Positions 1 to 64,000 of a DNA stretch of 64,000 bases are shown one piece after another (the first letter of the stretch is position 1; every line of letters begins with the position of its first letter). The stretch is from positions 983 through 64,982 of IMG/VR virus record IMGVR_UViG_2846920067_000004; one strand, 5' to 3'. The position numbers and the translations under genes were made by a program. The stretch is from a virus (lineage: Duplodnaviria > Caudoviricetes). The notes beneath the pieces were generated by a model. It was given only the letters and a program-made list of their open reading frames with translations. It made no database searches and was not told the origin of the DNA.

Positions 1-146
1 CCCAAGTCCAGGCCGTAGGCGTCGATCAGTTCCTCCCTGATCTTGTCCGCGAAGCCAACCTTCACGAAGCCGTGCATGGCGACCAGGTGGTCAGCGATGG
101 TGTCTTTGCCGGACTTCAGCGGCCCGGCTAGGCCGATTAGTTGCAT
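1..146 (-). CDS. Deoxynucleoside monophosphate kinase, 5' part (runs off the window)
   Basis: Own translation MQLIGLAGPLKSGKDTIADHLVAMHGFVKVGFADKIREEL shows the P-loop GxxxSGKDT and FAD motif of phage dNMP kinases. Confidence 0.85.
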   Translation of the reverse strand, partial: MQLIGLAGPLKSGKDTIADHLVAMHGFVKVGFADKIREELIDAYGLDL

Positions 147-187
147 GTGGTTCTCCTGCGCAAGCACGTTAAAGAGAGCCTGCGATA

Positions 188-593
188 TGATGAATGTTTC
201 TTCTGCGGAGCGCGCCGTGACAAAGACAAAGTACCTCGCCCGTGTTGCTGCATATTTCAAGGGGGAGTTTGCCCGGCTGCTGGCTGCGAGAGATGCTGAA
301 TTGCTGGGGGAGCTGAAGGAAATGCGAAGCCCGTCCGTGATGAGCAGGGGAGGCTTGTGTTCGACTTTCGATATGAGCAGCTTTTTTATCTTCTTGAACG
401 TCGAACGGATTTTGGTGATGAAGACCCGCCAGGCTCACTTCGCAATGGCAAGGATGTGAGCGACTTTTGTCGTATCGTTACTCACCCTTGGCCTGATAAA
501 GAATTTGCGGCGCATGGGCTGACAATAAATCTGATCAAGCAAGCGCGCTCAACGGGCGATTGCTTGATCCGCATTCAGTCAGCAGTCCCTTGA
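188..593 (+). CDS. Hypothetical moron protein, counter-oriented, one frameshift near 355
   Basis: Lower-GC segment; ORFs 43..459 and 357..593 join into one plausible gene. Confidence 0.4.
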
Positions 594-1105
594 GCTTCAG
601 CATGATCCTGCCCCATCGCGGCGTCGATAGCGGAATCCAGCTCCGATTCGAATAGCACCTCTTCGCCCCCGTCTTCGTCGAACGGTAGCGGGAACCGCAC
701 AGCACAGATTTCCCGCTGTCCCGGCAGCACCTCGATGTCATCGCTGCGCAGCCACCGATACCGTGCCGCGTCCCGCTCCAGCTCGGCGATGCGCGCGGCC
801 TGGGCTCTAATGGTGGCTCCGGCTGTATCGAGGCTGGCATCAGCCCGGTACGCCAGCAACTCCTGCGCCATCGCTTCCAGGTCTGCCAGCAGTCCCTGAA
901 CTGCTGCAGGGTTGGCGGCAGCGATGTAGGCCATGTTAGCCGGCGAGGCCGCGCCGCTGGCTACGACATCGCCGTCAACGCGGCCCCGGTTCGCAGGGGT
1001 TGTCCCGACGCGGTGCCAGCCGTTGCTGGTCTGATGCTCCCACGGCCCAGGTGTCGCAGCCTCAGCCGCCGCGCGCAGGGCGGCGAGTTGGTCAGGGGTT
1101 AGCAT
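575..1105 (-). CDS. Ead/Ea22-like phage protein
   Basis: N-terminus LRAAAEAATPGPW and AYIAAANP motif typical of Ead/Ea22; DAARYRWLR motif. Confidence 0.75.
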   Translation of the reverse strand: MLTPDQLAALRAAAEAATPGPWEHQTSNGWHRVGTTPANRGRVDGDVVASGAASPANMAYIAAANPAAVQGLLADLEAMAQELLAYRADASLDTAGATIRAQAARIAELERDAARYRWLRSDDIEVLPGQREICAVRFPLPFDEDGGEEVLFESELDSAIDAAMGQDHAEAQGTAD

Positions 1106-1278
1106 GGCAGACTCCGTTTTGTGTAGTTGTCACAGCGCACGACGATGACCCCGTCCTGGTCGCGCTTGATCGGCGTCATCGTGTTGAACGGCAGCTTGCT
1201 GCAGTTTTGGACGAACAACATTAGGCAGCTGGCGCACATCCGGCCGCTGGGTCGATGGGTGAGGTCAGGGGTTAGCAT
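1099..1278 (-). CDS. Small Cys-containing hypothetical protein (~59 aa)
   Basis: Own translation MLTPDLTHRPSGRMCASCLMLFVQNCSKLPF...VVRCDNY; GGAG RBS; overlaps both neighbours. Confidence 0.6.
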   Translation of the reverse strand: MLTPDLTHRPSGRMCASCLMLFVQNCSKLPFNTMTPIKRDQDGVIVVRCDNYTKRSLPC

Positions 1279-1537
1279 GGGCAGACTCCTTCTTGCGCTT
1301 GATGATTTCGGCCACGCCTCGCCGATCTGTTTGGATCGCGCCCAGCCTCACCGCCTCGTCACGCTTCGTCAGGCATACATCGTAGTGGCTGTGTGGCGTG
1401 CCAGGCTTCTGGTGCCACCGGCGCGCTACGCCGATCCTAGCTGCCATGGCGTGCAGCTCGTCTTCGGTGTCGGCCAGCATGTGGCACATGATCATGCGTC
1501 CGTAGTTGGCTCGCATGTCGTCAACGTAGACGGCCAT
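1265..1537 (-). CDS. DUF4031-like protein
   Basis: MAVYVDD...MCHMLADTEDELHAMAARIG...HYD motif. Confidence 0.8.
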   Translation of the reverse strand: MAVYVDDMRANYGRMIMCHMLADTEDELHAMAARIGVARRWHQKPGTPHSHYDVCLTKRDEAVRLGAIQTDRRGVAEIIKRKKESAHANP

Positions 1538-1671
1538 TACTCACCCCTTTCTTGGCTCTCTCGCTGTCAAAACGCTTCACGCTGGCCACTGTGGCTTCGT
1601 GGTGGATGGGGCACTCCACCAGAACGGCTCCATCCGGAGTTCCTACCCATCGACATCCGCACTGGTATCCG

Positions 1672-1914
1672 TCATGGCTGACTTTCCGGCGCTTGTAGGT
1701 GTCTCCGGTCATCACTCGACCCTTCCTTCGGCGCTGCCGGACGAGGAATCCAGTGAGTCGGTTGCTCTTCCCCATATTCGCCATCAAACGAAAAAAACCA
1801 CCCATCATCATCGAAATACATCGACTCAATATGTTCGCCATACTTGGTCGGTCGGTACGCAATTACATGGGTGCCGTCTTTCGGCGCAGTCTCAATCGGT
1901 TTCCATTCCATCAC
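1672..1914 (-). CDS. DUF551-like phage protein
   Basis: WKPIETAPKDG...PTHWIPRP motif. Confidence 0.75.
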   Translation of the reverse strand: MMEWKPIETAPKDGTHVIAYRPTKYGEHIESMYFDDDGWFFSFDGEYGEEQPTHWIPRPAAPKEGSSDDRRHLQAPESQP

Positions 1915-2200
1915 TCGCCTCCTTCCTTCTGCGCGGCCATTCTGTCCTCGCGTTCAATCGCAGCAACTAGCAGGGCAGCGGCCTTGATCCAGTTGCGGCG
2001 CTTATCCGGCTTGGCTTCCACCATGCCTTGTCCCACGGCCAGGGCTGCGGCGGGTCGCCAGCGGGGTATGCGAGGGTATGCATGGCGTAGCAACCGGCGG
2101 CGCCCGCCAGGGCGTAGTCCCGATGCTTGTCGTCATGCTCCGGTGTCCAGCCCTCGACCTCTATCTGCCGGCGGCGCTCGGCAGCTATCTCCTCGATCAC
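1911..2200 (-). CDS. Conserved phage hypothetical protein (frameshifted)
   Basis: IAAERRRQIEVEGWTPEHDD...WPW..WWKP..RRNWIKAAALLVAAIER split over two frames. Confidence 0.7.
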
Positions 2201-2625
2201 GGACGGCGGCTGCTGGCTGGCTGCGGCGCGGCCTCAGCTGAGGCAATGGCCTCTTTCACGCGACCGGGCAGCGTCGCCGGGATGTCGTACTCGCTCATGT
2301 AGGCCATCGCCTCATCGCATTCCCGCAGAACAGTCAGCAGTTGCTGATTCACCGTCTCTTGAGCGGGCTGCGGGCAGGTGTAGAACTTTGTCCCTACCGG
2401 AATCAGCTGCAGCGGCTGATGCCAATGCATGCAATGCACGCCGCCATGGCGCTCTACGATCTCAGCCACCGCCTCGCCGCTCTGCTCGGTGGCCGGCGAC
2501 TGCTCGGCACCATTCAGCGCCTCCTCCAGCGCGTTGATCATGTCGTCGGTCAGCTCGCCATCTCGGTCGGCTGCGATGACGGCGCGCGCGGCGTCCGCCA
2601 GTTGGGTCAGGGTTTGCATGGTCAC
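2197..2625 (-). CDS. Phage hypothetical protein
   Basis: 142-aa ORF coupled to neighbours in the early-left operon. Confidence 0.6.
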   Translation of the reverse strand: MTMQTLTQLADAARAVIAADRDGELTDDMINALEEALNGAEQSPATEQSGEAVAEIVERHGGVHCMHWHQPLQLIPVGTKFYTCPQPAQETVNQQLLTVLRECDEAMAYMSEYDIPATLPGRVKEAIASAEAAPQPASSRRP

Positions 2626-2870
2626 TCCTCACTTCCATGTATCCGCTCAAATGCTGCTTGCGGATCGTTTGAGGCCAGTTCGGCCAGTTCAGGCGCGAGA
2701 GCATTCATTGCGTCCCAGGCCCAAGCGCGGTGCTTGTGCGGGCAGTCGCTGAAATACTGAATGCTGGCCAGCTCTTTCAGGCATGCCTGCAGCCGTTCGT
2801 CGGTGAGAGGCGGTACTTCGGCGCGCGGGATGTACTCGACGCCGTCAATCAAAACGGTCGGCATACTCAC
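2622..2870 (-). CDS. Phage hypothetical protein
   Basis: 82-aa ORF with RBS, VLIDGVEYIP start. Confidence 0.6.
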   Translation of the reverse strand: MSMPTVLIDGVEYIPRAEVPPLTDERLQACLKELASIQYFSDCPHKHRAWAWDAMNALAPELAELASNDPQAAFERIHGSEE

Positions 2871-2930
2871 TCCTCGCCCTGGGCGGGCATTGGTGCCGGC
2901 TGATCAGGCAGCCAGCTGTCGCAGGGCAGG

Positions 2931-4946
2931 TCATGCGGCGATCCTTCGGCGTTGTTTCATCTCGTCGCTGCTCCAGGCCATCAGGTCGCGGCAGTTGGCT
3001 GCGATCAGCGCGGCGGCCGGCTTTGGCGGGACGCTGTTGCCAACCATCCGCACCTGGGCCGATTTGCTGAATGGCCGCCCGTCGTGGCCGCGGTCGATGA
3101 TGTAGTCGGCCGGGAATGACTGGCAGCCATACAGCTCGGCCGGTTTAAGCATGCGCAACTTGATGTCGACGATCACCCACGGTTCGCCGCGGATCCAGAC
3201 CGTGACCAGCGCCAGCCGGTCGCGGGTGGTGGCGGTTGGCATCGGCTGGTCCAGGCCGCTGACGTTGTCGGTGCCGTAGTAGCTGATCAGGAACGCGGCC
3301 ACCCGCAGCGCGCCAGCTTCGTCCTCCTGGCTCAGTTGGTAGGACACGAGCGCATGGTGCTCGGCGCTGGCGGTGGCAGTCGGCATGGGCTCGGTCATGT
3401 CTCGGCCAATGCAGTTGCGGCGCAGGGTGGCTAGGTGGGTCGTTACCAATTGCTGCTGGCTGCCGGTGGTCGTGATCGTGGTGGCCGGCTCGTCCAGGCC
3501 CCGGCCGACTGTCTCGTTGAAGCCGCCGTTCGCCTGCATCATGTAAGCGGTGGCGACGTGGCGATGGTTCTCCTTCAGGATGGTGCCGAGCGGCTGGTCC
3601 ACGGCGACGGGCTTGCCGCTGTAGCTGGGGCCGCCGGCGCCGACGAGGATCGCCGAAGCCAGGCCATGCTTGCGGCCGCCGGCGACCACGGTGCCCAGCG
3701 GCTTGTCGATGTCGAGCGAGCGCGGCGACTGCCCTTCCCTCTCGCCGTAGCCCAGCTGCACCATGGTGGCGGCCGCCAGCAACTGGTTCCCCGCAGTGGT
3801 GATAGTCGGCGCGGGCGCATCGGCGCTGCGTGCAGGGTTCCCCGTGGTATTCGGCACGATGATGGCGGAAGCGACGGCGATTTCTCCGCGGTGCGCAGCC
3901 GTTATCGTCGGCGCCGGTTGCTGAGGACCGTAGACGCGGTCTCCGCCCTGGTGAGTCAGCGGCACAAGAGCCGGGCTGGCCACTGCCATGCTGCCGCCGC
4001 GCGGCCAGGCGGTGATGGTGCGCAGCGGATCAGCCGTGGACTGCACGCCGTTGGTGTTGGACCAGTTGGCCAGCTCCACGATGAATGGCGTAGCGCTGTC
4101 CAGGACGAACTTCTTCATGCCCTTGGCGACGCGGCGCATGGTGGCGTCCGCCAGCGGTTTCTTGCGGTCGAAAATCGACTGGCCCAGGTCGCTGAAATCG
4201 ATGTGATCAGCTGCTGGCCGCCACTTCTTTTGCCCGGCTGCCGGCTTCTCGAAGTGCGTCGGCGCCGGCCACTCAATCGGGCGTCCGTCGCGGCGGGCGA
4301 GCAGATAGAGCCGTTCGCGGGTGGTGGCCGCGCCATAGTCCGCTGCGACCAGCGTCCGGTGTTCCACGTCGTAGCCCAGCTTGCGCAGCACGCTCAGGAA
4401 CCGGCGCCAGGTGCGGCCGATGTGCTTCGGGTCCGGAACGAGAAACTGCTCTTGCACGGGCACGCGCTCGCCAGGCTCTGCCACACTACCGTCCAGCCGC
4501 ATCACACGGCCCGTCTTCTTGCAGCGCTTGGCGATCAGCGGCCCCCACTGCCGCATTTGTTTCACGTTTTCCATGCTGATGCTGCGCGGCTTGACCTGGC
4601 CGGCCCAGCGTGGAATGACCCAACCCAGCGAGCGAATGGCTTTGTCCCGCGGCTGGCCGCCGACGGCCTGGCTGAAATGGGTGCAGTCCGGAGAGCCGTG
4701 TAGGTGGCCGACCGGCCGCCCTTGGCAGGCCTCGCGCGGGTCAACTTCAAACACGTCGCAGCAGTAATGCTGCGTCTGCGGATGGTTCGCCATGTGCATG
4801 CTGATGGCGTCCATGTCGTGGTTGATGGCGATGTCGACGTGGCGGCCCAGGGCCTCCTCAATGGCGCTGGACATGCCGCCGCCACCGGCAAACAGATCCA
4901 CTATGATTTCATCGGTGGTGAGAAGGGAAAACTGGTCGCGGATCAT
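2931..4946 (-). CDS. Orphan phage C5-cytosine DNA methyltransferase
   Basis: Motif I DLFAGGGG, catalytic SPDC, ENV, RERL and C-terminal GNSV; no cognate endonuclease nearby. Confidence 0.93.
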   Translation of the reverse strand: MIRDQFSLLTTDEIIVDLFAGGGGMSSAIEEALGRHVDIAINHDMDAISMHMANHPQTQHYCCDVFEVDPREACQGRPVGHLHGSPDCTHFSQAVGGQPRDKAIRSLGWVIPRWAGQVKPRSISMENVKQMRQWGPLIAKRCKKTGRVMRLDGSVAEPGERVPVQEQFLVPDPKHIGRTWRRFLSVLRKLGYDVEHRTLVAADYGAATTRERLYLLARRDGRPIEWPAPTHFEKPAAGQKKWRPAADHIDFSDLGQSIFDRKKPLADATMRRVAKGMKKFVLDSATPFIVELANWSNTNGVQSTADPLRTITAWPRGGSMAVASPALVPLTHQGGDRVYGPQQPAPTITAAHRGEIAVASAIIVPNTTGNPARSADAPAPTITTAGNQLLAAATMVQLGYGEREGQSPRSLDIDKPLGTVVAGGRKHGLASAILVGAGGPSYSGKPVAVDQPLGTILKENHRHVATAYMMQANGGFNETVGRGLDEPATTITTTGSQQQLVTTHLATLRRNCIGRDMTEPMPTATASAEHHALVSYQLSQEDEAGALRVAAFLISYYGTDNVSGLDQPMPTATTRDRLALVTVWIRGEPWVIVDIKLRMLKPAELYGCQSFPADYIIDRGHDGRPFSKSAQVRMVGNSVPPKPAAALIAANCRDLMAWSSDEMKQRRRIAA

Positions 4947-5125
4947 TTGATTTCCTTGCACGTCTTGCAGCGCCACACGCTCCCGGCGCCGCTGGGTGTC
5001 GTCACATACGCGCCGCCGGCCAGATGACGGCGCCGCTCACAGCCGCTGCATATCCGATACAGGCTCATGCGTGCCTCCATGAAAAAAGGCCCGTATGGGC
5101 CTGGTTGTTTGGTGCTGCCGGCGCG

Positions 5126-5590
5126 TCACGCTGCTTTGGTCAGATCGTCCGCCACCATCTCCCGGTCTACCTCCATCTCGGCAGCGAAAAGCCGCTGCGT
5201 CGGCACCGTCTCCAGCCAGCTCTGTAGCGTGGCCACCGCGCGCCGCAGCGTTTTCCACTCGTCGCCGGTCAGGCCGTAATGGCCATGCTGCCGCCGGCGG
5301 CGCTTGACCTCGGCCAGCACGCCTTGCAGGCTCCTGCCAATGGCCAGCCGCTCGTCTGTCGCATACTCGGGGTAGCGCTTGACCAGCTTGGCCACGGTGT
5401 TGCTCAGGTAGATCAACTCGTTGACGTCGCGCGGCACCCATTCCGATGGCGGCCGGTCGGCGGTCAGCATGCGCTTGAGGCTGCGATTCTGGCAGTGGTC
5501 CGCCAGTGGACTCATGACCGATCCAACCGGCAGACCTGGGATGCCTTGCGGTAGTTGCCAGACCTTGCGAGTTGTCCGTTTTCTGCTCAC
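5126..5590 (-). CDS. Phage hypothetical protein
   Basis: 154-aa ORF overlapping the upstream gene by 4 nt. Confidence 0.6.
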   Translation of the reverse strand: MSRKRTTRKVWQLPQGIPGLPVGSVMSPLADHCQNRSLKRMLTADRPPSEWVPRDVNELIYLSNTVAKLVKRYPEYATDERLAIGRSLQGVLAEVKRRRRQHGHYGLTGDEWKTLRRAVATLQSWLETVPTQRLFAAEMEVDREMVADDLTKAA

Positions 5591-5811
5591 GCCGCGCTCT
5601 CCCGTACCAACTGGATCACGTTGTTGCGCGACTCCGGCGGTAGCAGCGCAACGGACAAGGCATTGCGCAGTTCCTTCCGCTCAAGATCACTTGCGTGTAG
5701 TTGTGACTGCAGCTGCTCGACTTGCTGGCGCAGCAGATGGTTGTCCGCACTCAGCTGCTCGTAGAGCGAGTCCTCGGCGCTGGCTTGCTGGGTGATGATT
5801 GATTCGGTCAT
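5587..5811 (-). CDS. Small coiled-coil hypothetical protein
   Basis: 74 aa, heptad pattern, GGAGG RBS. Confidence 0.6.
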   Translation of the reverse strand: MTESIITQQASAEDSLYEQLSADNHLLRQQVEQLQSQLHASDLERKELRNALSVALLPPESRNNVIQLVRESAA

Positions 5812-5859
5812 GGTGCATTCCTCCGCGGGCGCGTGCGGCGCCCGGCTGTGTTTCGGTGG

Positions 5860-6810
5860 TCAGGCTATCGGCAGCTCCGGCTCGCGCTCTTGGACGCCCC
5901 CTTCCTGGCGGGCTTGGCTGTCTTCCAAGCCGCCCAGCGCCTCCACCAGCGCTTCCACCAGTTCGCCCAGCTCTTCGCTCATCAGGATGAAGGTGGCTTC
6001 GAACAGGCTTTCGCGGTCGTCGCCAGCCTGGCCGGCCTCGTCCTGCAGCATGTCCAGGAACTGGATGCGCTTCAGCTGCAGGGTGTCGGTCAGCTGGAAG
6101 CGGATCTTCTCGTTCCAGATCAGGCCCAGCTTGGTCACCTGCTTGCCGGTGGCGATGTGCTGGCGAATCTCGTCGCTGGTCAGGTCGATGCGGCTCACCC
6201 GGACCTCGGCGCCGTTCTCGCCGCCGTCCTTCAGCACCGCATCGGCGTCCAGCCCGAAGCCGCCCGGCGCTTCGCCAGCGGCCAGCCAGTCGGTCATGGC
6301 GCTGTGCGGCGCGATCTTGGTGCGCGGCAGCGCGGCGGGAAGGGCGGCAGCGCCTCGCGCAGCTTGGAGACCAGCGCCTCGGCCTTGCTGGACGAGCCGG
6401 AGTCCACCATCAGCCAGCCGCGGCGATGTCCAGGTAGGCGCTGGTGCGGCCGCTGCGCACAAAGGCGCGCGGCAGCAGGTCGTCGGTGATCTGCTCTTTC
6501 AGCGCCAGCTTTTCCTTGCGGCCGACTTTGCGCAGCTCCTTGTCCTCGATCTCCTGCACTTTCATTTCGACGAAGTCGCGGATCACCGAGGCCGGCAAAA
6601 CCTTGTCTTCGCGGCGCATGGAAACCATCAGGCTGCCGCGGCGGCGTAGACCGGCGCTTCCAGGTGCCCGGCCGGCGGAACCCATCCTTCGCTGAACCAA
6701 TCCAGGCCCATGCAGGGCTGAAATGGGCGCTTGGCCAGTGCCTCACTCAGGTGGATGGCGTCCGGCGCATCGGTGAGCCGGAACAGGGTGGCGTTGTTGA
6801 ACCAGGTCAT
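5860..6810 (-). CDS. rdgC: Recombination-associated protein RdgC (two or three frameshifts)
   Basis: MTWFNNATLFRL...GWVPP...EDKVLPASVI...LLPRAF...GKQVTKLGLIWNEKIRFQL...ALGG spread over frames. Confidence 0.9.
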
Positions 6811-7318
6811 GCGGCCTCCTGCATCTTGCGAATCCAGGCAGCAGCAGGACCGTCGTCAGTGTCGTAGATTCCAGACAGGAACCAACCTTCACCATCGGGA
6901 CTGAGCGGGAGCCAACCGCAGACGCTTCCGGTCTCCTCCAGTGCCTCAAAAAGTTCGTCGCTGTTTTCGGCCAGTCCATTTCGATGACGGAGATTTCGTA
7001 GCCATAACCCCCCAGCCACTCCCTCAGCTGGAAGGACTCATCCTCTTGCCAGCACAGGACCGAATGGAGCCACCAGCCGTTGTCATCACGTTGCGGTGTC
7101 CGCGGGGCGAAAACTTTGGCGACGATGTCGTCAGACAGCTGCGGGTACGGCGCGCGGCAGGCGTCGGCATAGGCCAGAGCCGCGGGAACGGCATAGGGGT
7201 CGAACGTCAGGTCAAGCACAAAATACTCGGCGCCAGCGCGGTCACCGCCGGGCAGGTCGCGACCATCGTTGCGGCGGACTTGGAATTTCGGGTACAGGCC
7301 GGTAGTACGTTGATCCAT
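6807..7318 (-). CDS. Phage hypothetical protein (frameshifted)
   Basis: GLYPKFQVRRNDG...YFVLDLTFDPYAVPA N-terminus; GWFLSGIYDTDDGP C-terminus in the adjacent frame. Confidence 0.65.
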
Positions 7319-7342
7319 GTGGTTCTCCAGGGGGGGAGCGAA

Positions 7343-7692
7343 TCAATCAATGGAAACGGTTTGAATGCCCAGCCGCTTCAGCGTCAGCGGCTCCTTAAGC
7401 GCCTTGGCCTCGGCCAGCTTCGCATCGAAGTCCTGCAGGCTGATGCTGTTGCCGGCGTCGTCATAGATCCGCCAGCGGTGACGCAGGCCAAGGCCTTTCA
7501 TCAGCGCAGAGAAATGACGCTGAGCGCCCAGCAGCGCCGCGGTGAAGAGGTGGGCGCCGGAGAAGTTGCTACCGGGGGGGCTTCCCAGTTGATGCGGGCG
7601 CGCCCCATCGGCAGATCGTGCTCGCCGTCGGTGATGCGGAGAGTCAGCTCGCCGTGACATTTCTCCAGCAGCTGCTTGGGCTGTTTGCTCAT
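7343..7692 (-). CDS. Phage hypothetical protein (frameshifted)
   Basis: ORFs 7501..7692 and 7343..7660 join. Confidence 0.45.
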
Positions 7693-8042
7693 GCGGCCTC
7701 CTTCAGCCCATTAACCAACAGGGAGGTGTTCGCTGCCTCGGCTGCAATGCCGGCCGCTGCGGCCGAGAGCTTGCGCATTTGCTCGGCGGTCTTGAGCAGG
7801 GCGGAAACATCTAGCTCACCAGCCAGCAGCGCGCGGATGGCCTGGGCGTTCTCCGCGGTGATCTTGGACAGGTCGATGCCGTGGACGTGGACCACGTTCA
7901 TCAGTGTCTGGACCGGCTTGGGGATGTTGCGCTCGTTTTCGTACCGGCTGCCGCCGGATTGGGTGACGCCGATGGCGCCCCAGAACTGCTGCTGGTTGAG
8001 GCCGGTTGCGCGGCGGATATCGCGGGGGTTTTGCATGCTCAC
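7689..8042 (-). CDS. XRE-type HTH regulator, RsaL-like
   Basis: LNQQQFWGAIGVTQSGGSRYE HTH signature. Confidence 0.75.
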   Translation of the reverse strand: MSMQNPRDIRRATGLNQQQFWGAIGVTQSGGSRYENERNIPKPVQTLMNVVHVHGIDLSKITAENAQAIRALLAGELDVSALLKTAEQMRKLSAAAAGIAAEAANTSLLVNGLKEAA

Positions 8043-8052
8043 TCCGATAACG

Positions 8053-8077
8053 AAAAAGCCCCGCTTGAGCGGGGCTG
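8053..8077 (-). terminator. Intrinsic terminator
   Basis: Minus strand AGCCCCGCTCAAGCGGGGCTTTTT: GC stem plus U tract. Confidence 0.8.
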
Positions 8078-8102
8078 ATTTCGAAGATGAAAGTTGTGTG
8101 GG

Positions 8103-8291
8103 TTAAAGACGGCTTGCAACGGTGGCAGGGTCTTCATTTACTACGATGGAGTCATCTTTGGAGAAATAGATCAGGGTCTTTTCAGGTTTGGTGTGAACTG
8201 GTTGCACGCGTTTAACCTGAGCTGGGTTTACGTAGACGGTGTGACCAGTCTTGCCCTCTGCCGTGTGGAATAGAGTGAATGGAACCAGCAT
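8103..8291 (-). CDS. Small moron protein, FlbD-like pattern
   Basis: VYVNPAQVKRVQ...TLIYF..IVVNEDP; low GC; own promoter and terminator. Confidence 0.6.
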   Translation of the reverse strand: MLVPFTLFHTAEGKTGHTVYVNPAQVKRVQPVHTKPEKTLIYFSKDDSIVVNEDPATVASRL

Positions 8292-8327
8292 TATGCCTCC
8301 CAAAGGAAGAGTTGAAATGTGCCAACC

Positions 8328-8356
8328 ATTCTAATAACTTGCAACAACAATGTCAT
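8328..8356 (-). promoter_or_regulatory. Sigma70 promoter of the 8103..8291 moron
   Basis: ATGACA-17 nt-TAGAAT on the minus strand. Confidence 0.65.
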
Positions 8357-8399
8357 TCCAGAAAGGCCGTTCTCCTGAGATGTGGGTATTTGGTTCCGG

Positions 8400-8821
8400 T
8401 TAGAACGGAATATCGTCATCCATGTCGTCCATGCGCGGGCCGCTTTCGGCTCCTGGCGGCGTGGCGCGGCCGGCGGCTCCTGGCGGGGTGCGTGCGACTC
8501 GCCGCCTTCCTGCCGGCCGCCCTGCAGGCTGATTTCGCCCACGCGCACGTCCGGGGACAGGCGCTTGTTGCCGTCCTTGTCCTGCCATTCGCGCAGTAAC
8601 AGCTGGCCGTACACGGTCACCTGCTGGCCCTTGGCCAGGTAGTTCTTCAGCGATTCGCCGCGCTTGCCCCATATCTGGCAGCTGAACCAGTTGGTGGCCT
8701 TGCGTTCGCCATAGCCGATGTCGCTGGCAACGCGGAAGGTGAGGATCGGCTCGCCGGCCGGCGTATAGCGCAGTTCGGCGTCGGCGGCCAGGCGGCCGTC
8801 AAAGGTGATGCTGTTCATCAA
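8400..8821 (-). CDS. ssb: Single-stranded DNA-binding protein (frameshift near C-terminus)
   Basis: GRLAADAELRYTPAG OB fold; DDMDDDIPF tail in the adjacent frame. Confidence 0.95.
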
Positions 8822-9672
8822 GCTGCCTTTCTGGTGTCAATCAGGTGTGCCCACTGATCGCCGAACAAGTAGCCCAGCTTCTCAAGCGCGCGGTCCATGT
8901 CGTATGTGAACTGGCCGACAGCGTCAGCGAAGGTCTTCATCTTGGCCTCGTCGCGGTCGATAGTGATGCTGTGCAGGATGTAATTGCGGACATCAGGGTC
9001 GTGGTTGGCGAATACCCACTGCTCGCGGCCGGTGACGAACATGGAGAATTGCACTTGCTCGATGTATTCCGGCTTGATTTCCCCGTCCAGCACGAACTTC
9101 AAATAGACAGCGGTGTTGAATGGGTTCTTGGCCTCGATTCCTAGCTTGTCGCCGATCAGACCATCCGGGCTTGCGCCGTAACGCATGCTGTCGTCGCCGT
9201 AGACGAATGGGATGGTCTCCACTTCGACGCCTGCGTCGAAGGCGTAGAGGCCGACGCACGATTCTTCATGCTCATGGCCCCAAGCGGATGCTTTGCCGCC
9301 GCTGCGCTTCTGCTGGCCGGTGGCGACTTCGGCGATCAGCTCCATCAGGTAGGTGTTGCGCATGTCGGATGGCACAGGTGGCAGAAGGGAGCGAACAAAC
9401 TTTGTGCACTCCGCTTTAGTTCCTTCAAACACCCTCCCGTCAAACTCTACGCGGTTGATGCGACCTGTCTTGACGATTTCTAAGTCGTCCGGGAATGGTG
9501 CCATGCCGCCCGTGGCTATGAGGTCCTTGGCCCGGCTGGCGGTGATAACCCCGAGTCGCATCGTTTCCCAGCTGTCCGAGCCTTGCGAAACGGCCGCGCC
9601 ATCGAAGCCCATGCGCTGCAAGGTCAGCCGGGTTAGGTCAGCTCTAAGCTGCTTGTTGCTGCGGGGTTTCAT
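8818..9672 (-). CDS. Lambda-exonuclease/YqaJ-family recombination nuclease
   Basis: QGSDSW..RLGVITAS, WGHEHE, GASPDGL, IEAKNP, QVQFSM motifs. Confidence 0.92.
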   Translation of the reverse strand: MKPRSNKQLRADLTRLTLQRMGFDGAAVSQGSDSWETMRLGVITASRAKDLIATGGMAPFPDDLEIVKTGRINRVEFDGRVFEGTKAECTKFVRSLLPPVPSDMRNTYLMELIAEVATGQQKRSGGKASAWGHEHEESCVGLYAFDAGVEVETIPFVYGDDSMRYGASPDGLIGDKLGIEAKNPFNTAVYLKFVLDGEIKPEYIEQVQFSMFVTGREQWVFANHDPDVRNYILHSITIDRDEAKMKTFADAVGQFTYDMDRALEKLGYLFGDQWAHLIDTRKAA

Positions 9673-10574
9673 TGAGCCTCCTTTCAACGAATCGAATGAA
9701 CGTGTCCATGTCCAGCGCGGTCACGGCTTCCATGGGCTGCCCTTGTAAGGGCGTTTTTCGGGTACACGGCAGACAGCTGTTGCCAGGTGCGGCCGTAACT
9801 TTCCAAGAGAGCCGTAAGGTGTACTTGCTGCTCGCCCGTGCATGGTGTGATGTCGCGCTCCGGCTCGCGGGCATAGCCTTCTCCGCCCTCGGTGTCCATG
9901 TGGTAGATGGCCTGCTGCAGGCGCTCGCGATGTGGCCAGTATTTGGATGCTTGCTTGACGACCGTCTTCTTGATCATCTCCGGCTCATCCGTTACCCAGG
10001 GGCACTTCTTGGAGTTGTCCTGCTGGTACTTCTTCCAGGCCTCGGAACGATCGCGGATCGAGTAAATGTCCGCGATGGTCATGCAGTGAGTGAGGTAGTC
10101 GCCGCCATCCGTCTTTACGACCACATACGCGCCGATGATCTTGCCGCGCTGCTCCTCGGTGGCGAAGGGGCTGTATTTGTGGACCGGGGCGGTGTCGATT
10201 GCCGTCAGCTCGAACGTGTCGCTCTCGCGGACGATCAGCGCTTGCCCCCACTGGATGGCGCCAGTCTGCTGGGCCAAGTGCATCATGCCCATGTAGCTGA
10301 TGTCGAGGCATACCTTGTTCTTACGCGGCACCAGATAGGCTTGCTTCTTGGCCGGGTTCAAGCTGATGCCGATGGCCGCGACATTGGTGACGGCATCAAC
10401 CAAGGATTGACGATTGCCGTATGCGACTTTCGCCAGGTAATCACTGCTCTGGATGATCTGCATGGCGAAGCCGGATTCGGCTTCGAAGTTCAGCGACTTG
10501 TCGGCCAGGACCGCATCAAATTGCGGCGCGATGGCGGCAATGTCACCTTGCAAGACTTCAAGTTGGGTGGCCAT
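9644..10574 (-). CDS. recT: RecT-family single-strand annealing protein (frameshift near C-terminus)
   Basis: [39 protein letters not shown] motifs; adjacent to the exonuclease. Confidence 0.92.
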
Positions 10575-10765
10575 GGCCTTCTCATATAAGAACGCCCGCT
10601 TACGCGGGCCTGTGGATTGCGAACAGGATGTCTTCGACGACGTGGCGCTCGCGCTGCTTTTGGGCTGCGCGCCGGCATGCTGAGGCGTATCTTTCAGCGA
10701 CCCGCCTTGCTGGATCATCCGAGACCTCAGAGCGTTGTGCATGCGGTCCAGGGGAATGGTTCTGA

Positions 10766-11059
10766 TCATGCTGCCTTCCGCATCATGTCTTGCGCGTAGT
10801 TGTCGGCAGCGGCATCCAGCATCTGGATAGTTTTGCGCCGAGCAGGGCAATCCGGCATGGCGTACACAAGCGCCAGCACCTGGGCCGCCATGGCCATCGT
10901 AGCCTCGTTGCGATTGGCCACATCAGACCAGTCGATGCCGTCTGCGGTGTACTGCTCGCGCATCAGCTCGAACTGGTGATCAGCAGCGGCGGCGAGCGTT
11001 TCGCCGTGAATGTGGTGTGCAATAGCGCCCTGAACAGGGCAGAAAAGACGAGCATTCAT
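10766..11059 (-). CDS. Phage hypothetical protein
   Basis: MNARLFCPVQG... ORF with RBS in the early-left operon. Confidence 0.55.
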   Translation of the reverse strand: MNARLFCPVQGAIAHHIHGETLAAAADHQFELMREQYTADGIDWSDVANRNEATMAMAAQVLALVYAMPDCPARRKTIQMLDAAADNYAQDMMRKAA

Positions 11060-11150
11060 TTCAGTTGCTCCACGGCCTGAGCCAAAGTGACTGCGGCGAA
11101 GAAGAGAGAGGTGGCAACGAAGCCCCCAATGACATGCTTGATCCGCGCCT

Positions 11151-11399
11151 TCATAGCCGCGACATCCCGGTGGGGAGGCAATCCGGCAGCATGTTGTTTG
11201 CCCGGGCAAGCGCATCGCCTTTGCTGCGCGCCAGCACGATCAGGTTGTCTACCCGGCGGCGGGTGCGCGGAAACTGGAAATGGACGCGAAAGCCGGCCAG
11301 CGCGTGCACGGCATAGCAGCCGGAGTTGGCCGCCTGCAGCGCGCGGCAGTTGACGTTGATCAGCGCGGCGGCCGGCGCCGCGGATGCGTTGGCGATCAT
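11151..11399 (-). CDS. Phage hypothetical protein
   Basis: MIANASAAP... overlapping start/stop with neighbours. Confidence 0.5.
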   Translation of the reverse strand: MIANASAAPAAALINVNCRALQAANSGCYAVHALAGFRVHFQFPRTRRRVDNLIVLARSKGDALARANNMLPDCLPTGMSRL

Positions 11400-11876
11400 G
11401 CTGCTTCCTTTCGTTGAAGGGTGGCGCGCGGCTTGTAATCGGCGGCGTTGATTCGCTCTTGGCAGGCGGCGCGGATGATGGCGGCGTTCTTGTCGGATGC
11501 CTGCACAACCGTGATGATGAGGGCGGGCCATTCGTCTTGGCGCGCGGCACGAATTCGACGGTGAAGGTGTGCATGGCGAACTCCAAAAAGAAACCCGGCG
11601 CGAGGCCGGGCAAGTGAAGGAGAAACAAGGAGAAGCCTGCGAATCGCAGGGGTGGGGCGACTGGCATGATCCATCATCCAGCCGGGGAGGGCGTGGCCCT
11701 CGGCCCCACCGCTGAAATCAGCGGTCCTACCGGCATCAGACTACCGCGAAGGCTGCCGGCGCTGTTGCAGGGGCCTACGGTGATCTGTGGCCCACCCATC
11801 TGCGCATATCGGTTGGGGTGCGCAACCGGAAGTTGTCCCGCTTTCGCGGCCCCGGCGCAGTACAGGGGTCTACTCA

Positions 11877-11971
11877 CTGCATTGCTGAACGTCTTGCGGC
11901 TCCTGCCCGGGTGGCGCCCGGTAAGCGCGGCCAGCGCTACACTTGCTCGCACAAGGCGTTCAGCAATGCAG
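11877..11971. repeat. Long inverted repeat / RNA hairpin in the early-left transcript
   Basis: CTGCATTGCTGAACG (11877-11891) and CGTTCAGCAATGCAG (11957-11971) are perfect reverse complements; pairing extends inward. Confidence 0.8.
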
Positions 11972-11992
11972 CCGGCGTTCGCCGGCGGCGGC

Positions 11993-12172
11993 TTAGGCGG
12001 CCTTCAGCTGCTTCGGGCGGCAGGAAGTCACCTTGTCGCTGCCGTCTTCCTGCACCTTGATGAAGTCGCCCTTGGCGCCCTTGGTGATGTCGATGATCTT
12101 GCCCTTGCCTTTGCGGCCGTGGATGGTGGTGAAGCTGACCGACTGGCCCTTCGTGAAACCCTTTTCGCTCAT
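11993..12172 (-). CDS. Small basic protein, first clear gene of the PL operon
   Basis: MSEKGFTKGQSVSFTTIHGRKGKGKII..., AAGGA RBS, strong codon bias. Confidence 0.75.
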   Translation of the reverse strand: MSEKGFTKGQSVSFTTIHGRKGKGKIIDITKGAKGDFIKVQEDGSDKVTSCRPKQLKAA

Positions 12173-12676
12173 GTGATGTCCTTTCGTTTTAAAGCGTTGA
12201 CCAACACGGCTGGCGGCTTGAGCCTGGCTTCCTGTGAGACCAGCTGCGCAATCCCAATGCGCTCTCCCACCAAACGAAACCGCCATGCGTGTAGGTGCCC
12301 ATTTAGCGACCGGGCCAGTCGTATCAGCGATTCGGTGCAGGCCCGCCGCATGCCTGTTTGCTCTGCATTGCATTGGTGGGCGGCGGAGATGATAAATGCA
12401 TCACCGTCATGTAGAATCGCTTTCACCTAGTCATGGCCCGTAGATCGGACAACCATGACTTGGCACCGGACATCCAATCCGGGCTGCCCTCTGGAAAAGG
12501 GCTTAAGGTGCATTGCATTGAATAGCTGGATAGCTAGGCCGGATGGCCACCCAATGCAATAAGCCGACTGTGAAGGGTGTGCTAGCCACCAAATCACACG
12601 CGCCAGCAAGGGCGCGCTACAAATACTCACGGGATAACATCCTGTGGCGCCACGGGATTTCACTCGGAAAATTGAG

Positions 12677-12771
12677 ATGAAAAACCGCGTTAAGGTGGAC
12701 TTCAAGATCAAACTTGATGTCGCCAGCTGCCTTTGGCGATTGGCTTCATCCTGAAAATCCTGATGTCGTGA
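12677..12771 (+). CDS. Putative ~31-aa hydrophobic peptide (needs one extra T near 12732)
   Basis: MKNRVKVDFKIKLDVASCL(L)AIGFILKILMS, followed by a hairpin. Confidence 0.4.
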
Positions 12772-13050
12772 CCAGGGTGCAACCCGTCATCTCTGGCGGT
12801 TGCATACCAAACTTCCGCCGCCCCAACAATGCCGCCTCTCTCGAAGCGGCCTTCTACTTCACTCCCCCGTTACTCGCCACGGTGGGTTTGGCGCTTGCGT
12901 TGTCATTGGTCCGCTCCTTGCGAACCTCTTACGCGGCATGCAGGTGCTTCTGCATGACTTGGCCATCGCTTCCTCAGGTCTGAGACCTGACAGGGGTGCC
13001 GTGCTGCGCGCCTGGGCTGTGCCGTATCGCTGCTGGTTGTTAGAGATCGG

Positions 13051-13133
13051 TGCGAAAGTTTCGCTGTGTGTTGAACAAACTTTAACTCTCAGCGAAATGT
13101 TGCACAAGGTTTATTTCGCTTGATGTGAAATTT
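13051..13133 (-). promoter_or_regulatory. PL promoter with OL operators
   Basis: TTGTGC-17-TAAAGT on the minus strand; (T/A)GCGAAA..TT(C/T)GC palindromes; 13-bp AAACTTTAACTCT shared in inverted form with PR. Confidence 0.8.
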
Positions 13134-13277
13134 GTGGGTGAAAGTGCAACAGATGGCGAATCGTTTCGTGTGGGGATGGGGCGTAAAATGCCAATGTCAC
13201 AAGATGGGGTGGGTTTTGTCCGGCTATTCCGTGCAAAGATAATTGCGCTTGGAAGTACTACTACTGGAGCGAAGCGT

Positions 13278-13776
13278 ATGAGAGTTGTAGGGCTGGTTTT
13301 GTTGGTGATCTCGCTGTGCGTGCAGGGTATGGTTTGTCTTACCAGACGTTTGTATACGCTCCCAGCGGCGATGCCGTGAACAACTACGGCTTAATGCACA
13401 ACCAATCTTTGATACTAGGTGGCGCAGGGGTTGCGTTTCTGGCAGCTTGATCATGTTTGGCTTCGCCCAACTGGAAGAGGCAAAGACAGGCGCGCAAGTA
13501 CTAACACCATTTACTCTAGCCGTTAGTTGTATCAAGGCGAACGATACGGCGGGCTTCTTGGCCGCATTGCGGAGGCCAGATCTCCATCTGGATTCAACTG
13601 ATGATATTGGCATGACACTTTTACATCATGCAGCTGCGAGGCAGAACTATGAGGCCGTAAAGGCTTTGATTGAAAGGCACGCAAGGAAAGACCTGGCTGA
13701 TTACAAAGAAAAATTAGCTATCGAATACACTGATGAAACACTGGAAGGCTTAAAGATTCGAGAGTTGTTGAAATGA
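13278..13776 (+). CDS. Membrane-anchored ankyrin-repeat protein (two frameshifts)
   Basis: Two hydrophobic segments, then GMTLLHHAAARQNYEAVKALIERHA ankyrin consensus. Confidence 0.65.
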
Positions 13777-13801
13777 AAAAAACAGAAGCTGGAGTGAAGC
13801 A

Positions 13802-14353
13802 ATGCTGAAGTATGGAGTAGCAATCACAGTGTTTGCCATGGCGGCGCGGGCTGCATCTGCGGTCTCCGCGGTTCCTGCCTACGATGGTTCCCTTAAGTGC
13901 GAGTCGAGCACTGTAGATGATCTATGGATGGATCACCGTCTTGGTTGCCTCAAGGTAGGTCAACAATTTGTTTTTTCATCTGCGAGTGGGGCTGGACAGT
14001 CAGTACAAGGCAAGGCCTTTACCATTAACCAGAAACTGACCACTAGCGATTGGGTTGCCCTGAATGGAAAGGTAAGGTACTTCCAGCACTTCTTATGCAT
14101 CAGAAACATGCCTTCTGGCGTTGCGGGTTGGCAAATCGCAGGCGATATTGGCCAGGCGACCAAGAGCACCGGCTCCATTTTTAAAGTTCCGGGGATCGTT
14201 CACTCATCGACCGAACAGTCCGGCGGGAAAGAAGTCGGGCCTTGCGACCCCGCAAAGCATCCGGTGATAGTCGACTACAACACCGGAAAGATCGAGTCGG
14301 TGAACCCGGAAGCGTTGAAGGCCATCAACGTGTACGATCTGCCGGCGAACTGA
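13802..14353 (+). CDS. Secreted/periplasmic hypothetical protein
   Basis: Signal peptide ending in AxA-type site; four Cys. Confidence 0.7.
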   Translation: MLKYGVAITVFAMAARAASAVSAVPAYDGSLKCESSTVDDLWMDHRLGCLKVGQQFVFSSASGAGQSVQGKAFTINQKLTTSDWVALNGKVRYFQHFLCIRNMPSGVAGWQIAGDIGQATKSTGSIFKVPGIVHSSTEQSGGKEVGPCDPAKHPVIVDYNTGKIESVNPEALKAINVYDLPAN

Positions 14354-14408
14354 GGCAGGTGGCAGTAGGCCTGGCGATGATGCGGAAAAATCACAGGAGG
14401 GAAGGGTA

Positions 14409-14603
14409 ATGATGGGTTCTTTCTCTATTTGGCATTGGCTGATGTTCCTTGTGATGCTGGTCATCTTTCAGGTGCCTGCATGGTTGATCGTCCGGAAAGC
14501 TGGCTTCCCTGGCGTGTTGAGCATTGTCATGTGGGTGCCGGTACTGAACCTGCTGGCCTTGTGGGTGTTCGCGATGGTGCCCTGGCCTGCAACTCGAAAA
14601 TAG
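14409..14603 (+). CDS. Small membrane protein
   Basis: MGSFSIWHWL...KAGFPG...VPVLNLLALWVFAMVPWP, two hydrophobic segments. Confidence 0.75.
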   Translation: MMGSFSIWHWLMFLVMLVIFQVPAWLIVRKAGFPGVLSIVMWVPVLNLLALWVFAMVPWPATRK

Positions 14604-14640
14604 TGCCGATCTACGCAGCCGAAATTGAAAAGGGGATGGA

Positions 14641-14982
14641 ATGACACGCTATAGCAAGCGCGTAGGTGACGGCGTCACCGCCCACTACAACTCCGCCGAG
14701 GAGCTGCAGAGGGCCAATGATCGCGAGTTCGAATCAAAGGTGCGCGGCTTTGGGCTGCTGGTGGGCCTGGTCGGCGGTGGTTGGCTGACCTGGTCGGCGA
14801 TCATGTCGCATGGCGGCGCCGAGTGGCCAAAGTTCCTGCGGCTGCTGGCCACCCTGGTCGGTGCCGCGGTGAGCGGCGGCGCGCTCTACTTCCTGAGCAT
14901 GTACATCGTGCTCGCGATGTTTGTCGCAGTGGTTGGCTGGTTGATCTGGGGCGGGATGAAGTGGCTTTGGAGTGCGGTCTAG
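14641..14982 (+). CDS. Membrane protein (about three TM segments)
   Basis: Hydrophobic C-terminal two-thirds; GGGGA RBS. Confidence 0.7.
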   Translation: MTRYSKRVGDGVTAHYNSAEELQRANDREFESKVRGFGLLVGLVGGGWLTWSAIMSHGGAEWPKFLRLLATLVGAAVSGGALYFLSMYIVLAMFVAVVGWLIWGGMKWLWSAV

Positions 14983-15264
14983 GGGGCGTACATGAAGCAG
15001 CGCCTGCTCGCTTCACTCTCACAGAGAGCCGTCATCGACACAAAGACCAAGCCTGACACCTCGCTGGTGTAGTGCTGAACTGTCTCCGCTGCTACGCGGA
15101 GATGGAAGTGCCGGATTGAGGCAAATGAGGCGCGCGCAAGCTACAGATCAGGCGCAAGTGCAACAATCACAACATCACAAGGCCTTCTGACGCAGTACAT
15201 TGGATGAAACTTTACGACTCGGCTATTATCAAATTCTTACGCATCAACTTCTACCGAGGGCAAC

Positions 15265-15462
15265 ATGACAACCAGGTTTGCAGATGCATTTCAGGCCATG
15301 GTCAAAGCCCTGTCTGAAAGCAATCAGAATATTTCAAAAGCGGCTCAAGATGCCGCTCATGAAATGACTGTCCGCAGGGAAGAGTTTGATAAGCGCCGAG
15401 CTGAAATCGAAAAGGATATTAAGCGTGGCGCAAGACTCACAGACCATAAAATCTCTCTTTGA
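15265..15462 (+). CDS. Small helical protein overlapping the downstream gene
   Basis: 65 aa, GAGGG RBS, low GC. Confidence 0.6.
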   Translation: MTTRFADAFQAMVKALSESNQNISKAAQDAAHEMTVRREEFDKRRAEIEKDIKRGARLTDHKISL

Positions 15463-16237
15463 TTACCTTTACATAGATCGAGACAGGCTGTCTTCCTATA
15501 GTGCTCAGCTATTTGAGTACGGCTCACTAACCTCAATAAAGTCAACGGAGGGGGTGAATAAAAAATTCGGCTCTCATCTTGAAGGCGGCATTCCCAAAAT
15601 ACTGAATAGTCGCCTCTCTGAAGATGCATCAACAAATGAAAGCCTCGAAAGAAGCTTTGATGCCGCATGGTCGTTGCCTTTGAATGTAATCAACGCGCTT
15701 GACCAACACGGACTTGTAAATAGAGATATATCAAGCACCAACTATGGCCAGCTTGTATTGATTAAAGGCGCAATACAGTTATTAGACCTTTCCATGCTTC
15801 AAAACATGTGGGATGGCATCGCAAAGATGATGGTTAATGAGCTTCCCACTGCTACATCTGCACAAAAGAAAGCTAAGCAGGAAGCAGAGAAAGAAGCCAA
15901 GGATATGGCCTCAGTTATTTCTAAGCTTCCACACACGCTTCAATTTAAGGTGTTCAATGACGAAGCAATGGTCTGGTCTACCCTAAAGCCGGAACATATG
16001 ATTATAAATCCGTTTGATTTTGCAATGAAACACGGTGCAACAATAAGCGGGGAGTGGTTCGCACTTGGCATAGTGGACGCCAAGCCCTCTGATATTGAAG
16101 ATTTTGATAAAATAGCAACATCAAATGAATTAGAGAAGGGCCTTCTTTTTATGCTTAGTCAATTACGATCTGTAATGGGCCGTAGCCTTGGAGACTATGG
16201 AATTACTCCTGTCGCAGTCTTCAGAGAGATTAAGTAA
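15425..16237 (+). CDS. Conserved prophage cargo protein (DUF6414-like)
   Basis: GTG start; DYLYIDRDRLSSYSAQL N-terminus and YGITPVAVFREI C-terminus; low GC. Confidence 0.65.
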   Translation: MAQDSQTIKSLFDYLYIDRDRLSSYSAQLFEYGSLTSIKSTEGVNKKFGSHLEGGIPKILNSRLSEDASTNESLERSFDAAWSLPLNVINALDQHGLVNRDISSTNYGQLVLIKGAIQLLDLSMLQNMWDGIAKMMVNELPTATSAQKKAKQEAEKEAKDMASVISKLPHTLQFKVFNDEAMVWSTLKPEHMIINPFDFAMKHGATISGEWFALGIVDAKPSDIEDFDKIATSNELEKGLLFMLSQLRSVMGRSLGDYGITPVAVFREIK

Positions 16238-16358
16238 GCACTACTCCATCTCGGCGGTTTTTTCTTCGCCTTGACCCAGCCGGCCTCCACCGGCAGACTC
16301 ACCTCAAGCCCAGGCTGAGCCCACCCGTTCAGATAAAAACACCTGACGCCCACAGACC

Positions 16359-16382
16359 AGCCCGCACACGCGGGCTTTTTTG
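16359..16382 (+). terminator. Intrinsic terminator upstream of xre-luxR
   Basis: AGCCCGCACACGCGGGCTTTTTT. Confidence 0.75.
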
Positions 16383-16451
16383 CGTCCGAGTGTGACGTAA
16401 TACCATCTCTGCATGATGCCATGACATCTCTGCCGTAATCGACAATGCGGC

Positions 16452-16787
16452 ATGAATGTAAGAGGTGATCGAATCAGGGCCGAGCGCCGGCGCCGCGGCT
16501 GGCGGCAGGAAGATCTTGGCCGACGGGCCGGCTGTAGTCGGTCGATAGTCGCCGACCTGGAGAATGGCCGCAATCGCGAGTCCACGAAGTTGCCGAGCAT
16601 CGCGCGGGCGCTGGGGGTTTCGCTGACGTGGCTGGAGACGGGGAAGGGGCGCAAGACGCCGCTGGCGAGCACGGAGGCACCGTACGTCTCTGCAGATACG
16701 CTGGAGGATGTAGCTGAGCAGATGCTGAGCAAAGGGCCGGATGAGGTCTGGCGACTTGTTCAGCTGCTGCTGACCACCGCACGCTGA
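16452..16787 (+). CDS. XRE-family HTH regulator, probably co-transcribed with luxR
   Basis: GDRIRAERRRRGWRQEDLGRRAGCSRSIVADLENG...IARALGVSLTWLETG; possibly leaderless (GACAAT at 16441). Confidence 0.9.
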   Translation: MNVRGDRIRAERRRRGWRQEDLGRRAGCSRSIVADLENGRNRESTKLPSIARALGVSLTWLETGKGRKTPLASTEAPYVSADTLEDVAEQMLSKGPDEVWRLVQLLLTTAR

Positions 16788-16850
16788 GAAATCGGCGGCG
16801 CGGTTTTCTGCGTCGTGAAAATGTCCTACCTTGAATAGACAGGGGGACTC

Positions 16851-17603
16851 ATGGCGACAGCTATCGATCAGCTGCCGGAAGTGGCAGCAATTTCCAAAAA
16901 CAGAATCAATGCGGCGATCTGCGCCGCTGCAGCGCTGCGCAGTATGTTGGTGCGCGCCAGGACGCGCGATGACCTTGATGCGGCCCTGGCGTTGATCTGC
17001 ACGATCGCTGGCGGGGCACCGACGCTGCTGGCGACATTCTACGGCACCAAGGTGCCATCGCTGTACATCAACCACGGCTGGTCTGAGGATTGGTTGCAGC
17101 GATATGTAGAGCGCGGGTACGTGAAAGTTGACCCCGTGGTAAGAGGGCTCGCCGGCGCGCCGGTTGTTTGGTCCGAGCGGCTGTATGCGCCGGGCCTGAC
17201 GCCGGCCCAACGCAAGTTCGTCGTGGATTGCGAGCATCACAAGTTGACGCACGGCCTGACCTATATCGCGGACAAAGGCGCCGGCGTTCGATACGTGCTG
17301 TCGATGATTGGCCGCCAGGTGGAAGATGACCGGGCCCTGCGCGATTTGCTCGAAATGCTACTTCCCGACCTGGCCGAAGTGGCGCATAGGGTTTTTGCTT
17401 CAAACGCTCGGATTGCGAAAACAAGCAAGATTCAACAGTCTGTGATCGAACTGTATTGTAAGAAAGGCTTTAAACGGCTCGAGGTGGCAGCCGCCCTTGG
17501 CAAGAGCGTCTTTACCATTGATTACCATGTTGGGCGGCTTATGGAGACGTATGAAGCGGCTACCGTTGAGCAGCTCATGTACAAGATCGGGGCATGCGAA
17601 TAG
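16851..17603 (+). CDS. luxR: LuxR-family regulator with AHL autoinducer-binding domain (LuxR solo)
   Basis: W..RY...GY..VDPVV...PVVWS...HG pocket residues; C-terminal LuxR HTH (GFKRLEVAAALGKSVFTIDYH); no luxI in the window. Confidence 0.88.
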   Translation: MATAIDQLPEVAAISKNRINAAICAAAALRSMLVRARTRDDLDAALALICTIAGGAPTLLATFYGTKVPSLYINHGWSEDWLQRYVERGYVKVDPVVRGLAGAPVVWSERLYAPGLTPAQRKFVVDCEHHKLTHGLTYIADKGAGVRYVLSMIGRQVEDDRALRDLLEMLLPDLAEVAHRVFASNARIAKTSKIQQSVIELYCKKGFKRLEVAAALGKSVFTIDYHVGRLMETYEAATVEQLMYKIGACE

Positions 17604-17679
17604 CGCATGAACTTTAAATCACGTGTTGAAGAATACGTATTTTTACTGTGTACAGATTTTCTTACTATTTCTCGTAATG

Positions 17680-17697
17680 ACCTGACAGATGTCAGGT
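17680..17697. promoter_or_regulatory. lux/tra-box-like 18-bp palindrome
   Basis: ACCTGACA-GA-TGTCAGGT, between luxR and the small ORF. Confidence 0.65.
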
Positions 17698-17724
17698 GGG
17701 ACAATGTGGCCACAAAACAAGAAG

Positions 17725-17740
17725 ATGTCAGTAGTGACAT
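17725..17740. promoter_or_regulatory. Second palindrome (candidate XRE operator) over the small-ORF promoter
   Basis: ATGTCA-GTAG-TGACAT, followed by a TATGAT -10-like hexamer at 17753. Confidence 0.5.
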
Positions 17741-17782
17741 ATGACAGACGGCTATGATTGAGCACCTGAAACGGAGTTAGGA

Positions 17783-17980
17783 ATGCAGAGCAATTGCAAT
17801 ACCGCTCATGCGCCATGCGTGCATGCGGCAAACTGTCATCACCACAGAGCTGGTTTCGACGCGCGCGGGCCGGTTGTCGCTGAAGTGGCGCTCAGGCGTT
17901 ACAAGGACGGCACGCTGGAGTTCGTGCGGTTTGGGGATGTGAGTAGTTTAGATTTGACACAGGCCAGATTTGCGGCCTAA
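17783..17980 (+). CDS. Small ORF (65 aa), candidate antirepressor
   Basis: GGAG/AGGA RBS; Cys/His-rich N-terminus; converges on cI. Confidence 0.6.
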   Translation: MQSNCNTAHAPCVHAANCHHHRAGFDARGPVVAEVALRRYKDGTLEFVRFGDVSSLDLTQARFAA

Positions 17981-18015
17981 GGAGTAGTGTAGGGCGACAG
18001 TAGAGCAGGGCGACA

Positions 18016-18402
18016 TCAGTCGCCCTTTTTGTTTTCCTGCTCCATGAAGGCCTTGCGGAGCAGTTCGAACGCGTAGGCTTCGCCCTTTTCGCGCAGGAGT
18101 TTCACGAGCTCATCTTCAGACTGAGCGGTAATCACGACCTGCTCTGGCACCGGCGCCGGCGCTTGTTCAGTATCGTGGCTCCTGTCCATCCAGCCGTATT
18201 CCAGGCCTTCCGCCTCTTCAATCCGCCGCGCCATATCGTCCCCCATCCGGCGCGAATTGGGATTCTTCTTGTCTAGAGTCTTCAGCGTAGAGAGGTAGGA
18301 GGCTGAGGAACCCACCTTTTCAGCTATGCGCGCAGCAGATCCCCTCGGCTCCAAAAGCCGCGCAAGATTCGCACGCCGTATATCAAAAACATCGATTCCC
18401 AT
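18016..18402 (-). CDS. cI: CI-like prophage repressor without S24 peptidase domain
   Basis: IRRANLARL...SYLS...RRMGDDMARRIEEAEGLEYGWMD signature; divergent from PR; TATTAT 6 nt upstream suggests leaderless mRNA. Confidence 0.85.
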   Translation of the reverse strand: MGIDVFDIRRANLARLLEPRGSAARIAEKVGSSASYLSTLKTLDKKNPNSRRMGDDMARRIEEAEGLEYGWMDRSHDTEQAPAPVPEQVVITAQSEDELVKLLREKGEAYAFELLRKAFMEQENKKGD

Positions 18403-18413
18403 GCCCGAATAAT

Positions 18414-18499
18414 AAGAATTTTTCGCACCACGTGAAATAAACGCAGTGCGAAACAAGTACGCATGGCCTTGCGAAAAGTTTTGCACAGAGTTAAAGTTT
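18414..18499 (+). promoter_or_regulatory. PR promoter with OR operators
   Basis: TTGCGA-17-TAAAGT (18469-18497); repeated TGCGAAA..(C/T)GCA sites; AGAGTTAAAGTTT mirrored at PL. Confidence 0.8.
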
Positions 18500-18685
18500 T
18501 GAGCGGGGGATTGCATACATCATCTCCGTTTCGAAGTGCCCAGTTGTCAAAGAACACCCGCATCGCGCTCCAAGGTGGCAGCCGGTCGAGGCGCTGCAGC
18601 GGGTCTGGCTTGGTGCTGAGTGAAGTATGGCAAAGGGCTAACCCATTGAGAATGATCATTTTTCGAGTTTCTGTAAGGCAAACAC

Positions 18686-18967
18686 ATGTTCGCAGAGATC
18701 GACTTGGCGATTTTCGCCACCGTGGATGAATACCTGACCCGTACCGGCCGCAACATGCGCCAGCTGTCGGAGGACATGGGGATCAATTACAACTCGTTCC
18801 GCCGCAAGGTGAATCGGGACAAGGCCTCCCCCCATCCACAGCATTTCACCCCGCAAGAGCTTATCCGGCTGATCAAGATCACCGGCGATTGCCGCGTCCT
18901 GCGTTTCATCAACGCCGAGTGCGACAGACATCTGAGCCAGGTAGCCAAGATCGCGGAGGCCGCCTGA
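18686..18967 (+). CDS. CII-like phage regulatory protein
   Basis: QLSEDMGINYNSFRRKVN...HFTPQELIRLIKITGD HTH pattern; first gene after PR. Confidence 0.7.
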   Translation: MFAEIDLAIFATVDEYLTRTGRNMRQLSEDMGINYNSFRRKVNRDKASPHPQHFTPQELIRLIKITGDCRVLRFINAECDRHLSQVAKIAEAA

Positions 18968-19479
18968 TGGCGGATCTGAGCGAGCAGGTGCACTTCAGCA
19001 GCAAAACGGATGAATGGCCGACGCCGCAGGCGCTGTTCGACCAGTTGCACGCTGAGTTCGGGTTCACGCTGGACGTCTGCGCGACGGCTGAGAACGCCAA
19101 GTGCGAACGGTTTTTCACGCGCGAGCAGGATGGCCTGGCCCAGGACTGGAGCCAGGACGTCGTCTGGATGAATCCGCCGTTCGGCCACCAGATCAAGTTG
19201 TGGATGGCCAAGGCGTACCGCTCCAGCATCGACGGCGCGCTGGTGGTCTGCCTGGTGCCGGCGCGGACGGACACCCGCTGGTTCCACCGCCACGCGCTGA
19301 AAGCCGCAGAGATCCGCGCGCTGGACAAGCGGCTGAGGTTCGATGGGGCAAAGGCGAAGGCGCCATTCCCGGCCGTGCTGGTGGTCTACAAACCGGGCGA
19401 GAACGGGCAGTGCAAGTTGAGCGCGTACAAGGTGCCGGGCGCCGGCGGCCGGGCGCACGAGATCAAGGGAGGGGAGTGA
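18967..19479 (+). CDS. Phage DNA N6-adenine methyltransferase
   Basis: DEWPTPQ, FTLDVCA, WMNPPF, LVPARTDTRWF, APFP motifs. Confidence 0.92.
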   Translation: MADLSEQVHFSSKTDEWPTPQALFDQLHAEFGFTLDVCATAENAKCERFFTREQDGLAQDWSQDVVWMNPPFGHQIKLWMAKAYRSSIDGALVVCLVPARTDTRWFHRHALKAAEIRALDKRLRFDGAKAKAPFPAVLVVYKPGENGQCKLSAYKVPGAGGRAHEIKGGE

Positions 19480-19808
19480 TGAGCATCGAACAGTTGCAGC
19501 AGCAGATCAATGAGCTGAATGGCGTGGTGGCTGGGCTGCGGGCGGACTTGGGTGTGATACAGCAACAGCTTTGCGAACAGAGCGCGCAGCTGCCGCAAGC
19601 GATCAAGGCCGCGATAGCGAACGAGCTCAGGCCGGGCGGAGTGCTTTATCGAGCCAGGAGTGGTGACGGCGCGCGAGGCTTGCGCACCTCCACCCCTAAT
19701 TCTGGGACTTCGCCAGTTGCTCAGCCCGAAGTCGGCTCAACGATCACAGTTTTTCTGCCGGAAGGTCAAGCTCAAGCGCAAGTTGTTGGGACTTATCCGA
19801 CACGCTGA
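19479..19808 (+). CDS. Hypothetical coiled-coil protein
   Basis: MSIEQLQQQ...IANELRPGGVL; RBS and stop/start overlap. Confidence 0.5.
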   Translation: MSIEQLQQQINELNGVVAGLRADLGVIQQQLCEQSAQLPQAIKAAIANELRPGGVLYRARSGDGARGLRTSTPNSGTSPVAQPEVGSTITVFLPEGQAQAQVVGTYPTR

Positions 19809-19986
19809 GAAGGTAGAAGCGTCGCTTTACCTGAAAAATGACTTGGCTTTCGTCGGCAAGGATATACGAGAAATGGTCGCCAACTGCGGGAAGAAATTCA
19901 GGCTGAAAAGCAGGCGGTGGGTAGAGACCGTTCGACTTAGCAGTTTCTGTCGCGCGATCCGTAAATGTGATTCCGATTGTTAGCAT
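19744..19986 (-). CDS. Counter-oriented moron, hypothetical protein
   Basis: GGAGG RBS; AT-rich upstream region; LPAVGD motif. Confidence 0.6.
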   Translation of the reverse strand: MLTIGITFTDRATETAKSNGLYPPPAFQPEFLPAVGDHFSYILADESQVIFQVKRRFYLLSVSDKSQQLALELDLPAEKL

Positions 19987-20143
19987 ACACCCTCCAAAAA
20001 TGATAAGTGAATAATGATTTTATCATGAGGGTTCCTGATCGACATAAGTAAAAAACCCACCGTCAACAGCCTGGCCGGGCCTCGGGTGGGTTCAACTTCG
20101 CTGGAGAAATTATGGCAACGAATACCGATGGAGGCAAGCGCAA

Positions 20144-20988
20144 ATGAGCATCAAGCTTATGAGCCGCGCGTGGGATATGGACATCCCGACCGGCCAGAAG
20201 ATGATCCTCATCGCGCTTGCTGACCGTGCAAATGACGAGGGGGAGTGCTGGCCTGGTCAAGAGGAATTGGCCAAGAAAGGCAGCATGTCGCCGCGCTCTG
20301 TCGTGAACCATATTGACTGGCTGGAAGACCATGGCCTGTTGAAAGTAGAGCGCAGGCAAAAGGGCAATCAGCGGCAGTCCAACCGCTACACCGTTACCTT
20401 GGATAGCTTCAATCCCGAGGGCGGCGTGACGAAATTGCAAAGTGCAGATTCTGCACATGCAACCGTTGCACATGCAAATCCTGCACATGCAAGGATTGCA
20501 CCCCCGAATGTGCAATCTGCGACAAGTGAAAGTGCAGAATCTGCACATTCCTTTAATGAAGAACCATCAAAGAATCACCAAGTAGATCCATCACTGTTTC
20601 CGGCACCGGCCGCCGCCGTGCCGAAACCGCGAAAGTCACCTGCAAAGCCGCAAACTAATCCGCTAAACGCCGCCACTTGGGATGCATATGCTGACGCCTA
20701 TTTTTTCCGCTACGAGGTTGAGCCGGTACGCAATGCCACAGTTAACGGCCAGATTGCCAATTTCGTGAAACGCCTTGGTGCAAATGCCCGCATGTTGCCG
20801 CCTTCTTCGTGAACGGCAACAACGCGTATTACGTAACCAAGGGGCATGCTGTGGGCGTGATGCTGCAGGACGCTGAGAAGTTGCATACGGAGTGGGCATC
20901 TGGCCGGCGAGTGACTCAATCCCAAGCCCGCCAGGCTGACAAGTCTCAGACCAATTTCGACAACGGCCAGGCCGCCTTGATCGGCTGA
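20144..20988 (+). CDS. Replication initiator (O-like, N-terminal HTH), frameshift near 20790
   Basis: KMILIALADRANDEGECWPGQEELA...SNRY; internal iterons. Confidence 0.85.
20440..20547. repeat. Replication-origin iterons
   Basis: 15-bp-period TGCA-N5-TGCAC units (GTGCAGATTCTGCAC, ATGCAACCGTTGCAC, ATGCAAATCCTGCAC, ATGCAAGGATTGCAC, GTGCAGAATCTGCAC) inside the initiator gene. Confidence 0.8.
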
Positions 20989-21009
20989 ACCGCAAATACG
21001 GGGGGCGCA

Positions 21010-21672
21010 ATGAAACCCGCTCATCAGCAAATCCTGGAGGCTGTGATTGTCACTGCCGAGTTGACCGGGACCGACCTGTCTGCCGCAGCGCAAGAGGTAA
21101 TGGTGGACGATCTCATGGCGTACCCGCTGGAGCCCGTTTTGCAAGCGTTAACCCGCTGCCGCAAAGAGCTGACTGGCCGACTGTCCATCGCGGCCATTCT
21201 GGACCGCCTGAATGACGGTCGCCCTGGCGCGGAAGAGGCGTGGGGTGCAGTCGCCAAGGCGCTGACTGACGAATTGGAAACCATAGTCTGGACTGAAGAG
21301 ATGGCGCTGGCATCGGCGCCGGCGCGTGAACTGCTCCGGCTTGGTGACAAGATTGGAGCACGCATGGCTTTCCGCGAGTCATACGAGTCCCTGGTCGCCG
21401 AAGCAAGGGCCTGCAAAAAGCCTCTCCGCTGGGATGTCAGCGGAGGCGAGGATAGAGAGCGCCGTGCTGCAGCCATTATGCGTGCTGTTGAGCAGGGGCG
21501 GCTGCCGTCGCGTCGAGCAGAGGTAATGCTCCCTCTGCAGGCGAGTGATGAGCGGCATTTGTTGCGGACTGGTGCGGTCATGACGCCAGAGGAGCGCAGG
21601 CTTGGCCGCGAGAATGTGCGCAAGCTGCTGGCCATGATCCCAGAAAAACGCTTTAACGAGGATGCTGCATGA
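21010..21672 (+). CDS. Replication protein (P-like / helicase-loader position)
   Basis: ALTRCRKE...DGRPGAEEAW...TIVWTEEMA...ARMAFRESY; follows the initiator. Confidence 0.7.
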   Translation: MKPAHQQILEAVIVTAELTGTDLSAAAQEVMVDDLMAYPLEPVLQALTRCRKELTGRLSIAAILDRLNDGRPGAEEAWGAVAKALTDELETIVWTEEMALASAPARELLRLGDKIGARMAFRESYESLVAEARACKKPLRWDVSGGEDRERRAAAIMRAVEQGRLPSRRAEVMLPLQASDERHLLRTGAVMTPEERRLGRENVRKLLAMIPEKRFNEDAA

Positions 21673-22105
21673 GCCGGGAAACGCTCACCATCCAGACCGG
21701 CGCCGATCTCCGGCCGCGCATGGCCCGCGCATACCAGCTGGCGTGCAAGATGCTGGACGAGGCCGCCGACGGCAGGGGCCTGAAGGTCACGATCCAATCC
21801 GCCAGCATCCGCAACCTGAGCCAGAACGCCGCTATGTGGGCCGCGCTGACGGACATCAGCGAGCAACTGGACTGGTACGGCAACAAGCTGACACCGGAGG
21901 AGTGGAAAGACCTGCTGACTGCCAGTCTGCGCCGGACAAAGGTGGTGCCGAACATCGACGGCAGCGGCTTCGTGATCCTGGGCCAGCGCACCAGCGACAT
22001 GAGCATCCGCGAAATGGGCGAATTGCTGGAGCTGATCCATGCGTTCGGCGCGGAGAAGGGCGTGAAATTTGGGCTGGGCCAGCGTACGGGAGGAAGGCTG
22101 CATGA
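21669..22105 (+). CDS. ninB: NinB-family recombination protein
   Basis: RNLSQNAAMWAALTDISEQ...EEWKDL...GQRTSDMS...ELIHAFGAEKGVKF. Confidence 0.9.
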
Positions 22106-22199
22106 CCGATCACCAACGGGCTATGGCTGTAGTGCTGCTGACCGCGGTCATGAGCGTGGCCGGCGCCTGGGCGCTGGGCCTCGCGTGCTGGGGCGGGCT

Positions 22200-22586
22200 A
22201 TGAGCACAGCAACCCCATCAAAAGTTGTGCCGCGCCCCGGCTCCACGCCCGGCACTGGCCGGTGCGACACTGGGCGCATCACCAGCAAGGCCATCCGCGA
22301 CAGCGCCGCGGGCGAGGTCTGCACGCTGCAGATTGCCGGCATCTGCAATGGCAGCACCGACACCACTGTCCTTTGCCATCTACCTGATGAGAGCCACGGC
22401 ATGGCGCGCAAGGCGGACGACGTTTCCAGCTGCTACGGCTGCAGCGCCTGCCATGACGCCATCGACGGCCGCGCGCCGCACGCCTGGCAGCCGGGCGAGA
22501 AGGATTTCTACATGCGCCGCGGGATGGTGCGCACCTGGCGCCGGCTGCTGGCCAAGGGCTTGATCACGATAAAGGGTGCGGCATGA
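22200..22586 (+). CDS. DUF1364/YbcO-like Zn-binding nuclease-fold protein
   Basis: CTLQIAGIC..TTVLCH...GMARKADD...GCSACHDAIDGR. Confidence 0.85.
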   Translation: MSTATPSKVVPRPGSTPGTGRCDTGRITSKAIRDSAAGEVCTLQIAGICNGSTDTTVLCHLPDESHGMARKADDVSSCYGCSACHDAIDGRAPHAWQPGEKDFYMRRGMVRTWRRLLAKGLITIKGAA

Positions 22587-22680
22587 GCGACAACGTAGCG
22601 AATGTCTTGCAGATGGGCATCTTCTTTGGGTTCTTGGCGTGGCTTGTTTACCTCAAGCACAAAGACAGCGGCGGCGACGA

Positions 22681-22869
22681 ATGAAATGGACTCAGCAGGA
22701 CGAATGCCTGGCATGCGGCGACTGGCGGATATTCCGCTACGCCCTGGGCGATCCACCGTATTACGAGCTGTGGGAGTGGCCGCAGTTCCTGGGCCGCTAC
22801 ACCACGGCCGGCGCAGCGAAGGCGGAAGCGGAGCGATTGATGAACGAAAGGGAATTGAATGCAGCTTAA
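22681..22869 (+). CDS. Small hypothetical protein
   Basis: MKWTQQDEC...; overlaps the next gene. Confidence 0.5.
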   Translation: MKWTQQDECLACGDWRIFRYALGDPPYYELWEWPQFLGRYTTAGAAKAEAERLMNERELNAA

Positions 22870-24355
22870 TTGCCCGAATTGCAACGACGCCGGCCCGCAT
22901 GGCGTGCACTCCGCCGCGGCGCAACGCTACATGTGCAAGGCCTGCGGCCGGACGTTTCGCGCCCGCGCCGCCCAGGCGGCGACAGTGGCCAAGCCGGTGG
23001 ACGGCAACAGATTCGTCATTACCTGCGCCGTGTCGGGCTCGCCGGTGCATGCCCCGTTCCTCAAGAGCCTGCAGCAATACTGCCGTGAGAACGGCGCCAG
23101 GCTGATCGTCGTGCCGGTGGCCTACCGCAACCCGACGAGCAACCTCGAAAAACCGCACGAGTGGTTCGCTCCGGAGCTGGCCCGGTACATGGCCGCCGAC
23201 CGGCTGGAGCTGTGCCCGGGCGTGCTGCTGCTGGCCGACGTGCCGACGCAGCCGACCGCGGTGCGCCCGCTGTCGGGCCTGCACACGATGAGCGGCGACA
23301 GCCATGGCATTTTTGCGCATCCCAAGATTGCGCTGGAGAGCGTGCCGGTCGCCATCGGCCGCGCCGCAAAGCTGGTGATGACCACGGGCGCTGTCACCGA
23401 ACCGGTCTACAGCAAGAGCAAGGCCGGCAAGAAGGGGGAATTCCACCAGGTGCAGGGCGCTGTTGTGGTGGAGTGGGACGGCCGCGCCGCCCATTTCCGC
23501 CACCTGAACGCCGGCAAGGACGGCTCTTTCTGCGACCTCGACCGGAAATACAGCGCCAGCAACGCCAAGCGGGCCTGCCACCGCGCCCGCGTGTTGGCCC
23601 TGGGCGACCTGCACGGCGTCCGCCACGATCCGGAGGTGCTGGAGGCTACCGTGTTCGCCGCCGACAGCATGGTCAACACCCTGCAGCCGGAAACCATCGT
23701 CCTGCATGACGTGCTGGATTTCCAGAGCGCCAGCCATCACAACGACTATTTCGAGCGGTTCAAGCTGCGCCGCGCCGGCAACGATGACGTCTATGGCGAG
23801 CTGCGCGCCACGGCCGATCTGCTGGGCCGAATCGCAGCCACCGGCGCCGAGGTGGTGCTGGCCGGCAGCAACCACAACGAGCATATCTACCGCTGGCTGG
23901 AAAACCATCACAACGCCCAGGACGTGCATAACGCCATCGTCTACCACGAGACCAAGCTCGAAATGCTCCGCGCGTTGGCCGCCGGCCGCGAGCTGGATCC
24001 GCTGGAGTACTGGGTGCGCAAGCTGTTGCCGGATAGCGGCAATATCCGTTTCCTGCGCCGCGACGAGTCATTTATCGTCGACGGCGTGGAGTACGGCCAG
24101 CACGGAGACAAGGGGATCAACGGCGCGCGCGGCAGCCTGCACGGCATGACCAAGGCCGGCGCCAAGCTGGTGATCGGCCACAGCCACACGCCAGGCATCG
24201 CCGATGGCGTCTACCAGGTCGGCACGTCCTCGCAGATGGCCATGGGCTACAACACCGGGCTGTCCGGTTGGCGGCACACGCATTGCGTTCAGTACGCGAG
24301 CGGCAAGAGGACGCTGATCCACATCGTAAACGGGAAGTGGAGGGTGGCGGCGTGA
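22859..24355 (+). CDS. Metallophosphoesterase resembling phage T5 A1, with N-terminal zinc ribbon
   Basis: CPNC...CKAC ribbon; GDLH, HDVLD, SNH, HGD, GHSH metal-binding motifs; intact ORF. Confidence 0.8.
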   Translation: MQLNCPNCNDAGPHGVHSAAAQRYMCKACGRTFRARAAQAATVAKPVDGNRFVITCAVSGSPVHAPFLKSLQQYCRENGARLIVVPVAYRNPTSNLEKPHEWFAPELARYMAADRLELCPGVLLLADVPTQPTAVRPLSGLHTMSGDSHGIFAHPKIALESVPVAIGRAAKLVMTTGAVTEPVYSKSKAGKKGEFHQVQGAVVVEWDGRAAHFRHLNAGKDGSFCDLDRKYSASNAKRACHRARVLALGDLHGVRHDPEVLEATVFAADSMVNTLQPETIVLHDVLDFQSASHHNDYFERFKLRRAGNDDVYGELRATADLLGRIAATGAEVVLAGSNHNEHIYRWLENHHNAQDVHNAIVYHETKLEMLRALAAGRELDPLEYWVRKLLPDSGNIRFLRRDESFIVDGVEYGQHGDKGINGARGSLHGMTKAGAKLVIGHSHTPGIADGVYQVGTSSQMAMGYNTGLSGWRHTHCVQYASGKRTLIHIVNGKWRVAA

Positions 24356-24695
24356 GGCAGAGCATTCAAGCCCTGGGCCGGCTGAGGACCGGCGCAATGA
24401 ACAAGACCGAGGCAGCCTATGCCCAGCATCTGGAGGCGCAGAAGGTCGCCGGCCGGGTGGCCTGGTTCAAGTTCGAGGGCTGAAATTCCGGCTGGCTGAC
24501 AACACGTTCTACACGCCGGATTTCGCGGTGATGTTGGCCGGTGGGGAGATGGAGGCGCATGAGGTCAAGGGCTTCTGGCAAGACGACGCGCGCGCCAAGA
24601 TCAAGATCGCCGCGGACATGTACCCGTTCAGGTTTGTGGCAATCAAGGCCAAGGCCAAGAAGGATGGCGGCGGCTGGGCGGTGGAAGAATTTTGA
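24352..24695 (+). CDS. DUF1064-like PD-(D/E)xK endonuclease (frameshift at 24480)
   Basis: MNKTEAAY...FYTPDF...HEVKGFW. Confidence 0.8.
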
Positions 24696-24710
24696 GGCAA
24701 GGGGCAGTGC

Positions 24711-25208
24711 AATGGTGATGAACGAACTGGAAAACGACGACAAGCTGAAGGCGATAATCGCGCTGGAGCAGTGGGGGAAGTGGCAGCGCCAGGGAAACGG
24801 CAAGGACCGCTCGCCAGGGCTGGAAGGCAAGTTCCGCACGAACCGTTGCCCGGCCTGTTTCGAGGACGACAACCCGTGCGAGGCCTGCCGATATCTCAAG
24901 GGCGCCAGCGAGGTGCTGGACCTGCGCCTGGTGCTGGCTGTGGAGCGCGCCATCAGCTACGGCACGATGCGGGTGTCGATGGGCGGCGGGCGCAACCGCA
25001 TCACCAACGGCTGCAGCGTAAACGAGCGCGACATCCTGCTGAACCATTACCGCGGCAAGGTCGACGCCGCCGGCACGTTCAAGCTGCCGATTTGCGATTC
25101 AAGCGCGACCGACTGGGCATGCACGCCGCGCAGTATGACATGATTGTGGAGAGGTTGACTTTACAGGTATGGAACAGAGTAAAGTACACGCTGACAAAGC
25201 GTGGCTGA
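24711..25208 (+). CDS. Q-like late antiterminator (frameshift near 25085)
   Basis: LEQWGKW N-terminal motif; CPAC/CEAC insert; position before late promoter and terminators. Confidence 0.65.
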   Translation, partial: NGDERTGKRRQAEGDNRAGAVGEVAAPGKRQGPLARAGRQVPHEPLPGLFRGRQPVRGLPISQGRQRGAGPAPGAGCGARHQLRHDAGVDGRRAQPHHQRLQRKRARHPAEPLPRQGRRRRHVQAADLRFKRDRLGMHAAQYDMIVERLTLQVWNRVKYTLTKRG

Positions 25209-25903
25209 TATCTGGTTGAGGGGTGATCAAGTGAAAATGAATAAATGGGGCGGTCTGGATCTGAAGGAATTGGTGCTGGGTGGTTTTCGCGAAAGTGATC
25301 CGGAATTGCATCAGCATTCAAAAATTATAGAGGATATTATCGGAAGGGGCGGGAGGGGCTGCTGTCGCGATGTAGTGTTACTTTGCTTCTTGATATGATA
25401 TTCGGTGACAGGGATTTTGGTGTTAACCCATTCGCCGTGGCAAGGGAAATACATGCTCTTGATGCAGGTGCAACAAGTACGACTAAGGAGCCAACGGAAT
25501 TTGGGCGAAGCGATTACCTTCGAGGCCTCAAGCACAAGCATTACTCGAATACGGATATCGCAACGCTGGCTATGAATGTCAAGAATGAATTAAGTGTATC
25601 GAAAATTCCGTATTTTGAAGATAAGATTAGAGAGTCTGAAGAGACTGGGGTTCTTCAATACGTAACAGCTGATGACGTTCCTCGGCTTGTAGATGACATA
25701 GTAAGTAACAACATGGCCAAGAGGCGTGGCGAGTCAAGAATGACAGGGGAGTGGATTGTTTATTGCGAACATGAGGGGAGAAATTTTATCTCTGCTTAGG
25801 TAGGCACAAAGATGGAGACGCTGCCATTAGAGATAAAATAGATAGGACGTGCCTCGTTGAATTCCCCTTCCTTGGTCAACTGTTGACGCCATTGAAAGAT
25901 TGA
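25201..25903 (+). CDS. Low-GC moron protein (two frameshifts)
   Basis: LRGLKHKHY...MTGEWIVYCEHEGRNF(YLCLGRH)...EFPFL reconstructed across frames. Confidence 0.6.
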
Positions 25904-25936
25904 TGCGATCTATAATAGACCATTTGTTTTCATTGC

Positions 25937-25965
25937 TTGCAATTGGATCATGGATGGTGTAAATT
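25937..25965 (+). promoter_or_regulatory. Late promoter pR'
   Basis: TTGCAA-17-TAAATT downstream of Q, followed by several terminators. Confidence 0.6.
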
Positions 25966-26003
25966 ATAAAAACAAGTTGATTGACCGTCGAACGGTTTGA
26001 GAT

Positions 26004-26080
26004 GCCACCCTTGCGGGTGGTTTTTCACGTCCGGCGGAAAGAAATAAGCCCCACGGTTACGCCGCGGGGCTTTTTGTTTT
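26004..26080 (+). terminator. Two tandem intrinsic terminators (tR')
   Basis: GCCACCCTTGCGGGTGGTTTTT and AAGCCCCACGG..CCGCGGGGCTTTTT. Confidence 0.8.
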
Positions 26081-26284
26081 TGCCACCTCGCTATGCTGTG
26101 AGTCGGACATGTGAGCCGTGAAGAACCAGCAAAAACGAGAACGGCACACCCCAGGTAATCCCTGGGGCCGCACTCGCCAGGCCATCGCCGCCGACACCGT
26201 AACCACCAGTAGCGGCTAAACCTGGCAACTTGGACGCCGGCTCTCCCGTCGTGAGTTACCCGCAAAACCGGCACCATCAACCAC

Positions 26285-26313
26285 GCCCCGCACACTGCGG
26301 GGCTTTTTCATTT
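26285..26313 (+). terminator. Intrinsic terminator
   Basis: GCCCCGCACACTGCGGGGCTTTTT. Confidence 0.75.
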
Positions 26314-26516
26314 CCGAGGCCCGCATGCGGCTACATCACACAACCATCGTCTACGAGGCTGCGCCTTGGGCCGTGGCGCCGAGCTGGTGCTGATCACCGG
26401 CACGCGCTGCCGAGTCATCGCCCGCGACGGCGACGAAATCACGGTGCGATTTCACCGAAACCGGCAGCACGCCACGTTCACCGCCGCGCACTCATCAAAC
26501 TGGTACGGAGGTAGCC

Positions 26517-26732
26517 ATGACCCAGCCCATCACCGCCCGCGTCGAGTTCGACCACGCGACCGCCGAGGAGCGGATCAAGGCACTGGTAGCCGAGTACGCC
26601 GGCAAGCCGATCAGCCCGCGCCGGAGGGAAGTGCTCCAGCGGCGCGCGGTCGACATCGCGATGGAGTGCATGGACGTGGAGATCGTGCCGGAGCTGCGCC
26701 GGGAGGCTAGAGGCGTTCCAACACCTCAATAG
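26517..26732 (+). CDS. Hypothetical protein
   Basis: GGAGG RBS, 71 aa. Confidence 0.55.
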   Translation: MTQPITARVEFDHATAEERIKALVAEYAGKPISPRRREVLQRRAVDIAMECMDVEIVPELRREARGVPTPQ

Positions 26733-27001
26733 CGCTGGTCCTACTTGTGTTCGGGAAGCCATCCAGGTCATAAGGGTACTCGCTGGACATGATAGTAAGG
26801 GACTTGTCAGGCGCGGAGGAGTCTGGATTGACGTTCATCACGGTCAATGCAAGCTCCTTTCTCTCCGCCCCGTCAATGCGGATGGTTATTTCTCCCCAGC
26901 GCGCCTCATATTTCCCGGGGGAAATGGTGAGGTGGCTGTGATTGCGTGCATAGCCAGCGATAGTCCTTCCGTCCTTGATGCGAATGAGGAATGCTTCCAT
27001 G
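26707..27001 (-). CDS. Counter-oriented moron, hypothetical protein
   Basis: AAGGAG RBS, MEAFLIRIKDG start. Confidence 0.6.
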
Positions 27002-27015
27002 TTTGCTCTCCTTAG

Positions 27016-27183
27016 ATTAGCCGCCACGGCCTTCCGGTGCGGGGCACTTGCCATCCCGCATCTGGTAGCCCTTCTCAGCGCATTTCCAGCCGGCAGTGTC
27101 TGCCACGGCATTGGTCAACAGTATGCCAGCCACGGTCGGCAGCCCTACCAGTAGCGCAACGATATAAATCATACGGAGTGGCA
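27016..27183 (-). CDS. Small membrane/secreted peptide
   Basis: Own translation MPLRMIYIVALLVGLPTVAGILLTNAVADTAGWKCAEKGYQMRDGKCPAPEGRGG; GGAGG RBS. Confidence 0.55.
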
Positions 27184-27359
27184 TCTCAACCTCCATTCAT
27201 GTCAACTGGGTGGATTGTAGCAGGGTGCCGCCGGCACGATGCGGGATTGACCCTGTGCAAGGCTAGAAACGCAACTGGTATTAACAGGGCCGGGTACTTC
27301 CCCGGCAAAAACGCATCAAAACGGCCAAGTGGTATTAACGACCCCCTCCGAGATAGCAC

Positions 27360-27792
27360 ATGACTACCATCGCATTCGACGGCAAGACCATGGCCGCGGA
27401 CGGCCGCGCTACGGCCGAGGACGTCATCCTGGCTGACGATCTGAAGAAACTGCACCGACTGGAAACCAACCGCTGGAGCGGGCGGCCGGCGATCATCGGC
27501 ATGGCAGGGTTACTCGCAGCGTAGCCGACGCGCTGGCTTGGATTGAAGGACGCGCTGATCAGCCTGGCGAAAACGCCGACTTTGCCGCCCTGGTTTGGGA
27601 TGGAGAACGCTTGATCATGGTGAGCGATGAGTGTCTCACGCCCGAGTCCTGGCCGGCGCCCATGGCCATCGGCTCCGGCAAGATCCCAGCTCTGGCGGCC
27701 ATGCGAGCCGGGCAAATGCTCCTCGCGCCGTGGAGGTGGCGATAACCATGGATGTGTACAGCGGCGGATGCATACGAACAGTTGTCTTGTAG
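27360..27792 (+). CDS. Ntn-hydrolase / HslV-like peptidase (several frameshifts)
   Basis: MTTIAFDGKTMAADG start, AIGSG, and AVEVAITMDVYSGG end. Confidence 0.7.
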
Positions 27793-27843
27793 CTGTATGC
27801 GCCTTCCGGGTGGCATAATGTTGCTCCATGACTATGGAGTAAT

Positions 27844-28341
27844 GTGAATATGCAAGAGAGACTGAGAAAAGCTGTCCAGCTTCAGTTCGATTCAGCGGAA
27901 ATCTGTGAACGACTGCTTGGCTATAAGGAAACCTTCGAAAATTCATTGCCAGCATGGTTTTCGGCCATGGCTGGCTCGGGCATCACAGGTATCGTAAAGA
28001 GTGTAGGGGTTTCCGAAAGTGGACTTGGGCTCGAGATTTTCGGATGGCCAATTGAGCTGCGGGCAAAGGCCGTTGCGTCCAGTGAGGAGTTCGGAGAGCT
28101 CGCCCTTCTGCTTGATTTTGTCTACGCTGGCGATGATCAGGATGTGTCTGTTTACAAGGCATGGATCAATAAAAATGGCTGGCTGAATGATTTCCACGGC
28201 TCCTTCGCTCGCCATAAATTTGAAGCACCGTCTTCTATTGAGATCCTGATGCAAATGGCGGCCTTGGGCTTATACGAAAGCCCGGTGATGCAGGTTGGCA
28301 TAGGGAAGCCGCAGCCGAAGGGGTTCATGGTGATTTCCTAA
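27844..28341 (+). CDS. Hypothetical moron protein
   Basis: 165-aa lower-GC ORF followed by a terminator-like hairpin at ~28365-28390. Confidence 0.6.
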   Translation: MNMQERLRKAVQLQFDSAEICERLLGYKETFENSLPAWFSAMAGSGITGIVKSVGVSESGLGLEIFGWPIELRAKAVASSEEFGELALLLDFVYAGDDQDVSVYKAWINKNGWLNDFHGSFARHKFEAPSSIEILMQMAALGLYESPVMQVGIGKPQPKGFMVIS

Positions 28342-28469
28342 GGGGTCACCCTAAAGCATTGCAGAGGCCGCAACCGCGGCCTTTTTCATTTCTGCAACAG
28401 AAACAAGTGACGTTAGCTATGGATGCGGACGACTTCGTAGAGACCCCCGGCGCCGCGCGCCGGTGATGG

Positions 28470-28696
28470 TCAGGGTGTAGGCAGGAGCATCACCAGCGAT
28501 CCCAGCGCCACGATGAAAACAGTGCTCAGCTCGAACGCCAGCGTGCGCCACTTCCTCCGCTGCTGATCCGGTAGTCCATCAGCAGCATCCGGTGGTTGAC
28601 GTAGGCAGCAGCGAACATTCCGACGATCAGCGCCATCAGCAGCAATGCGCCGACACGAATGATCGGGAACATGAACGGCATGACGTCGATTTGCAT
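28470..28696 (-). CDS. Small membrane protein (frameshifted)
   Basis: Two hydrophobic stretches in adjacent frames; GGGAG RBS. Confidence 0.35.
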
Positions 28697-28836
28697 AGCG
28701 ATCTCCCAGTCGATGGCGAGAGCCTAGCACCGCGCGCGGCACGACGCCGCAGTCCATCAGGACAGATCAATCCTGACCCGGCCGCCTCGACATGAGGTGA
28801 TCCGGGAAACAACAACGCCGAGGAGGCGAGAGCCTC

Positions 28837-29622
28837 ATGGCGACGAAGAAGCAAATTGAATTCGCGGAAGCATACCTGTCTAGCGAGGATTTGAACGCGA
28901 CGGAGGCCTACATGAAGGTCTACCGCGTCGCCGAAAATGTTGCCCGATCCGCTGCCGCCAGGCTGTTAGCAAACGTTAACTTTCAAGCGTATCTGCGCGA
29001 GCGCAGAAAGGAGCTGGCGCGGACGTTAGACATCACCCCCGAGAAAGTTCTCGCTCGGTATTGGCAGATTGCCACCGCGGACCCGAACGACCTGGTGCAG
29101 TACCGCCGCGACAACTGTCGGCACTGCTGGGGCGCCGGCCACCAGTACCAATGGACCGAGGCAGAGTTCGAGCGGGCCCAGCGTGAGGCGGCGGAGAAGG
29201 GAGACGAACCGCCCGCTGCCGCCGGCGGCTTCGGCTTCATCTCCACGCGAGAGCCCAATCCGGAATGTCCTGAATGCGCCGGCGAAGGCCGCGGCAAGAT
29301 ATTCGTCAGCGACACTCGACGCGTGAAGGCGCCGCCAGGCTGCTCTATGCGGCGTGAAGCAGGGCAAGGAAGGGCTGGAGCTGAAGATGCACGACCAGCT
29401 TGCGGCGCTGAACAAGGTGGCTGAGCATATTGGCCTGTTCCGCGACGCTGCGGCGATGCGCCGGCTGAGGAGATGCACAAGGCCGAGCTGGTGGCCAAGC
29501 AAGCCGCGACCGACAAGATCCGCCGTGACCTTGACGATGGCGATGGCGATAAGCCGACGCCGGTCCAGATCGTGGTCGAGGTGAAGGATGCCAGGAAGCG
29601 GGGCGACGATGCCAAGCCTTAA
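28837..29622 (+). CDS. terS: Terminase small subunit with Zn-finger insert (frameshifted)
   Basis: KQIEFAEAYL..DLNATEAY...AARLL, CRHCWG...PNPECPECAGEG; overlaps terL start. Confidence 0.9.
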
Positions 29623-30881
29623 TGTCCCGCAATCGCGATTCTTGGCCATGGACCACAAGTTCCGCGCCTACGTCGCAGGATTCGGCTCCGGCAAGACCTG
29701 GGTAGGCTGCGGCGGCCTGATGCAGCACTTTTGGCAATACCCGCTGATCAACGCCGGCTACTTCGCCCGACCTACGCCCAGATCCGTGACATCTTCTACC
29801 CGACCGTGGAGGAGGTGGCGTTTGATTGGGCTTGAAGGTCAAAATCAACGAGTCGAACAAGGAAGTCCACGTCTATGAGGGCCGCAAATACCGCGGCACA
29901 ACCATCTGCAGGTCGATGGAGAAGCCCGAGACCATCGTGGGCTTCAAGATCGGCAAAGCGCTCTGCGATGAGCTGGACGTGATGAAGGCCGAGAAGGCGC
30001 GCGCGGCCTGGCGCAAGATCATCGCCCGGATGCGCTACAAGGTGGACAACCTCAAGAACGGCGTAGATGTCACCACGACGCCGGAGGGCTTCAAGTTCGT
30101 CTATGAGCAGTTCGTGAAGCAGGTCGCCGCCAAGCCGGAGTTGGCCGCGCTCTACGGGCTGATCCAGGCATCGACCTACGACAACGAGGCGAACCTGCCG
30201 GACGACTACATCGATTCGCTGTTCCTGACCTACCCGCCGCAGCTGATTGACGCCTACCTGAAAGGGCAGTTCTGCAACCTGGCCAGCGGCAGCGTGTACC
30301 CCTGTTTTGACCGGAAGCTGAACCATTCCGACGCCGAGATGCAGCCTTATGAGCAGCTGCACGTCGGCATGGACTTCAACGTGCTGAGGATGGCGGCGGT
30401 GATCTATGTGATCCGCGACGGGAACCCAATTGCCGTGGATGAGCTGGTGGATGTGCGGGACACGCCGGAAATGGCGCGCATGATCAGCGAGCGCTGGAAA
30501 CGAACCGGCCACGCGATCACCGTCTACCCTGACGCCAGCGGCCAGAACACGAGCAGCAAGAGCGCCAGCGAGTCGGATCTGTCGATCCTGCGCCAGGCCG
30601 GCTTCACCATCAGCGTCGGATCCGCCAATCCCGCAGTGAAAGATCGGGTGCTGGCGACGAACGCCATGTTGCTCAATGCGAACGGAGAGCGGCGCCTGAA
30701 GGTCAATACTCGCCGCTGTCCGAAATTTACCGAGGGGCTAGAGCAGCAGGCGTATGACGCCAACGGCGAGCCGGACAAGAAGAGCGGCGTGGACCACGTA
30801 AACGACGCCGGGACTTATCCCATCGTCAGGCTATGGCCGATCGCCAAGCGCACCGCCACCCAATCCAAACTCAACATGTAG
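29609..30881 (+). CDS. terL: Terminase large subunit (two frameshifts near 29770-29830)
   Basis: Walker A AGFGSGKT, Walker B CDELD, TTTPEG, GMDFN nuclease motif, DHVNDA. Confidence 0.95.
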
Positions 30882-30923
30882 CCCGCCGCTGAGCGGGCTT
30901 TCTACTACCCCGCAGGAGGCAGC

Positions 30924-32315
30924 ATGTCAGACGTCAGCACTCAATCGCCGGCCATCAAGGCCATGGCCGAGGACTGGCCGATCATCGACGCGCTGATGGG
31001 CGGCACGAAAACCATGCGCGCCGCTGGCGAGAAATTCATGCCGCGCTGGCCGCTGGAGGACCGGCAGGAGTACGACGCGCGCCTGAAAACCGCCACGCTC
31101 TACCCGGCGCTGTCGGAGACGGTGGAGCAGATGATTGGCCGCGTTTTCGGGGACCAGATCAGTCGCAAGGACGTGCCGCAGCGGATCGAGGATGAGGTAC
31201 TGCTGAATGTGGATCGCGAAGGCCGCAGCCTCGACGTGTTCGCCGCCGCCTGGTTCGGCGAGGCGCTGCAGCGCGGCGTGTCCTACTTGCTGGTCAACTA
31301 CCCTCGCGTCGAGGGCGCCCGCACGATGGCGGACGAGAAAGCCGCCGGCGCGCGTCCGTACTGGTGCCACATCTCGCCCAAGTCCGTGCTGGGCTGGAAG
31401 ACGGATAAATCCGGTGGCAGCGAGCGACTTGTCCAGTTTCGCTACCTCGAGCAGATCGAGGAGCCGGACGGCGAGTTCGGGGTAAAGGTCATCAAGCAGA
31501 TCGTGGTTCTGGAACCTGGACGCTGCCGGCTGTATCGAGAGGCTGGCGCTGACTGGTCATTATGCGATGAGTTCGAGATGACCGCCGGCAGTGGGCCGCT
31601 GAAGGATATCCCGCTGATCCCGCTGTACACCAAGCGCACAGGCTTCCTGACCGGCAAGCCGCCGCTGCTGGAGCTGGCGCATCTGAACGTCAAGCACTGG
31701 CAGTCGCAGTCCGACCAAGACACGATCCTGCACACGGCGCGCGTTCCGATCCTGGCGCGCATTGGCGCGGAGCCGCAGTACGACCAAGAGGGCCGCAAGC
31801 GTGACGACATGCAGATCGGAAAGAGCCTGATCGACCTGCCGCTGAACGGCGACATGAAGTACGTCGAGCATACCGGCGCGGCCATCGTCGCCGGCAAGGA
31901 GTCGTTGGCGGACCTTGAGGAGCAGATGAAGGTTGCCGGCGCCAAGTTGCTCACCCGCTCGGTGCTGGCGATGACCGACAGCCAGGCACGCGGCGAGTCG
32001 CTGAAGGAGATCAGCCAGCTGCGAGCCATGGCCAACGCGCTGGAGGACTCGATAGCCAAGGCGCTCGACTACACCGCCATGTGGATGGGCCTGGGCGACA
32101 ATGGCGGCGAGGTGGAAATTAGTGGCAACATCGACGCCGACTTCGACCCGTCCGCGTCAATGGACGTGCTGGTCAAGATGGGCCTGTCTCCGGAAACCAT
32201 GTTCAGCGAGGCCAAGCGCCGCGGGTTGATTTCCGAGTCGCTGACCTGGGCGGAGGAGCTGGAGCGCCGCGCCGGCCAGCCGCCGCTGGGGCGATGTAAT
32301 GGCGACGGCCAATGA
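30924..32315 (+). CDS. Portal protein (DUF4055-like)
   Basis: LMGGT..MR, PPLLELAHLNVKHWQSQSD; follows terL. Confidence 0.9.
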   Translation: MSDVSTQSPAIKAMAEDWPIIDALMGGTKTMRAAGEKFMPRWPLEDRQEYDARLKTATLYPALSETVEQMIGRVFGDQISRKDVPQRIEDEVLLNVDREGRSLDVFAAAWFGEALQRGVSYLLVNYPRVEGARTMADEKAAGARPYWCHISPKSVLGWKTDKSGGSERLVQFRYLEQIEEPDGEFGVKVIKQIVVLEPGRCRLYREAGADWSLCDEFEMTAGSGPLKDIPLIPLYTKRTGFLTGKPPLLELAHLNVKHWQSQSDQDTILHTARVPILARIGAEPQYDQEGRKRDDMQIGKSLIDLPLNGDMKYVEHTGAAIVAGKESLADLEEQMKVAGAKLLTRSVLAMTDSQARGESLKEISQLRAMANALEDSIAKALDYTAMWMGLGDNGGEVEISGNIDADFDPSASMDVLVKMGLSPETMFSEAKRRGLISESLTWAEELERRAGQPPLGRCNGDGQ

Positions 32316-33363
32316 GCTGCAGCTGCTGCAGCTGATCGCGCATCAGATCGACCTGGGCCGCTACAGCTCGCACGTTGTCCGCAAGATCATGGCGCTGCTC
32401 AATCGGGCAGATGCCGATCTGTTCGCCCGGCTGCAGCTGGCGCTGGCCGAGATGGACGCGGACACGTTCACAGTCCAGCGGCTGGACGCGATATTGCGTT
32501 CCGTCCGTCAGCTGAACCGCGCTGCTTACGAACAGGCGAGGATCACGCTGGAGGGTGATTTGACCGGCCTGGTGGCGTCCGAGATGCAATGGCAGCACGA
32601 TCTGTTCCGCGGCCTGCTGCCGGTACAGGTCAGCGTCGCCAGCGTCGCGCCGGAGACGGCCTATGCCGCCGCGATGGCTAGGCCGATGCAGGGCAGGTTG
32701 CTGCGCGAGTGGTTCGAGGGACTGGAGGAGGGCAAGGCCGCCCGACTGCGCGACGCGCTGCGAATGGGCTTTCTAGAGGCGAGCCAGTCGCCAAGATCGT
32801 TCAGCGCATCCGCGGCACGCGCGCTATGGGCTACGCGGATGGACTGATCGAAACTGATCGGCGCGCAGCGGAAGCCATCGCCCGGACTGCCGTCAATCAC
32901 TACGCAAATTTCAGCCGTCAGCACGTGGCCAATGCCAACGCCGATCTGATCGCCGCGTGAAGTGGGTTTCGACACTGGACATGCGGACGTCCAGTATCTG
33001 CCGCAGCCGCGACGGAAAGATCTACCCGATCGACTCTGGCCCGCGCCGCCGGCGCACATGAACTGCCGGTCAGCTGTTGTGTTCGTGCTGAAGTCCTGGC
33101 AAGAGCTGGGCATAGACATGGCCGAACTGCCGGTATCAACGCGCGCCAGCCTCAACGGACAGGTGCCGGAAGAGCTGAGCTACAGCGATTGGCTACGGCA
33201 GCAGCCGGCGACGATGCAAGACGAAGTGCTGGGAAGACCAAGGGCAGCTCTACCGCGCCGGCGGCGTGAGCCTGGATCGATTCACGGACGCCAGTGGCCA
33301 CGAGTACACGCTCGACGAGCTGAGAAAGCGCAACAAGGCGGCATTTGAGGCGGCTGGGTTGGT
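32299..33363 (+). CDS. Minor head morphogenesis protein (SPP1 gp7 / Mu F-like), frameshifted
   Basis: IARTAVNH...WVSTLD.RTS..CRSRDG...PPAHMNCRS across frames. Confidence 0.85.
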
Positions 33364-33369
33364 ATAATT

Positions 33370-33651
33370 GTGGGTGAACGAGCTCCTCAAACAGCTGGGC
33401 ATCTTGCCCGGCCCGCCTCAGCCCCGGAAACGCCCGAAGCGCTTTTCGAGGCGGATGCCGCGCGCCAGATAGCCGAGAACTCACCATCCGATCCGCGGCG
33501 CCGGCCGCTTTGCGACGACTACTGTCCGGCCTGTTCGGGCTCGACATGGTTCTACGCCCAGCAAGGACCGGCCAGTCGAGGCGTCAAAGGTACGACACGA
33601 GTGAAGGTGTGCGTGGCCTGCTTGGCCAACGGCAAGATGACGACCTACTGA
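33370..33651 (+). CDS. Hypothetical Zn-binding protein
   Basis: CPAC and CVAC pairs. Confidence 0.5.
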   Translation: MGERAPQTAGHLARPASAPETPEALFEADAARQIAENSPSDPRRRPLCDDYCPACSGSTWFYAQQGPASRGVKGTTRVKVCVACLANGKMTTY

Positions 33652-33728
33652 GTTGATTTACAGCTTGGGCTGGAAAGCCCGAGCGAATGGCAATAAAATG
33701 CCATGTAAATTTTTTGGCGAGCGCATCA

Positions 33729-33971
33729 ATGTCAAACCACACTGTCGCAAAACATGTTTCAAAGAGGATATTGAAGTTCACATATCCAATTGTAGTATTG
33801 CTGCTTTTAAGTCGTCTGATCTTCAGGGTCAGCTCTTTTTCCCAAGAGGAGTTAATTGATCAGGGAATTAGATTAACTTTTAACTTGTTATTCTGGGCTG
33901 TTTTTATTTTTGGCCTGGCCTACATTGTCAATCGAGCTATCTTGGCTACGAAGAAAACCAAACAAGGCTAA
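33729..33971 (+). CDS. Low-GC two-TM membrane moron
   Basis: Two hydrophobic helices; upstream TAAAAT; downstream terminators. Confidence 0.55.
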   Translation: MSNHTVAKHVSKRILKFTYPIVVLLLLSRLIFRVSSFSQEELIDQGIRLTFNLLFWAVFIFGLAYIVNRAILATKKTKQG

Positions 33972-33993
33972 CTACGTTTAGACACTGAACCAA

Positions 33994-34054
33994 GAACCCG
34001 CCACATGGCGGGTTTTCTGCTTCCTGGCCCCAGCAATCGCTGGGGCTTTTTCAT
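33994..34054 (+). terminator. Two tandem intrinsic terminators
   Basis: AACCCGCCACATGGCGGGTTTT and GCCCCAGCAATCGCTGGGGCTTTTT. Confidence 0.75.
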
Positions 34055-34126
34055 TTCTGCCGCTGAACGGATGTGACGCGGTGCTCTTGGCTGGAAAGCC
34101 GCAACTCACAGGATGGAAATCCACGC

Positions 34127-34866
34127 ATGAAACTGAAACTCGACGAGAACGGCAACGTTGTGCTGGCCGATGGCAAACCGGTCTACATCCACGACGACGG
34201 GAAGGAAATCCCGTTCGACGCGGGTGCAGCGATGCAGAAAATCGCCCAGCTGAACGGTGAGGCCAAATCGCATCGCGAGGCACGCGAGGCCGCCGAGGCG
34301 CTGGCCAAGAAGTTCGAAGGCATCGAAGACCCGGCGGCAGCGCTGAAAGCGCTCCAGACCATCAAGAACCTGGACGACAAGAAGCTGATCGATGCCGGCG
34401 AGGCGGAGAAGGTCAAGGCCGAACTGGCTGCAGCCTACGAAGGCAGGCTGAAGGGCAAGGAAGATGAACTGACCAAGCTGCAAGGTCAGCTGTACAACGA
34501 GCTGATCGGCGGCTCCTTCGCCCGCTCCAAGACCGTCGCCGAGAAGCTGGCCATTCCGGCCGATATCGCGCAGTCATTCTTCGGTCAGCGCTTCAAGGTC
34601 GAGGACGGCAAGGTCGTCGCCTACGACTCCAACGGCAGCAAGCTGTACAGCCGAGTCAAGCCGGGCGAGTTGGCCGGGTTCGACGAGGCGCTGGAAACGC
34701 TGATCGACAGCTACCCGCACAAGGACAGCATCCTGAAAAGCACAGGCTCGTCCGGCAGTGGATCGGGCGGCAATGCCGGCGGCGCAGCTCCAGCGGCGCC
34801 AAGAGCCTGGCCGACTGCAAGACCGATGCCGAGCGCGTCGCGTACCTCCAAGCACACGCAAAATAA
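34127..34866 (+). CDS. Head scaffolding protein (DUF6651-like)
   Basis: MKLKLDENG...GKPVYIHDDGKE...EAKSHRE...IGGSFARSK; precedes the capsid gene. Confidence 0.85.
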
Positions 34867-34875
34867 GGAACCAAC

Positions 34876-35837
34876 ATGGCATTTGACCTGCAGGTTTTCA
34901 ACAAGCAGACCTACCTGACCATCACCGAGACGGTGGCCAACGAGGTCAACAAGTTCAACGAAGCGTCCAAGGCACCATCGTGCTGCAGAACGCCCCGGTG
35001 TCCGGTGATTTCGACATCACCGCCAGCTTCAAGGCCATTTCCGGCTTGGTGCGTCGCCGGAACGTCTACAGCAACGCAGCGGTGGAGTCCAAGCGTCTGC
35101 AACAGCTGCTGAACGCCTCGGTGAAGGTCGCCGCCGGTACGCCGCCGATCGACTACGAGCCGGCCCAATACCAGTGGGTGCTGCAGAACCCCGAGCTTGC
35201 CGCGCTGAAGATCGGCGAGCAGCTGGCCAAGGCCCGCGTGGCTGACATGCTGGATACCGGCATCCGCGGCGCCGTGGCGGCGCTGTCGGGTAATGCGGCC
35301 GTCTCGACCGGCGACGGCACCGAAGATCCGTCGTTCCGCCTGCTCAACAAGGCGTCGTTCAAGTTTGGCGATCGCTCCAGCGCCATCCTGGCGTGGGTGC
35401 TGCATTCGTCCACGCTGAGCAAGCTGTACGACAACGCGCTGACCAACACCGAACGCCTCTTCTCCTACGACGGCGTGAATGTCCTGCGCGACCCGTTCGG
35501 TCGCCTGTTCGTCGTGACCGACTCAGAAGCTCTGGTCCTGCCGGGCGCTGCCAACGCCGATCCGAAGTTCCGCACGCTCGGCCTGGTTGGCAACGGCGTC
35601 GTGGTCAGCGGCAACGATGACTTCAACAGCGTCATCGTGCCGAAGGTTGGCACCGAGAACATTGGCGCGACCTATCAGGCCGAGTGGTCCTACAACCTGG
35701 GCATTGCCGGTTACACCTGGGACATGGCTAACGGCGGCAAGTCGCCGACCAATACCGCCATCGGCACCGGCTCGAACTGGGATCAGACCGCTACCAGCCA
35801 CAAGGACACCGCGGGTGTCATCTTGACCACCAAGTAA
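34876..35837 (+). CDS. Major capsid protein (frameshift near 34970)
   Basis: MAFDLQVFN...GYTWDMANGGKSPT...KDTAGV; size and position. Confidence 0.9.
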
Positions 35838-35870
35838 CCGCGAGGGGCTTCGGCCCTTCAGGGAGTTTAC

Positions 35871-36176
35871 ATGAGCAAGAAAATCCTCTGGTTCATCGCC
35901 GGCCCGGCGACGAAGGAGCAGCGTGAGATTGCCGCGAAAGAGCGGCTGACCATCCGCGATTCCTTGGCCTACTGGCCGGGCGATGCCATCGAGCTGTGCG
36001 ATGCCGTCGCTGGCGACGTGCCGGCGGCTTATGCAGAGCGCTTCGAGGTTCTGGAGACGGCACTTGATGCCAAGCCTGCCAAGGGCAAGAAGAAAGGTGT
36101 CGAGAATGCTGCTGATCAAGCTGCTGGTGATGCTGCCGCCACTGAACTCGCTGATGCCGTGGGCGAGGGCGTGTAA
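35871..36176 (+). CDS. Head-associated hypothetical protein
   Basis: KILWFIAGP...CDAVAGDVPAAY. Confidence 0.7.
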   Translation: MSKKILWFIAGPATKEQREIAAKERLTIRDSLAYWPGDAIELCDAVAGDVPAAYAERFEVLETALDAKPAKGKKKGVENAADQAAGDAAATELADAVGEGV

Positions 36177-36194
36177 CCGAGCCGGGAGGTGAGC

Positions 36195-36640
36195 ATGGCG
36201 CTGATCGTAGAAAACGGCACGGGACAACCGGACGCGCAGAGCTATATCTCCGTGACCGAGGCCGACGATTACCACGCCGCCATGGGCAATGCTGGCTGGT
36301 CTGGTGACGAGGTGGCCAAGTCGGCTGCGCTCCGGCGTGCGGTGCAGTATCTCGACGGCGTTACCGGTTCGCCGGTTGCAGGCTGACGGCGATCCAGGCG
36401 CTGGAATGGCCGCGGCAGCCGCTTGGTGTGCCGAAGGCACTCAAAGACGCACAGGCAGAGCTGGCGCTACGTGCACTGAAGGGCGAGTTGTTTGCTGACT
36501 CAGATGGGCGCGTGCTGGTTTCCAAAACCATAGGCCGATCAAGAAGGAATACGCTCAGGCCGGCGGAAGCCGCTTCCCGGTCGTTGATGCGCTGCTGCGG
36601 CCCCTGCTGGCCGGCGGCGGTCAAGTTCGACTTAGGAGAG
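36195..36640 (+). CDS. Head-tail adaptor (DnaT-like annotated family), frameshifted
   Basis: MALIVENGTG.PDAQSYISV.EAD.Y...QALEWPR. Confidence 0.75.
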
Positions 36641-36641
36641 G

Positions 36642-37001
36642 GTGATGACTGAGGCGGAAGAGATCGCCGCGGATCTGCGCGAAGACGGCCAGGACGTGAA
36701 GATCGAGCGCCGCGTCGCTGGCGGGTACGACCCGGAGCAGGGCGGCGAAGCCGAGACCGTGGAGACCGATACAGTACCAGGCGCGGAGTTGGAATTTGAT
36801 CTGCAGTCCTCAGGCCAGCTCTTCGCCGCAGGCCTGGTGAAGGCCGGAGACAAGCGTGTGCTGCTCTCTGTCCCCAAGTTTCCCCCTGAGCCAGGGCAGT
36901 TCATCACACTGGTGCGCGACCGGCGATACCGCATCGAAGGCGTGAAGGAGGTCGGTCCTGACGGCGTGCCGATTCTCTACGACCTGCACGTGAGGCGCTG
37001 A
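36642..37001 (+). CDS. Head closure protein
   Basis: GYDP..G...VKAGDKR...PDGVPILYDLHVR. Confidence 0.7.
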   Translation: MMTEAEEIAADLREDGQDVKIERRVAGGYDPEQGGEAETVETDTVPGAELEFDLQSSGQLFAAGLVKAGDKRVLLSVPKFPPEPGQFITLVRDRRYRIEGVKEVGPDGVPILYDLHVRR

Positions 37002-37378
37002 TGGGCAGTTCTCCGTAGACCTGACCCGCATCGTAGCCAAGGCCAAGGGCAACATGGACGTGGTGGCGCGCAAGATCGTGTTCGAGGCCTTCAACAAGGT
37101 GGTGCTGAAATCGCCTGTCGATACTGGCGCATTCCGTAACAGCTGGACGGTTGGCTTCGGCGCGCTGCCGCGGCGATACCACGGCGCCGACCCAATCCGG
37201 CATTGACGCGTATGCGGACGTGGCGCGTGTGTTGAGCACGAAGATCGTCGGCGTGAATGCGTGGCTGGTGAACCCAATGCCGTACGCGGTCAAGCTGGAG
37301 TACGGCTGGTCCAAGCAGGCACCGGCCGGCATGGTTCGCCTGACGCTCGCTGAAATCTCATCGCACTATGGGAGGTAA
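37001..37378 (+). CDS. HK97 gp10-like tail-completion protein (frameshifted)
   Basis: SPVDTGAFRNSW and NPMPYAVKLEYGWSKQAPAGMVR. Confidence 0.85.
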
Positions 37379-37770
37379 TGGTGTCTCTGACCACAATTCG
37401 TGCGGCGTTCGAGAGGCGTCTTGCCGATTGGGCAAAGGGCCAGGCGCTGCCTGTGGCATGGGAGAACGTCGAGTTCACGCCGCCGGCGGATGGCCTCTAC
37501 CTGCGCGCCTTCCTGCTGCCTGCCGACGGTGAGACGGTGAACCTGGAGTACGGCGCATGTGAGATCGGGCTGTACCAGATCAACGTCTGCGCTCCTCAAG
37601 GAAAGGGGCCGCGGCAGGCCGAGAAGCTGGCCGAGGGCTTGCAGGCGCTGTATCCAGCTGGCGATGTGCTGGGCGGCGCGCGCTTGGTTCGCCAGCCAGC
37701 CATTGGCCCGCCGATACCAGACGGAGTGAGCCGGATCGTCCCTGTCACCATTCGATATTCCACCATTTAG
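37378..37770 (+). CDS. Tail terminator-like protein
   Basis: VAWENVEFTPP..YLRAFLLPA...GLYQINV.APQGKG. Confidence 0.8.
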   Translation: MVSLTTIRAAFERRLADWAKGQALPVAWENVEFTPPADGLYLRAFLLPADGETVNLEYGACEIGLYQINVCAPQGKGPRQAEKLAEGLQALYPAGDVLGGARLVRQPAIGPPIPDGVSRIVPVTIRYSTI

Positions 37771-37808
37771 CCCGCCTCGAGCGGGCTTTATCATTTTGAG
37801 GAGGCGAC

Positions 37809-38221
37809 ATGCCATCCAACGCAATTTCCGCCAAGGCTCCAAGCTGAGCATCGAGAGCGCCGGCGACAAGCCTAGCTTTGTCCAGATCAAGGAAATCCAG
37901 TCCTACAGTGGTTTCGATGGCAAGGCGTCTGAATTGGACGTCACCACGTTGGATTCCACTGCGAAAGAGAAACGCAAGGGCCTGAAGGACAATGGCGGCT
38001 TCCAGTTCGAACTGAACCGGGTTCTGGATGACCCGGGCCAACTGCTGCTCGATGCGGCCCAGAACGAAGATCAACCGCGGCGCTTCAAGCTGGAGCTGCC
38101 CAACGGCAAATCGGCCACCTTCTCCGCACTGGTCATGTCCTTCGACCTGAAGGGCGGCGTGGATGCGGTTCTGAAGGGCTCGGCCACGTTGAGCATTTCC
38201 GGCGCAGTGACCTGGGCATAA
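37809..38221 (+). CDS. Major tail tube protein (frameshift near start)
   Basis: MPSNAISAQGSKL...SELDVTTLDSTAKE..GLKDNG...ISGAV. Confidence 0.88.
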
Positions 38222-38229
38222 GGGAAAGC

Positions 38230-38696
38230 ATGGCTCTCGATGTACTGGACGACGACCTGGTCGTCGGCGACAAGATCCACTGGTTTGATCTGAAGCACTA
38301 CGTCACCGGCGCCCGACTGGTGCGCGGCTGGGCGTCCTGTCGGACGAAGCGGAAATCGTGAAGGCGCTGCGACGCAAGATGCACGACAACGACGTGAAGC
38401 GCTTCGCCGAGGCCAAGGCCGCCGGCAAGGAAGCTCCGGAGCCGCTGCTCTACGATGAGCGCGAGGCGCTGCTGCTGGACCTGGCCGTGGCGCGGCTGGC
38501 CGGCTGGGAAGGCCTGGTGCGTGGCGGTGAGCCCTTGCAGTTCAGCGCCAGCGAGGCGCGCGCGCTGCTGAAGAAGGCGTCCTGGATTCGGGATGCCATC
38601 CTCGCCGAGAGCGGAGAGCTCGCAAATTTCATCAAGCCGCTGCCGACGCCGTTCGAGCCTACGCCGGGCGAGAGTTCCGGCTCGACAAGCGGCTGA
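38230..38696 (+). CDS. Tail assembly chaperone (gpG-like)
   Basis: Between tube and tape measure; GWEGL; ANF slippery site near the end. Confidence 0.75.
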
Positions 38697-39025
38697 AGGA
38701 TGGAGAGTCGCTGAGGCGCCGCGGCCACGGCAACCCGCTGCAGTTGGCCCCGGAGGTGTCCTACCTGTGGGGCTGGTTCTGCGAGTTGTCCGCCGGCCGC
38801 CAGTTGTCGGGCTACGGCCCACAGCCGCTGAGCTACGGTGACATTGGCGCGTGGGAGAGGCTTCTCGCGCGCCGGCCCCGCGGCTGGGAGGTGATGCTGC
38901 TCAAGCAGTTGGACCTCGACTATCTGGAGGTCCAAGCCATGGATGATGGCGCGCTGTTGGCTGAGCAGATGCAGGATGATGAGGCGCGGTCGCGGGCGAT
39001 TATGGCGTTGTTGATGGGGGTGTAG
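38624..39025 (+). CDS. gpT-like extension reached by -1 programmed frameshift
   Basis: A AAT TTC heptamer at 38624-38630; the -1 frame is open into YLWGWFCELSAGR...PLSYGDI. Confidence 0.75.
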   Translation, partial: KFHQAAADAVRAYAGREFRLDKRLKDGESLRRRGHGNPLQLAPEVSYLWGWFCELSAGRQLSGYGPQPLSYGDIGAWERLLARRPRGWEVMLLKQLDLDYLEVQAMDDGALLAEQMQDDEARSRAIMALLMGV

Positions 39026-39090
39026 CTGTTGGCGCAGCAGTGACGTAGATTGGTTAGATTTTTACTGCAAAAACATGCTATTGTGCGTGC

Positions 39091-39882
39091 ATGCCTACGC
39101 CCCTGCTCATCACGGAATCGTTGATCGATGAGATCAATGCAGTTGTTCACTCTTATGAAATTCCATCCGAATTCACTCTTCGTAAATGGGAGAGGGATGC
39201 GCGCGCCCTTACTAAAAAGGGGCGTGATGAAGCTGCAGATGGATATCAACTGTTGGGTATGATTGCCACAGTAAAGTGCGCTCCGGATGACATTGAAATG
39301 TACTTCAAAAAGGCTCTGGATCTTAAGCCAGACTCATCTATCATTGCAGAGAATCTATATACTGCACTCTGCAATATTTTACTGATGCGCAAATCTTATG
39401 AATTAATGATGGAGTTGCATCGTGAGCGTGTTTTGGGCATTGAGGGAATTTCCGACACTGAATTTGCTCATATGCTGACTTTGAGTGGCCATGTCCAGAC
39501 TGCTCGTAACCTACTGTGCAATGCCAATGATGATGAAATTCTCAAAAAAACAAAAAAAGGCGGTTTAACAGTAGGTTGGGTCGATAAGGTAATTGAAAAT
39601 CTAAAGAAAGCCAGCTTGAGCGAAAATCATCTTTCACTCTGGGTTGATTGTGCGGTGGAGGCCGTAAGAGAGAAAGTGATATTGCTTAATATCCCTCCAT
39701 GGCAGGTGAGGGTTGAGTTTGAAATGGTTCCTGAGGCTGGTCCTATAATTAAGCTTTTAGTGCCGACCAATGTAGAAATTGTGGTAGACCTTAACTTCAC
39801 TGTGGCTGATGCTTTGGGTGAACTGGATATTCCTACTGTTCATAATCTTCCTATTATTTCGGTAATGACAAATGTCAATTGA
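39091..39882 (+). CDS. TPR-like moron protein, partner of HEPN gene
   Basis: GYQLLGMI...YFKKALDLKPD TPR pattern; low GC; overlaps the next gene. Confidence 0.7.
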   Translation: MPTPLLITESLIDEINAVVHSYEIPSEFTLRKWERDARALTKKGRDEAADGYQLLGMIATVKCAPDDIEMYFKKALDLKPDSSIIAENLYTALCNILLMRKSYELMMELHRERVLGIEGISDTEFAHMLTLSGHVQTARNLLCNANDDEILKKTKKGGLTVGWVDKVIENLKKASLSENHLSLWVDCAVEAVREKVILLNIPPWQVRVEFEMVPEAGPIIKLLVPTNVEIVVDLNFTVADALGELDIPTVHNLPIISVMTNVN

Positions 39883-40216
39883 TTATCGGGATTTTTTTCA
39901 GCTGGCTGATTCCATGAAAAGTTCTGGCGTCGAGGCAGAGCTGAGGAATAGTGTAGGGCGTGCCTATTATAGTGCTTATCACCATGCCTTGGTGCTTGCT
40001 GAGAATAAGAATTTACCAGCCGTAAATGTTTCAACGGGTAGCCACGAGCAATTATCATTGCGATTCGAGCGGGCCGGGCTTAGGTCTGAAGCAATTATGC
40101 TACGGACAATGCATAGCCTTAGATGTAAAGCAGATTATAAATTGAACGATACTATCACCAAGAATGAAGCAATGGTTCAGTGTCAATCGGCAAAGCGATT
40201 TATTGAAAAAATATAA
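39872..40216 (+). CDS. HEPN-domain protein
   Basis: RNSVGRAYYSAYH, GSH, LRCKADY motifs. Confidence 0.8.
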   Translation: MSIDYRDFFQLADSMKSSGVEAELRNSVGRAYYSAYHHALVLAENKNLPAVNVSTGSHEQLSLRFERAGLRSEAIMLRTMHSLRCKADYKLNDTITKNEAMVQCQSAKRFIEKI

Positions 40217-40253
40217 ATCGAGAGTCACTGATAGTCCCGAAATATTGGGGGTA

Positions 40254-40556
40254 TTAATTGTATTCTTTTGATTTACTATTATTAATCCTCTCCCTGTACT
40301 CCCTCACCATCTCCTTCGTCACATCCTTCTCGTAACAGATGGGAGCCTCGCCACCGGGCCGGCTGTACGCGCTGCGGCGCCCACATGAGCTGCCATTGCG
40401 CGCGGTGTTGTACGGGCACGGGCAGTTGCCGTAGTAGGACTCGATGGACTCCTTGATGATCGCGCGCTTGATCCGCTGATCCGACATCGGCTTGGCGCTG
40501 GCCGAACCGGCGGCGAGTAAGAGGGCGGAGAGGGCGAGAGCGATTGGCCTGAGCAT
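40254..40556 (-). CDS. Secreted Cys-rich hypothetical protein
   Basis: Signal peptide; GNCPCPY..RNGSSCGRRSAYSRPGG..PICY. Confidence 0.8.
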   Translation of the reverse strand: MLRPIALALSALLLAAGSASAKPMSDQRIKRAIIKESIESYYGNCPCPYNTARNGSSCGRRSAYSRPGGEAPICYEKDVTKEMVREYRERINNSKSKEYN

Positions 40557-40654
40557 GTTGTTGTCCTGTTGAGCAAGGTTCCCAAGCTTTATGCTGGAGG
40601 GATGTTGTTGTCAATGTCATAATGGCGACTCCTTGACCCAACAGGACAATAAAG

Positions 40655-40821
40655 ATGAAAAAAGCTCTCTTGCTGATCGCAGCCCTGGCGCTTGCCGTTC
40701 CTGCTGTCTCCTTCGCCGGCAAGCACGGCGGCGGACATTACGCCGGTGCAAAGGCTCCTCGCACAAGGGTGGCCATTACAAGAACAAATCGACGAACGAT
40801 CACTACCGCAAGCGCCACTGA
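40655..40821 (+). CDS. Small secreted Gly/His/Lys-rich protein (frameshift)
   Basis: MKKALLLIAALALAVPAVSFAGKHGGGHY..KGSSHKGGHYKN. Confidence 0.65.
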
Positions 40822-40951
40822 GACGATCTAGTGAACATGAAAGGCCCCGCTTCGGCGGGGTTTTTATTCTCAAATAGCTCAGCACACTGGCTGTTGCGAA
40901 GTCCGAGGTTTAGCCCGACAATATCACATCAAAATAACTACTCTATCCACG

Positions 40952-41431
40952 ATGAACCATAGATTACTTGGCTTGCTCTTCACCTTGGCAATTACAGGCT
41001 GCGCAACTGGCCCAAACCCTGTTCAAATGTATCCAGGAGCGAAAAAGCCTTATAGCGAGATTGCACTAATCCAGCTTGACTGGATAACCTCTTTAAGAGA
41101 GGGTTCAGTCAATATGTTAACAGCCACGGTGGATGACAATATAGTCAAGCCTGAAGGATTTCAAGCCGCTCTTCAAACTGCAGTCTTGCCTGGGAGTCAT
41201 ACATTAGGTGTAAATTTGGTATGGACTACCGGTGGGATTACTGGCCCAGGCTGGCTGCATACTAAAAAATACAAATTAAATATAGATGCCAGTGCTGGCG
41301 ATTTGTACGCTGTGTGCTATTACCCTGGCGACATCTTGGCTGTAAAAAGAAAAGGGAAGATTGAGGACTTTCTTGAACAAGAAAAGTGGAATGAAGTGGT
41401 CGTCAATCCTTGCAAGAATCTTACCAACTAG
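40952..41431 (+). CDS. Lipoprotein (moron)
   Basis: Lipobox ITGC; low GC; terminator at ~41448-41470. Confidence 0.75.
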   Translation: MNHRLLGLLFTLAITGCATGPNPVQMYPGAKKPYSEIALIQLDWITSLREGSVNMLTATVDDNIVKPEGFQAALQTAVLPGSHTLGVNLVWTTGGITGPGWLHTKKYKLNIDASAGDLYAVCYYPGDILAVKRKGKIEDFLEQEKWNEVVVNPCKNLTN

Positions 41432-41589
41432 CTAGGACAGACATGCAAACCCCGCTTTGGCGGGGCTTTGTCATTTCCAAAACAGAACCGTAGGGTGCCT
41501 CAGTACTCTAATTCAGCAAGGGGAGATGCGGGCCGGCGACGGAGCCCTACCATGACCCAGGTGTTGGTGTGAAGAGCATAACTTCCTAG

Positions 41590-41778
41590 CGGCTAAAGTG
41601 CCGTGACCTTGTGCTGTGGCAGCAGATGCAGGAGCTCATCGCGCGCGAGGTTGAGTCGAAGGTGCGCGCCTCGATGGGGTCGCGGTTGATGCTCGAGTGG
41701 AAGCGCGATAAGCCGCGCCTAGAAACTGAGCGCCACCGGCTAGAAGGTGAGCTACAGCCGAGCCCGTTGCTGAACTGA
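41590..41778 (+). pseudogene. C-terminal remnant of a Rha/antirepressor-like gene
   Basis: LWQQMQELIAREVESKVRASMGSRLMLEWKRDKPRL...LQP with no matching N-terminus. Confidence 0.45.
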
Positions 41779-41793
41779 GGCGGCGCGCGTTGG

Positions 41794-42020
41794 CTATTCG
41801 ACACCTACTTTTGTTTTGCAGTGAGGACAGATTTTGGCTTCCTTTTTCATCCATTCTGCGCACGCTTTGCACTTCACCCTTCCACTGGATGCGAAGAACA
41901 TCAAGAACGCAAACGGACCAAGTAGCAGACCAGCTATTACACCACTCGCAACCCCGAATCCCGCTTTTGAGCAGCCGCAACACCAATCAACGAACCAAAT
42001 AGTATCCAGAAGATAAGCAT
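41794..42020 (-). CDS. Membrane protein with C-terminal zinc ribbon (frameshift)
   Basis: MLIFWILFGSLIGVAAAQKR...LLLGPFAFL...KCKACAEWMKKEAKICPHC. Confidence 0.7.
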
Positions 42021-42135
42021 GAGAACTCCTACCTTTCGATCACGAACACAACGATGGCGATGCCGATCACGGCCAGCACCGGCGCCAGCAGAGTCCACGC
42101 CACATTGGTCTGTCCCTGCCCCCGTGGACAGCGGG

Positions 42136-43003
42136 TTAAGCACTAAGCTCTGAACGACGGCGTTCGAACTCAACTGGGGTCAGATACCCCAGGGTCGAAT
42201 GACGGCGTTGGTGATTGTAAAAGCGGATGTAATCAAACACATCCGTACGCGCCTCCTCGTAGCTCCGGTAGTGGGTCAGATAAACACGTTCCGACTTCAA
42301 TGAACGGAAGAAGCTCTCCATCGCTGCATTATCCAACAGTTCCCGGTGCGGGAGTGGCTCGGTACCATTCCGTGCCGTTTCAGCAATGCCTGGTAGTCAA
42401 AGGCACAGTACTGACTCCCGCGGTCCGAATGCAGAATCACCTCTCCTGAAGGCTGGCGGCGCGCCACTGCCATCGTCAGGGCAGCATGCACCAGTTCTTG
42501 CTGCATTCGATGATGCATGGCCCAGCCCACTATCGCCCGGGAGTACAAGTCGAGCACCACCGCCAAGTACAGCCACCCTTCACCGGTCCGGATATAGGTC
42601 ATATCCGACACCCAGCGCTGATTGATGTCGCCACCAGCAGCAAATTGTCGCTGCAGCAGATTAGGCGCCACGGGTAGAAGGTGTTGACCACCACTGACGG
42701 TCGACAATGTTTACGAGTTCTAACCCTGATACCGTTTCGCCGCATCAGGCCCGCGATGCGATGCCGCCCGCAGGCGAAGCCCTGTGCAAGAAGTTCGGCA
42801 TGAATACGCCGATGGCCATAAATACCATTGACCTCGGCATGCACCAGCCGGATTTCACGTAGTAGTTGTCGGTTCGCCATCTCTCGTGCCGAAGGTGGGC
42901 GGTGTAGCCAAGCATAGTAGCCACTGCGGGACACACGAAACAGTTGGCACATCGGGGCTATCGGGTAGCGGTCCGACAGAGCCTGAATCGCGCGGAATTT
43001 CAC
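42136..43003 (-). CDS. IS3 transposase OrfB (DDE; two extra frameshifts)
   Basis: WVSDMTYI, HSDRGSQY, DNAAMESFF, YNHQRRHSTLGY. Confidence 0.9.
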
Positions 43004-43293
43004 TTCGTGGGTTGCGAGAAGATGGCGAGCGCCTTTTTTAGGACATCGCGCTCCATGGTAACGCGGGCCAGTTCATCCCGCAGTCGCTTGAGCTCGGCGG
43101 CTTCACCGGTCTGTTTGCCTCGGCCCGGGAAGGCATCTGGTCCTGCGTCTTGGAGCTGACGCTTCCACTTGCCCAGCAGTGACTCGGTAATGTCAAAGGC
43201 TTGGGCAACATGCCGTAACGGGGTGCCGGCAAGTACCTGCTCAACTGCTTCGCGCTTGAGGGCCTCTGGGAAAGTACGTCTGGTCTTGGTCAT
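43000..43293 (-). CDS. IS3 transposase OrfA
   Basis: HTH plus leucine zipper; A AAA AAG -1 slippery site at 43033-43039. Confidence 0.9.
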   Translation of the reverse strand: MTKTRRTFPEALKREAVEQVLAGTPLRHVAQAFDITESLLGKWKRQLQDAGPDAFPGRGKQTGEAAELKRLRDELARVTMERDVLKKALAIFSQPTK

Positions 43294-43578
43294 GAACACT
43301 GCTCCTTGGTGGGATTATCCACCTTAAGTTAGTGTCCATGGGGATCGGGACAGATCACATAGCCGAATTCGGCCTCTGGACCGAAGGCTGAGGCAGCAAA
43401 GACCGATACTAGCGCGCCTAAGAAGGTCAGCACAATGGCCAGCATGATCGCCCGCCTGTCGGAAGACCGCGACGTCCGCGGCATGGCTGCCCACATCCGG
43501 CAAATGCTGGGTGGTCTCCTCAACGACGCCGATGTCCTGCGCATGGACATCGAGAGCGGCTTGGCTGCGTAAGGGGGG

Positions 43579-44349
43579 ATGGTTATGGATAACCAACTGA
43601 ACATCGCGGGGATTGTCATTCGCCAAGACGCAGAGGGCCGCTACTGCCTGAACGATCTGCACAGGGCGGCCGGTGACTTGCCCAAACATGCTCCGGCGCT
43701 GTGGGAACGGCAAGCATCTGAACTTGTTGAGGAAATCCAAAAAGATACGAAATCGTATGTTTTGGCAAAGCTGCGCGGACGCAACGGAGGAACCTATGTC
43801 GCAAAAGAGCTGGTCTACGCCTACGCCATGTGGATCAGCCCAAGGTTTCATCTGGAAGTGATTCGAGCCTACGACCAGATCATGACCAAGGGCATCGCAA
43901 TGCGTACTGACGTTGCACAGGCCGCGATTGATAACCCTGCCGATTTCCTTGCCAGAGCAGTGCTGGTAGCGAACGACCAGCTCGCCATTCAAGCCAAGAA
44001 GATCCAATGCCTGGAAGAGGAAAGGGCGGAGCTGGCGCCTAAAGCAGCAGTCACGGATCGCATCGTCACAGCGGCTAGTGGCGCGATGAATGTCACTTTG
44101 GCAGCGAAGACGCTGCAAGTTCAGCCGAAAACCCTGTTTACATGGTTGTCTGCCAACCGCTGGATTTACCGACGCGCTGGTGGTAGCGCATGGGTTGCCT
44201 ATCAGGACAAGATTCAGCAGGGTCTTCTTCAGCACAAGGTCACAACTGTCGAGCGGCTTGATGGTAGCGAAAAGATAGTCGAGCAAGTCTTGGTGACGGC
44301 GAAAGGGCTGGCCAAGCTGGCCGGTGAGATCGGGCCGATCTATGCGTAG
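43579..44349 (+). CDS. Phage antirepressor (KilA-N plus KilAC/ANT domain)
   Basis: IRQDAEGRYCLNDLHRAAG...GGTYV..YAMWISPRF; LAPKA...QVLVTAKGLAKL. Confidence 0.9.
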   Translation: MVMDNQLNIAGIVIRQDAEGRYCLNDLHRAAGDLPKHAPALWERQASELVEEIQKDTKSYVLAKLRGRNGGTYVAKELVYAYAMWISPRFHLEVIRAYDQIMTKGIAMRTDVAQAAIDNPADFLARAVLVANDQLAIQAKKIQCLEEERAELAPKAAVTDRIVTAASGAMNVTLAAKTLQVQPKTLFTWLSANRWIYRRAGGSAWVAYQDKIQQGLLQHKVTTVERLDGSEKIVEQVLVTAKGLAKLAGEIGPIYA

Positions 44350-44416
44350 GTATTTGTAAAAGGTCGTTGTCATGGCGATCTGCCTTCGACAATGCTAACC
44401 TCCCATCTTCAACAGG

Positions 44417-45177
44417 ATGGGAGGCCCGCTTGTGTCTGCTAAAAATATTTTCACTGTAACGATAACCGGGTTTTTACTATCAGCATGCAACCAAGTGGTT
44501 GATGAATACAGTCTTAAAAAGAACACTAAGCAAATTGAGAAGCCAGAACCATCGCCAACAAAGGCGGATTGGGATGGTGCTCTTAAAAAGTTAATTCCTG
44601 AGGAGAAAGTGTCGCAGGAAGGAAATGGAACTTATTCGTTTGCATCATACCCTTTGCCTAAAAATAACCTTAAAGGCACTGCCTTGCTCGGCTCAAGGGA
44701 TGAATTCAGAAAAATTAGGCACTACAGAACATCCCTTGGGTACTCTGATTACCCTCGTGGTGCTGATGTAAATTTCTATATTGCATTGGTTGATTATGGG
44801 CAGCCGGAATTTTTCGTTAAGCCAGTTTATAAGGGTGATTCGTGGCTGTTTTTTGATAGAGTTCAATTTCTTGCTGATGGCGTAGTAGTGATTGATAAAA
44901 AGTTCAAGCATGATGAGTTGAGTAGGGATTATGGCTCAGGCTGGGTTTATGAAAGTGCAGACTTTATTGCGGGTGGTGATGATATCGCTGCTCTGAGAGT
45001 TTTTGCCAAATCAAAAATACTGCAATTAGGTTGAGTGGAGATAAAAGATATGCCTCGGTCAGTAAGAAGAGTATTGACTCAATAAAAGAATACGGAATAT
45101 CGGAGACGCTAGTTTTTTATGATCTCATGGCTGAGGGGTTGAAGGGGAAAATTCCCAAGGAAAAGCCTGCAACATAG
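44417..45177 (+). CDS. Low-GC lipoprotein moron (frameshift near 3' end)
   Basis: Lipobox LSAC; YKGDSWLFFDRV motif. Confidence 0.65.
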
Positions 45178-45274
45178 ATATCTCGGTAGATACTGAAGTA
45201 TCAGATAGTTATGCAATAGAGGTGCAGTGGAAGTACCACTGCCAATAAAAATAATGAATACATGTTGAAGCCAC

Positions 45275-45300
45275 AAACCCGCCCTAGGCGGGTTTTTTTA
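45275..45300 (+). terminator. Intrinsic terminator
   Basis: AAACCCGCCCTAGGCGGGTTTTTT. Confidence 0.8.
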
Positions 45301-45313
45301 TTGGAGCTGCAAA

Positions 45314-48300
45314 ATGGACGTAGCAACCCTTGTTCTTCACGTTGACGCAACACGGCTTCATGACGGGGAGCGCGCGCTCGACAGCTTCCAGCAAAAGGGG
45401 GAGCGTGTGGAACGCTCCATTCTCAGCTTTGCGGACTCTGCGACAAAGAGCTTTTCTCAGGCCAGATCCGCCGCGCTGTCTATGGTCACCGCCTACGCCA
45501 GCATCAACTCCGCAACGGAGCTGATTCGCTTGGCGGATGCGTGGACGATGATTTCAGCACGTCTGGAGGTGGTGACCGGCTCGACTCGCCGCGCCATTGC
45601 TGCGCAACGCGAGCTATTCGAGATGTCTCAACGGACGCAGACGGATCTCCAGTCAAATGCGGCGATGTTTGCCCGAACAAGTCAGTCCATGTCCGAAATG
45701 GGCAAGAGCTACTTGGACACGGTCAAGTTGACCCAGGCAGTGGGTCAGGGCTTGGCGATTGGCGGCGCCAGTACTCAAGAATCCTCTGCCACCATGCTTC
45801 AGCTTTCCCAGGCGCTGGGATCGGGCGTGCTGCAGGGCGATGAATTCCGCTCGCTGATGGAGAACGCCCCGTACCTGATGCAGAAGCTGGCCGATGCCAT
45901 AGGCGTCCCGAAGGGGAGCTGAAGAAGCTGTCCAGCGAAGGGAAGTTAACCTCTGAAGTCGTCGCCAACGCACTGCTGAAGGCATCTGATCAGATATCCA
46001 AGGATGCCGAAAAGATTCCGCAAACTGCATCTCGCGGTATGCAGTACTTGACCAATTCCTTCGGCAAATTCATCGATGAGCAAAACCGAGCAACAGGTGC
46101 ATCGGCAGCTCTCGGCAGCGCCGCAAAGCAGCTTGCAGATAACCTAGATCAAGTGGTGACTGCCGGCGAGCTCGTGGCCACGGTCATTGGCGTGAAGTAC
46201 GCGTCAGGGCCGCTGTAGCGGCCCAGGCGAGTGTTGATCGTTTCTTGGCATCAGTGCAGTCTGCCAGAGGCGACACTGAGGCAGGCCAGGCTGCACTGAG
46301 GCGCGCTCAGGCTGAGAAAACCGCGGCGATGTTTCAGCTGGATGCGGCGAGGGCCGGAAAGGAAAAGGCATCTTCCAGCTTGGCGTCCGCAGCAGCAGAT
46401 CGGGAGCGCATAGCGCTGATGGCCTCGCTGACTGCTGGCGAGGCTCGCCAGGTTGAGCAGTCCGGCGCGTTGGCGGTAGCCAAGGCAAAGTTGGCGGCAG
46501 CAGAGGAGGCCGCCAACCTGGCCTCGAGAGAGCACTCTGCTGCAGAGGTTGCAAGGCAGGGCGAGCTGATAAAAACCACGGCATCCTTTGAAAGGCTGGC
46601 GCGCGCTGAGGCTGCAGTGGCTTCTACGTCTGCCGAGGTCGCTGCGGCAAGTCAGGCGGTGGTTGTAGAGCAGCAGCGCTTGGCAGAGGCAAACGGGCGG
46701 GCCGCCGCGATGGCAAATGCCCTGACGATGGCTGATGAGCGTTTGGCGAAGGCTGAGCTTACTGCTGCCGAGGCTGCAGGTGTCCAGACTGCTGCCGCCG
46801 GTCGCGCAGCGGAGGCGGCTGCCGCGGAGACGGTCGCGACAAACACGCTGGCAGTTGCCAAAGATCGGGCAAGCATTTCGGCGCGGCGATGGCTGCCGCA
46901 ACCAGCCTGGCGAATGGCGCCATTGCGCTGGTGGGCGGTGGGTGGGGTGTCGCGTTCCTGGCTATCGGAACGCTGATCTATTACTGGGACGATCTTGCCG
47001 CAGCTGCGGGTAACGCAGCGGCTCAAAATGAACTTGCAAGCAAGCGCATATCGAAAGCCCAGGCGAATGGTGATACGAAAGGGCTGCGAGAAGAGCTCAA
47101 ACTGGCTGAGGAGCATCTGGCGAAGATGGATGCGATCCGGAAGTCTGGAAAAGTTATGGTAAAGGGCATCCCTGGAAAGATCGAGGACTATCAGGTAAAT
47201 GCCGATCCAGCTGAAGCGGCCAAGAACTACGATGACGCCTTGGCCCGCAGAAACGACGCAAAGAAGGCGTATCAGGTTGCACTCGTAAATCAGGCAAAAA
47301 ATGCTTTAGACCCTTGGTATGAGGAGGATGGCGAAGGGGGGATGAATTGGAGGCGTAGCCAAGGTAGTAAAAACGCATTAAGCAAATTCCTCGGAGATGA
47401 AACATTCGCATCCAGAGCCGAGAAAAAGGCTATTGCGCTGGGCAAAGAGCAGCAAGCCTATGATCGCGCTTTAGCTCAAGCGAAAACCACGGAGGACAAA
47501 GCTAAAGCCCTGGCAAAGCATCAGGCCAACATCGCTCAAATCGAGATAATGTATAAAGAGCGCGGGGAAGGAAAGCATCCCAGGGGCGGGTTGTCGCGCG
47601 GAGAGAGCGGCATTGCGGGCCTGGAGGCTGATATCCGCAGTCTATCGCAGATGATCGACCAGTACAGCCAGCTGGGTAGCGCCGCGCAGAAGCTGACGGA
47701 TGGCGAGAAGCAACTGAATAAGCTGCGCGCGCAGCGCGTAGAGCTCGCCAACAAATCGAAGGCCGGTCTGACGGAAAAGGGTCTCGCAGACCGAGGCAAG
47801 GAGCTGGCCGACCTCGACAAGCAGATCCAGCTGGCACAAAAGAAAGTCAGCCTGGAGAAGTCAGTCCGCGGATTGGAAAACTACTACTCCGACATGGAGA
47901 AGTCGCAATCCGGCATCCGCGCAGCAGACGCTTACCTGAAGCGGTTGGATCAGATCGGCATCAAGGTTGAAAAGCTGACCGAGGCCGAGAAAGACCTGCT
48001 CGATTTGCGTGCCGAGCGCGAGACGTTGAAGTCTGCTCCTGAGCCGGCGGATATGGATGAAGTCAGCGCCAGGCGAAAGCGGATAGAAGCCCTTGGCAGC
48101 CAGATCGACTACAAGCAGAAGCAGGTTGATTTGGAAGCCGCAGGAAAGCGTGGGCTTACTGTGCGTCTGGAAACTGAGGAAATCCAGCGTCAGATAGCGG
48201 TTATGGGCCTGGGCACGACTGCCCGCGAGCGTTACCTCTATTCGCAAAGCCTTGAGAAAAAGGGGGTAGAGGCACTTTCTGCAGAGTATGAGCAGCTGAT

Positions 48301-49038
48301 GGCGCTGTATGACGAGCAAGTCGTCAAGAGCCGCGACTTCGTGACCGGCTGGGATGCAGCCATGGCCGACTATCTCGACTCCACGTCCAACAACGCCAGG
48401 GCCGCCGGCGCGATCTTCAACACAATGACCTCCAGCATGGAAGCGGGCCTCGTGCAGTTCTTCGAGACCGGCAAGCTGGGTTGGAAAGAGTTCTCGATCA
48501 GCGTGCTGCGTGAGATCAACAAGATCATGGCGGCGAAGGCTGCTGCGGGACTGTTGAGCTCTGCGGGAGGCTGGTTCTCATCTGGTGCCGGCGGCTTGAT
48601 GAACTTCGCGGCCGGGATGATTGGCGGCGGAGCAACGCAGGCCGCGGCGCCGATTGTTGATGGCACCATAGGCCCCGGCCGCGCATTCGGCGGCCCCGTC
48701 TACCCCAATACCCTACACCCGGTGAACGAGCGCGGCATGCCTGAGTTGCTGATGTACGGAGGGAACCAGTTCCTGATGATGCCGGGGCAGGGCGGGCACG
48801 TGACGCCGCTGATGCCGGCGACTGGTGGAAGTGGCCGGCCGGCGGAAGGGGGCGTGACGATCGAGCAAACCAACATCTTCAATGGCGACAAGCAGGAAAG
48901 CCAAAGCGGAAATGGGGCGGCATCGTTCGAGCGAATGATGGCCGGCCTGGTTCAGCCATGCGCGCGGTTGCGAAGCAGGTGATTCAAGCTGAAATGCGCC
49001 CTGGTGGGGATATTTACAGGGGGATGGGACGAGGTTGA
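45314..49038 (+). CDS. Tail tape measure protein (several frameshifts)
   Basis: QLSQALGSGVLQGDEFRSLMENAP domain; Ala-rich helices; lambda-type C-terminus (GW..AMADY, RAFGGPV, VNERGMPE). Confidence 0.92.
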
Positions 49039-49051
49039 TGACGGAGATTTA

Positions 49052-49395
49052 ATGGCAGAAACATTCACCTGGCGGCCGGCCTTTGGCGCAAGCGCGAGCG
49101 TCCACCCGGCCGTGACAACTTCGCGCTTCGGCGATGGCTATGCCAGCGTGTTCCGAGCGGGATCAACACCATGCCGGTGAAGCTCTCACTTTCCTTCAAC
49201 AACCTTTCAAGGGCATCTGCGGATGCCCTTGAGTCGTTTTTGGCCAGGCATGGTGGAGTGCGCTGGTTCTGGTATGCACACGCCGGCCGGTCGGCGGCCA
49301 AGTTCATCTGCAGCGAATGGCAGCGAACCAACCTGGATCGAGATGCAGATTCCATCACTTGCAGCTTTGAACAGGTATTTGATATAGGCAATTGA
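49052..49395 (+). CDS. Minor tail protein gpM-like (frameshifted)
   Basis: MAETFTWRP...FGDGY...GIN...FLARHGGVRWF...FEQVF. Confidence 0.85.
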
Positions 49396-49396
49396 G

Positions 49397-50093
49397 ATGC
49401 AGATCGAAAAGGATGTCCAAGGCTTCACCCTTGATGCAAGGGTGGAGCTTTTTCAATTGGCCCCGCCGCCGGGCACCCAATATCCGGTGCAGTACTTCAC
49501 GCCGGCCGGCACGGACGCCAATACCAACCCGATCAGCTTCATGGGTCAGCAGTATCAGCCCTGGGCAATCCAGGCCGAGGGATTTGAAAAGTCTGTCCAG
49601 GGCAGCGCGCCGCGGCCCATACTGTCCATCGCGAACGCGGTGATGGGCGCCAATGGCCCTATCTACGGCATCTTCACGCAACTGGTACGCCAGTTCAAAG
49701 GCTTGGCGGTTGGAAGGTGACGCGCATGGTCACATACGCCAAGTTCCTGGACGGCGGCGCACTGTCGAATTCGCCCGAGTTCCACCAGCAGGAAATTTGG
49801 TTCGTGAACCGGCGCACGCAGGATGATGGCACGGTACTGCAGTTTGAGCTGGTGAGCGCGCTGGATCTGGAGGCAAGACGGTTCCGAATACCATGGCGAG
49901 CGTCTACTGCCCGGCTCAGACGCAGTACCGGAGCGCGGCGTGCGGCTATGCCGGCGTGGCCATGTTCGACGTCGACGGCAAGCCGACGAGCGATCCCAAC
50001 AAGGATGCGTGCGGCAAGCGTTACAGCGACTGCCAGTGCCGAGGGAATCAGACGAACTACCCGGGTCTGCTCGGTTTGCGGCGCTACGGCTGA
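49397..50093 (+). CDS. Minor tail protein gpL-like (frameshifted)
   Basis: YQPWAIQAEGFE, TYAKFLD, FELVSALDLE, C-terminal Cys cluster. Confidence 0.88.
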
Positions 50094-50147
50094 GCAATCC
50101 CACCCGATAAACAACCCGCCTCGGCGGGTTTCTTCGCTTCTGGAGCC

Positions 50148-50834
50148 GTGATGATCAACGAAATGCTTCACCTGGCAGAGCTGGCTCATCCGCAGGAGGC
50201 GTGCGGCGTGCTGCTGGGCACCGGACGCGTCTATCCGTGCCGGAACATCGCCAGCAACCCGCGCGCGCAGTTCGAGCTCGACCCGGTGGACTATGCCGCC
50301 GCGGAGCGGCTGGGCCGGGTCGTCGGTATCTGGCACAGCCACCCCGACGACACCGCCGAGCCATCTATGGTGGATCGTGTGATGTGCGAGCGGACCGGAC
50401 TGCCCTGGCACATCGTCAGTTGGCCGAACGGTGAGCACACGCTGACCGAGCCCGATGGCTGGCAGGCTCCATACGAAGGCCGGCCTTTCTGCTGGGGAAT
50501 GTTCGACTGCTTCAGCCTGGCTCAGGACTGGCATCGGCGCGAGACCGGCATCCTGCTGCCGCGCGCTGCGGCGCGTGAGGACTTCTGGCGACACGGCGAG
50601 AATCCTTTTGCAGCCTGGCTGGCTTCGGCGCCGGCCGACGTCGTGACCGACGAGATCCAGCGCGGCGACCTGATTTTCATGATGTGCGAGGCCGACGTGA
50701 TCAACCACGTTGCCGTCTATGTCGGCGACAGCCGAATCCTTCATCAGCTCTACAACCAGCCCAGCCAGGTCAGCATATACGGCGGATGGTGGCAGCGCTG
50801 CACCGTAACCGTTGTGAGGCCGCGCCATGAGTGA
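50148..50834 (+). CDS. Tail tip assembly protein gpK-like (JAB plus NlpC/P60)
   Basis: PQEACG, WHSHP, PS..D, DCFSL, NHVAVY. Confidence 0.92.
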   Translation: MMINEMLHLAELAHPQEACGVLLGTGRVYPCRNIASNPRAQFELDPVDYAAAERLGRVVGIWHSHPDDTAEPSMVDRVMCERTGLPWHIVSWPNGEHTLTEPDGWQAPYEGRPFCWGMFDCFSLAQDWHRRETGILLPRAAAREDFWRHGENPFAAWLASAPADVVTDEIQRGDLIFMMCEADVINHVAVYVGDSRILHQLYNQPSQVSIYGGWWQRCTVTVVRPRHE

Positions 50835-51456
50835 AAAAAGAACCGTCCGTCTGGGCGGAGAGCTGGGCGAGAAGTTCGTGAAGGAATTTGCCGCCTATGT
50901 CGACAGCGTCGGAGAGGCCGTGCGGATGCTGGAGGCTAACTGGCCGGGCGTTATGCAACACCTGCGCGACAGTGACCCGGATAAGATCGGCTACCGCGTC
51001 ACCGTGGCCGGCCGCGACGTCGACGAGGACGAGATCGTGCTGGTGAGCAAGGGCGACATTCTCATCATGCCTGTGATCGTGGGCGCCAGTGCCGGCACTC
51101 GTTTTCTCGCCGGCGCCGCATTGGTGGCCTTGGCTGTCGTGGGCTCCATCGCCATGCCATGGGCCTCGCCCTTCTTGAGCGAGGGGTTGCCAGCTTGATG
51201 ATGAATGTAGGGGCGGGTTTGATGGTAGGTGCTGCTGTCGAGCTACTAACCCCCATCCCCAAGCAGCCCGACTGGCAGGCCAAGGACGGCAAGCCGAACT
51301 ACTGGTTCAACGGCGCGCAGCAGACCAGCGCTCAGGGCCTGCCGATCCCGATCGGCACCGGCACCATGCTGATAGGCGGCACGGTGATTTCCGCCGGCGT
51401 CAGCGTCGAGGACATCGGCACCGGATCGCTACCCACCAATTCCCCGTACTCGTATA
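50827..51456 (+). CDS. Tail tip assembly protein gpI-like (frameshifted; 3' end approximate)
   Basis: TVRLGGELGEKF...NYWFNG.QQTSAQGLPIPI..G...VISAG. Confidence 0.85.
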
Positions 51457-51490
51457 GCCGCCGCACGCGGGCATTCTTTTTGGAGTATCC

Positions 51491-54400
51491 ATGTTCGCAC
51501 GAGAAAGCATCTTCGGCGCCAAGGGCGGCGGCGGTGGCAGCCAGCATACCCGGTAGAGTCGCCTGATACTGCGCAGTCGATCAGCTACGGCCGCATGATG
51601 GTGCTGCTGGGCCATGGCGAAACCGGCGGCCCGGCCGACCAGGCCAACCCGCTAAAAAGCATTTACCTGGACGACACGCCGATTCAGAACCCTGACGGCT
51701 CGTTCAACTTCCAGAACATGCAGGTTTCGTATCGCACGGGCACCCAAACGCAGCCAGCGATTCCGGGGTTCCCCGCGGTCGAAACCGAGATTGGCGTGGG
51801 CCTGGAGGTGAAGGCTTCGAACCCGATCACCCAAACTGTGGCTGATGTGAACGCCACCGCCATCCGTGTGACGGTATCGCTGCCCGCCGGCCTGCGCTCC
51901 ACCGATCCGAAAACCGGTGACACCTCTGGTGCGTCGGTGCAGTACGCCATCGATCTGGCGCCGACGAATGGCAAATTTGCCCAAGCTGCCATTGTCACCA
52001 TTTCCGACAAGACTGCCGCCAACTACCAGCGCAGCACACGACTGCCGCTGACCGGCGCCGGCCGTGGCTGGTCCGCGTCCGCCGGATCACGCCCGACAGC
52101 ACGACGCAGTATCTTGCCAACCAGACCGTCTTCACATCCTTCACCAGCATCATCGACGCGCAGCTGCGCTACCCGAATCTGTCGGTGCTCGCGCTGAAGT
52201 TCGACGCGCGCCAATTCAGCCGAATGCCGGCGGTGTCGGTGCTGTGGCAGCAGCTGAAGTGCCAAGTGCCCAGCAATTACGACCCGGTCGCGCGCACGTA
52301 TACCGGCCCATGGGATGGCAACTTCAAGCCGGCAGTGACCAGTAATCCCGTCTGGTATTTGTGGACCTACTGCACGGACAGCCGATTCGGTATCAATATT
52401 CCGGCGGCCAACATGGACCGATGGGGATGTACGCCATCGCGCAGTGGTGCGACCAGTTGGTCCCAGACGGGTACGGTGGGTTCGAGCCGCGGTTCCAGTT
52501 CCACAACTTCCAGCAGGATACGCAGGACGCCTGGAAGGTCGTGTCCGACATCGTGTCTTCATTCTGCGGCCAGGCCTACTGGTCCGCCGGCGGCATTCGG
52601 ATTGTGGCAGACATGCCTGGCAAGCAGCCGGTCAAGCACTTCAACGCGACCAACGTCATTGATGGCAAATTCACCTATTCGTCCACGCCGAAGAATGGGC
52701 GCTTCACTGCGGCGGCCGTGGCGTGGACGGACCCGAGCGACCGCTATCGGCGCGCGGTGGAGTACGCCGAACACGGCCAAGGGCTGCTGACCTATGGGCT
52801 GCAGCAGACCTCAGCGGTGGCGATGGGCGCGGTTACACGCGGCCAGGCGCGCCGCTGTGGTCGATACATCCTGGAGACTGCGCAGCGCTGCACTGAGATG
52901 GTGACGTTCAAAGCGGCGGCCTACGGCGCTGACCTCCAGCCTGGCGACCTGTTCTCGACGTCCGACTTCCACGTTGCCGGCGCGCGGATGGGCGGCCGGG
53001 TGGTGTCGGTCGCCGGCACCGCAGTCAAATTGGATGCGCCGGTTACGCTGCAATCGGGTGTGACCTACACGCTGGAGGTGACCGGGCCGGATGGCGTGCC
53101 AGTTCGTCGCGGCGTAGTCGCGCCGCCGGGCACGACCGACACCCTAAGCATCGTTTCGCCGTACCCGGTCCAGCCGGTTGCCGGTGCCACCTGGGTGCTG
53201 ATCGCGACCAATCTGCAGCCGGACCTGTGGACCTGCGTTTCCATCAAGTCGGTGGACAATGGCGAGTTCGAAATCTCAGGCCTGCAGTACGACCCGAATA
53301 AGTGGGCCGCCATCGAGACCGGACTTCGCTTCGACCCGGCGCCGACGAGCAATCTGCCAGACCCCGGCGTGATGCCGCCAGTCCTGGCGGTTCAAATGCA
53401 GGAGCAGCCCCACCTGACGCCAGACGGCGGCCGGAAGGTCAAGCTGTTGGTGGACTGGCCGGCGGTCGTTCACCCGTATTTGCGCAGCTACCGGGTGACC
53501 TACCGACAAAACGGCGGGAACTGGGTTGCGCTGCCGGACCAGGTCAGCAACCACGCTGAAATCGTGGACGTGGTGCCGGGCAATTACGATGTCCGGGTGT
53601 CGACGGTATCGGTGACCGGAGTCGTCAGCATTCCAGTGACGGGCAACCAGCAGACTCAAGGGCAGGTGACGCCGCCGCCGGCGCCGACGTTGTCGGCCGT
53701 GGGTGGCGCGATGAAGGTCGATCTGACGTGGGCGTATCCTGCCGGCCGGCCGGACATCAAGCGGGCCGAGCTGTTCTATAGCGCCACGGCGGCTGATCCG
53801 AACCCTGGCAAGTTGGCGGACTTTGGCTATCCCACGGCGGCCTTTACCTTTCAAGGTGCGCAGCTGGGCGTGACTTACTTTTTCTGGCTTCGCATCTACG
53901 ACACCTGGGGGAATGTTTCGGCGTTTGCCACGGCCCAGGCTCAGACAGTGAAAGATCCGGCGCTTCTGCTCCAGCAACTGCAGGGCGGCGTCGACTACAG
54001 CCTGCTGGCGCCGGACGTTGCCGGAAATATCAATGGCACTGCGGCGGCGCTGCTGCGCGCTGTGCTGCAGATTGACAGCAGCTGGTCCCAGGCACGCGGC
54101 GCGCGCGTTGCCAGTGCAAACGCGGCAGCGGCGATCGTCAACGAGCAGCAGATCCGCGCGGATCAGGACGCTGCAATAGCGTCCAACCTCAGTGCGCTAC
54201 AGACAGCGGTCAACGGCAACTCGGCCACAGTTACCGAGCTGTCGAGGTCGATAGATGGGGTGATGGGCCAGTGGTCGGTCAAAATCCAACTGGATGGTAA
54301 CGGCAACCCCCGCGTTGCCGGCGTGCAGCTAAATAATGGAATCAGCGGCTCGTCGTTTGCGGTGCTGGCCGACAAATTTCAGGTGTCTATGCCGGATGGC

Positions 54401-55051
54401 AGCAATCCGGTGCCTGCATTCACCGTCGGAAAAATCAACGGGCAGATTGCGGTAGGGATCAACGGATCTCTGATTACGGATGGGACGATTGTCGGGCGCC
54501 GACTGATTGCGCCGGAGTCTATCGACGCCGGGCAGATTAACAGCCGCGGCCTAACAATTCGTGATCCTGCTGGCACGGTAGTGGTCGACTACTCAGGGAT
54601 GGGGGCTGGCTATATCAAGGGGCTGCTGACGGTCGGCCAGATCGACACCGAGGGTTTGCGGATTACACGGAACGGGGTAACCATCGTCGACGCCAACGGC
54701 GTGGATGCGACCTATGTCCGGAATTTGTCGGTGGATACGCTTCAGATCAAGGGCGAAGCTGTTAGCAAAAACGACACGCGGACGGTCACGGTGAATGGAT
54801 GGCAGAGCGGCTGGAATTTTTCATTCCCGTTCTACTGTAGCGACCGTGGTACGCTGCTCGTGTTTGGCGACGCACCGTTCCAGTCGGTAAATCTGCAGGC
54901 CCGTGGGCGGGGGACTGGCATCGGCAATGGCAGTGGCTCGCTGGTGCTGGATGTATCTGCCGGTGAGACCGTTACCGTCGGTGTTTCCACGCTCGGTGGT
55001 TTTTCTGCGGTTGGTCAGGTGAGGTATGGGGCCGTGCTGTTCCGGCGATAG
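51491..55051 (+). CDS. Central tail fibre / host specificity protein gpJ-like (frameshifted)
   Basis: GAKGGG start, SIYLDDTPIQN, WDGNFK..SNP, FN3 repeats, FAVLADKF. Confidence 0.92.
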
Positions 55052-55059
55052 AGGGGATC

Positions 55060-55422
55060 ATGGAGAAAATCAGCATCATCGAGTATGACGAGGAGACTGG
55101 CTGCATCCTGCAGATCGGCGTCGCGCCGCGTGAAAACGTTGAGGTCGAATTTGCTATGGGCAAACCACTGCTGCAGGGCGAGGCCGATCCGCTGACGCAG
55201 TACATCGCCGGCGGCGAGATCGCGCCGCGGCCGGCGAACCCGACCCGGTTGGATGGTATGGTGCTGCGCGACCTGCCGGCGCCGTGTCGGCTGATCCTGG
55301 ACGGCGTGGAGTACAACTGCGACGACGCCGAATGCGAGCTGTCGTTTGCACTGCCGGGGCTGCACCACATTCAGGTCGATGCCTGGCCGGCGCAGTCGGC
55401 GGTATTTGAGGTGGTGACATGA
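55060..55422 (+). CDS. Tail-associated hypothetical protein
   Basis: RBS; follows gpJ. Confidence 0.65.
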   Translation: MEKISIIEYDEETGCILQIGVAPRENVEVEFAMGKPLLQGEADPLTQYIAGGEIAPRPANPTRLDGMVLRDLPAPCRLILDGVEYNCDDAECELSFALPGLHHIQVDAWPAQSAVFEVVT

Positions 55423-55643
55423 TGCAGATCCATCATCACGGCGATCACCGGGCTGCACGCAAATCGCAGTACCCGCCATTGGGCGACCAATGGGATGTGC
55501 TGTGGCGCTGGGTATCCAGCCTGCCGCCTGAGTTGCTCAACGACGAGATGCGGCAAATGCTGGAACGCATCAGGGCCGTAAAAACAAATTTCCCGAAGCC
55601 CCGCCCGACACCAACCGGCGGGGCTGATACTTTGGAGGGGTGA
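55419..55643 (+). CDS. Tail-associated small protein
   Basis: RKSQYPPLGDQWD.LW...IRAVK..FPKP motif. Confidence 0.7.
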   Translation: MMQIHHHGDHRAARKSQYPPLGDQWDVLWRWVSSLPPELLNDEMRQMLERIRAVKTNFPKPRPTPTGGADTLEG

Positions 55644-56374
55644 TGGCAGAACCTACCATGGGAGAGTTGCTGGCATCGGTTACCCAGCTGATGCAGCGCT
55701 ACAACCTGACAATGGACCAGTTTAATGCGTGGCTGACTGGGAGCGGCATGGTCACGCTGACCGATGCTGCCGGCGGCCAGCGCACGGTGCCCAGCGCGGC
55801 TAACGTGCTGCGTGCCGACGGATCAAACGCGAGCGGCACCTGGCCGATTTCGATCGGCGGGCAGGCTGCCAGCGTGCGCAGCATCACCGCGCAGCAGATC
55901 AACGCCGCACTCGGCACGCCTCCGCTGCGGGCCGACAACATACCCAGCACCGATGCGGATAGGGTCTACGTGCGCCTGGGGACATTCGCCGCCGCGCAGA
56001 ACGGCGCAAAACTGCGTGTCAGCATCATGTACAGCCAGGGTTTTACCGCTGGCTCGGATCAGATTGGGATGGCGGAGCTGGTATTTGCAACGAGCAACGG
56101 CGCAAGATCTCAGCCCGGTTCGTCCGGGCCGTTTTTCGGGGCGGGCATCGCGTACGCGTTTGGCAATGCATCGTTGCAATTCGTAGTTCTTCAGAACTCT
56201 CAGGCGCTGTATACCGTGTACGCGATCATGCAACCGTGGTCCGGGGCCTGCAGTTGTAATGCATGGGGAGATACGACAAATGGGGGGTGGACCAGCAACA
56301 TCCAGAACACCGGAACTGCGGCGCCGGCCGGCAACTACATCACGATCCCCGTTCGAGTGATGCAGACGGTATAG
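55640..56374 (+). CDS. Putative tail fibre / receptor-binding protein
   Basis: VTLTD..G..TVPS N-terminus, NASGTWPISI.G repeat, beta-rich C-terminus. Confidence 0.6.
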   Translation: MMAEPTMGELLASVTQLMQRYNLTMDQFNAWLTGSGMVTLTDAAGGQRTVPSAANVLRADGSNASGTWPISIGGQAASVRSITAQQINAALGTPPLRADNIPSTDADRVYVRLGTFAAAQNGAKLRVSIMYSQGFTAGSDQIGMAELVFATSNGARSQPGSSGPFFGAGIAYAFGNASLQFVVLQNSQALYTVYAIMQPWSGACSCNAWGDTTNGGWTSNIQNTGTAAPAGNYITIPVRVMQTV

Positions 56375-56382
56375 GAGAATCA

Positions 56383-56673
56383 ATGACCCACATTTTGATA
56401 GCCATTGTGATTTGTCAGCAGCTGCTTGACATCGCCAGCACCTGGTACTCGCTGCGCACCGGCATCGGCCGCGAGGCGAACGGCTGGCTGGCGCGCGTAA
56501 TGAGCCGCGTCGGCGTGCTGCCGGCGCTGCTGCTGACCAAGCTCTCGCTGCTGGCCGCGTGCTGGTGGCTGCGGCCGCCATGGCCAGCCTACGCGATCCT
56601 AGCGGCGATATACACCGCGGTGCTGATCAACAACGCGAGAGCAATCCACCAGGGCCGGCAAAACCGGCCCTGA
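56383..56673 (+). CDS. Membrane protein (DUF5658-like)
   Basis: LLDIASTW...GREANG...VLINN. Confidence 0.65.
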   Translation: MTHILIAIVICQQLLDIASTWYSLRTGIGREANGWLARVMSRVGVLPALLLTKLSLLAACWWLRPPWPAYAILAAIYTAVLINNARAIHQGRQNRP

Positions 56674-56690
56674 TTCATTTAGGAGCAATC

Positions 56691-56981
56691 ATGCTGAAAA
56701 AACTGCACGACTACCGAATCTACTTCCTCATCCTGCCGGCAACGCTGGCGCTGTACTGGATCGACTCAGTCATCGCGCAGACGTGGCTGCAGCTCGGCCT
56801 GGCTCTGCCGGTGCTGGTGGGCGTGGCACTGCTGCTTCGCAAAGCGCTGTTCCATGTCGATGTGTCGGAGGCCGCCGACATCGCGCTACATGCGCCCACC
56901 GGCGCCGCCCTGGTGGTACTGGCCGACCGACTGTTCATGGCTGCTGTGGTGATTGGCGGTGTGCTATGGCTGCGGGGCTGA
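56691..56981 (+). CDS. Putative holin (three TM segments)
   Basis: Hydrophobic ~96 aa directly upstream of and overlapping the endolysin. Confidence 0.6.
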   Translation: MLKKLHDYRIYFLILPATLALYWIDSVIAQTWLQLGLALPVLVGVALLLRKALFHVDVSEAADIALHAPTGAALVVLADRLFMAAVVIGGVLWLRG

Positions 56982-57580
56982 GCGCCGGCGCGCTGGCCCT
57001 GCTGCCGCTGCTGAGCGCGGCGGTGGCTCAGCACTGGCCTGACATGCCGTCTCGCTCGGTGCTGGCGGCGCAGGTGGAGCAGGAAAGCGACTGGCGCGAG
57101 CGGGCGGTGCTGAAGACCTCCCGCGAATACGGCGCCGGGCTGGGCCAGTTCACCAAGGCGTATCGGGCGGACGGCAGCGTGCGCTTCGACGCGATCCGGG
57201 AAATGGCCGCGCGCCATCCGGAGCTGCGCGGCTGGGGCTGGCAGAATGCTTTCGATCCGCGCTACCAGCTGACGGCGATGGTGCTGAAGAACCGCGACAA
57301 CTATCGGCTGATACGCTGGGCCGAAGGTGAGGACAGGCTGGCGATGATGGATGCCGCCTACAATTCCGGCTTCGGTTCGGTGCTGCAGCGGCGTCGGCGC
57401 TGCGCCAACACCGATGGCTGCGATCCCGGCCGCTGGTTCGGCGGTTTGGAGCGGACCAGTGGGCAATCCACGCGCCGGCAGTCGGGCTACGGCCAGTCCT
57501 TCGCCGATATCACCAACACGCATGTCCGCAACGTGATGATCGTTCGGCGCCCGAAATACCGGGCCTATTTTGGAGAATGA
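56966..57580 (+). CDS. Endolysin, lytic transglycosylase (SLT) family
   Basis: AQVEQES, GLGQF, AAYNSG motifs. Confidence 0.88.
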   Translation: MAAGLSAGALALLPLLSAAVAQHWPDMPSRSVLAAQVEQESDWRERAVLKTSREYGAGLGQFTKAYRADGSVRFDAIREMAARHPELRGWGWQNAFDPRYQLTAMVLKNRDNYRLIRWAEGEDRLAMMDAAYNSGFGSVLQRRRRCANTDGCDPGRWFGGLERTSGQSTRRQSGYGQSFADITNTHVRNVMIVRRPKYRAYFGE

Positions 57581-57821
57581 AATGGGTGATGAAGTTGTGC
57601 TGCCGCGCGAGGAGTTCCGGGAGCTGCTGGAAGCGGCGGCAAAGCAGGGCGCGCGCCAGGCGCTGGATGAGGCCGGAGTGGACGATGCTGTCCGCCTGGC
57701 GAAACGAGTGGATGGGATCAGTGACGCCATCCTGAAGGCGCTGGCCGGCGGCATCGTGGTCGGGCTGCTGGCGGCTATCTGGGCGGGCGTCTCCGTCCTG
57801 GCCAAAGCCAAAGGAGGGTGA
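57570..57821 (+). CDS. Small membrane protein of the lysis cassette
   Basis: AAKQGARQAL..GV motif; C-terminal TM helix. Confidence 0.65.
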   Translation: MENEMGDEVVLPREEFRELLEAAAKQGARQALDEAGVDDAVRLAKRVDGISDAILKALAGGIVVGLLAAIWAGVSVLAKAKGG

Positions 57822-58297
57822 TTATGCCGTGGAAGGAAATCGCACTGGCCGCCGTTCTGGCGGCCTTGGCTTTTCTGGGCTGGGAGATGCGGGCCGAGAT
57901 CGCCCAGCGTGACGCCGCAGTGGCGCGCGCCAGCCAGGCCCAGCAGCTGGCAACTGCCACCCAGGCCACCCGGGCGCGTGAGCATCAAGCGGCAGCAGAT
58001 GACGCGGCCACGGCGGCCGCCTACGAAAAGGATTTGGAAGATGGGAAATTGGAACTTCAGGCTGCCCTGGCTCGCCATGCTGCTGCTCTCCGGCTGCGCC
58101 AGCAACAACCCGCCGCCGGGCGCGGCGATCTGCCCGCAGTTACCGCCGGCGCCGGCCAGCGTGATGGTACCGCGCCAGCCGACTTTTCTGCGGCGCATGG
58201 AGACGATGCTCTCCGACTTGCCGCAGAAGCCGACGACGTTGTCCGGCAGCTCGCTGCCTGCCAAGCAATAGTGGGAAGTGATCGCGCCGCGCAGTAG
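57818..58297 (+). CDS. Rz: i-spanin (Rz-like)
   Basis: N-terminal TM, coiled coil, ADDVVRQLAACQ ending. Confidence 0.85.
   Translation: MIMPWKEIALAAVLAALAFLGWEMRAEIAQRDAAVARASQAQQLATATQATRAREHQAAADDAATAAAYEKDLEDGKLELQAALARHAAALRLRQQQPAAGRGDLPAVTAGAGQRDGTAPADFSAAHGDDALRLAAEADDVVRQLAACQAIVGSDRAAQ
58041..58271 (+). CDS. Rz1: o-spanin lipoprotein (Rz1-like) embedded in Rz
   Basis: +1 frame, lipobox LLSGC, Pro-rich. Confidence 0.8.
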   Translation: MGNWNFRLPWLAMLLLSGCASNNPPPGAAICPQLPPAPASVMVPRQPTFLRRMETMLSDLPQKPTTLSGSSLPAKQ

Positions 58298-58313
58298 CTG
58301 CTATGCTTTGTGC

Positions 58314-58928
58314 ATGTGCGTAAACTTCACCCCACCCACGGCGCAGCAGATCCGTCAGTACTTTGGCTATGAGGTCGGCGACGATCTTTGGCGGCCAGAA
58401 TGTTGGCAGGACTACGCTGCGCCGATCATCACCCGCGATGGGTTGCGGCTAGCGTCTTATGGTTTCGTTCCTAAGCGCCACCTACCGCCCGGCGTCCGTC
58501 TCACAACCATGAACGCTCGCGCCGAGACAATCGGGGAGAAGCCGACGTACAAGGCGGCTTGGCGCAAGTGCCAGCTTTGTCTGGTTCCGATGCAAGCCTT
58601 TTTCGAGCCTTGCTACGAGACGGGCAAGGCGGTGCGCATGCGGATCGGAATGGCCGGCGGCGAGCCGTTTGCCGTGGCAGGCATGTGGCGTGAGTGGCAG
58701 GAGCCGGAGGGCTCGACCAGCTACGCATTTACGCAGATCACAATCAACGCAGACGAGCACCCGCTAATGAAGCGCATGCACAAGCCCGGCGATGAAAAGC
58801 GTAGCTTGGTTGTAATTTCGCGATCCGACTATGATGAATGGCTTAGCTTTCGTGACCCTGAGTTTGCCAGACGTATTATAATTCCCTTTTCTGATGATGC
58901 GTTCGTTGCAACTTCTGGGGTGAAATAA
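58314..58928 (+). CDS. SRAP (SOS response-associated peptidase / HMCES-like)
   Basis: MC start, NARAET, CLVP..AFFEP, HPLMKRMH. Confidence 0.92.
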   Translation: MCVNFTPPTAQQIRQYFGYEVGDDLWRPECWQDYAAPIITRDGLRLASYGFVPKRHLPPGVRLTTMNARAETIGEKPTYKAAWRKCQLCLVPMQAFFEPCYETGKAVRMRIGMAGGEPFAVAGMWREWQEPEGSTSYAFTQITINADEHPLMKRMHKPGDEKRSLVVISRSDYDEWLSFRDPEFARRIIIPFSDDAFVATSGVK

Positions 58929-59314
58929 TGATTCCAGGCATTGAGAAAGAGCACGCAGTAGAAACGTACAAGTCATTAATATCAATTTCGACCGAAGGAA
59001 TAAAAGTCCTTGGCCTTTTGAATGGAGGGGCGGCTGTCTCTATTTTGGCTTTTTTGGGCAATATTTCTTCAAAAATAGGTAAAGTGCCAGACTTGCGTTT
59101 TGCCATGGCGGCTTATGTTGTTGGATTGTTTTTATATGGTGTTTGCTTTGTACTAAGCTACCTTACCCAGTTAAGACTTTTCAATGAATCGATGGGCCGG
59201 GGCGGGAAGCATTCAAAATATCTAAATTGGGCAATATATTCTTGTCTTTTCAGTTTGTTTTGTTTTTTAATTGGCTCAATTGCAGCCGTGTGTGCCTTTC
59301 AAGTATTGGTGTAA
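58928..59314 (+). CDS. Low-GC membrane protein
   Basis: LLNGGAAVSILAFLG motif; three TM segments; stop/start overlap with SRAP. Confidence 0.7.
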   Translation: MIPGIEKEHAVETYKSLISISTEGIKVLGLLNGGAAVSILAFLGNISSKIGKVPDLRFAMAAYVVGLFLYGVCFVLSYLTQLRLFNESMGRGGKHSKYLNWAIYSCLFSLFCFLIGSIAAVCAFQVLV

Positions 59315-59315
59315 T

Positions 59316-60572
59316 TTATCCTACAGTCAGCAACTCATCCAGCCGCGTTGTATAGCACGACGAGCGCAGATCTTGTCGCATGTGCCAGTCCGCAGTCAGT
59401 TGCTCGGCGGCGGTGCGCAGCGTGCCGCGCCCCCAGTCTCTGTTGATCTTGTCCATGGTGGCCATCAACCGCTCGCGGCGCGGGTCTGGCGGTGCGGCGA
59501 ACAGATCCGACTGCTGCACTCTTTCGTCGCCGATTTCCATCAACATGATGCCGGCTTTGTGATAGCGGAAGCCCGGTCGGTAGACGTGGCGCAGGCCGGC
59601 CAGCGCCGCCCTGGTGATCAGCAGCGTGTCGTTGCTGGGCTGAACAAGTGGCACGACGATATAGGGCCGGTATTGTGGCGTGTCGGCAAACGGGCTGGTC
59701 ATGATCTGTACTGCTACCAGCTTGGCCACGCTGCGCTGCTGGCGAAGCTTCTCAGCGCCGCGGGCGGCATGGTGAGCAACAGAAGCAGCCAGGGTGGCCA
59801 GGTCGGTGACTTTTTCGCTGAACGAGCGCGATGCGATGATCTGTTGCTTCGTCGGCGCCACGTCCTCCAGCACCAGACATGACACGCCGTTCAGTTCCTG
59901 CACCGTTCGCTCCACCACGACCGAAAACTGCCGCTTGATCCGCCGCGGATCAGCCCGCTTCAGGTCCAGTGCGGTGGTGATGCCCATCGCACCGAGTTTT
60001 TCAGTCAGCCGGCCGCCGATGCCCCAGATGTCGCCAACAGGCATTTGCCCCATCAGCGTGTCAGCCTCGGCCTCACTCAGCCAGTCCCATGCGAACACGC
60101 CGCCCCATTCTGGCCGCTTCTTCGCCACTCGGTTGGCGAGCTTTGCCAGGGTTTTCGATGTGCCGAACCCGACGCATGTCGGGATGCCGACCCGCTGCAG
60201 CACAGCTTGCCGGATGCGATGACCGTGGCTGTCCAGATCCGACATGCCATCCATCGCCAGGAAGCATTCGTCGATGGAATAGACCTCTTGGCCCGCGGCG
60301 AACTCGGACAGCACGCGCATCATGCGGTTGCTCATATCACCGTAGAGCGCGTAGTTCGAACTGAATACCGCCACCTTGTGCCGCCGGCAGAGCCCGGCGA
60401 TCTCGAAGAATGGCCCGAACATTTTCAGGCCCAAAGCCTTGGCCTCGGCGCTGGCGGCCACCACGCAGCCGTCGTTGTTGCTCAGCACCACGATGGGCCT
60501 GCCGGCGAGGTCGGGCCGGAACACCCGCTCACAGGACGCATAGAAGGTGTTGCCGTCGACCAGGGCGAACAT
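59316..60572 (-). CDS. umuC: Y-family translesion polymerase UmuC
   Basis: [35 protein letters not shown]. Confidence 0.96.
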
Positions 60573-60997
60573 CAGCGGAACCGTTTCACGCAGCCGCGCA
60601 CCACGCCCCATATCTCCAGTTCCTGGCCATCGGCCAGCTGGATAGGAGGGTAGGCCGGGTTCTCGGCGATCAGCGCGCAGCGACCGCGCATGCGGTGCAG
60701 ACGCTTGACGGTGAACTCGCCGTCGAGCACAGCGATCACTATGTCCCCATGGTTTGCCGTCAGCCCCTTATCCACGACCAGCAGGTCGCCGGCGGCAATG
60801 CCGGCGCCGATCATGGAGTCGCCGCGCACACGGACGATGAACGTCGCAGGCGGGTCGGTCACGAGATAGTCGTGCAGGTTGATGTTGTCGTCGAGGTAGT
60901 CGTCGGCGGGCGATGGAAAACCGGCCCGCACAGGCGACAACACGAGAGGCAGCGGCTGACCGCCTGGCTGGGGTGTCAGATACGGAATGGGATACAT
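60572..60997 (-). CDS. umuD: UmuD (S24 peptidase)
   Basis: [10 protein letters not shown] cleavage site, GDSM, TVKRL. Confidence 0.95.
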
Positions 60998-61008
60998 AGC
61001 CGTCTACA

Positions 61009-61026
61009 TGAATTTGTACAAATTCA
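61009..61026. promoter_or_regulatory. Perfect 18-bp palindrome upstream of umuD
   Basis: TGAATTTGTACAAATTCA, 11 bp from the umuD start. Confidence 0.7.
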
Positions 61027-61159
61027 AATTAGACCACGGCCAAGAGAATATCAAAACGGGTTTTTAGTATGCTTTCGGCAAGGGCGTGGCTTCTTGCCAC
61101 AATCGCGCCACAAAACGGCGCTACAAGAGCGCCGGCCAGGAGTAGGGCGGATAGTTTCA

Positions 61160-61363
61160 TCAGTTGGGCCTTTGCAGTTGGTAGCCATGCTGCCGCCGGC
61201 GGCGGTCAATGTCCTTGAGCCGCGCCGTGCTGAATGGTTCTGTCGCCATGCCGCCACGCCGGCTCCCGCGACCACCCCAGGCGCGCACGATCACCGGCCT
61301 GTCGAACAGGTCCAGCTGGATAGCGATAGCGTAGTAGCGGTCGGGGGAGAGATAGAGGCGCAT
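61160..61363 (-). CDS. WGR-domain-like small protein
   Basis: RYYAIAIQLDLF...VRAWGGRGS...RRRQHGY. Confidence 0.7.
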   Translation of the reverse strand: MRLYLSPDRYYAIAIQLDLFDRPVIVRAWGGRGSRRGGMATEPFSTARLKDIDRRRRQHGYQLQRPN

Positions 61364-61448
61364 GGCGGATTGCTCCTGAATTTGCAATCAGCATGGCAAC
61401 GATGCGCGTATTACGCAAATTTGCAGCGAGTGATGCGCGGATTGTGTG

Positions 61449-61829
61449 TCAATTGGGCGACGGGGCGGCGGCGAGCATGGCACGGGCCTCAGCAACAATA
61501 TGTCCGTGGATGAATCCACAGCGAACCTCATCAAGCGCCTGTTTGTCTGCCCTCTCGCACTCATCGACAAGACGTTGCAACATCAATCGCCACAAATCCG
61601 GCACGGCCGGCGCGGGCTGCGCCGCGTCGCTTAGACGATCTGCAAGCATTCCGAGGCGTGCTACACGTCCGCGCTGTTCGGTTTCGCGTGCCATGCTCTC
61701 GGCCACTGCTTCGCCGCTCTGCTCGGCAGCGGCGGCCAGCGTTGCTTGGCACAGCCGGCGCATATCCGCGCGCTCGTCGGTGTCCGGGGACCATCCCATG
61801 CTGTCTATGATTGCGTCGATGTCGATCAT
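61449..61829 (-). CDS. Hypothetical protein
   Basis: GGAG RBS before MIDIDAIIDSMG. Confidence 0.55.
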   Translation of the reverse strand: MIDIDAIIDSMGWSPDTDERADMRRLCQATLAAAAEQSGEAVAESMARETEQRGRVARLGMLADRLSDAAQPAPAVPDLWRLMLQRLVDECERADKQALDEVRCGFIHGHIVAEARAMLAAAPSPN

Positions 61830-61849
61830 TGGTTTCTCCAGTTCGATGA

Positions 61850-61921
61850 GCCATTGCGCATGTGCGCAAATGGGTAAATGAGCAGGTGAGCAAAAGGGCA
61901 AATGCGCAAATGGGCATTTAC
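61850..61921. repeat. Tandem 8-bp repeat array, candidate centromere (parS/parH-like)
   Basis: GCCATTGC GCATGTGC GCAAATGG GTAAATGA GCAGGTGA GCAAAAGG GCAAATGC GCAAATGG GCATTTAC. Confidence 0.7.
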
Positions 61922-62159
61922 CCTCTTTGTAGGGGCGCAGCGGCGGCAGGCCGCGCTCGGCAAGCACTCGGCTGTAGCCATCGACACCCAAATCCTGCAG
62001 ACTGGTCCGCTCGACGGTGGCGAGATCGGCAAGGCGGCGATGGTCGTCTCGGTGGACCTTCACCTTGATCGAGACGTAGTCCGGCAGCGGCTTCTCCTCC
62101 TTGGCTGGCGCTTCCATTTCGCCGGCACCCAAGAAATCCTTCAGGCTTGTCTTGCTCAT
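61918..62159 (-). CDS. ParG-like ribbon-helix-helix partition protein (stop probably lost by a missing G)
   Basis: Flexible N-tail, then VSIKVKV-HRDDHRRLADLATVERTSLQDL..GY...RGLPP; overlaps the parA stop. Confidence 0.75.
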
Positions 62160-62773
62160 TTCACCTTCTCCTTGATCCACTGCCACAGAGCGCGAATCTC
62201 GGCCGCCGCCTTGCCCCGCGGGTCGAACTCTGTCACTGACCGGCCGGTGGCGATGGCGCGCGAGAAGGCGATACGCTCGCCGATCTCCACCGGCGCCACG
62301 TCGCCAAAGTCGCCCAGCGCCTGGCGCGCATCGCCGACCTCCGGCACGCGAGGAGGGCAGGCGGACAGCACGAACAGCGGCTGCTTGCCGGAGGCTGTGA
62401 CGATCTTCACTGCGTTGCCGACCGCGGCCAGGTCGAACGCCGTCGGCCGGACGGGGATCAGGATGATGTCGGCTATCCGCGCGATTGCCGCAGCGTCCGG
62501 TGAGGAGTGCGGCGGGCCGTCGATGATGGCCAGGCCGAAGCCCCTGGCCTTGGCGGTATCAAGTGCGTCCTGGAGTTTCGACGGAGGCGTCGTGAGGACG
62601 ATGGGCGACGCAGCTGCGCGGCAAGCTGCCCAGCGCGAGCTGGAGGCCTGCGCATCATCGCGGTCGAGGATGATGACGCTGCAGCTGTCCTCTTCCGCGG
62701 CGACGCCCAGGTGAACGGCCAGGGTGGACTTACCCGAGCCGCCTTTTTGCGAGAATGTTGCGATGGTTTTCAC
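62156..62773 (-). CDS. parA: Type Ib ParA/ParF partition ATPase
   Basis: QKGGSGKST deviant Walker A, IIDGPP, IPVRPTAFDL; GTG start with GGAG RBS. Confidence 0.93.
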   Translation of the reverse strand: MKTIATFSQKGGSGKSTLAVHLGVAAEEDSCSVIILDRDDAQASSSRWAACRAAASPIVLTTPPSKLQDALDTAKARGFGLAIIDGPPHSSPDAAAIARIADIILIPVRPTAFDLAAVGNAVKIVTASGKQPLFVLSACPPRVPEVGDARQALGDFGDVAPVEIGERIAFSRAIATGRSVTEFDPRGKAAAEIRALWQWIKEKVK

Positions 62774-62789
62774 GTTTTCTCCAGGCATG

Positions 62790-62812
62790 AAAAAACCCGC
62801 CGAAGCGGGTTG
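62790..62812 (-). terminator. Intrinsic terminator between int and parA
   Basis: Minus strand AACCCGCTTCGGCGGGTTTTTT. Confidence 0.8.
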
Positions 62813-62830
62813 GATTGGTGTGAGGCTAAA

Positions 62831-64000
62831 CTATTGGGCATCGAAAAAGTCAGCCCAGTCTTGGAGGAGCTTGCGTCGTTCCTCAAGATATAGTGCGTGG
62901 TTATATGCAGCTCTGACCGTGTTGCCATCGGTATGTGCCAGTGCGCGCTCGATCACTTCAGTGCGATAGCCTTGCTCGTGTAGGATGGTTGAGGCTGTAC
63001 CACGGAAGCCATGACCAGATATGCATCCTTTAAAGCCGATATTGTGAATGACACTATTCACTGTGGAGGCACTCATGGGACGATCATAGTCCCGCGTGTT
63101 CGGGAAAACATAACGCTCCCGACCAGACAAGTCCTGCAATCCCCTCAGAATGACAACCGCCTGCCTAGGCAGTGGAACAATGTGGTTTTCACCATTTTTC
63201 ATCTTCGAGCCGGGGATGCGCCACTCTGCACGATCAAGATCAAGCTCAGGCCACTCCATGAATCTGACTTCGATAGTCCTGGCCATGGTGTAAATCAGCA
63301 AGTACACCGCTTGTTTTGAGAGCCCAAGGCCTTTGTAACCGGCCAACGCGCGCCTGAAAGACCCAAGTCGATTGACTGGAAGTGTGGCGGTGTGTTGAGT
63401 CGGGGCTGACTTGATTGCTCCCTTTAGGGATGCCGCCGGGTTCATCTCAATTCGCAGGGTGACGATAGCATATTCCATGATTGCGGAAATTCGCTGCCGA
63501 ATTTGCTTGGCAGTTTCTGGCGACCCGCGCTCCTCAATTTCTCTCAGCCGGCCCAAAATCATTGCTGGAGAGATCATCGAAATGGGCAGCTCGCCAAAAA
63601 ATGGCAATATGTCCTTATCAAGATTCCTGCGCACCGTTGAGACAGTGCTTCGTTTCCAGTGGGGCGCATGCGATGAATACCACTCATCAGCCACCACTGA
63701 AAAAGTGTTCTGGTGTGCTTGTATATTGATTAGCTTGTCAGCGGCCTTCTTTGCATTAGGATCTATGCCTTTTGCCACGCTTTCGCGTGCATCTTCAAGC
63801 AGCCGGCGAGCGTCTGATAGTGAGACAAAGGGATATTCACCAATGGTGAGCATGGACTGCTTCCCGCCATGCCGGTAGCTGTAGCGCCAGAACTTCGAAC
63901 CGGTCGGTCGAACCTCAAGGCAAAGGCCACGCCCATCGGAGAGGCGATATGGCTTTTCGGACGGTTTTGCCGTCCTGATTTTGACGTCAGTAAGAGGCAT
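62831..64000 (-). CDS. int: P4-like tyrosine integrase
   Basis: MPLTDVKIRTAKP..YRLSDGRGL arm domain; R, K, HGFR, LAH, AAYN catalytic motifs. Confidence 0.97.
   Translation of the reverse strand: MPLTDVKIRTAKPSEKPYRLSDGRGLCLEVRPTGSKFWRYSYRHGGKQSMLTIGEYPFVSLSDARRLLEDARESVAKGIDPNAKKAADKLINIQAHQNTFSVVADEWYSSHAPHWKRSTVSTVRRNLDKDILPFFGELPISMISPAMILGRLREIEERGSPETAKQIRQRISAIMEYAIVTLRIEMNPAASLKGAIKSAPTQHTATLPVNRLGSFRRALAGYKGLGLSKQAVYLLIYTMARTIEVRFMEWPELDLDRAEWRIPGSKMKNGENHIVPLPRQAVVILRGLQDLSGRERYVFPNTRDYDRPMSASTVNSVIHNIGFKGCISGHGFRGTASTILHEQGYRTEVIERALAHTDGNTVRAAYNHALYLEERRKLLQDWADFFDAQ

What the first reader, a model, noticed from the sequence alone, without database searches (positions are those of the whole stretch)
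16452..18402. Candidate quorum-sensing lysis-lysogeny switch: xre-luxR, lux-box, small ORF, cI in an integrating prophage
Seen: inside the immunity region, directly downstream of cI, an XRE gene and a LuxR gene retaining the AHL-pocket residues (W, Y, DP, W, G) are followed by ACCTGACA-GA-TGTCAGGT (17680-17697), a second palindrome, and a 65-aa ORF converging on cI. There is no luxI in the window. Known: lux boxes are ACCTG-N10-CAGGT and tra boxes are 18 bp. Phage-encoded QS receptors that switch on a small antirepressor are described for linear plasmid-like phages (Vibrio VP882 VqmA-Qtip; Aeromonas ARM81ld XRE-LuxR-smORF). Inference: this integrase-bearing lambdoid phage listens to host or neighbour AHLs and induces via the small ORF. 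The integrating lifestyle, co-oriented layout and non-cleavable CI would differ from those examples.
Basis: partly seen in the sequence, partly recalled or inferred. Interest (0 to 1): 0.92.

Follow-up and report, generated by a model that had tools for sequence, protein, structure and literature searches.

The report
Quorum-sensing switch cassette in Chromobacterium prophage
An integrated Chromobacterium prophage carries, next to its repressor gene, a conserved cassette with a receptor for bacterial quorum-sensing signals and a tiny protein that probably switches the repressor off, so the virus may time its escape by listening to its host.

Summary
The genes are xre (16452-16787), luxR (16851-17603), a 179-nt control region with a perfect 18-bp dyad (17680-17697) and a second dyad (17725-17740), a 65-aa gene (17783-17980) and a converging short cI (18016-18402).

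The LuxR is nearest to host CviR and keeps the AHL-contact residues. The small ORF is a real gene (pN/pS 0.09). The control region is the most conserved stretch of the cassette.

Comparison adds three points:
- A small-ORF homologue follows every prophage-type luxR found, in 14 of 14 viral loci and at 7 of 8 genomic places.
- The cassette recombines with three cI DNA-binding domains, but cI's C-terminal 40 residues stay almost invariant (pS 0.28, pN 0.018).
- In relatives luxR is replaced by another HTH gene, or xre is missing, while the small ORF and the repressor tail persist.

The cI N-domain resembles the antirepressor-controlled Rep of Salmonella phage SPC32H. The prophage is integrated, with no telN, parB or luxI. 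Four related host genomes all carry luxI elsewhere.

Best reading (0.55): AHL-LuxR turns on a small antirepressor that targets the cI tail. This is analogous, not homologous, to Aeromonas ARM81ld. No function was tested.

The parts
16359..16376 (+). Intrinsic terminator that closes the upstream DUF6414 unit; the left edge of the conserved cassette lies about here
   Evidence: Terminator scan. Homology to 4 related loci is strong from here rightwards and breaks down to the left.
16393..16433 (+). Two 20-nt direct repeats, 21 nt apart, just upstream of xre; candidate operator/promoter of the xre-luxR operon
   Evidence: the repeat finder family D1. The stretch 16380-16451 is nearly invariant in 5 of 5 loci.
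16452..16787 (+). xre: HTH regulator of 111 aa whose C-terminal tail resembles the cI tail
   Evidence: HTH_3 E 3.1e-11. pN/pS 0.05-0.21. Profile comparison with cI: E 1.5e-4, probability 51%, 89 columns. Tail alignment.
16851..17603 (+). luxR: AHL-receptor-type regulator of 250 aa with a divergent C-terminal HTH
   Evidence: Autoind_bind E 1e-15, no GerE hit. CviR is the best solved relative. Pocket residues are kept in 7 of 7 prophage LuxRs. pN/pS 0.07-0.13.
17604..17782 (+). Control region of the small ORF; positions 17641-17782 are the most conserved stretch of the cassette
   Evidence: Mean pairwise divergence is 0.030 for 17641-17782, against 0.222 for 17604-17640 and 0.063 for the small ORF.
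17680..17697 (.). Perfect 18-bp dyad ACCTGACA-GA-TGTCAGGT; candidate LuxR box, with XRE as the alternative binder
   Evidence: Unique in the window. Invariant in 5 of 5 loci. Its centre lies 32.5 nt before a weak -10-like GAAGAT (17721-17726). In 8 of 8 luxR-only relatives a dyad centre lies 31.5 nt before TATAGT.
17725..17740 (.). Second dyad ATGTCA-GTAG-TGACAT; part of a 17-nt direct repeat with 17687-17703; would overlap the predicted -10 and start site
   Evidence: Among 5 loci only spacer positions 17732 and 17734 vary, never the arms.
17783..17980 (+). Small ORF of 65 aa: candidate antirepressor with a beta-hairpin core (residues 33-51) and a disordered Cys/His-rich N-terminus
   Evidence: Open in 5 of 5 loci. 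pN/pS is 0.09 in frame; four other frames give above 1 and one gives 0.25, and all five contain stops. AlphaFold model pLDDT 69, hairpin about 90. No Pfam, PHROG, NCBIfam or PDB family.
18007..18026 (+). Hairpin plus T-run terminator for the small ORF, overlapping the 3' end of cI
   Evidence: Terminator scan.
18016..18402 (-). cI: 128-aa non-cleavable repressor with an HTH domain (1-73), a linker and a C-terminal helix (96-126). The last 40 codons (18019-18138) are the conserved tail.
   Evidence: phrog_12107. AlphaFold pLDDT 76.7. The N-domain matches Rep of the SPC32H Rep-Ant complex 5D50, E 1.1e-8. Tail: pS 0.282, pN 0.018. The start at 18402 is taken from relatives.
18409..18436 (-). Sigma-70-like hexamers directly upstream of the cI start
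   Evidence: Promoter scan: TTCACG-16-TATTAT, 9 of 12 matches. A consensus match only.
18686..18967 (+). cII/CP76-like early regulator, divergent from cI
   Evidence: PF06892 E 7e-11; phrog_101.
62831..64000 (-). Tyrosine integrase at the end of the provirus record
   Evidence: Phage_int_M, Arm-DNA-bind_3 and Phage_integrase domains. In genome G009 a 47%-identical integrase lies 42.7 kb from the same cassette on a 4.79-Mb contig.

Best explanation
The region is a portable sensory cassette in the immunity region of an integrated lambdoid Chromobacterium prophage.

Proposed mechanism:
1. The phage LuxR is a distant paralogue of host CviR with an intact AHL pocket. It binds the AHL made by the host's own LuxI-type synthase, because the phage has no synthase.
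2. Liganded LuxR acts at the 18-bp dyad, centred about 44 nt upstream of the predicted start site, and turns on the 65-aa gene. XRE either gates this or assists it, probably through the second dyad that overlaps the predicted -10 and start site.
3. The small beta-hairpin protein binds the conserved C-terminal helix of the short, non-cleavable cI and stops it repressing. The prophage then goes lytic.

Shown here: gene content and coordinates; purifying selection on xre, luxR, the small ORF and the cI tail; extreme conservation of the control region; retention of AHL-contact residues; obligatory luxR-small-ORF linkage; modular exchange of the sensor and of the cI DNA-binding domain around a constant small-ORF/cI-tail pair; the integrated state.

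Inferred only: AHL binding, who binds which dyad, activation versus repression, the small protein-cI contact, and the direction of the switch.
For: 1. Receptor.
- Autoind_bind E 1e-15. The best solved relative is CviR, E 7.6e-13.
- CviR positions W84, Y88, D97, P98, W111, G138 and S155 are identical in 7 of 7 prophage LuxRs that are only 32-97% identical to each other.
- PMC6132053 (passages read) names Y80, W84, D97 and S155 as the H-bond contacts.

2. Signal source.
- No luxI in the provirus.
- luxI is present elsewhere in 4 of 4 Chromobacterium genomes that hold small-ORF homologues. One of them, G009, carries this cassette.

3. The small ORF is a gene.
- It is open in 5 of 5 loci with pN/pS 0.09.

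4. The small ORF is tied to luxR.
- It follows luxR on the same strand in the window and 4 close loci and in 9 of 9 further IMG/VR loci.
- It follows luxR at 7 of 8 strong luxR places in 20 species genomes.

5. Promoter geometry.
- In 8 of 8 luxR-only loci, with three different dyad sequences, the dyad centre lies exactly 31.5 nt before TATAGT.
- That places the dyad near -43, the classical lux-box position (recalled).
- The window dyad lies 32.5 nt before a weak GAAGAT.

6. Link to cI.
- The cassette is joined to three cI HTH types (58-66% identity).
- The last 40 cI residues are nearly invariant in 7 loci despite pS 0.282 (pN 0.018).
- A second cassette type (xre, another HTH gene, small-ORF homologue, no luxR) sits on the same tail.
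- Repressors next to more distant small-ORF homologues carry the same tail motif.

7. The cI class needs an antirepressor.
- It has no peptidase domain.
- Its N-domain is homologous to Rep of the SPC32H Rep-Ant complex (E 1.1e-8; Foldseek top hit E 2.3e-3).
- No exact CTGT-N8-ACAG LexA box (motif recalled) occurs in the 64 kb.

8. Small-ORF homologues stand just upstream of the primase gene in two AlpA/KilA-N/primase/DUF927 elements. In P4 that position holds the epsilon antirepressor (recalled).

9. The dyad varies with the cassette, not with the cI HTH type. This excludes cI as its binder.
Against: - No functional data of any kind. No RNA run held the region.
- Pfam GerE does not match the window LuxR at E<=0.1, and its HTH has a 2-residue deletion. 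DNA binding by LuxR alone is therefore uncertain.
- The luxR-less relative L007 has a similarly built 18-bp dyad (ATGCGACA-GG-TGTCGCAT) at a similar distance from its small ORF (103 nt against 94.5 nt). This points to XRE, the shared factor, or to the second regulator of each cassette, rather than specifically to LuxR.
- The window promoter has no good -10 at the expected place, and the sigma-70 scan found none on the + strand.
- Two small-ORF types only 37-53% identical sit on the same cI tail, so specificity is unproven.
- XRE carries the same tail motif, so the small protein's target could be XRE.
- In the Phaeobacter prophages (Bunsick 2026 preprint, abstract read) AHL signalling favours lysogeny, so the direction cannot be assumed.
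- The Foldseek match to Rep has E 2.3e-3, above the tool's 0.001 line.
- Only 10 other ORFs were screened for a second antirepressor.
Confidence: 0.55

Rival explanations
1. Same parts, opposite sign. AHL-LuxR and the small protein favour lysogeny or immunity at high density, for example if the small protein stabilises cI oligomers or blocks a lytic regulator. The cassette would then hold the prophage in when lysogens are abundant.
For: - Prophage LuxI/LuxR systems in Phaeobacter activate the lysogeny programme (Bunsick et al. 2026 preprint, abstract and two passages read).
- Nothing in the sequence fixes the sign of the small protein's effect on cI.
- The second dyad overlaps the predicted start site, so the promoter may be mainly repressed.
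Against: - cI belongs to a repressor class controlled by antirepressors.
- Small-ORF homologues occur alone in satellite-type elements beside the primase gene, where derepression of a helper makes sense.
- The phage has no luxI. It therefore cannot count lysogens separately from hosts, which is the logic of the Phaeobacter case.
Confidence: 0.12
2. XRE is the DNA-binding regulator of the small-ORF promoter, at both dyads. LuxR is only a ligand-sensing partner that modulates XRE by protein contact, so its HTH is vestigial. The 18-bp dyad is then an XRE operator, not a lux box.
For: - GerE is undetectable in the window LuxR and weak (E 0.014) in the other xre-linked LuxR. It is clear (E 3.7e-9) in the xre-less LuxR of L023.
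- The luxR-less cassette keeps xre and a like-built 18-bp dyad.
- A 17-nt repeat, AGATGTCAG-N4-GACA, links the right arm of dyad 1 to dyad 2.
- In Aeromonas phage Apop both XRE and LuxR are needed for PsmORF activity (PMC10432266, passages read).
Against: - The dyad ends ACCTG/CAGGT are those of lux-type boxes.
- luxR-only relatives have dyads at the same -43-type geometry without any XRE.
- The LuxR C-terminus still aligns to the CviR HTH and is under purifying selection.
Confidence: 0.2
3. The cassette is a lysogenic-conversion or anti-quorum-sensing module unrelated to cI. LuxR regulates the small protein for another purpose, such as an anti-activator of host CviR, an exclusion factor or a toxin. 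Its place beside cI would simply reflect a recombination hot spot.
For: - Phage small proteins that target LuxR-type receptors exist, for example Aqs1-LasR (review PMC13043044, passages read).
- The neighbouring 13-16 kb stretch is low-GC accessory DNA.
- The small protein has no recognisable family.
Against: - The small ORF also occurs without any luxR, still converging on the same cI tail.
- The cI tail is co-conserved at the protein level across recombinants.
- Every repressor found next to a small-ORF homologue carries the tail motif.
- The position is fixed in all loci examined.
Confidence: 0.12

Closest known systems
XRE-LuxR-smORF modules of Aeromonas linear plasmid-like phages ARM81ld and Apop (Silpe et al. 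2023, PMC10432266; Silpe & Bassler 2019, PMC6456758)
   Same: - An xre-luxR operon next to a small ORF on a temperate phage without luxI, in a host that makes AHL.
- The published logic: AHL-LuxR plus XRE switch on the small ORF, which inactivates cI without cleavage. This is the logic proposed here.
   Different: - Not homologous. LuxR is 22% identical (E 1e-8, generic family level). XRE (E 0.17) and cI (E 0.44) show no similarity.
- The host is a betaproteobacterium.
- The phage is integrated and lambdoid, with an integrase and no telN or parB.
- The cassette sits in the immunity region and is co-oriented, converging on cI. In the Aeromonas phages it lies beside par and is counter-oriented.
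- cI is short and non-cleavable, not autoproteolytic.
Rep-Ant of Salmonella phage SPC32H (PDB 5D50) and the Gifsy / 186 Tum antirepressor systems (review PMC7380047, passages read)
   Same: - The cI N-domain is homologous to Rep (E 1.1e-8, residues 5-84).
- Repressors of this kind are inactivated by a small antirepressor rather than by RecA-mediated cleavage.
   Different: - Those antirepressors are LexA-controlled. Here no exact CTGT-N8-ACAG box (motif recalled) is present, and the upstream regulators are XRE and LuxR.
- The cI tail and the small protein match nothing in 5D50.
CviR, the host AHL receptor of Chromobacterium violaceum (PDB 3QP5 and related entries)
   Same: - Best solved relative.
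- Same two-domain layout and same ligand-contact residues.
   Different: - Only about 26% identical to the CviR-type protein of genome G001.
- The Y80 position is W in all 7 phage proteins.
- There is a 2-residue deletion in the HTH.
- The candidate site is ACCTG-N8-CAGGT and does not fit CTGNCCNNNNGGNCAG.
Prophage LuxI/LuxR systems of Phaeobacter inhibens (Bunsick et al. 2026, bioRxiv 10.64898/2026.07.02.736140; abstract and two passages read)
   Same: - Integrated prophages that carry an AHL receptor controlling the lysis-lysogeny decision.
- The quorum-sensing modules behave as exchangeable cassettes.
   Different: - Those prophages make their own AHL (luxI), and the signal promotes lysogeny.
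- The terms smORF and antirepressor have no occurrence in that text.
Vibrio phage VP882 VqmA-Qtip (mentioned in PMC10432266; details recalled)
   Same: A phage-encoded quorum-sensing receptor drives a small protein that inactivates cI.
   Different: - The signal is DPO and the receptor family is different.
- VP882 is a linear plasmid-like phage.

Membership tests
LuxR-type AHL receptor | N-terminal autoinducer-binding domain | tested here: met
   PF03472 E 1e-15, residues 66-179.
LuxR-type AHL receptor | Conserved AHL-contact residues (CviR W84, Y88, D97, W111, S155 and Y80) | tested here: met
   All are identical except Y80, which is W. The same holds in 7 of 7 prophage paralogues. Contact residues are taken from PMC6132053.
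LuxR-type AHL receptor | C-terminal GerE-type HTH | tested here: inconclusive
   No PF00196 hit at E<=0.1. The phmmer alignment to CviR covers the HTH. A 2-residue deletion is present.
LuxR-type AHL receptor | Binds an AHL | not testable with these tools
   Needs a solubility or binding assay.
lux-type box | 20-bp dyad ACCTG-N10-CAGGT centred near -42.5 | tested here: inconclusive
   The dyad ends match, but the spacing is N8 (18 bp). The centre lies 32.5 nt before a weak -10-like hexamer. luxR-only relatives show the -43-type geometry clearly. A like-built dyad exists in a cassette without luxR.
Phage TF-smORF induction module (Silpe 2023) | A transcription-factor gene next to a small ORF, on a phage with a cI repressor | tested here: met
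Phage TF-smORF induction module (Silpe 2023) | The transcription factor activates the small ORF, and the small protein inactivates cI without cleavage | not testable with these tools
No RNA data were found.
Phage TF-smORF induction module (Silpe 2023) | Homology to the Aeromonas XRE, LuxR or cI components | tested here: not met
   Only generic LuxR-family similarity was found.
Linear plasmid-like (N15/VP882-type) phage | Protelomerase and parAB | tested here: not met
   PF16684 and PF02195 are absent from the record. An integrase is present. The cassette lies in a chromosome in G009.
Antirepressor-controlled, non-cleavable Rep-type repressor | Rep-like HTH domain and no S24 peptidase domain | tested here: met
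   5D50_A E 1.1e-8. No Pfam peptidase hit in the 128 aa.

The most novel reading that the evidence does not exclude
Chromobacterium prophages and satellites may share a plug-and-play switch. Its constant part would be a beta-hairpin antirepressor and the helical C-terminal tail of a non-cleavable repressor. Interchangeable sensors would be wired in front of it: XRE+LuxR, LuxR alone, or XRE plus another HTH protein.

Three consequences would follow:
- Integrated prophages of one polylysogen would each listen to a different cue. G001 holds three such cassettes.
- Because the tail motif is shared, including by the XRE itself, antirepressors would cross-talk between co-resident prophages and feed back on their own regulator.
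- Satellites would carry the antirepressor alone to wake helper prophages.

The LuxR versions would be the first AHL-triggered induction circuits in integrated lambdoid phages.
Probability: 0.3. Interest if true: 0.85.

Novelty: new variant of a known kind. Interest (0 to 1): 0.78.

Why it matters
Phage quorum-sensing receptors that trigger lysis through a small antirepressor have so far been worked out only in linear plasmid-like phages with self-cleaving cI. Silpe et al. 2023 state in their discussion that they confined themselves to that subset and predicted other systems elsewhere.

If this cassette works as proposed:
- The logic has arisen independently, from unrelated proteins, in ordinary integrating lambdoid prophages.
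- It acts on a repressor that cannot be cleaved, so the small protein may be the main route to induction.
- It names a concrete target domain, the cI tail.
- The sensor appears to be a swappable part.

Chromobacterium is a standard AHL model with ready biosensor strains and cviI mutants, so every step can be tested with routine reporters. The finding also bears on prophage competition in polylysogens and on how AHL analogues or quorum quenchers might alter prophage induction.

Tried and rejected
- Expression evidence. No RNA holder was listed. Three same-species raw RNA runs laid on 16200-18800 gave 0 reads, which is no test.
I made no other attempt at a complex.
- Phage database. No DNA match for 16300-18700 and no tblastn match for LuxR at E<=1e-3 in 50,697 phage records. 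XRE gave only 11 weak HTH matches.
- Genome and metagenome scans. The genome contigs pattern scan with LuxR found nothing. The metagenome scan with the LuxR profile found nothing.
- Small-ORF family. There is no Pfam, PHROG, NCBIfam or PDB match, and the Atlas gave no usable hit. A profile search of 1.84 billion representatives gave 9 hits at E<=0.001. Only 3 are short proteins matched over most of the profile. I set aside the other 6 (289-1851 aa, 4-7 stretches each) as low-complexity matches.
- Zinc-finger idea. The C-x-H-x3-C-H motif is kept in the window type, P0005, P0008 and the L022 type. It is absent from P0006 and from the L007, L023, L031 and L032 types, and that stretch is disordered in the model. 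I did not pursue it.
- The 45-aa ORF at 17607-17744 as the reason for spacer conservation: rejected, because its ATG is ATA in L005.
- cI as binder of dyad 1: rejected. The dyad is identical across three cI HTH types, and it differs in L007, whose cI is 94% identical to the window's.
- Host CviR as binder: the site does not fit CTGNCCNNNNGGNCAG in register. This is my comparison; the consensus comes from PMC12114271.
- SOS control. No exact CTGT-N8-ACAG in the window. Sites with mismatches were not searched, and the LexA motif of this genus was not verified.
- Errors corrected. The tail pN/pS was partly out of register and was redone. One query (the L022 small ORF) was off by one base and was not used.
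- Literature. Searches with CviR/Chromobacterium/prophage, 'phage-encoded LuxR' or prophage and Chromobacterium/prophage/mitomycin listed no paper that, by title or abstract, describes this cassette. Supplementary Table 1 of Silpe 2023 (contig list) and the tables of Silpe & Bassler 2019 could bear on whether such prophages were already listed.


Full report
**What is there**

The window is positions 983-64982 of a 64,982-base IMG/VR record classed as a provirus. The anatomy is as follows.

| Feature | Coordinates | Evidence |
|---|---|---|
| Terminator | 16359-16376 | |
| xre, 111 aa | 16452-16787 (+) | HTH_3 E 3.1e-11, |
| luxR, 250 aa | 16851-17603 (+), after a 63-nt gap | Autoind_bind E 1e-15, |
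| Spacer | 17604-17782 (179 nt) | |
| Small ORF, 65 aa | 17783-17980 (+) | no family, |
| Hairpin terminator | 18007-18026 | |
| cI, 128 aa | 18016-18402 (-) | no Pfam domain; phrog_12107 'transcriptional repressor' E 4.8e-16, |
| cII/CP76-like gene | 18686-18967 (+) | |
| Dam methylase | 18967-19479 | |

- The ORF list also offers a longer cI from 18516. All relatives begin at the residue matching 18402, and promoter-like hexamers lie at 18436-18409, so I take 18402 as the start.
- The rest of the record is lambdoid. It has Ea22, C5-methylase, SSB, YqaJ and RecT on the left arm. An O-like initiator and NinB-HNH lie on the right. umuDC and a tyrosine integrase sit at the end.
- The record has no protelomerase, no ParB_N and no luxI.
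- In genome G009 the same cassette lies on a single 4.79-Mb contig, 42.7 kb from a 47%-identical integrase.

**The receptor**

- Close relatives are rare. Only 3 proteins reached E<=0.001 in the 5.8-billion collection. Sources name them Chromobacterium violaceum (97%) and C. piscinae (90%), and the third is an unnamed 62% relative.
- The best solved relative is host-type CviR, E 7.6e-13, aligned 73-233 to 76-239.
- I aligned seven prophage LuxRs (32-97% identical) with a CviR-type protein and with ARM81ld LuxR. CviR W84, Y88, D97, P98, W111, G138 and S155 are invariant, and Y80 is W in all seven.
- PMC6132053 names Y80, W84, D97 and S155 as the H-bond contacts.
- luxR has pN/pS 0.07-0.13.
- The DNA-binding end is unusual. 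There is no GerE hit at E<=0.1 and a 2-residue deletion, although the CviR alignment spans it.

**The small ORF and the control region**

- In four related IMG/VR loci (L002-L005) XRE is 95-97% identical, LuxR 87-97% and the small protein 95-100%.
- The small ORF is open in 5 of 5 loci with pN/pS 0.09. Of the other five frames, four give ratios above 1 and one gives 0.25, and all five contain stops.
- Positions 17641-17782 diverge by only 0.030 on average. The 37 nt after the luxR stop diverge by 0.222, and the small ORF itself by 0.063. Synonymous divergence in luxR reaches 0.58.
- Dyad 1 (17680-17697) is invariant.
- In dyad 2 only the spacer positions 17732 and 17734 vary.
- A 17-nt repeat, AGATGTCAG-N4-GACA, links the right arm of dyad 1 to dyad 2.

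**Linkage of luxR and the small ORF**

- A LuxR profile found 13 IMG/VR loci.
- In the 9 not already known, a small-ORF-family ORF lies downstream on the same strand (hmmsearch E 1e-31 to 6e-3); where I measured it, in the spacers listed, the gap is about 105-180 nt.
- With the window and L002-L005 that makes 14 of 14. Several are near-duplicates, and L045 and L050 appear to be the elements also seen as L022 and L023.
- Among 20 Chromobacterium species genomes, 8 had LuxR-profile matches at E<=1e-25.
- 8 places in 5 of those genomes scored E<=1e-60. 7 of the 8 have a small-ORF hit 148-235 nt downstream.
- The three weaker LuxR matches (about 1e-30) have none.

**Promoter geometry**

- In 8 of 8 luxR-only loci, with three different dyad sequences (TAGAC-N4-GTCTA, TAGACG-AA-CGTCTA, TTAGC-N6-GCTAA), the dyad centre lies exactly 31.5 nt before TATAGT.
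- If TATAGT is the -10, the dyad sits near -43. That is the class II position known for lux boxes (recalled).
- The two xre-linked types lack TATAGT. They have only weak hexamers there, GAAGAT at +32.5 in the window and GAAAAT at +30 in L045.
- This fits a promoter that needs more help, or is gated, by XRE. Dyad 2 would then overlap the start site, near 17733. These are inferences.

**The link to cI**

- The adjacent cI is only 58-66% identical in L002-L005.
- The divergence is confined to the HTH domain, which falls into three types. The last 40 residues are nearly invariant. Over 7 loci the pooled values are pS 0.282 and pN 0.018. This is protein-level constraint, not recent copying.
- A second cassette (L007, which is identical in its proteins to L018, and L016) has xre (40% identical), an unrelated 107-aa HTH gene in place of luxR, and a small-ORF homologue (37-53% identical). 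It converges on the same cI tail and is joined to two of the same HTH types.
- In genome G001, which the tool links to L018, two more variants exist:
  - xre (50%), luxR (44%) and a small ORF facing an XRE-like repressor.
  - luxR (32%, clear GerE at E 3.7e-9) and a small ORF with no xre, facing a Rep-like repressor.
- All these repressors, and the XREs themselves, share one C-terminal motif, a helix, then K/Q/R-G, then a helix. XRE against cI by profile comparison gives E 1.5e-4 and probability 51%.
- The constant pair is therefore the small ORF plus the repressor tail. The sensor and the repressor's HTH are swappable.

**What kind of repressor**

- The cI model (pLDDT 76.7) has an HTH domain, a floppy linker and a long C-terminal helix.
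- Its N-domain is homologous to Rep of the SPC32H Rep-Ant complex (profile E 1.1e-8; Foldseek top hit E 2.3e-3).
- That repressor class is inactivated by antirepressors (PMC7380047).
- No exact LexA box occurs in the window.
- The small protein models as a confident beta-hairpin (residues 33-51) with disordered ends.
- Homologues of it stand immediately upstream of a primase/DUF927 pair in two AlpA/KilA-N elements.

**Signal source**

luxI is absent from the provirus. It is present elsewhere in 4 of 4 genomes with small-ORF homologues.

**Comparison with what is known**

- ARM81ld LuxR is 22% identical, and its XRE and cI are unrelated. The resemblance to the Aeromonas modules is by analogy.
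- Silpe et al. 2023 studied only linear plasmid-like phages with autoproteolytic cI (passages read).
- Bunsick et al. 2026 describe integrated prophages with LuxI/LuxR that favour lysogeny (abstract read).
- I found no paper on this Chromobacterium cassette. Supplementary files could not be seen.

**Verdict**

This is a real, conserved and probably functional sensory cassette. The most likely mechanism is AHL-LuxR-driven expression of a small antirepressor aimed at the cI tail (0.55). Who binds dyad 1, what XRE does and the sign of the output all remain open. It is a new variant of a known kind, and of high interest to the phage quorum-sensing field.

Noticed in passing
L022, L023 and L018 (all in genome G001): One Chromobacterium genome holds three different cassettes, each facing its own repressor: xre-luxR-small ORF, luxR-small ORF, and xre-other HTH-small ORF. 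It is therefore a polylysogen with three distinct sensors on one common output type.
   Followed up: partly
L031:7232-7444 and L032:7096-7287: Small-ORF homologues of 70 and 63 aa sit directly upstream of a primase (Zn-ribbon, DUF7146, Toprim) and a DUF927 helicase. The elements also carry KilA-N, HTH_39 and AlpA. This is a satellite-like context and may mark a helper-derepressing factor.
   Followed up: partly
L023:8494-9827: A DarT / NADAR (DarT1-associated antitoxin) defence pair lies immediately beside the luxR-small ORF cassette of that prophage.
   Followed up: no
window 61009-61026: A perfect 18-bp palindrome, TGAATTTGTACAAATTCA, lies just upstream of umuD (60572-60997, minus strand). 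It is not a CTGT-N8-ACAG box and may be the operator of the prophage umuDC.
   Followed up: no
window 13000-16240: A low-GC stretch (0.46-0.49, against about 0.6-0.65 elsewhere) holds plus-strand accessory genes. They include a DUF6414 / phrog_9699 protein (15386-16237) and several ORFs with no family.
   Followed up: no
window 21669-22586: A single 305-aa ORF combines NinB/Orf (residues 31-135) with an HNH endonuclease (residues 203-303).
   Followed up: no
window 17633-17640; L007 about 4648-4655: The 8-bp palindrome ATACGTAT occurs in the small-ORF control regions of both the luxR cassette and the luxR-less cassette, but on opposite sides of the 18-bp dyad. This may be chance.
   Followed up: no
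window 2931-4976 and 18967-19479: The prophage carries both a 681-aa C5-cytosine methylase and a Dam-type N6-adenine methylase. Dam is 96-99% conserved in the six close relatives (61% in the more distant L022), even where cI and cII differ.
   Followed up: no
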